A stretch of DNA of 24,000 bases, from positions 1 through 24,000 of the IMG/VR virus record IMGVR_UViG_3300017782_000219; one strand, written 5' to 3'. Under the pieces are notes generated by a model, which was not told the origin of the DNA, made no database searches, and was given only the letters and a program-made list of their open reading frames with translations. A program made the position numbers and the translations under genes. Positions 1 through 24,000 of the stretch are shown piece after piece. The DNA comes from a virus. Lineage: Duplodnaviria > Caudoviricetes. Position 1 is the stretch's first letter; each line of letters begins with the position of its first letter.

Positions 1-450
1 TGAGTGCAGCTCGATCACCTCGGCGACGCGTGCGCGGCGCTTGACGCGCTTGTCGCGGATCGAGGTAGGATCGCCGAGGATGCCACACACGATGCGGCGG
101 CCTTGCACAAGCTGCCAGTGCCAGCCCGCGACGATCAGGAATACGCGGTCGGCGGTGCGCTGCTTGACGGTGTGCTTGAGCCACGCCGCCAACGTCGGGC
201 CTTTGCTGCGGCTCAGCGCGAGGCCGAAGCTTTCGCGCGTGCTGTCGACGCCGCACATTTCGAGGGAGCGCGTCACCTCCCAGACAGAAGAGCCTTTGAT
301 AGACTTGCGCCCGCTGACGTGGCGGATCAGGCGCGCAGCCTCGCCAGTGGTCATGCCTGTGATGGCGCTGATGACGGCGGGGCCGCAGTAGCGGTTTTTA
401 TCCGCTTTGGTTTCGCCGTGGTTGATTGATTTGATTTTAAGTTTAGTCAT
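1..450 (-). CDS. Hypothetical protein with C39/papain-like peptidase-type motifs (3'-truncated by window edge; not in ORF track)
   Basis: Manual translation from ATG at 450, preceded by GGGAGGG RBS: MTKLKIKSINHGETKADKNRYCGPAVISAITG...FLIVAGWHWQLVQG... Open to the window edge. YCGPA and HW motifs resemble a Cys-His dyad. Confidence 0.75.
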   Translation of the reverse strand, partial: MTKLKIKSINHGETKADKNRYCGPAVISAITGMTTGEAARLIRHVSGRKSIKGSSVWEVTRSLEMCGVDSTRESFGLALSRSKGPTLAAWLKHTVKQRTADRVFLIVAGWHWQLVQGRRIVCGILGDPTSIRDKRVKRRARVAEVIELHS

Positions 451-490
451 GTTGCCCTCCCGAGCGTTGCGGAGCCGCAGCCCCTGTTGA

Positions 491-679
491 TTATTTTGGC
501 AGTTCAACTTTGTGCGGTGCGTAATGTCCTTCGGTGCCGCGTACATCATTGAAGCACTTGATGCGTTTGGCGGTGAAGCCTAATACTTTGCCAGTCACCC
601 ACATTTCATCATCAGCGAAGCTAGACATATTGATCCAAACTACTTGGCCAATTTTCAAGTTTTTTGCTGTGTCTGTCAT
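491..679 (-). CDS. Small hypothetical protein, SH3/KOW-like beta barrel
   Basis: ORF track 491..691. Start moved to ATG 679 because GGAGGA lies just upstream. The LKIGQVVW...W..GKV pattern is typical of small SH3-like phage proteins. Confidence 0.7.
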   Translation of the reverse strand: MTDTAKNLKIGQVVWINMSSFADDEMWVTGKVLGFTAKRIKCFNDVRGTEGHYAPHKVELPK

Positions 680-698
680 ATCTTCCTCCATTGCTTAT

Positions 699-733
699 AC
701 CTTAAGTTAACACAATGTTAACATAGATACAAC
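699..733 (-). promoter_or_regulatory. Candidate leftward sigma70-type promoter
   Basis: Minus strand reads TTGTAT-N17-TAACTT in an AT-rich intergenic region upstream of ATG 679. Confidence 0.5.
706..722. promoter_or_regulatory. CtrA-type box TTAA-N7-TTAAC within palindrome GTTAACA-CAA-TGTTAAC
   Basis: GTTAACACAATGTTAAC matches the established alphaproteobacterial CtrA consensus on both strands and overlaps the leftward promoter spacer and -10. Confidence 0.6.
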
Positions 734-750
734 CCCCTAAATGCAGCTAT

Positions 751-779
751 TTGCATTTTTTCTGAAAAAAGTTTACCGT
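751..779 (+). promoter_or_regulatory. Candidate rightward promoter for the sRNA
   Basis: TTGCAT (751-756), 17 nt spacer, TACCGT (774-779). Overlapped by inverted repeats at 739-758 and 756-770. Confidence 0.5.
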
Positions 780-785
780 GATCTT

Positions 786-895
786 GCTCAGAGTGGTTTC
801 GACGTCCACGTCTGTACCTCAAGCGGGTTTTCCTCCCTGTGCCCGCGCAACTTGAACCCCGCGAACGCCCTCCCAGCGCGCGGGGTTCCTTTTTG
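786..895 (+). ncRNA. Candidate three-hairpin small RNA with CCUCCC anti-SD loops
   Basis: Hairpins at 789-814, 823-846 and 854-888. CCTCCC lies in the loops at 832-837 and 869-874, a T-tract follows at 890-894, and there is no credible ORF. Confidence 0.6.
854..894 (+). terminator. Rho-independent terminator (3' hairpin of candidate sRNA)
   Basis: 10-bp stem GAACCCCGCG/CGCGGGGTTC followed by CTTTTT. Confidence 0.7.
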
Positions 896-904
896 GCGTT
901 TTAA

Positions 905-913
905 TGGTATTAT
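905..913 (+). promoter_or_regulatory. Candidate extended -10 promoter for the late operon
   Basis: TGgTATTAT about 25 nt upstream of ATG 939. No convincing -35. Confidence 0.4.
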
Positions 914-938
914 GTAGCGAGTTATTATGGAGATTTTT

Positions 939-1091
939 ATGCCAAATGTAGATGGGAAAACGTACCCGTACACAGCCGCAGGCAAAAAGGCTGCAGCCGC
1001 TGCGATGAAAAAGAAAAAGAAGTCGAAGCCGAAGAAGCCGAAGCAGTACGGCACAACGACGAAGCGGACGATGACCGCCCGCAAGAAGTAA
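939..1091 (+). CDS. 50-aa Lys-rich basic protein (not in ORF track)
   Basis: GGAG RBS at 929-932. MPNVDGKTYPYTAAGKKAAAAAMKKKKKSKPKKPKQYGTTTKRTMTARKK. Stop overlaps the next ATG (TAATG). Confidence 0.8.
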   Translation: MPNVDGKTYPYTAAGKKAAAAAMKKKKKSKPKKPKQYGTTTKRTMTARKK

Positions 1092-1276
1092 TGTGGACGG
1101 CGCTGCTTTTGCTTTGCAGCGTTGATGGCGGTTGTTTTTCGTTTGGCAGCCCCGTGATGCAGAGCGAGAGCCAGTGCATACAATCCATACCGAGCGGGCT
1201 CGAATACGCGCGGCAGATGTTTCCTGCATACCGCGCAATGGATTATCAGTGCGTCCAGTGGGGCGAAGGAGCGTAG
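1091..1276 (+). CDS. Small Cys-containing hypothetical protein with hydrophobic N-terminus
   Basis: Abuts both neighbours. MWTALLLLCSVDGGC..., four Cys. Confidence 0.7.
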   Translation: MWTALLLLCSVDGGCFSFGSPVMQSESQCIQSIPSGLEYARQMFPAYRAMDYQCVQWGEGA

Positions 1277-1636
1277 ATGGCGACGGCGAAGAAGACCAAC
1301 CCGAAGCTATGGGAAAAGTCAAAGGCGCGAGCCAAGGCGAAGATGGGCGGGCACAGTGCGCGTGCTATGCAGCTCGCCACAAAGTATTACAAGGAAGCCG
1401 GCGGCGGTTATTCTGGCTCAAAGAGCAGCGGCAACAGCTTGTCCAAGTGGAGCAAGCAGGATTGGGGATATACGGGCGAAAAGAAGAAAAGCCGTTATCT
1501 GCCCAAATCAGCGCGCAAAAGCCTGTCCGCCGGCGAGAAGGCAGCCGGATCTCGCGCCAAGAATAAGGCGACCAGCTCCGGCAAGAAGCGCGCGTCCTAC
1601 ACGGCTGCAGAAAAACGCGCAGTGAAGAGGGCGTAA
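1277..1636 (+). CDS. Basic phage protein, DUF5872-like
   Basis: AAGGAG RBS. The HSARAMQLA..YK..GGGY.G...L.KW.KQDW pattern is recalled from this family. Confidence 0.8.
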   Translation: MATAKKTNPKLWEKSKARAKAKMGGHSARAMQLATKYYKEAGGGYSGSKSSGNSLSKWSKQDWGYTGEKKKSRYLPKSARKSLSAGEKAAGSRAKNKATSSGKKRASYTAAEKRAVKRA

Positions 1637-1887
1637 TGGCGACCAAACGCAAATCAGGCCCAAGCCTATCTGTTGGGCGCGGCGAGAAGCTTTCGGTGAA
1701 GCGTGGCGGCGGTTTGACCGCCAAGGGGCGCGCGAAGTACAACAAGGCCACCGGCAGCAAGTTAAAAGCGCCGGCGCCCAACCCCAAAACGAAATCAGAA
1801 AAAGCGCGTAAAAAGTCGTTCTGCGCCCGCTCACGCGGCTGGACGGGTGAGCGCGGCAAGGCGGCACGCAGAAGGTGGAAGTGTTAA
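1636..1887 (+). CDS. Basic phage protein, DUF6321-like
   Basis: GGLTAKGRAKYN..TGSKLKAP...RKKSFCAR...RRRWKC pattern. TAATG coupling. Confidence 0.8.
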   Translation: MATKRKSGPSLSVGRGEKLSVKRGGGLTAKGRAKYNKATGSKLKAPAPNPKTKSEKARKKSFCARSRGWTGERGKAARRRWKC

Positions 1888-1888
1888 G

Positions 1889-2344
1889 ATGAATACGATG
1901 GAGCTGAGAGCAGAATATGCCCGTCGCACTGGCGACGATAAAAACGCTTTTGCCATGCGCCAAGACGGGCCGGAGGGGTTTCTGTACTCCGACGCTACGA
2001 TTGCGCGCGCTCTTGACGAGTTTTCACGCCTTTACGGCGATCCATACACCGCTGACGCCAATCAGGCGGTGGCAGCGCAATTATTTGAGGGAATGGGCCC
2101 GCGTGTCGGCGCATCCCTGTCGCAATCGGCCTCTATGATGCCCACGCCGCAAAAATCTGCCATGCGGTCGCGAGGTTTGTTTGACGATGCCATGGAGCTG
2201 GCGAGGCAGGAAGATTACGGCCAATCCGCCAAATTTGGCGCGCGCGCTGTCGGAGAGGCATTGCTTGGAGATCAGCGCAGTCGTATAGGCGGCATGACCG
2301 GCATCATGTCAGGTTTACTTGATTATTTTAGGAACAGAAAATGA
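1889..2344 (+). CDS. Hypothetical protein (possible virion-internal protein)
   Basis: ORF track 1847..2344. Start moved to ATG 1889, just after the upstream stop. ATGA overlap with the next gene. Ends GLLDYFRNRK. Confidence 0.7.
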   Translation: MNTMELRAEYARRTGDDKNAFAMRQDGPEGFLYSDATIARALDEFSRLYGDPYTADANQAVAAQLFEGMGPRVGASLSQSASMMPTPQKSAMRSRGLFDDAMELARQEDYGQSAKFGARAVGEALLGDQRSRIGGMTGIMSGLLDYFRNRK

Positions 2345-3435
2345 GCATACTCGACGACATCATCAGAGCGGCAATGCGCGGCAGATACCCAGAAGTGATG
2401 CCGCCTATTCTCAAGTTTGATAAGAAAAAGGGCAAAGAATATCTCGCTAAGGAGCTTGGCCCAGAAGCAAAACAGGTAAAGAAAGCCCGCGATGCTGCGG
2501 TCAAACGGGTTAACGCCGGTGACTATGACCCGTATTTTGATGTTTCCGAGAGGTTTCCGGTCAATAGGCAAAACTACCCAATTGCTTCGCAGCCAAATCA
2601 AACGCTGCAGGTTTTGCCCGCCAAGCAGGAAACCATTGAAAAATATAGAGAAATTTACAACAACCCAGAAAGCAAAAAGCGGCTGCAGGAGGCGTATCTA
2701 AAAGGATTGGATATTCCCGAGACGCAAGGTTGGTATTTTATGGGGCAGCTCGAAAAAGAGTTTATCGATGAATATGGCCCAGAGCAGGGTCGTAAGATGT
2801 TTACGGCGATGTTCGCTGACCCGATGGCGGCTTGGACTGGCGGCGCAGATCCAACGGCAAACCTGCTTATGGCCACATATGACAATTTCAGAAAGGTGCA
2901 GGGCGCAAACCTGCCGGAAAAAGCTTTTGACTTTCCATATCCTATTGGCGGCAGGTTTTTGGGAACAAATGCCGCTCAAGCCAGAAAGGTTGAGGCTGCC
3001 GGAGAGATAAACCCCAGAACCAACCCAAAGCGGTTCAATTTTTCAACAAATTTTCAAGGCGCCGCTGACCGAGCCACCATGGACGAGCAGATGATGACAA
3101 TGGGATACGGCATGAACGTACCAACCCCCAATACATATGGCGCCGTTGAAGAAGTGGCTGTGGAGCTGGCCGATAAAAATCGCACCACGCCTATGGGGTT
3201 TCAAGAGGTTGCATGGCATGGCGGATCAGGAAAAATCGGGAAGCCGATGATCCAGTTTGTAAACGAAGCCATTGAGCGCACAAGCTCAGTGACGGGCATG
3301 AAGCCGCAAGACGTCGTGAAAGGAATGGTGCGCGGGTCAATCCCCATATTTGGGCTGGGAGCTGCGGGGATGGTACAGCAAAATCAGAACCAATCTGACA
3401 TATTAAATTATTTTCAAGACAGGGGCATCCAATGA
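2341..3435 (+). CDS. Hypothetical protein with putative HhH-GPD glycosylase-like (DUF7178-like) domain
   Basis: 364 aa. Motif order WY...K..NF..N..G....TMD.....Y......A......P..FQ..AW resembles phage HhH-like domains. Function is inferred. Confidence 0.65.
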   Translation: MSILDDIIRAAMRGRYPEVMPPILKFDKKKGKEYLAKELGPEAKQVKKARDAAVKRVNAGDYDPYFDVSERFPVNRQNYPIASQPNQTLQVLPAKQETIEKYREIYNNPESKKRLQEAYLKGLDIPETQGWYFMGQLEKEFIDEYGPEQGRKMFTAMFADPMAAWTGGADPTANLLMATYDNFRKVQGANLPEKAFDFPYPIGGRFLGTNAAQARKVEAAGEINPRTNPKRFNFSTNFQGAADRATMDEQMMTMGYGMNVPTPNTYGAVEEVAVELADKNRTTPMGFQEVAWHGGSGKIGKPMIQFVNEAIERTSSVTGMKPQDVVKGMVRGSIPIFGLGAAGMVQQNQNQSDILNYFQDRGIQ

Positions 3436-3596
3436 TCACGTTGACGTATGAAATGAAAATGAACGATTTTGGCATGTCTTTATTTAAGGACAACCCGTCT
3501 TTTGACATAGAAATCATCAGTAAGGTCGAAGACGGATCATTCGAGGGTGGGTATCACGTTAAAGTTACAGAAGAGCGGGATGAAGATGCAGAATAG
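3432..3596 (+). CDS. 54-aa acidic protein (not in ORF track)
   Basis: ATGA overlap with the upstream gene. MITLTYEMKMNDFGMSLFKDNPSFDIEIISKVEDGSFEGGYHVKVTEERDEDAE exactly fills the gap. Confidence 0.65.
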   Translation: MITLTYEMKMNDFGMSLFKDNPSFDIEIISKVEDGSFEGGYHVKVTEERDEDAE

Positions 3597-4599
3597 GTAC
3601 TACACGCAGCCGGACGGTTCTGTTGTCATCCAAGACGCTGTGACAGGAAAGGTAACCGTTACCAACCCGCCAGCGCGTCTTTCCGCTGCGCCGGCTGAAG
3701 GGTTTATTGGCCGCGCACGTCAGGGGCTAACGTCTGGCCTGCAGAGAACGGGGCTTTCGCCTTACATGGCGCGCCGCACCAGCGAAGGGATCTTAGGCAG
3801 GCCATTTGCGCGGCCACAATCTGAGCTTCCATTTTTAGAAACTCTCGGCGTTGCCAACGCAACACCGATGGTTGCTGGAAGCTTGATGGCGGGAGAGGCT
3901 TTGACGCAGGCGGCGCAGGGCAATCGCGGCGCTGCGCTTGGTAATGCGGCACTAAGCATTTTGGATATTGCCGGAAGCGGTGCCGGCTTAAAGGCGGCAT
4001 ATAGGAACGCGCGTCAATCTCCGGAGCTTGTTGATATACCTCAGACGCCAGAGGGCAGAAAATATTTTCAAGGGATTTTGGCTGATGCTCAAGACAGTCA
4101 GGGGCCGCTTGGATCTCAGGTTAGCGTTTATGAGCCAGAAGCTTATAAAGGTATGAGCATGACGGCTTCCCCGAATGCTGACGCTGGTTATGCAATTTCA
4201 CCAGAAGGAGAAATTGTTTCGCTGGTTAAGAGTAAAGACTCCAAGATGAAAGGTTTTGCCGGCAAAGCATTGAAGCGAGCTAAAGATGACGGCGGCGTAT
4301 TTTTGAACGCGTTTGACACTGAGCTTACCAATCTTTACGGCAAAGCTGGGTTTAAACCAGTATCTCGCGTTGGGTTTGACGAAGAAATGTTTAGATCCGA
4401 AATCGGAGACGAGGCCGTAGATGAATTTATGAAGGCCAATGCTAGATTTAACGAAGGCAGGCCGGATCTTGTATTTATGGTGCGCGATCCTGAGTTTACA
4501 CCCAGAGCAATGAGCGGGCAGGGTGGCCAGAAAGCTGAATATGACGAGGCTTATGATATATTGCTGCGAGAAATGAAGAGGCTTGGGTACAATGACTAA
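3580..4599 (+). CDS. Protein with C-terminal GNAT-like acetyltransferase domain (phage polyvalent-protein type)
   Basis: GEIVSLVK...GFAGKALKRA...LNAFDTELTNLYGKAGF...RPDLVFM fits GNAT motifs A/B. Ala/Gly-rich N-terminal half. Start at 3580 or 3586. Confidence 0.7.
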   Translation: MKMQNRYYTQPDGSVVIQDAVTGKVTVTNPPARLSAAPAEGFIGRARQGLTSGLQRTGLSPYMARRTSEGILGRPFARPQSELPFLETLGVANATPMVAGSLMAGEALTQAAQGNRGAALGNAALSILDIAGSGAGLKAAYRNARQSPELVDIPQTPEGRKYFQGILADAQDSQGPLGSQVSVYEPEAYKGMSMTASPNADAGYAISPEGEIVSLVKSKDSKMKGFAGKALKRAKDDGGVFLNAFDTELTNLYGKAGFKPVSRVGFDEEMFRSEIGDEAVDEFMKANARFNEGRPDLVFMVRDPEFTPRAMSGQGGQKAEYDEAYDILLREMKRLGYND

Positions 4600-4681
4600 A
4601 GTTAGAGATTTTAAGGCGCAGTGCATTGCGGCATTAAAGAAAAAGTCAGACCAGCGAAAGGTTGATGAAAATGAAAAATGA
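4592..4681 (+). CDS. Possible 29-aa peptide
   Basis: MTKVRDFKAQCIAALKKKSDQRKVDENEK overlaps the GNAT stop and the portal start. Short, with no strong RBS. Confidence 0.35.
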   Translation: MTKVRDFKAQCIAALKKKSDQRKVDENEK

Positions 4682-6794
4682 GATCAACGATCTGGTCAAT
4701 CAGGTGGAGCAGCAGCTCAACCCCAACATAATGAGCGATGACGAGCTGCAGGGCATTGTCGGCAAGGAGATCGACGACGCGATTGACTACATCGACAACA
4801 CCATATCGCCCGTAAGGGCGGAGGCCACCGAGTATTATCGCGGGCAACCGTTTGGCGACGAAGAGGACGGGCGCAGCCAAGTGGTTAGCATGGACGTGCG
4901 CGATACCGTACAAGCCATCCTGCCGTCGCTGATGCGGATCTTTCACGGCACCGACCGCACCGTCGAATACGCGCCGCAGGGGCCCGAAGACGTGCAGGCG
5001 GCGGAGCAAGCGACCGACTATGCCAATTTTATCATCAACCGCGACAACAACGGCTTTTTAGCCATGCATTCAGCGTTTAAGGATGCGCTTATCCGCAAGG
5101 TTGGCGTTTTAAAGTGTTGGTGGGATGACCAGACCACGATTGACGCCTACAATTACACCGGCCTCGACGATAACGCGCTGGCGGCTCTTGCCGCAGATCC
5201 GGACGCGATGATCACCGTGCAGGCGTCCATGCCGTTTGGCGAGCCCATGATCGACCCAGTGACCGGAATGCAAATGCCGATGCCGATGGTGCATGATGTG
5301 CGTGTGGAATACACGCGCCCCGATGGCCGCGTTAAGCTGGAGGCTGTGCCGCCCGAGGAGCTGCTAATTTCGCGTGAGGCAAAATCTATCGAAGAAGCCG
5401 ATTACGTCGCTCACAGGCGCATTGTGACCGTCTCCGAGCTGGTTGCGATGGGATATGATTACGACGACGTTTCCAGCATGTCATCTGCTTATGATGATAT
5501 GAACACCAACGTCGAGCGGTACACGCGAAACCCTGCGCTAACCAACGAGATGAACGAGCGCAACGACCCAGCGATGAAAAAGGTTCTTTACGTCGAAAAC
5601 TATATCCGCGTTGATTACGACGGCGACGGCATTGCGGAGCTGCGCAAAATCTGCACGGCGGGCGACGGCAACAAGATACTGAACAACGAGCCAATTGACA
5701 TGGCGCCCTTCGCCACGTTCTGCCCAGACCCAGAGCCACACGATTTCTTCGGTATTAGCGTGGCGGACACCGTCATGGACATCCAGCGGATCAAGTCTGT
5801 CATCATGCGTAACACGCTGGATAGCTTGGCCATGTCCATACACCCCCGCGTGGCTGTCACAGAGGGCATGGTTAATTTAGACGATGTTATGAATACAGAG
5901 GTCGGCAGCATCATCCGCCAGCGCCAAGCCGGTCAGGTGCAGCCGCTTTCGATGCCATTTGTTGGCCGCGAGGCGTTCCCCGTTCTGCAATACATGGATC
6001 AGGTCAAAGAGGCCCGCACAGGCATCTCAAAGGCGTCTCAGGGGCTAGACGCCAACGTTCTGCAGTCTACCACCGCCAGCGCCGTTGCAGCGACTGTGAG
6101 CGCCGCACAGCAACACATTGAGCTGATCGCGCGCATATTTGCTGAGACAGGCATGAAGCGTTTGTATCAGATCGTGCTGCACTTGATCACCACGCATCAG
6201 GATGCGCCGCGCATGGTTCGCTTGCTCAATAAATTTGTGCCGATAGACCCAAGGGCGTGGGATAGTAAGATGGATGTGTCGATCACTGTTGCTTTGGGCC
6301 GTGGCACAGACACAGAGCGCATGATGATGCTTCGCCAAATTGGCGAAATGCAGAAGGATGCTATGAAGACAATGGGCCCGCAAAATCCGCTAACCGACAT
6401 CACTAAGCTCAGCAACACGCTGAAATCAATGACAGAGTTGGCCGGTTTCAAGGACACATCTCAATTCTGGAGCAACCCTGCAGAGTTTAGACCACCGCCA
6501 AAGCAGGAAAAGCCAGACGTCAACGAGATGCTGATACAAGTGCAGATCCAAGATATCCAAGCAGACATTCAGAAAAAAGCCGCGCAGTTGCAGCTTGATC
6601 GTGAAAAGATGCAGATGGAGGATGACCGCAAGCGTGACGAGCTGGAGGCTGAGCTGTTTGTAAAGGCCGAAGAGATGAAGGCCAAATATGGCGCGCAGCT
6701 TAACGTCGAGCAGATCCGATCCGATCTGGCCATCAACCGCGAGGTTCTCAAGGCGCAGGCAGACGTGATCAAGGAGGGCGCGCGTGAAGACTAA
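4671..6794 (+). CDS. Portal protein (P22/SU10-like podoviral type)
   Basis: About 707 aa. YY.G.PFG.E..GRS.VVS.DVRD, DALIRKVGV.K.WWD, P.PH.FFG.S and a C-terminal coiled coil. Lies upstream of scaffold and capsid genes. Confidence 0.92.
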   Translation: MKNEINDLVNQVEQQLNPNIMSDDELQGIVGKEIDDAIDYIDNTISPVRAEATEYYRGQPFGDEEDGRSQVVSMDVRDTVQAILPSLMRIFHGTDRTVEYAPQGPEDVQAAEQATDYANFIINRDNNGFLAMHSAFKDALIRKVGVLKCWWDDQTTIDAYNYTGLDDNALAALAADPDAMITVQASMPFGEPMIDPVTGMQMPMPMVHDVRVEYTRPDGRVKLEAVPPEELLISREAKSIEEADYVAHRRIVTVSELVAMGYDYDDVSSMSSAYDDMNTNVERYTRNPALTNEMNERNDPAMKKVLYVENYIRVDYDGDGIAELRKICTAGDGNKILNNEPIDMAPFATFCPDPEPHDFFGISVADTVMDIQRIKSVIMRNTLDSLAMSIHPRVAVTEGMVNLDDVMNTEVGSIIRQRQAGQVQPLSMPFVGREAFPVLQYMDQVKEARTGISKASQGLDANVLQSTTASAVAATVSAAQQHIELIARIFAETGMKRLYQIVLHLITTHQDAPRMVRLLNKFVPIDPRAWDSKMDVSITVALGRGTDTERMMMLRQIGEMQKDAMKTMGPQNPLTDITKLSNTLKSMTELAGFKDTSQFWSNPAEFRPPPKQEKPDVNEMLIQVQIQDIQADIQKKAAQLQLDREKMQMEDDRKRDELEAELFVKAEEMKAKYGAQLNVEQIRSDLAINREVLKAQADVIKEGARED

Positions 6795-7026
6795 GCAGCA
6801 AATAATCGATGATGGCAATGCCGCCGACCGATTGCTGAAAGACACTGATCTGGTGAGGTTTTTCGCCGAGATTGAGCAGGATTGCTGGGGCGAGTTTAAG
6901 GCGACTGGCACCGGCGATGCAGAAGGCCGAGAGGCCATCTATATGAAACTGCGCGGGGTTGATCTGGTTCAGAGATCCCTGCGTGCCATGGTTGACAACG
7001 CGACTATTGAAAAAAAGCAAAAATAG
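6784..7026 (+). CDS. Small conserved head-module protein
   Basis: GTG start with GGAGG RBS. Helical 80-aa protein between portal and scaffold. Confidence 0.75.
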   Translation: MKTKQQIIDDGNAADRLLKDTDLVRFFAEIEQDCWGEFKATGTGDAEGREAIYMKLRGVDLVQRSLRAMVDNATIEKKQK

Positions 7027-7052
7027 ACGCATAATTAAGGAGATTGACGCAA

Positions 7053-8057
7053 ATGTCAGATAGCAACACCCCGCAAGGGATTGGGCTGACCGACGCGCAA
7101 AATGCAATCAGTGCAATGTTTGCACCCCAAGGGGATAATGCAGAAGCGACTGATGCGCTAGAGACCGAAGCTGAAGAGCAATCCGAAGCTGAAGTCGAAA
7201 TGGCTGATGATGAGATCGACAATTCACCTGTCGAAGGATCTGAAGTCGAGCTTGATGACGAGGATGACGCCGACAATTCTGGCGACCAATCCTTCGACAT
7301 ACTGTCCGCGAAAGTGGAGGTAGACGGCGAAGAGATTACGGTCGAAGATTTGAAAAGCGGACATTTAAGGCACCGAGACTATACCCGCAAAACGCAGGAG
7401 CTGGCTGAGATGCGCAAGTCGTATGCAGCGGAAGCCGAAGCGATTGAGCAGGAGCGTGCGCAATATGCTCAACTATTGCCGGCCCTAAGCCAGCAAATTG
7501 AGCAATCGGTACAAGAAGAGCCTGATTGGGATACACTGTATGACACAGACCCCGCGATGGCAGCGAAAGCAGAGCGACAATGGCGAAAGCAACAAGAGCA
7601 AAAGCAAGCTCAATTGCACGCGGTTAGAGCCGAGCAGGCCCGACTGCAGGATCTTCAACAGAAGAAAATGCAGCAAATGGAACAAGAATATTTGGAGCAA
7701 CAGCGCACGGCGCTGCCGGATATTATCCCAGAGTGGCGTGATCAAAAGGTTGCATCCACAGAAGCTGGGCAGATTCGTGACTTTCTTCTTAACGAAGGAT
7801 TTAGCGAACAGGATGTCCAAGGGTTAAAAAACGCAACGTTGGTTAAACTGGCGAGGAAAGCCATGCTTTACGATAGAGGCGAAACGCGTGCTAATGAGGC
7901 TAAAGTGAAGCCGAAGAAAGCGCGTTCCAAAACGTTAAAAGCAGGATCTCGCGGTTCAGTGCCAAAGCCGAAAACTGTGCAGCAAGCGCATATACAAACC
8001 GCGCATCAGACTGGCCGTGTGCGAGACGCAGCGGCTGCAATTAAAACATTGCTGTAA
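7053..8057 (+). CDS. Capsid scaffolding protein
   Basis: Acidic N-terminus, VDGEEITVEDLKSG.LR..DYTRKTQELAE motif, coiled coil, basic C-terminus. AAGGAG RBS before ATG 7053. Confidence 0.88.
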   Translation: MSDSNTPQGIGLTDAQNAISAMFAPQGDNAEATDALETEAEEQSEAEVEMADDEIDNSPVEGSEVELDDEDDADNSGDQSFDILSAKVEVDGEEITVEDLKSGHLRHRDYTRKTQELAEMRKSYAAEAEAIEQERAQYAQLLPALSQQIEQSVQEEPDWDTLYDTDPAMAAKAERQWRKQQEQKQAQLHAVRAEQARLQDLQQKKMQQMEQEYLEQQRTALPDIIPEWRDQKVASTEAGQIRDFLLNEGFSEQDVQGLKNATLVKLARKAMLYDRGETRANEAKVKPKKARSKTLKAGSRGSVPKPKTVQQAHIQTAHQTGRVRDAAAAIKTLL

Positions 8058-8069
8058 TGGAGAAATAAA

Positions 8070-9026
8070 ATGGCAATCGTAGCAAACACCTTTACGTCTT
8101 TTGACGCAAAAGGCATCAGAGAAGAGTTAAGTAATATAATTGCCTCTATCTCGCCCGAAGAGGTGCCTTTCCAAAGTAACGTTGGTTCAGAAAACGTATC
8201 AAACACGTTTTTTGAGTGGCAGACAGATTCACTGGCTGCAACCAGCACAACAGCCGTAATTGACGGTGATGATGTGGCGTCTTTCGACAGCACATCAGCG
8301 ACTACGCGTATCGGAAACTATACGCACATTCGCCGTCGTACATTGATCGTTGCGGACAACTTGGGCTCGCAGGATTTGGCCGGCAGAAACGACGAATTAA
8401 GCTATCAGCTCGCAAAGCGCGGCAAAGAGCTTCGTCGTGATGTAGAAGCGGTCTTGACTGACAATAATGCCCGCGTAGCCGGAAACTCATCTACAGCTCG
8501 CGAGACTGCGGGCTTGGGTGCGTGGATTGCGACCAACACCAACAAAGCTGGTGACGGTACAGATCCGACAGCGGCTGACGGTTCAGACGCTCGTAACGAC
8601 GGAACGCAGCGCGACTTGACCGAAGCGATGGTCAAGGACGTGATGCAGAAGGCGTTTGTGTCTGGCGGCAACCCATCAATCCTGATGGTTGGCCCACACA
8701 ACAAGACTGTTGTGTCAGGCTTTGCCGGTATTGCTGCTCAGCGTTACATGGCGCCAAGCGACAGCCCAACCACAATTATTGGTGCGGCTGACGTGTATAT
8801 GTCAGATTTTGGTACACTTCAGGTTGTGCCAAACCGCTTCCAGCGTGAGCGTGACGCCTTTGTGTTGGACCCAGAATATGCATCAGTATGCTATCTGCGT
8901 CCGATCCAAGCGGTTGATCTCGCCAAAACTGGTGACGCCGAGAAGAAGATGATGATCTGCGAGTTTGGCTTGAAAGTGTCAAACGAAGCGGCTCACGGCG
9001 GCGTGTTCGATCTGAACGTATCGTGA
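8070..9026 (+). CDS. Major capsid protein (DUF5309/SU10-like)
   Basis: GIREELS.II..ISP.E.PF, FEWQTDSLA, R.GNY.HI, LAKTGDAEK. Follows the scaffold gene and precedes a hairpin. Confidence 0.92.
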   Translation: MAIVANTFTSFDAKGIREELSNIIASISPEEVPFQSNVGSENVSNTFFEWQTDSLAATSTTAVIDGDDVASFDSTSATTRIGNYTHIRRRTLIVADNLGSQDLAGRNDELSYQLAKRGKELRRDVEAVLTDNNARVAGNSSTARETAGLGAWIATNTNKAGDGTDPTAADGSDARNDGTQRDLTEAMVKDVMQKAFVSGGNPSILMVGPHNKTVVSGFAGIAAQRYMAPSDSPTTIIGAADVYMSDFGTLQVVPNRFQRERDAFVLDPEYASVCYLRPIQAVDLAKTGDAEKKMMICEFGLKVSNEAAHGGVFDLNVS

Positions 9027-9031
9027 CAATG

Positions 9032-9057
9032 AGGGGGCGGCGCTTAGCCGCCCCTTT
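9032..9057 (+). terminator. GC-rich hairpin after capsid gene (weak terminator or mRNA stabiliser)
   Basis: GGGGCGGC-GCTTA-GCCGCCCC followed by only TTTA. Confidence 0.65.
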
Positions 9058-9072
9058 ACCACAGGAGGGGTT

Positions 9073-9372
9073 ATGAAGAGACTGTTTAGCCAAGACGCAG
9101 CAACCGGCATTACCAAATACTGGCACGTCACCGGCAAGGGCGAATATGTGGTGGAGACTGTTCAAGACAGCCAGCATATCGCAGAAAGCAACAAGCGGGC
9201 TTATAACGAAACTGACGGCAAATTTGGGGATATGGCGCGGGTGGCGTCAATACCAATTTCAGTGTATTATCAGCTCAAGAGCCAAGGCATTGCGGACGAT
9301 CCGAAGCGTTTGAAGAAATGGCTTAACGATAGAGATAACCGCGTCTTCCGGACAAGAGCCGGCACGCTTTAA
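9073..9372 (+). CDS. Conserved hypothetical protein of the head-tail module
   Basis: AGGAGG RBS. VASIP..VY...LKKWLND.DN..FRT pattern is common after the capsid gene in such phages. Confidence 0.8.
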   Translation: MKRLFSQDAATGITKYWHVTGKGEYVVETVQDSQHIAESNKRAYNETDGKFGDMARVASIPISVYYQLKSQGIADDPKRLKKWLNDRDNRVFRTRAGTL

Positions 9373-9381
9373 GGATAGCAG

Positions 9382-10005
9382 ATGGCCATCACAACATATG
9401 CTGAACTAAAAACGAACATCGCAGACTTTTTAAATCGCAGCGATTTAACAAGCGTTATTCCGACGTTCATATCACTGGCGGAGGTGGATCTTGATCGCAA
9501 GATCAGGCACTGGCGTATGGAGAAAAGATCCACGACCACGCTTGATACGCAGTACAGCCAATTCCCGCAGGATTTTTTAGAGCCCATTCGGCTTAGCCTG
9601 ACCACAGGAAACACAAGCCGGCTGGAGCTTTTGAGCCAAGCGCAGATGATGGAGCAGCGTGAGCTGAACAGAAACAACACGGGCACGCCACGCTTTTACG
9701 CTATCACCGATGGGTCAATAGAGGTTTTTCCGACGCCAGATTCCGACACAATCATTCTGGAAATGGTGTATTACGCTCGCACTGAATCCCTGAGCGACAG
9801 CAACGCCACCAATTGGCTGCTAACTTACTACCCCGACGCTCTGCTATATGGCGCGTTGGTTCACAGCGCCCCGTATTTAGCGGACGACCCCAGAACACAG
9901 GTGTGGGGCACATTGCTGCAAAATGCGATAGGTGCTATAAATGCAGAGAGCGATAAAGCGAAATTTGGCGGAACTGGCCATAAAATGAAATTTAGGAGCT
10001 ATTAA
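9382..10005 (+). CDS. Head-tail adaptor / tail tubular protein A-like
   Basis: MAITTYAELK..IADFLNR.DLT..IP.FI.LAE, G.PRFY, NWLL..YPD.LLYGAL. Supported by synteny. Confidence 0.8.
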   Translation: MAITTYAELKTNIADFLNRSDLTSVIPTFISLAEVDLDRKIRHWRMEKRSTTTLDTQYSQFPQDFLEPIRLSLTTGNTSRLELLSQAQMMEQRELNRNNTGTPRFYAITDGSIEVFPTPDSDTIILEMVYYARTESLSDSNATNWLLTYYPDALLYGALVHSAPYLADDPRTQVWGTLLQNAIGAINAESDKAKFGGTGHKMKFRSY

Positions 10006-10006
10006 G

Positions 10007-10378
10007 ATGGCAAGCATTGCAGACCGCGTTTTAGATAACGGCCTTACGATTTTAGATACTGAGGCCACACGCGTTGATATTACGTCACAAGAGGCAACGA
10101 CCTACGCCGAGGCGACATCAACACACACACTTGGCAACCAGACATCCATTTCGATCAGCGCGCCAGCGGATCGTTCCGGCGGTGGGCGCAAGGTCACGAT
10201 GTCAGCGTCATCTGGTGGCACAGTGACCGGCACCGGCACAGCAACTCATTACGCGATAGTTGACACTGGAAACAGCCGCCTGCTTGTCACGGGCTCGCTC
10301 ACGGCGTCTCAGTCGGTAACATCTGGAAACACATTTAGTTTAGAAGCTTTGGACATAGGCATCCCAGATCCATCGTAA
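10007..10378 (+). CDS. Virion structural protein (Ser/Thr-rich beta protein)
   Basis: GTATHYAIVD...L..G.L..S..V.SG.TF pattern. Lies between adaptor and fibre genes. Confidence 0.72.
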   Translation: MASIADRVLDNGLTILDTEATRVDITSQEATTYAEATSTHTLGNQTSISISAPADRSGGGRKVTMSASSGGTVTGTGTATHYAIVDTGNSRLLVTGSLTASQSVTSGNTFSLEALDIGIPDPS

Positions 10379-10396
10379 TAGTGAAGAGGAACTATC

Positions 10397-11782
10397 ATGG
10401 CCTTGGTAATTGCTGACCGCGTCAAAGAAACAACCACGACAACGTCTACCGGCACCTATACGCTCGCCGGCGCCTCAGACGGCTTCCAGTCGTTTGCAGC
10501 CGTTGGGAACGGGAATACAACTTATTATGCTTGTACAGATGGCAGCTTGTACGAGGTTGGCGTCGGAACATTTACTGCGTCTGGAGCTACGCTTTCGCGC
10601 GACACTATTCTGGAAAGCTCCAACAGCGATAACGCAGTAGATTGGCCGTCCGGCTCAAAAGATATTTTTGTGACCGTGCCGGCTGAAAAGTATTTGGTGC
10701 GTGACGCCAGCGGCAATGTGAGCCTGACAGGCAATCTTACCATCAGCGGCACCGTTGACGGACGCGATGTTGCAGCGGATGGAACAAAGCTCGATGGCAT
10801 AGAGGCCGGCGCTACTGGCGATCAAACTAACGCTGAAATCAGGGCGGCGGTTGAAGCGGCTACTGACAGTAATGTGTTTACAGATGCAGACCATAGCAAA
10901 CTTAACGGCATCGAAGCTGGTGCAACTGGCGATCAAACTAATGCTGAAATCAGAGCGGCAGTAGAAGCAGCAACGGACAGCAATGTTTTTACTGACGCTG
11001 ATCACAGTAAGTTAAATGGCATTGAAGCGGGCGCAACTGGCGATCAAACTAACGCTGAGATTAGAGCGGCGGTAGAGGCTGCAAGTGATAGCAATGTTTT
11101 TACGGATGCCGATCATACAAAGCTTTCTGGGATAGAGGCCAGTGCGGATGTTACCGATACTGGGAATGTTGGGTCAGCTTTAACTGCGTTCTCTACTGGC
11201 ACAGACGCCACAGGTTCTGATCTTATTCCCGTTTATGATGTAAGCGCAGGGGCTTGGGAAAAGCAAACCATCACCAACGCTGCGCTCCAAGGCCCGACAG
11301 GCCCTACTGGGCCAACGGGCCCTCAAGGAAACTCAGTAACCGGCCCAACGGGGCCAACGGGGCCAACGGGCCCTCAAGGCAACTCTATAACTGGCCCTAC
11401 TGGGCCAACGGGGCCAACGGGCCCAACGGGGCCTCAAGGCAACTCTGTCACCGGCCCAACCGGCCCAACGGGCCCAACCGGCCCAACGGGGCCGCAGGGA
11501 AGCGCGGGAAGCACGGGGCCAACGGGCCCAACGGGGCCATCGGGAACGCCTTCCACTACTTATAATGCGGTGGGTTCTTATGTTTTTGCTAGATATGATA
11601 CACAGTTACACGCAGCCTCGACTACGTCAGGTTCAAACTTAAATCCATCCAACGCAGGTAGCGTCACGAATTATCCCATACCATCAGGGTCGGCGTTATC
11701 TGGCACTTGGCGGGCTATGGGTTGGAATAAGGGGCCGTGGTCGACAGGCTCAAATTCAACCCTTTATGTTAGAATATCTTAA
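10397..11782 (+). CDS. Tail fibre protein with 37-aa repeats and collagen-like domain
   Basis: [19 protein letters not shown]-terminal anchor, [17 protein letters not shown] shaft motif, (Gly-Pro-Thr)n tract and GTWRAMG tip. Followed by a chaperone gene. Confidence 0.88.
10787..11140 (+). repeat. Three 111-bp (37-aa) tandem repeats plus partial fourth
   Basis: GGCGATCAAACTAA recurs at 10817, 10928 and 11039. Unit KL(D/N)[22 protein letters not shown](T/S)[10 protein letters not shown](S/T). Confidence 0.95.
11291..11551 (+). repeat. Collagen-like Gly-Pro-Thr repeats
   Basis: GGNCCNACN 9-mers in four blocks separated by GPQGNS(V/I)T. Confidence 0.95.
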
Positions 11783-11797
11783 CAAAAGGATGCAATT

Positions 11798-12214
11798 ATG
11801 CCAACATTGCCAATAACAGAATTTCGAAATGCGAAATCGCTTAATACATACGATACAATGTTTGATGTGGAAATAAATCATCCACATTTTGGTTGGATAC
11901 CATATACGTTGCTGCCACACGATACAGATATGACGGTAAACAATGATAACCTACTTGCCTTAATTGGCTCCGATTTTTTGCCTTACGTTTCACCTACTCA
12001 AGATGAGTTGGACGCTAAAGAAGCAGAAAACGTAAGATCCTTGAGAGACTATAAGCTATCGGAAGAAGTTGATCCTTTAGTTTTAAATTCTCTGCGCTGG
12101 AGTGATCTTACAGATGAGCAACGTACTGCATGGTCGCAATACAGAACAGACTTGCTAAATGTTCCCCAGCAAGATGGCTTTCCGCACAATGTGACTTGGC
12201 CGACTAGGCCCTAA
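11798..12214 (+). CDS. Tail fibre assembly chaperone
   Basis: EINHPHFGWIPYT and VR..RD..L...W..YR..L..VPQQ.GFP..V.WP..P motifs. Directly after the fibre gene. Confidence 0.85.
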   Translation: MPTLPITEFRNAKSLNTYDTMFDVEINHPHFGWIPYTLLPHDTDMTVNNDNLLALIGSDFLPYVSPTQDELDAKEAENVRSLRDYKLSEEVDPLVLNSLRWSDLTDEQRTAWSQYRTDLLNVPQQDGFPHNVTWPTRP

Positions 12215-12251
12215 ATAAAGATTAATAAGCTAATAGTGAAAGGACACGAAG

Positions 12252-12566
12252 ATGGCTATAAAAGTAAGTGGAACAAGCGTCATTAATGACAGCCGACAAT
12301 TGCAAAACATTGCAAGCATTGACAGCACAACAGCGGCTGCACTGTTGCGAGGTGCAAATGAGATTGGATCTTATGCGCTTGCGTTAAATCAAGATGAACA
12401 TGACCTTGGCGACACATTAGCAGGATCAAGTTTGAGGCCATCTAACGCAGGGAGCCGTGGAAAGATTCCAGCAGAGTATTTGACTGGCACTTGGAGGTGT
12501 ATGGGGTACAATAAAGGTGCCGCTTCCACTGGATCTGACACAACTCTTTGGTTGAGAATATCTTAA
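12252..12566 (+). CDS. Short fibre-like protein paralogous to the tail fibre tip
   Basis: C-terminal about 70 aa align with the fibre C-terminus (GSY, PSNAGS, GTWR.MG.NKG..STGS..TL..RIS). Confidence 0.8.
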   Translation: MAIKVSGTSVINDSRQLQNIASIDSTTAAALLRGANEIGSYALALNQDEHDLGDTLAGSSLRPSNAGSRGKIPAEYLTGTWRCMGYNKGAASTGSDTTLWLRIS

Positions 12567-12599
12567 TATGTCACTTACTGCTTTAGAAGGGGTGAGCAT

Positions 12600-13142
12600 A
12601 TGAGGCAAAATTGGCAAATGTGGTCTGGCGGTTTATCCGATACAGACTTATCAATGATCTTTGCGGAGGCTTCAAGGATCAACACACATACGGCTAAAAC
12701 TTTTAACAACGCGGATGCAAAAACCAGATCAAGTGAAATTAAGTGGTTGACTGGCAATCAATCTATTCAAAATATTCTTTGGGGGTATGTAAAGGCGGCA
12801 AACGAGAACGCATTTCACTGCCAAATAGAAAATATTTGTGATATTCAGTTTACAGAATACCACGCCAATAAAGGTGGTCATTATGATTGGCACATAGACG
12901 TGAACTGGAATGGCGTCTCTGGAAGAGACAGAAAACTAAGCGTTACTGTCCAGCTTTCAGACACAAGCGAATATGAAGGCGGCGACTTTGAGTTTGGAGA
13001 ATGTCTAACGCCAGACGCCTCATCCCGTGTCAAGGGAACTGTATTGGTTTTCCCAAGCTATTTGCAGCATAGAGTTTTGCCTATCACAAGCGGCACGAGA
13101 CGTTCTTTAGTGGCATGGTTTGAGGGGCCAAGGTGGATTTAA
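12600..13142 (+). CDS. 2OG-Fe(II) oxygenase (prolyl-4-hydroxylase/PKHD-like)
   Basis: WHID (HxD), RKLSVTVQLS, YEGG.F, FPSY..HRV.P.TSG.R.SLVAW. Confidence 0.92.
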   Translation: MRQNWQMWSGGLSDTDLSMIFAEASRINTHTAKTFNNADAKTRSSEIKWLTGNQSIQNILWGYVKAANENAFHCQIENICDIQFTEYHANKGGHYDWHIDVNWNGVSGRDRKLSVTVQLSDTSEYEGGDFEFGECLTPDASSRVKGTVLVFPSYLQHRVLPITSGTRRSLVAWFEGPRWI

Positions 13143-13826
13143 ATGATTAGCGGAAGCCCAATATCCAGTGCAGCGATTGCTGACGTAGGTACGTTTGAGC
13201 AAACTCTTCCGAACGAAAGCGTTTCTACCGGCGTGCCGACCGTAGACACCACGGCAATATCTCAAGATCATGTCGTAACACTGGTTTATACTGCTAACCC
13301 AGCAAGCGTGCCAAATTTAACTTGCTTTGAGGATGAAAGCTTTTCGGCGCCCAATGTTATTGCGGGGCATGTTCGTGTTGGCGATGGTGTATTTACCCAA
13401 GAACACACACTGGCGGGTGCCGATGTATCGGCACAAACCCCAACGGTCGCTACATCCGCAATAACTCAGGTTCACAGCATTGCGGCAAATGATGTAAGCG
13501 CCGGATCGGTAAGCGTTTCAACTGCGACCGCGATAATTCAGCACGTTTTGGCTGGCAATGATGTTTCCACGCAAAACCCGACAATCGCTACATCAGCGAT
13601 AACTCAGGTTCACAACATTGCAGCGAATGACGCTAACACATCAAACCCAACAGCGGCAAGCTCGGCAGTCACGCAAGACCACCAGATCACGACTGATGGC
13701 GTTTTGTGTGGATCTGTAGATGTCGGGCTTGCGAGGTTTAAGTGGCAGGAGGAGCCCGTAACGTCGACGACTTGGGCTGATCAATCTATATCTGCCAACA
13801 CTTGGACAGAACAGGAGGCGGCGTGA
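13143..13826 (+). CDS. Virion protein with about 23-aa beta repeats
   Basis: Recurring (T/S)Q.H.(L/I)A..DV....PT..T..I units. Near-identical DNA copies at about 13448 and 13586. Confidence 0.75.
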   Translation: MISGSPISSAAIADVGTFEQTLPNESVSTGVPTVDTTAISQDHVVTLVYTANPASVPNLTCFEDESFSAPNVIAGHVRVGDGVFTQEHTLAGADVSAQTPTVATSAITQVHSIAANDVSAGSVSVSTATAIIQHVLAGNDVSTQNPTIATSAITQVHNIAANDANTSNPTAASSAVTQDHQITTDGVLCGSVDVGLARFKWQEEPVTSTTWADQSISANTWTEQEAA

Positions 13827-14059
13827 TGGACGCTGACTTGCTTTGGACGGCGGCATTGACTGCCGGATTGGGCCTGATCGGCTGGGTATTGAAAAGCGCT
13901 GTGGACGAGATGCAGCGCCTCAATATTCTGCTGAACAAGACCCGCGAAGAAATGGCTAAGGATTACGTCACCAAGGCAGACAGCAGCGCCGTCATGGGTC
14001 AGATCGTGGCGCGCTTTGATCGTATCGAAGAGAAAATAGACCGCCTGATGGAGCGATGA
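13826..14059 (+). CDS. Small membrane protein with coiled coil (lysis-region protein)
   Basis: Start moved to ATG 13826 (TGATG overlap, AGGAGG RBS). One N-terminal TM segment, then YVTK.D...RFDRIEEKIDRL. Confidence 0.75.
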   Translation: MDADLLWTAALTAGLGLIGWVLKSAVDEMQRLNILLNKTREEMAKDYVTKADSSAVMGQIVARFDRIEEKIDRLMER

Positions 14060-14232
14060 TCTGCTCGCTCGCCAGCGTAGCCGTTGGCGTGCTTGCATAT
14101 GGGCAGCTTTACACCGCGTGTATATACAGATGCCCATATCCATCCTTCTGGTATCACTACCCATATGTTATAAGGGTGGAGTATAATAGTGGATGCCCGC
14201 GTTATGCCAACGTGGGTAAAGATGCCAAATGA
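14056..14232 (+). CDS. 58-aa Cys/Tyr-rich protein (not in ORF track)
   Basis: ATGA overlaps at both ends. MICSLASVAVGVLAYGQLYTACIYRCPYPSFWYHYPYVIRVEYNSGCPRYANVGKDAK. Confidence 0.65.
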   Translation: MICSLASVAVGVLAYGQLYTACIYRCPYPSFWYHYPYVIRVEYNSGCPRYANVGKDAK

Positions 14233-14711
14233 TAGATCCCATTACAGCCATTGCCGGTGCTACGCAGGCTTATAATCTTGTACGCAAAATGGTTTATGCG
14301 GGTCAGGAATTAGAGAATGTAGCTGGCGCTCTTGGCAAGTGGTATGGCTTTGCGGCTGATCTTGGCCGAGCGGAGCAGCAGCGCAAGAACCCGCCAATAT
14401 TTACCAAGCTGTTTTCATCTGGATCTGTGGAGCAAGAAGCGCTTCAAATCATCATCCACCAGAAAAAGCTGGCTGAGCAAGAAAAAGACTTGCAGCAAAT
14501 GCTGAATAACAGGTTTGGCTATGGCACATGGCGCGAAATGGTGGAGCTACGGCGCAAAATTAAGAAAGAGCGCGAGGAAACATTATACCGGCAGCAAGAA
14601 AGGCGCGCAGCATTCTTTGAAACTGTATTGGTTGTACTTCTATTAGTGATGCTTGCTGCGATTATTGGCGGCGGCACATGGCTGACTGGTTTGGGCGCTG
14701 GGTGGTGGTAG
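14229..14711 (+). CDS. Conserved phage protein with C-terminal TM helix
   Basis: MIDPITAIAGA start, coiled coil, hydrophobic C-terminus. Confidence 0.78.
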   Translation: MIDPITAIAGATQAYNLVRKMVYAGQELENVAGALGKWYGFAADLGRAEQQRKNPPIFTKLFSSGSVEQEALQIIIHQKKLAEQEKDLQQMLNNRFGYGTWREMVELRRKIKKEREETLYRQQERRAAFFETVLVVLLLVMLAAIIGGGTWLTGLGAGWW

Positions 14712-14966
14712 ATGGCTGACGGTTTATCAGGTATAGGGTCGGCACCGTTTAATGTGCAATCGGACATACACCAGCAAACGCAGACGCGTGAGCGTATAGA
14801 AGCGCATCTGGTGGAGCAGAGGATAGCCAAAGAGCATAGGGCCAACCACACGCATCTGGAGGCGCTTAGGGAGCAGAAGTTGGATCTGGGCAAGGGTTAT
14901 GATAAGTTCGGCACTAAGACCAATGCTGACAGGCCGCAAGGCACAAACATCAACATAGAGGTTTGA
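14712..14966 (+). CDS. Hypothetical protein
   Basis: Starts immediately after the upstream stop and fills the gap. Confidence 0.65.
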   Translation: MADGLSGIGSAPFNVQSDIHQQTQTRERIEAHLVEQRIAKEHRANHTHLEALREQKLDLGKGYDKFGTKTNADRPQGTNINIEV

Positions 14967-14968
14967 AT

Positions 14969-15166
14969 ATGACACCAGAGAAACTAGACGCTTGGCGCAT
15001 TGTTCCGCGCCTGCTTATCCTGAGTTACATGGTCGTGTTTTACCAGACGTGTAGCTGGTTCATGGGGCTTGAGATGCCAAACAACGCGCAGGCAGGATTT
15101 GTCAGCGTGATAGTGGGCGCCGGAGCGGCGTGGTTCGGGCTATATGTGAACGGGGGCAAGAAATGA
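14969..15166 (+). CDS. Two-TM membrane protein (holin/antiholin-like)
   Basis: LDAWRIVPRLLILSY...FVSVIVGAGAAWFGLY. GAGG RBS before ATG 14969. Confidence 0.72.
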   Translation: MTPEKLDAWRIVPRLLILSYMVVFYQTCSWFMGLEMPNNAQAGFVSVIVGAGAAWFGLYVNGGKK

Positions 15167-15540
15167 GCATTCTGAGCGCCCTGATCGGGCCTGCAACGGA
15201 TCTCGCCGGCAAGTTCATCCAAGACAAGGATGCCGCTGCCAAGATGGCGCATGAGCTGGCCACGCTTGCCGATAAGCAGGCCCAGCAGGCCATGCTGGCG
15301 CAGATAGAGGTCAACAAAGCCGAGGCAGCCGGAAACTGGTTTGCGGCGAGCTGGCGCCCGCTTTGCGGCTATGTGTGCGTTTTGGGGCTGGCGGTAAACT
15401 TTCTGATCTCGCCAATAGCTGCGGGGTTTGGGTTCATGGTGCCACAGGCCGACATGTCGGTGATGATGCCGGTGTTAACGGGTATGCTCGGATTGGCCGG
15501 CATGAGATCATATGAAAAGGTTAAGCAGGTGACGAAATGA
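15163..15540 (+). CDS. Holin, 3TM (GTA holin-like family)
   Basis: QIEVNK.EA...WRP..G, GMLGL.GMRS.EK motifs. Directly before the endolysin. ATGA-coupled start. Confidence 0.85.
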   Translation: MSILSALIGPATDLAGKFIQDKDAAAKMAHELATLADKQAQQAMLAQIEVNKAEAAGNWFAASWRPLCGYVCVLGLAVNFLISPIAAGFGFMVPQADMSVMMPVLTGMLGLAGMRSYEKVKQVTK

Positions 15541-16010
15541 CGTTTAAATTGAGCAGACGCAGCCTTGATAGGCTTGAAGGGATTGACGATGGCCTGCAGG
15601 CGGTTGTGAAGATGGCTATCACGCTGTCGAGGACCGATTTTGGTGTGGTGCAGGGGATGAGAACCATTGAACAGCAAAAGGAGCTGGTCGCCAAAGGCGC
15701 AAGTCAAACCATGAAATCAAAGCACCTTGAGGGCAAGGCATTCGATATTATGGCCTTCATAAATGGCAGGGCGAGTTGGGAGCTGTCGGTCTATGATGAT
15801 TTGGCGGATGCCATCAAAGAGGCGGCCATACAGCTCAATGTGCCTATATGCTGGGGCGCGGCGTGGGCTACAGCCGAAATGCCATACCCAATGGATATCA
15901 GAAAGTGGGAAGGAACGATGGAAGAGGCTATGAACGCTTACATCGATCTTCGCAGGTCACAATCGCGCAGGCCCTTTATAGATGGCCCGCACTTTGAACT
16001 CATAGATTAG
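15537..16010 (+). CDS. Endolysin, peptidase M15 family (L-Ala-D-Glu peptidase-like)
   Basis: FKLS.RSL.RLEG, G.RT..QQ, S.T..SKH..G.A.D and DGPHFEL zinc-binding motifs. Confidence 0.9.
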   Translation: MTFKLSRRSLDRLEGIDDGLQAVVKMAITLSRTDFGVVQGMRTIEQQKELVAKGASQTMKSKHLEGKAFDIMAFINGRASWELSVYDDLADAIKEAAIQLNVPICWGAAWATAEMPYPMDIRKWEGTMEEAMNAYIDLRRSQSRRPFIDGPHFELID

Positions 16011-16017
16011 CCAAGCG

Positions 16018-16046
16018 TAGACGATTTGGTGCGGACGTAGTATACT
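16018..16046 (+). promoter_or_regulatory. Candidate sigma70-type internal promoter
   Basis: TAGACG-N17-TATACT in the intergenic gap after the endolysin gene. Confidence 0.55.
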
Positions 16047-16068
16047 CAGCGAAAGATGAGGATTTGAC

Positions 16069-16506
16069 ATGACAATCACGATAACCAAAGCGACAGTGGG
16101 CGGCTCTGAAGACCAGTGGGGCACTATAACGAACACGGCTCTTGATGATCTTGTAGATGTATTAAACGGAGTGACCGCCAGCACGCCTGACTTAACCGCT
16201 GGATCGTGGAAGGTGGGCGGTGTAGCCATTTCAGCGACCGGAGCTGAAATAAATTATATCGATGGCGTAACCAGTAGTATCCAGACACAAATCGACGGCA
16301 AGCTCACCGGCTCTAATGTGGCAGCCACTGTGACCACACTGACATCCACAACCGTAAATGCAACGACTGTCGATCTTGGCGACTGGACAATTACTCAATC
16401 TGGCAGTGATTTGAAATTTGCATATCAGGGAACGGACAGGCTAAAGCTAGCCAGTGACGGGTCTTTAACGGCAGAGGGTGATATTGAGACGTCTGGCAGC
16501 GCATAG
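16069..16506 (+). CDS. Virion structural protein (short fibre/needle-like)
   Basis: GAGG RBS. WG...N..LD..D start, AEINYIDGVTSSIQTQID heptad motif, WTI..SG..L.F.Y.G C-terminus. Confidence 0.75.
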   Translation: MTITITKATVGGSEDQWGTITNTALDDLVDVLNGVTASTPDLTAGSWKVGGVAISATGAEINYIDGVTSSIQTQIDGKLTGSNVAATVTTLTSTTVNATTVDLGDWTITQSGSDLKFAYQGTDRLKLASDGSLTAEGDIETSGSA

Positions 16507-16528
16507 GTAGAAATTGAGGATTTAATAG

Positions 16529-18346
16529 ATGACACTTGTTCCTCTGGATATACCCGCTGGATTTTATCGCAACGGCACTGACCTCGAACAATCTGGACGC
16601 TGGCGCGATGGCAGCTTGGTGCGCTGGCGCGATAACAGTTTACGCCCGATCGGCGGCTGGCAAGAGCGCAAGGCATCGTTCTGCACCAACCCTGTGCGCG
16701 GGATGCACGCTTGGGAAAGCAACGACGGGTCTGCGTGGCTTGCTGGGGGCTCGCACAGCGAGTTAAAAGCCATGACTGGTGCTGGGGTTGCCTATGACAT
16801 CACACCAAGCGACTTAGCGGCTGGACGTGAAGACGCCCAAATTGAAACGGGGTATGGCTACAGCTTTTACGGCACAGGCTACTATGGCACGCCGCGTCAG
16901 CAACTTGCATCCTCTGTGCCTGCAGAGGCAACGACGTGGAGCTTGGATAACTTTGGCGAATACTTGGTTGCCTGCCATAAAGATGACGGACGCCTTCTTG
17001 AGTGGCAGCTTGGCACAGGCAGCGACGCTGCGGTAATTGCGAATGCTCCGGTTGGGAATCTTGGCCTGCTAGTCACAGAAGAACGCTTTATCTTCGCGCT
17101 TGGCGCGGGCGGCAACCCGCGAACTGTGTCATGGTGTGATCAAGAGAACAACACGCTATGGACACCCGCGTCCACGAACCAAGCTGGCTCGCAAATCCTG
17201 CAGACGTCTGGCCAGATCATGCAGGCGATCCGCACCAAGGGGCAAACGCTAATTATCACAGATACAGACTGTCACGCGGCTGTATATGCAGGCCCACCGT
17301 TTATTTACTCATTTTCACGCGTTGGAACCAGTTGCGGGGCCATATCTCGCAAATCTGCCGTCGATACGGATTTGGGCGTGTTTTACATGGGGCAGCGTGG
17401 GTTCTTCTATTTCGACGGCAACAGCGTGCGCGAACTGCCGTGTGACGTGCATGATTATGTTTTCGGTGATTTCAACAAGGCTCAGCAATCTAAAGTGTGG
17501 GGCGTGGCAAACGGGCAATTTGGAGAGATTTGGTGGTTCTACTGCTCCGAGAATAGCACCGAGATAGATAGATATGTTGCCTACGACTACACCGAGCGGC
17601 ATTGGCTGATTGGCAACTTGGCGCGCACGTCAGGCACAGAGCGTGGCGTTTTCCGCTATCCATTTATGTCTGGCGAATATTCACAAACCGTAAACTACAC
17701 TGTTACGGTTGTGAATGATGGTGGAAATAAATACGCAATAGAAGGCATTTCTGGGTCTGCCCCGACCCTAAATTTTGCGCGAGGAAACACATATGTGTTT
17801 GACCTTTCAGACGCCTCAAACGCTGGGCATCCTTTTGCATTCAGAACAAGCGCAGATGCGTCTTATACAACCGGCGTAACTACGACAGGCACAGCCGGAC
17901 AAGCTGGGGCAAAGGTCACTATCGTCGTGGCGTCAGATGCGCCAGACAGCTTAAAATACTACTGCACAGTTCATGGTAATTCGATGGGCAACACAATTGC
18001 GGTTGGTGGGCCTGTCAGTATCTTTGAGCATGAGGTTGGGCTAAACGTAGACAGCGGCGCAGTATTCGCAGAAAGCGGCCCTGTCTCGATTGGTAACGGC
18101 GACCAGACAGCGCATGTCACGCAGTTAATACCGGACGAAAACACGCAGGGCGACGTGAACGTGACATTTAAGACACGCTTTTATCCAAACGACACAGAGA
18201 CAAGCCACGGGCCATTTACGCCCACCAATCCGACTTCTGTGCGATTTGCTGGCCGCCAGCTAAGGATGCGCGTTGAGGGGGCTAAGCTGGCCGCGTGGCG
18301 TGTCGGCAATATGCGTGTTGATGTTAAGCCGGCAGGGCGTCGGTAA
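16529..18346 (+). CDS. Tail nozzle / DNA-stabilisation protein (P22 gp10 / tail tubular B-like) with inserted cupredoxin-like domain
   Basis: 605-aa beta-propeller-like sequence (W.DGSLVRW, WSLDNFGEYL, V.WCDQE...W, EIWWFY.S...EIDRYV.Y.Y.E.HW..G). Insert at about 17680-18010. Confidence 0.8.
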   Translation: MTLVPLDIPAGFYRNGTDLEQSGRWRDGSLVRWRDNSLRPIGGWQERKASFCTNPVRGMHAWESNDGSAWLAGGSHSELKAMTGAGVAYDITPSDLAAGREDAQIETGYGYSFYGTGYYGTPRQQLASSVPAEATTWSLDNFGEYLVACHKDDGRLLEWQLGTGSDAAVIANAPVGNLGLLVTEERFIFALGAGGNPRTVSWCDQENNTLWTPASTNQAGSQILQTSGQIMQAIRTKGQTLIITDTDCHAAVYAGPPFIYSFSRVGTSCGAISRKSAVDTDLGVFYMGQRGFFYFDGNSVRELPCDVHDYVFGDFNKAQQSKVWGVANGQFGEIWWFYCSENSTEIDRYVAYDYTERHWLIGNLARTSGTERGVFRYPFMSGEYSQTVNYTVTVVNDGGNKYAIEGISGSAPTLNFARGNTYVFDLSDASNAGHPFAFRTSADASYTTGVTTTGTAGQAGAKVTIVVASDAPDSLKYYCTVHGNSMGNTIAVGGPVSIFEHEVGLNVDSGAVFAESGPVSIGNGDQTAHVTQLIPDENTQGDVNVTFKTRFYPNDTETSHGPFTPTNPTSVRFAGRQLRMRVEGAKLAAWRVGNMRVDVKPAGRR

Positions 18347-19002
18347 TGGCATCCCCGATACTGCCACCGATTGGCGATGATCTGCGCCAATGGGGAAGGG
18401 GCCTGACGCGTTACTTGACGATCAACTTGTACAAGCTCGGATTTAAGACGCCTGAAAGCAGCCCCGCTGAAAACGGCGTCATCTTGTGGGATAATGTGAA
18501 CGGTTATCCTGTTGTGTCAAAGAATGGCGAGTTTAGGCAAATTGTTCTGGAAGATGGCCACGCTGATTTTATAAAAACGGCGGACGTCGTGCCGGCGGTT
18601 GCGAATACAGCTTACAAACTGACTTACGACGCTCCCACCGGCAATGAAGGAATAACACAAGGGACACCAGCTTCAAGGATTGTTTTCGAGGAAGCTGGAG
18701 AATATGTGATTTCGTTTTCCGCGCAAATATCATCGACGTCAGCCAGCACGGTTCACTTCTACTTCTGGCCAAGTATAAGTGGCACTGACGTCGCCAATAG
18801 CGCAATGACGACTGCGCTGCACCAGAACAACGCCACACTGGTGATATCCCGCACGCAGATATTTACCGTGACGGCGGGGCAATATCTTGAAGTGAATTAC
18901 ATGATTGACAGCACAAGTGGCTTCCTGAATTACACCGCAGCGTCTTCTCCAGTGCCCGCAATACCTGCGTCAACGCTTTCGATTACGAGGCTTCACGGAT
19001 GA
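18346..19002 (+). CDS. Virion protein with C1q/TNF-like (BclA-C-like) C-terminal beta domain
   Basis: I.F.EAGEY.ISFSAQ...AGQYLEV...IPA..LSIT pattern. TAATG coupling. Confidence 0.7.
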   Translation: MASPILPPIGDDLRQWGRGLTRYLTINLYKLGFKTPESSPAENGVILWDNVNGYPVVSKNGEFRQIVLEDGHADFIKTADVVPAVANTAYKLTYDAPTGNEGITQGTPASRIVFEEAGEYVISFSAQISSTSASTVHFYFWPSISGTDVANSAMTTALHQNNATLVISRTQIFTVTAGQYLEVNYMIDSTSGFLNYTAASSPVPAIPASTLSITRLHG

Positions 19003-19451
19003 TTGATAATGTTGTACAATTCGGGCAAGCGCAGCGTGTGACGGTCTTACCAGTGCCGGAGGGCGAGGTTGCAAACTACATCGACAGTGGCTTGGAGCTA
19101 CTGGCCCCAGCGGTTAGACGGGTTGACCAAAACGTCAATCTGGAAGATGTAAGGGAAGATATAATGGCTGGCACATCTATATTGTGGCTAGTTTACGTTG
19201 GAGACAAGTTGACCGCAGCGATCACCACATGCGTTGTGAAACACCCTCAACGTAAAAACCTCAAGATAGAATTTATGGGCGGTAAGTACATGCACATATG
19301 GATGGACGAGGCAGTAAGGATTTTGGCGGGGTTGGCCTTAGACGCTAACCTTGACGCCGTCGAGGCAGATGGCCGTAAAGGCTTTGAGAGATATGTTAAA
19401 GGGTCTACATTCCGGCCAATTTATACGCACTATGAGATGGAAATACGATAA
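18999..19451 (+). CDS. GNAT-fold protein preceding ejection genes (T7 gp13/P22 gp14-like position)
   Basis: LWLV....AA.TT....P..K.L.I.F.GG...W........A......VEA.GRKGF.R, plus synteny. Confidence 0.7.
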   Translation: MIDNVVQFGQAQRVTVLPVPEGEVANYIDSGLELLAPAVRRVDQNVNLEDVREDIMAGTSILWLVYVGDKLTAAITTCVVKHPQRKNLKIEFMGGKYMHIWMDEAVRILAGLALDANLDAVEADGRKGFERYVKGSTFRPIYTHYEMEIR

Positions 19452-20386
19452 TGGGCAGTAGCAGCACCGAAAAAACCGAAAACACTATGGATCCATTCCA
19501 AGAGAAAGTCTTGGGTTATCTGTACGACAAAACGTATGCCATAGCAGAAACCCCATATGAGGAATACGAAGGCACGACAGTTGCCGAAATGGATCCTTTG
19601 ATGAAAGCCGCATATGAGGGTTACGGCGGCCTGACAACGCCAGAGGAATATGCGGCGGCGGCTGATGTTTATTCTGGCATTGCTGCAGAAACGCCAGAGC
19701 AGCGTATGGCGCGTGTGCGTGGCTATCAGGACGCATATACGCAGGGCGTCATTGACCCGATGCTGGCGCAGGCCGAACGTAGACGTGCGCAGGCGCGCGT
19801 TGGTGAGGCTGCGGACATCACTAAGTCAGGCGCTTTTGGTAACGTGCGGCGCGGCGTATTTGAGGGCGAGCGTGAAGCTGCCTATGACACGCAGCGAGAC
19901 TTGATGGTTTCCGAGTTGATGCAAAAAGGCTTGAGCTATGGCGAAGCGGCTGTGGCGGCTGAAAACCAAGCCAAGATGGCAGGCGCCCTTGGCATGACAT
20001 CTACAGTCGGCGCGGCTAAAAAGGATGAGCTGTCCAATTTAAGCGCCATGATGACTGCGGGCGCCATCCCAATGGATATCGAGAGCGCAAAGTTAAAAGA
20101 AGCTTACGACAAGTTTGCGATGGAGAAACAGTATCCGCTCGCATCTCTGTCTGGGATGTTTACAACGGCTGGTCTGTTTCCGGCGGGCATTGGAACGTCC
20201 ACGACAACAAGCTCCACAGGCGGCATAGGGCCGGCACTAGGCACGCTTGGCAATCTGGGCATGTCCGCAGCAAGCATGGGCGCATTTGGCCCCGCCGGCA
20301 TGGCCTTCGGCGGCATGGGCGCCGGAATGGGCGCTGGGTACGGCATGGGCTACGGCGGCCCGCTTAGCATGGGAAGGTTTATTTGA
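19451..20386 (+). CDS. Internal virion / DNA ejection protein
   Basis: MGSSST start, GAFG..R motif, Gly/Ala/Met-rich hydrophobic C-terminus. First of three helical proteins. Confidence 0.7.
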   Translation: MGSSSTEKTENTMDPFQEKVLGYLYDKTYAIAETPYEEYEGTTVAEMDPLMKAAYEGYGGLTTPEEYAAAADVYSGIAAETPEQRMARVRGYQDAYTQGVIDPMLAQAERRRAQARVGEAADITKSGAFGNVRRGVFEGEREAAYDTQRDLMVSELMQKGLSYGEAAVAAENQAKMAGALGMTSTVGAAKKDELSNLSAMMTAGAIPMDIESAKLKEAYDKFAMEKQYPLASLSGMFTTAGLFPAGIGTSTTTSSTGGIGPALGTLGNLGMSAASMGAFGPAGMAFGGMGAGMGAGYGMGYGGPLSMGRFI

Positions 20387-21570
20387 TGATCGCAACGCAA
20401 GATATAATCGACGCGCTGGCGCTATCCGGTATGCCGCCAAATATGCTGCCGCTTGAAGGCGAAACGCTCACGCAGAATGACATAGATTTATTTGAGCGGG
20501 CACAAGCTGCGCAAGCAAACAAGCCGTTTGTGCCCACGCTGGCGCCGCCAGAAACGGGATCTGGGCAGCCACCCAGCGCAATGCCTACGGATCTTGCTGT
20601 GCCGTTTGTCCCGCCTCAAGCTACGCCGGCCACCGCGCCTCTGGCTGCGCCAGCCGCGATGCCAATGCGGCAGCCTGCAACGCCGGCAGGATTTCAGCTT
20701 GGCGCTGGCATCTTGCAGCAGCCAACGCAGCCTGCGCAGTCTTCAGACCCATTTGGCAACTTGTCCAAGCAGCAACGTATGATGCTGGCGTTCTCCGCGA
20801 TAGCAGACGCAGGCTTAGCCGCGCAGGGCAAAGAGGGAACGTCTTTCGCAAGAACGCTCAAGGCGTTTGGCGATATGGCGGATATGCAGCGTAAACGTGA
20901 CGCCGCCACACAGCGGCAGAAGATGTTGGGCGAAACGTTTGCCGCCACTGGCGCCGGCATGGGAGATATGTCTTCCCTTGAGCTGCAAAAGCAGAAACTT
21001 ATTCAGCGTGCTTTTGCGTTTCCTGAGATGGCGCCCGCGATCAAAATGCAGATCGACCAAATAGATGCGCAGATAGAGAAATCGCGTGCGAGCGTGTCAG
21101 CGGCTGGCGGCGCTAGTGAGACGCTGGAAACCGTTGAAGATTTATTGCGCACTGTTCGAGAAACTGAAGGCACCACGGGCTTTTGGGGCGCAATCCTTGG
21201 CAATATTCCATTTACTGCCGCTGGCGAGTTAAGAATTGATGCGCAGACGTTGCGGTCAAATATGGCGTTGCAGGCTCTTATGGATTTAAAGGCCAGCGGG
21301 GCAACTCTTGGTTCAGTTTCAGAAAAGGAATTGGAGCTTTTAGAGAGCGACATCGCCAAGCTAAACCTAAACCAAAGCAAGGAAGCCGTATTAAAAGATT
21401 TAAACAAAATCAAAGGGCGATACCAAAAAGCCATCAGGTTTGCCTACAAAGAGCCAAACGCGGATACGGCGGCGTTGGATAGGGTACTTGGCGGACGGCC
21501 AACTTGGCTTGAAGGCGACAACGGAGGCGGCGAGCAGCTACCAGACCCACTTAATTTGAGGGAACCATAG
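20386..21570 (+). CDS. Internal virion / DNA ejection protein
   Basis: Pro/Gln-rich N-terminus. C-terminal L..LKASGATLGSVSEKEL.LL domain is typical of podoviral ejection proteins. TGATG coupling. Confidence 0.7.
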   Translation: MIATQDIIDALALSGMPPNMLPLEGETLTQNDIDLFERAQAAQANKPFVPTLAPPETGSGQPPSAMPTDLAVPFVPPQATPATAPLAAPAAMPMRQPATPAGFQLGAGILQQPTQPAQSSDPFGNLSKQQRMMLAFSAIADAGLAAQGKEGTSFARTLKAFGDMADMQRKRDAATQRQKMLGETFAATGAGMGDMSSLELQKQKLIQRAFAFPEMAPAIKMQIDQIDAQIEKSRASVSAAGGASETLETVEDLLRTVRETEGTTGFWGAILGNIPFTAAGELRIDAQTLRSNMALQALMDLKASGATLGSVSEKELELLESDIAKLNLNQSKEAVLKDLNKIKGRYQKAIRFAYKEPNADTAALDRVLGGRPTWLEGDNGGGEQLPDPLNLREP

Positions 21571-21572
21571 TA

Positions 21573-23903
21573 ATGGCGACGAAGCTTGAGGATCTGCGCA
21601 AGAAGTTTCCTGATTACAATGATATGTCGGACGAAGCTTTTGCGTCGGCTTATCACCGAAAATTTTACAGCGATATTCCTTTTGATGATTTCGCGCAGAG
21701 GATCGGCCTGACGCCAAGTCTTGCGCGAGCCCCGCAAGGCACCAGTCTTGTCGAAAGCTTCCCGCAAGGCGGCATGATCGTCAGAAACGAGGAGACAGGC
21801 GTTGAGTCGTTTACCGACGGCACCTACAGCACGTCAGACCCAAGCATGATCAAAATGATCAAAGCCGCAGGCGGAGACGCTGCAGCGGTCGTGAAGGGTC
21901 AATCAGCGCAGGAAATGATTGGCGAAGTGCCGACGCGGATCTTGTCAGCGATGAAGGGTATGCCGTTTTTCAGAGGTTACGTTGAGCCGGTGGCTGGCGC
22001 AATGTCTTCTGCAGCCAGTCAGTATTATGGAGATGGCGTTTCACCAGCGCAGGCGCAAAGCGTAATACAAGAGGCCATCGCTGGCCGCGAACTGGAAGCG
22101 CCTAAAACAACCGCAGCATCTCGCTTGGCCACGGGTATCGCAACTGCAGCGCCGTTTGCGCCTAAGCTGGCAGCGGAATCACTCGCCGGCAAAGTGACGC
22201 AAGGCGTTGGCTACGGCGCGCCGCTGGCGGCGCTGGAGGGCGCTGTAGCCGGTTATGGTGAGGGCAGACTGCCGGAAGCCATTTCGCAGGCCAAGTCAGG
22301 CGGATTGGGCGGTGCGCTGTTTGGCGCGGCTGCGCCTGTCGTTGGCGCGGGTTCTGGGTTCGTTTACGGCAAATATCTTGAAAAGCCGGTGCGCGATATT
22401 CTGCAGAAGATCGGATTTAAGGACACAGCGGCTCAGGTGGTTAAGGACACGCTGGCTATGGACAGCGCAACCGCTGTGGAGAGCGCAGAGCGGATGGGGC
22501 CATATGGGTCTATTGCTGCGCTTGGCCCCAACACCGAGGCGCTGCTTGATACTGTGGCTAATACAAGCGGGCCAGCGGCAAAGATCGTGAAGGAAAACCT
22601 TAACGAGACATCTCTGCTTGCTTCGCGTGATCTTAACACAACGCTGGACAACGTGCTTGGCGAAACCACAGACGGCATATTGACGCAAAAAGCGCAGATT
22701 ATGAAAGATACCGCAGAAGCACGGCGCGAGCTTTATGGTGCAGCGTATGACGCAGACATCCCCGCTGACAGCCAAGTGATGACGCTGTTTTCACGCGTTG
22801 ACCCGACCGATATGTCAGGCGCTCGATCGCTGCTTCGGGAAGCCGGTGAAATGGATAACTATATTGGCGGTCAGCGCATTAAAGAGGCAGAGTTTAACGA
22901 CCTTACACCCGCGCAGCGTCAGGGGCTGGACATAATCTCGCATGGCGACGGCACATATACTGTGACAAGGCAGCCAACCGTGGCGTCCATAGACTACGTC
23001 ACACGCCGTCTATACAGCCAGAGTGAGGCGCTGAAACGCTCCGGCGATCTAGAAGCCGCCAGATCAAAGCGCAACTTGGCGCTGCAGCTCCGCAGCGCAT
23101 TGGATGAGGTCAATCCTGACTACTCTAAGGCGCGCGCCGCAGGCAAGGACGCCATCGACCAGAAAATCGCTGCCGATCTTGGCAACGACATTCTTAGCCC
23201 AAGAGTAACGCGTGAAGACGTGGCTATGGCCATGGAGAGCATTGACGACGTGGGGCTCAGGCAGCTACGGCAGGCGCTGAGAAACCGGATTGACGAGATC
23301 CAAGCAAACGCCAAGATTAACCCGCGCGCCGACAATGAGGCGGAAGTGATCGAGGCGCTGGCTGCATTAAAAGCGATGAACACGCGCGCCGTGGCTACAA
23401 AGCTACGCATGGCGCTGGGCGATGACGCTGCAGATGCTTTGGGTAAGCAGATTAACGACACGGCAAGCGCGCTAATGCAGCAAGCAGGCGTCTCTAAAAA
23501 CTCGCAAACGTTTATCCGCAACCAAGTGATGAACAGAATGAAGGAAATGACAGGCGAAAGCCTCGGCGAAACTGTCGCGCGTCAGGGTGCTATTCCTACA
23601 ATGACCGCCGCAGCGGCTCAGGGGCTTCTTGGAGGCGCGAAGCAGTCTGAGCGCATAAGACGTGTAGGCGAAGAGATTGCGCCTGTCCTGACGCAGCGCA
23701 TGACGCCTGAGCAGCTAATGGCGCAGGCTCGATTGCTTGAGCAACTAACGCCGGCCATCAGTAAGGCGCAGGCTGGCGGCGCAAGAGCGGCGGAAGCCGG
23801 CAGATCGCTGACAATGGGAGCCGGCATGGCGCAGGCTCAGCAAAGGGAAATGACCCCCGCTGAGCGCATCATGCAGGATCTCGGGATCGCTACTTTCCGC
23901 TAG
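21573..23903 (+). CDS. Large internal virion / DNA transfer protein
   Basis: 776 aa. N-terminal LRKKFP.Y.DMSD...A...H.KFYSD module, Gly/Ala-rich membrane-like segment, helical remainder. Last gene of the operon. Confidence 0.75.
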   Translation: MATKLEDLRKKFPDYNDMSDEAFASAYHRKFYSDIPFDDFAQRIGLTPSLARAPQGTSLVESFPQGGMIVRNEETGVESFTDGTYSTSDPSMIKMIKAAGGDAAAVVKGQSAQEMIGEVPTRILSAMKGMPFFRGYVEPVAGAMSSAASQYYGDGVSPAQAQSVIQEAIAGRELEAPKTTAASRLATGIATAAPFAPKLAAESLAGKVTQGVGYGAPLAALEGAVAGYGEGRLPEAISQAKSGGLGGALFGAAAPVVGAGSGFVYGKYLEKPVRDILQKIGFKDTAAQVVKDTLAMDSATAVESAERMGPYGSIAALGPNTEALLDTVANTSGPAAKIVKENLNETSLLASRDLNTTLDNVLGETTDGILTQKAQIMKDTAEARRELYGAAYDADIPADSQVMTLFSRVDPTDMSGARSLLREAGEMDNYIGGQRIKEAEFNDLTPAQRQGLDIISHGDGTYTVTRQPTVASIDYVTRRLYSQSEALKRSGDLEAARSKRNLALQLRSALDEVNPDYSKARAAGKDAIDQKIAADLGNDILSPRVTREDVAMAMESIDDVGLRQLRQALRNRIDEIQANAKINPRADNEAEVIEALAALKAMNTRAVATKLRMALGDDAADALGKQINDTASALMQQAGVSKNSQTFIRNQVMNRMKEMTGESLGETVARQGAIPTMTAAAAQGLLGGAKQSERIRRVGEEIAPVLTQRMTPEQLMAQARLLEQLTPAISKAQAGGARAAEAGRSLTMGAGMAQAQQREMTPAERIMQDLGIATFR

Positions 23904-24000
23904 ACTTTTTCGCCTTCGGCGCGGGCGCGTTCTTCAGCGCGTTGATCTGCGCGTTCTGATCCTCGATCACGGCAGCCGCTTCCTCGCAAAACCGGAACAA
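23890..24000 (-). CDS. 3' end of a convergent hypothetical gene (truncated)
   Basis: Minus strand reads LFRFCEEAAAVIEDQNAQINALKNAPAPKAKKSSGK-stop, overlapping the end of the ejection gene by 14 nt. Confidence 0.55.
   Translation of the reverse strand: MFRFCEEAAAVIEDQNAQINALKNAPAPKAKKSSGK

Follow-up and report, generated by a model that had tools for sequence, protein, structure and literature searches.

The locus and its phage

The window analysed here is a virus sequence of 24 kb (24,000 nt) that carries the structural module of a tailed, uncultured marine phage, in which the portal, scaffold and major capsid protein genes were assigned by matches to PHROG 1216, 3927 and 1328. A predicted small RNA with its own predicted promoter lies upstream of the structural operon, and a cassette of small ORFs occupies the opposite strand further upstream (Table 1). 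The major capsid protein shared 52% identity with its counterpart in Sinorhizobium phage phiM5 and less than 60% with that of any cultured phage, and a blastn search of positions 400-1700 against cultured phages gave no match. A near-identical genome of 37.2 kb (G001, CheckV 100%) has the gene order terS, terL, variable divergent cassette of small ORFs, RNA element, structural operon, and in genomes G002-G004 the RNA element directly follows terL, with no divergent cassette. No tyrosine integrase was found in any of five near-complete relatives.

The phage is a podophage of approximately 36 kb that probably infects Rhodobacteraceae. This is the likely host group because, among cultured phages, the endolysin matched best that of Roseobacter phage CRP-13 (64%), the best match of a tail protein was in an Octadecabacter phage (56%), and the exonuclease came closest to those of Paracoccus and Roseobacter phages. 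A prophage search for the host, covering 401 Rhodobacteraceae, yielded only two with a capsid match (35-39% identity), and no useful host names were found among the capsid homologues.

Table 1. Coordinates of the features annotated in the window.
Feature	Position	Strand	Basis or remark
Variable divergent cassette of two small ORFs, with starts at 679 and 450 (the latter ORF runs off the end of the window)	1..679	-	candidate targets
Predicted divergent promoter TTGTAT-17-TAACTT, with palindrome GTTAACACAATGTTAAC at 706-722	704..732	-	read from sequence
Predicted sigma-70-type promoter: TTGCAT (751-756), 17-nt spacer, TACCGT (774-779)	751..779	+	sequence, conservation
Predicted small RNA, about 109 nt	786..894	+	fold, homologues; start placed from the -10 element
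Hairpin 1, without anti-Shine-Dalgarno (anti-SD) motif	789..814	+	pair probability about 0.66
Hairpin 2, predicted main seed; loop 829-840 = UUUCCUCCCUGU	823..846	+	pair probability 0.98-1.0
Single-stranded linker with AACUU	847..853	+	matches the ACU(U) preceding the terminator in suhB/SorX-type host RNAs
Hairpin 3, intrinsic-terminator type, with U tail	854..894	+	hairpin 854-888, T run 890-894; pair probability 0.92-1.0; loop 869-875, with second anti-SD motif CCUCCC at 869-874
TG-n-TATTAT motif, predicted extended -10 promoter of the structural operon	905..913	+	conserved among related loci
Start of structural operon: small basic ORFs, portal (4662-6794), scaffold, major capsid protein (8070-9026)	939..9026	+	PHROG

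The two cassette ORFs matched no PHROG or Pfam family. The gene content of the cassette region (1-732, minus strand; 206-715 in G001) differs among near-identical phages, and its promoter block, with the GTTAAC palindrome, is kept in relatives that carry different cassette genes. The structural operon is headed at 939-1887 by a run of very small Lys/Arg-rich ORFs (PHROG 14910 and 10346, unknown function), possibly DNA- or RNA-binding core proteins. Further downstream are a tail-fibre-like ORF at 10397-11782, in which three internal repeats and a collagen-like run of GPT are seen, and, within the tail module, a 2OG-Fe(II) oxygenase (PF13640) at 12600-13142, of which a diverged version occupies the same place in G001.

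Fold, promoter and conservation of the RNA element

Folding of positions 786-895 gave a structure of -41.3 kcal/mol (z -2.68), and equally good folds were obtained for 4 of 200 shuffled sequences. The initial annotation had described three hairpins, two of them exposing CCUCCC in the loop, and this architecture was recovered: the CCTCCC motifs lie at 832-837 and 869-874, and both were unpaired with a probability of 0.99-1.0. Two such exposed motifs occurred in 12 of 300 dinucleotide shuffles, and folding energy did not distinguish between the two strands of the element. Only spurious-looking ORFs cross it, which agrees with the earlier statement that no credible ORF is present, and a mini-ORF on the minus strand was not conserved.

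The promoter named in the initial annotation, TTGCAT-N17-TACCGT, is present, and because its score alone was matched by 26% of random 75-nt phage windows, the assignment is based on conservation. Of the 75 clade A/B loci, 71 have TTGCRT, a spacer of 16-17 nt and TAC..T, and four are cut by contig ends; extraction was anchored on the -10 element and not on the -35 element. The promoter was kept across two unrelated spacer sequences and with either terL or the cassette upstream. A terminator had also been claimed, and a hairpin followed by a T run is indeed predicted; a consensus scanner listed neither this terminator nor the promoter of the RNA. Contigs of four RNA runs cover the flanking genes of relatives and do not extend over 752-970, a result from which absence of a transcript cannot be read.

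A pattern scan of viral contigs returned 80 stretches, comprising 75 homologues in two clades (A and B), one distant RNA (L117) and four matches judged to be chance. Loops 2 and 3 were invariant in 19 aligned clade A/B sequences, and formal covariation within these clades amounted to one compensatory pair (G-C/A-U, hairpin 2 stem). Hairpin 1 differs in sequence between clades A and B and is predicted in both, and RNAalifold did not recover it from the sequence alignment. Pair counts on a model-fitted alignment looked strong and were set aside, as host RNAs were mixed into that alignment and the counts were biased by the fit.

More distant relatives were selected by terL identity (76-85%), and the corresponding slot was located by the TG-n-TATTAT motif and the terminator arm, without use of the loop motif. 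This procedure anchored 65 of 160 loci (some contigs counted twice), which represent 28 distinct sequences; the other 95 loci were not anchorable. CTCCC was present in 25 of the 28 slot sequences (62 of the 65 loci). The RNA has been lost in the remaining three and is thus not essential. All that is left in these loci (L373, L376 and L388) is a terminator remnant with the late-promoter motif, and TG-n-TATTAT lies just behind the terminator arm in all 65 anchored loci, including the three without the RNA. Thirteen lineage representatives, chosen by eye, folded at z -2.9 to -5.2 with differing stems, and each exposed at least one unpaired CUCCC or CUCCU. In most distant lineages the slot RNA has retained CUCCC while its stems have been rewritten. 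Lineage I carries TAGACA-17-TATAAT in front of the slot RNA, and some lineages have poor U tails. Global identities among lineages (52-91%) were dropped as a measure, being inflated by gaps.

A covariance model built on clades A and B alone was run on 61 chosen sources. It matched eight slot RNAs (L392, L377, L357, L403, L393, L380, L365 and L362), missed five others (L353, L360, L369, L374 and L378), and gave no match in any of the three loci that have lost the RNA. In 16 loci at greater distance, the region upstream of the basic gene showed no RNA of this kind. The phage element is real and under selection. A phage-encoded anti-Shine-Dalgarno sRNA gene, as the initial annotation had proposed, is supported in that diverged relatives conserve the promoter, the fold and the loop motifs; no transcript was seen in the four RNA runs.

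L478 (6050-6380; genome G006), L481 (G007) and L584 contain a further hairpin-terminator element, whose terminator loop carries CCUCCC. In lineage H this second element lies at another gene-block boundary, just upstream of a GTTAAC-type early promoter.

Relation to known sRNAs and predicted targets

At gathering level no Rfam family was found in the 24-kb window, and none reached its cut-off for the element. Matches taken at E values up to 10 numbered six and included ar14 (27.2 bits), anti-hemB (23.1 bits) and suhB (15.1 bits, cut-off 41); as no cut-off was reached, the element is treated as a variant and not as a family member. The best score was that with RF02344 (Cuckoo/CcsR/alpha-r14 NfeR1), at 27.2 bits (E 0.006) against a cut-off of 58.8. 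Both RNAs have several hairpins (three in the phage RNA), variable stems and anti-SD loops. Cuckoo RNAs are defined, according to PMC4615179, by CCUCCUCCC in every loop, whereas hairpin 1 of the phage RNA has no motif and CCUCCUCCC was absent from both strands of positions 1-3000. The cuckoo/CcsR model of the initial annotation is therefore not retained. Its other comparison, with AbcR1/2 (alpha-r15), holds for the architecture of about 110-120 nt, three stem-loops and two unpaired anti-SD motifs (PMC7143759), but the element gave no ar15 match at E values up to 10 and has no LsrB-type neighbour.

The closer models, judged from sequence features, are the alpha-r8 (SuhB/MmgR/SisA) and SorX-type RNAs. 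The alpha-r8 family carries the decamer UUUCCUCCCU, followed by ACUU and a Rho-independent terminator (PMC12559287). The exact decamer of this family (SuhB/MmgR/SisA-D, RF00519) is found in loop 2 at 829-838, where it is invariant in clades A and B, and it is likewise followed by AACUU and a predicted terminator. In alpha-r8 RNAs the decamer is an open stretch downstream of a weak hairpin, whereas in the phage RNA hairpin 2 encloses it as an unpaired loop. The phage RNA, which is phage-encoded, also adds a second CCUCCC in the terminator loop, and its neighbours are terL or the cassette and the structural genes instead of the N-formylglutamate amidohydrolase gene usual for alpha-r8. SorX (RF02784) and SorY (RF02651) share with it the core CCUCCCUGU, followed by ACU and a terminator, but neither family matched the phage RNA at E values up to 10. 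Phage lineage H has a SorX-type layout and scored 30.5 bits with the SorX model against a gathering threshold of 46.6. SorX is cut from the 3' UTR of an ompR-type gene (PMC9438474), whereas the phage RNA has no such gene and has its own predicted promoter.

The phage RNA is predicted to work like an alpha-r8, SorX or AbcR RNA without qualifying as a member of these families. Given this likeness to known alphaproteobacterial sRNAs, the earlier description of an undescribed system was too strong. What looks new is the carriage of a host-type sRNA by this phage family. Phage-made, Hfq-linked regulators of host and phage mRNAs include VpdS (VP882), PreS (lambda) and E. coli prophage sRNAs (PMC12197685), and VpdS/PreS-type sRNAs come from temperate phages of Vibrio and enterics (PMC12197685). 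The word 'alphaproteobacteria' has no occurrence in the main text of this 2025 review of phage sRNAs, and the literature covered, which includes few subscription papers, reports no alpha-r8, SorX or cuckoo-type RNA in a phage.

Among 61 Rhodobacteraceae genomes, SorX passed the Rfam cut-off in 44 and suhB in six; among 16 bacterial suhB loci scanned, four passed. An element of the form TTCCTCCCTGT..ACT..CCG terminator was present in 41 of the 61 genomes (control, 1) and had a hairpin-seed-terminator arrangement in the 20 loci inspected (L563-L582). In the six such neighbourhoods scanned it adjoins a HerA-like gene, often divergent, and six scanned elements scored below the suhB, SorX and SorY cut-offs, so this may be a host sRNA that has not yet been named. 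A pattern for the phage arrangement, in which a loop encloses the seed, matched only 2 of 251 Rhodobacteraceae. Loop 2 of the phage RNA is therefore the seed typical of the likely hosts, moved into a hairpin loop, and the terminator loop adds a second motif.

Hfq was found in 39 of 41 Rhodobacteraceae genomes. The complement of the seed was found before an ATG at 74 places, spread over 25 of 31 genomes; the control gave 2. Thirty of these loci were fetched, and 26 had ORFs of at least 40 codons; 12 of the 26 encode transport components, nine of them solute-binding proteins, a share that is given without a background rate, and at least three of the 30 loci are antisense of host sRNAs. SisA represses through the alpha-r8 decamer, which acts on the SD region (PMC12559287), and SuhB, together with Hfq, binds thnR at its SD region (bioRxiv 10.64898/2025.12.09.693200). 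Transporter mRNAs are repressed by SorX (PMC9438474) and by SorY, via takP (PMC4615379), and the anti-SD motifs of AbcR and NfeR1 likewise act on transporter mRNAs, transporters being the targets of AbcR1/2 (PMC7143759).

On the phage side, the ribosome sites of the two cassette ORFs are GGAGG and GGGAGG, with predicted loop 2 duplexes of -14.6 and -16.1 kcal/mol. In genomes G001, G003 and G006, which share genes, hand-picked lists of early and replication genes paired better with the seed than late genes did (p 0.001, 0.004 and 0.012, respectively), and the early/late medians in three genomes were -12.7/-8.1, -11.4/-8.9 and -9.2/-6.7. A reversed seed also separated early from late genes (p 0.016-0.024), as did a generic 16S anti-SD probe (p 0.005-0.046), the motif of which we assumed. 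The early/late gap therefore reflects SD strength and not co-evolved targeting. A role in the early/late switch, suggested in the initial annotation, is compatible with these data and is not demonstrated by them, as early genes simply have stronger SD sites. The plus strand of the window contains no GGGAGG (6.9 expected from shuffles); avoidance of GGGAGG on the structural coding strand as a general trait was rejected, since it fails in G002 and G003.

Proposed function and alternative explanations

We consider it reasonably probable that the element encodes a trans-acting, Hfq-aided anti-SD sRNA that lowers the translation of strong-SD messages, transcription, Hfq use and targets all being predicted features of this proposal. 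It is proposed because known sRNAs with the same seed repress through SD regions and transporter mRNAs, and because the early genes have strong SD sites. A small RNA of about 109 nt would be made from its own host-type promoter, and the loops UUUCCUCCCUGU and CCUCCC would pair, probably with Hfq, with GGGAGG/GGAGG SD sites and so lower translation of the messages concerned. The expected targets are the messages with the strongest sites, namely phage early genes, including the neighbouring divergent cassette, and host uptake genes, chiefly those for periplasmic solute-binding proteins. If the RNA accumulates during infection, ribosomes would shift to late genes with weaker sites, and hairpin 3 would double as a terminator that ends terL read-through before the structural operon.

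A broader reading, which is tentative and which we hold to be rather doubtful, is that alphaproteobacterial phages have repeatedly captured a host anti-SD sRNA module, placed here at the packaging/structural boundary, as a translational timer. In such a timer the seed would be rebuilt lineage by lineage, strong-SD early genes and host transporters would be silenced, and late genes with weak sites would escape. A host-type anti-SD RNA in an abundant marine phage family with no detected integrase would place RNA regulators among the host functions carried by marine phages and would provide a means of ordering early and late translation without a protein. Infection would further be predicted to lower organic-matter uptake in roseobacters. 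The phage sRNAs characterised so far are mostly those of temperate phages of enterics and Vibrio.

It is unlikely that the element is only a terminator or insulator that separates the structural operon from terL (or the cassette), its C-rich loops being a by-product of GC-rich stems. A strong terminator hairpin does follow immediately after terL in G002-G004, relatives without the RNA keep a terminator remnant, and C-rich loops are common in such hairpins: across all viral contigs, the CCCCG...CGGGGTTT hairpin pattern was found about 260 times with CCTCCC and about 170 times with the control CCACCC (1.5x). A terminator does not, however, account for the dedicated promoter kept in two upstream contexts, nor for hairpin 2, whose 12-nt host-type seed has no termination role, and the 25 of 28 slot sequences with CTCCC compare with only 2 of the 11 other terminator-like hairpins of three genomes that have the motif nearby, one of the two being a second RNA-like element. 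We also think it rather improbable that the RNA acts mainly as a competitor, occupying Hfq or displacing host sRNAs of the same seed (or their sponge). It has the seed of the host RNAs and a U-tailed terminator, the phage sRNA VpdS is reported to compete for Hfq (PMC12197685), and alpha-r8 RNAs have a sponge, CrfA (PMC12559287); the loop motifs, besides the tail, are nevertheless conserved and often doubled, as base pairing predicts.

The arrangement of promoter, hairpins and terminator directly upstream of the late genes and on the same strand would also suit a cis-acting leader (an attenuator or antitermination site) gating transcription into the structural operon. This is very unlikely, as no competing antiterminator was found, terminator-free folds cost 14-18 kcal/mol, downstream sequence leaves the fold unchanged, and a separate promoter motif follows the terminator and persists where the RNA is lost. 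Hardly any weight is given to a functional minus strand, on which GGGAGG would serve a mini-ORF as its ribosome site, or GGA loops, presumably resembling the CsrA/Rsm binding consensus, would decoy CsrA/Rsm. In its favour, most homologues have a start codon 8-10 nt behind the motif, and both strands fold equally well. This role fails because the mini-ORF is variable (4, 19-38 or 87 codons) or missing among homologues and because CsrA was found in 0 of 41 Rhodobacteraceae genomes; in addition, host RNAs show the same antisense ATG, it is the plus strand that bears the U tail and the promoter, and the GGGAGG-loop version of the U-tailed terminator hairpin was found 42 times in all viral contigs against about 260, or six times as many, for CCTCCC. 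The idea that the element is left over from host DNA, for example as an attachment site that was copied from an sRNA gene of the host, is similarly far-fetched. In its favour, two further viral contigs (L296 and L318) carry SuhB-type RNAs beside integrases, but the absence of a tyrosine integrase from the five near-complete relatives, the rarity of the seed-in-loop form in Rhodobacteraceae and the maintenance of the element in many lineages with its own promoter all argue against it.

Carriage of such RNAs may extend beyond this phage family, as is suggested by SuhB-type RNAs in unrelated phages. A second scan with the canonical short spacing returned 43 viral stretches, and 4 of 40 scanned passed the suhB cut-off. 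The positions of such viral RNAs vary: L315 has one between terL and portal, L290 one by terS, L304 one among head genes and L314 one after an endolysin region. The RNAs of L296 and L318 are suhB-family members above the Rfam cut-off, and their position beside integrase genes possibly reflects integration into an sRNA gene. In another phage group (L292-L294, L297, L301, L307, L310, L311, L313, L316 and L325), a compact suhB-type RNA, consisting of the decamer, CAACTT and a terminator, lies between a DUF932 gene block and terS, and that of L313 passes the Rfam suhB cut-off.
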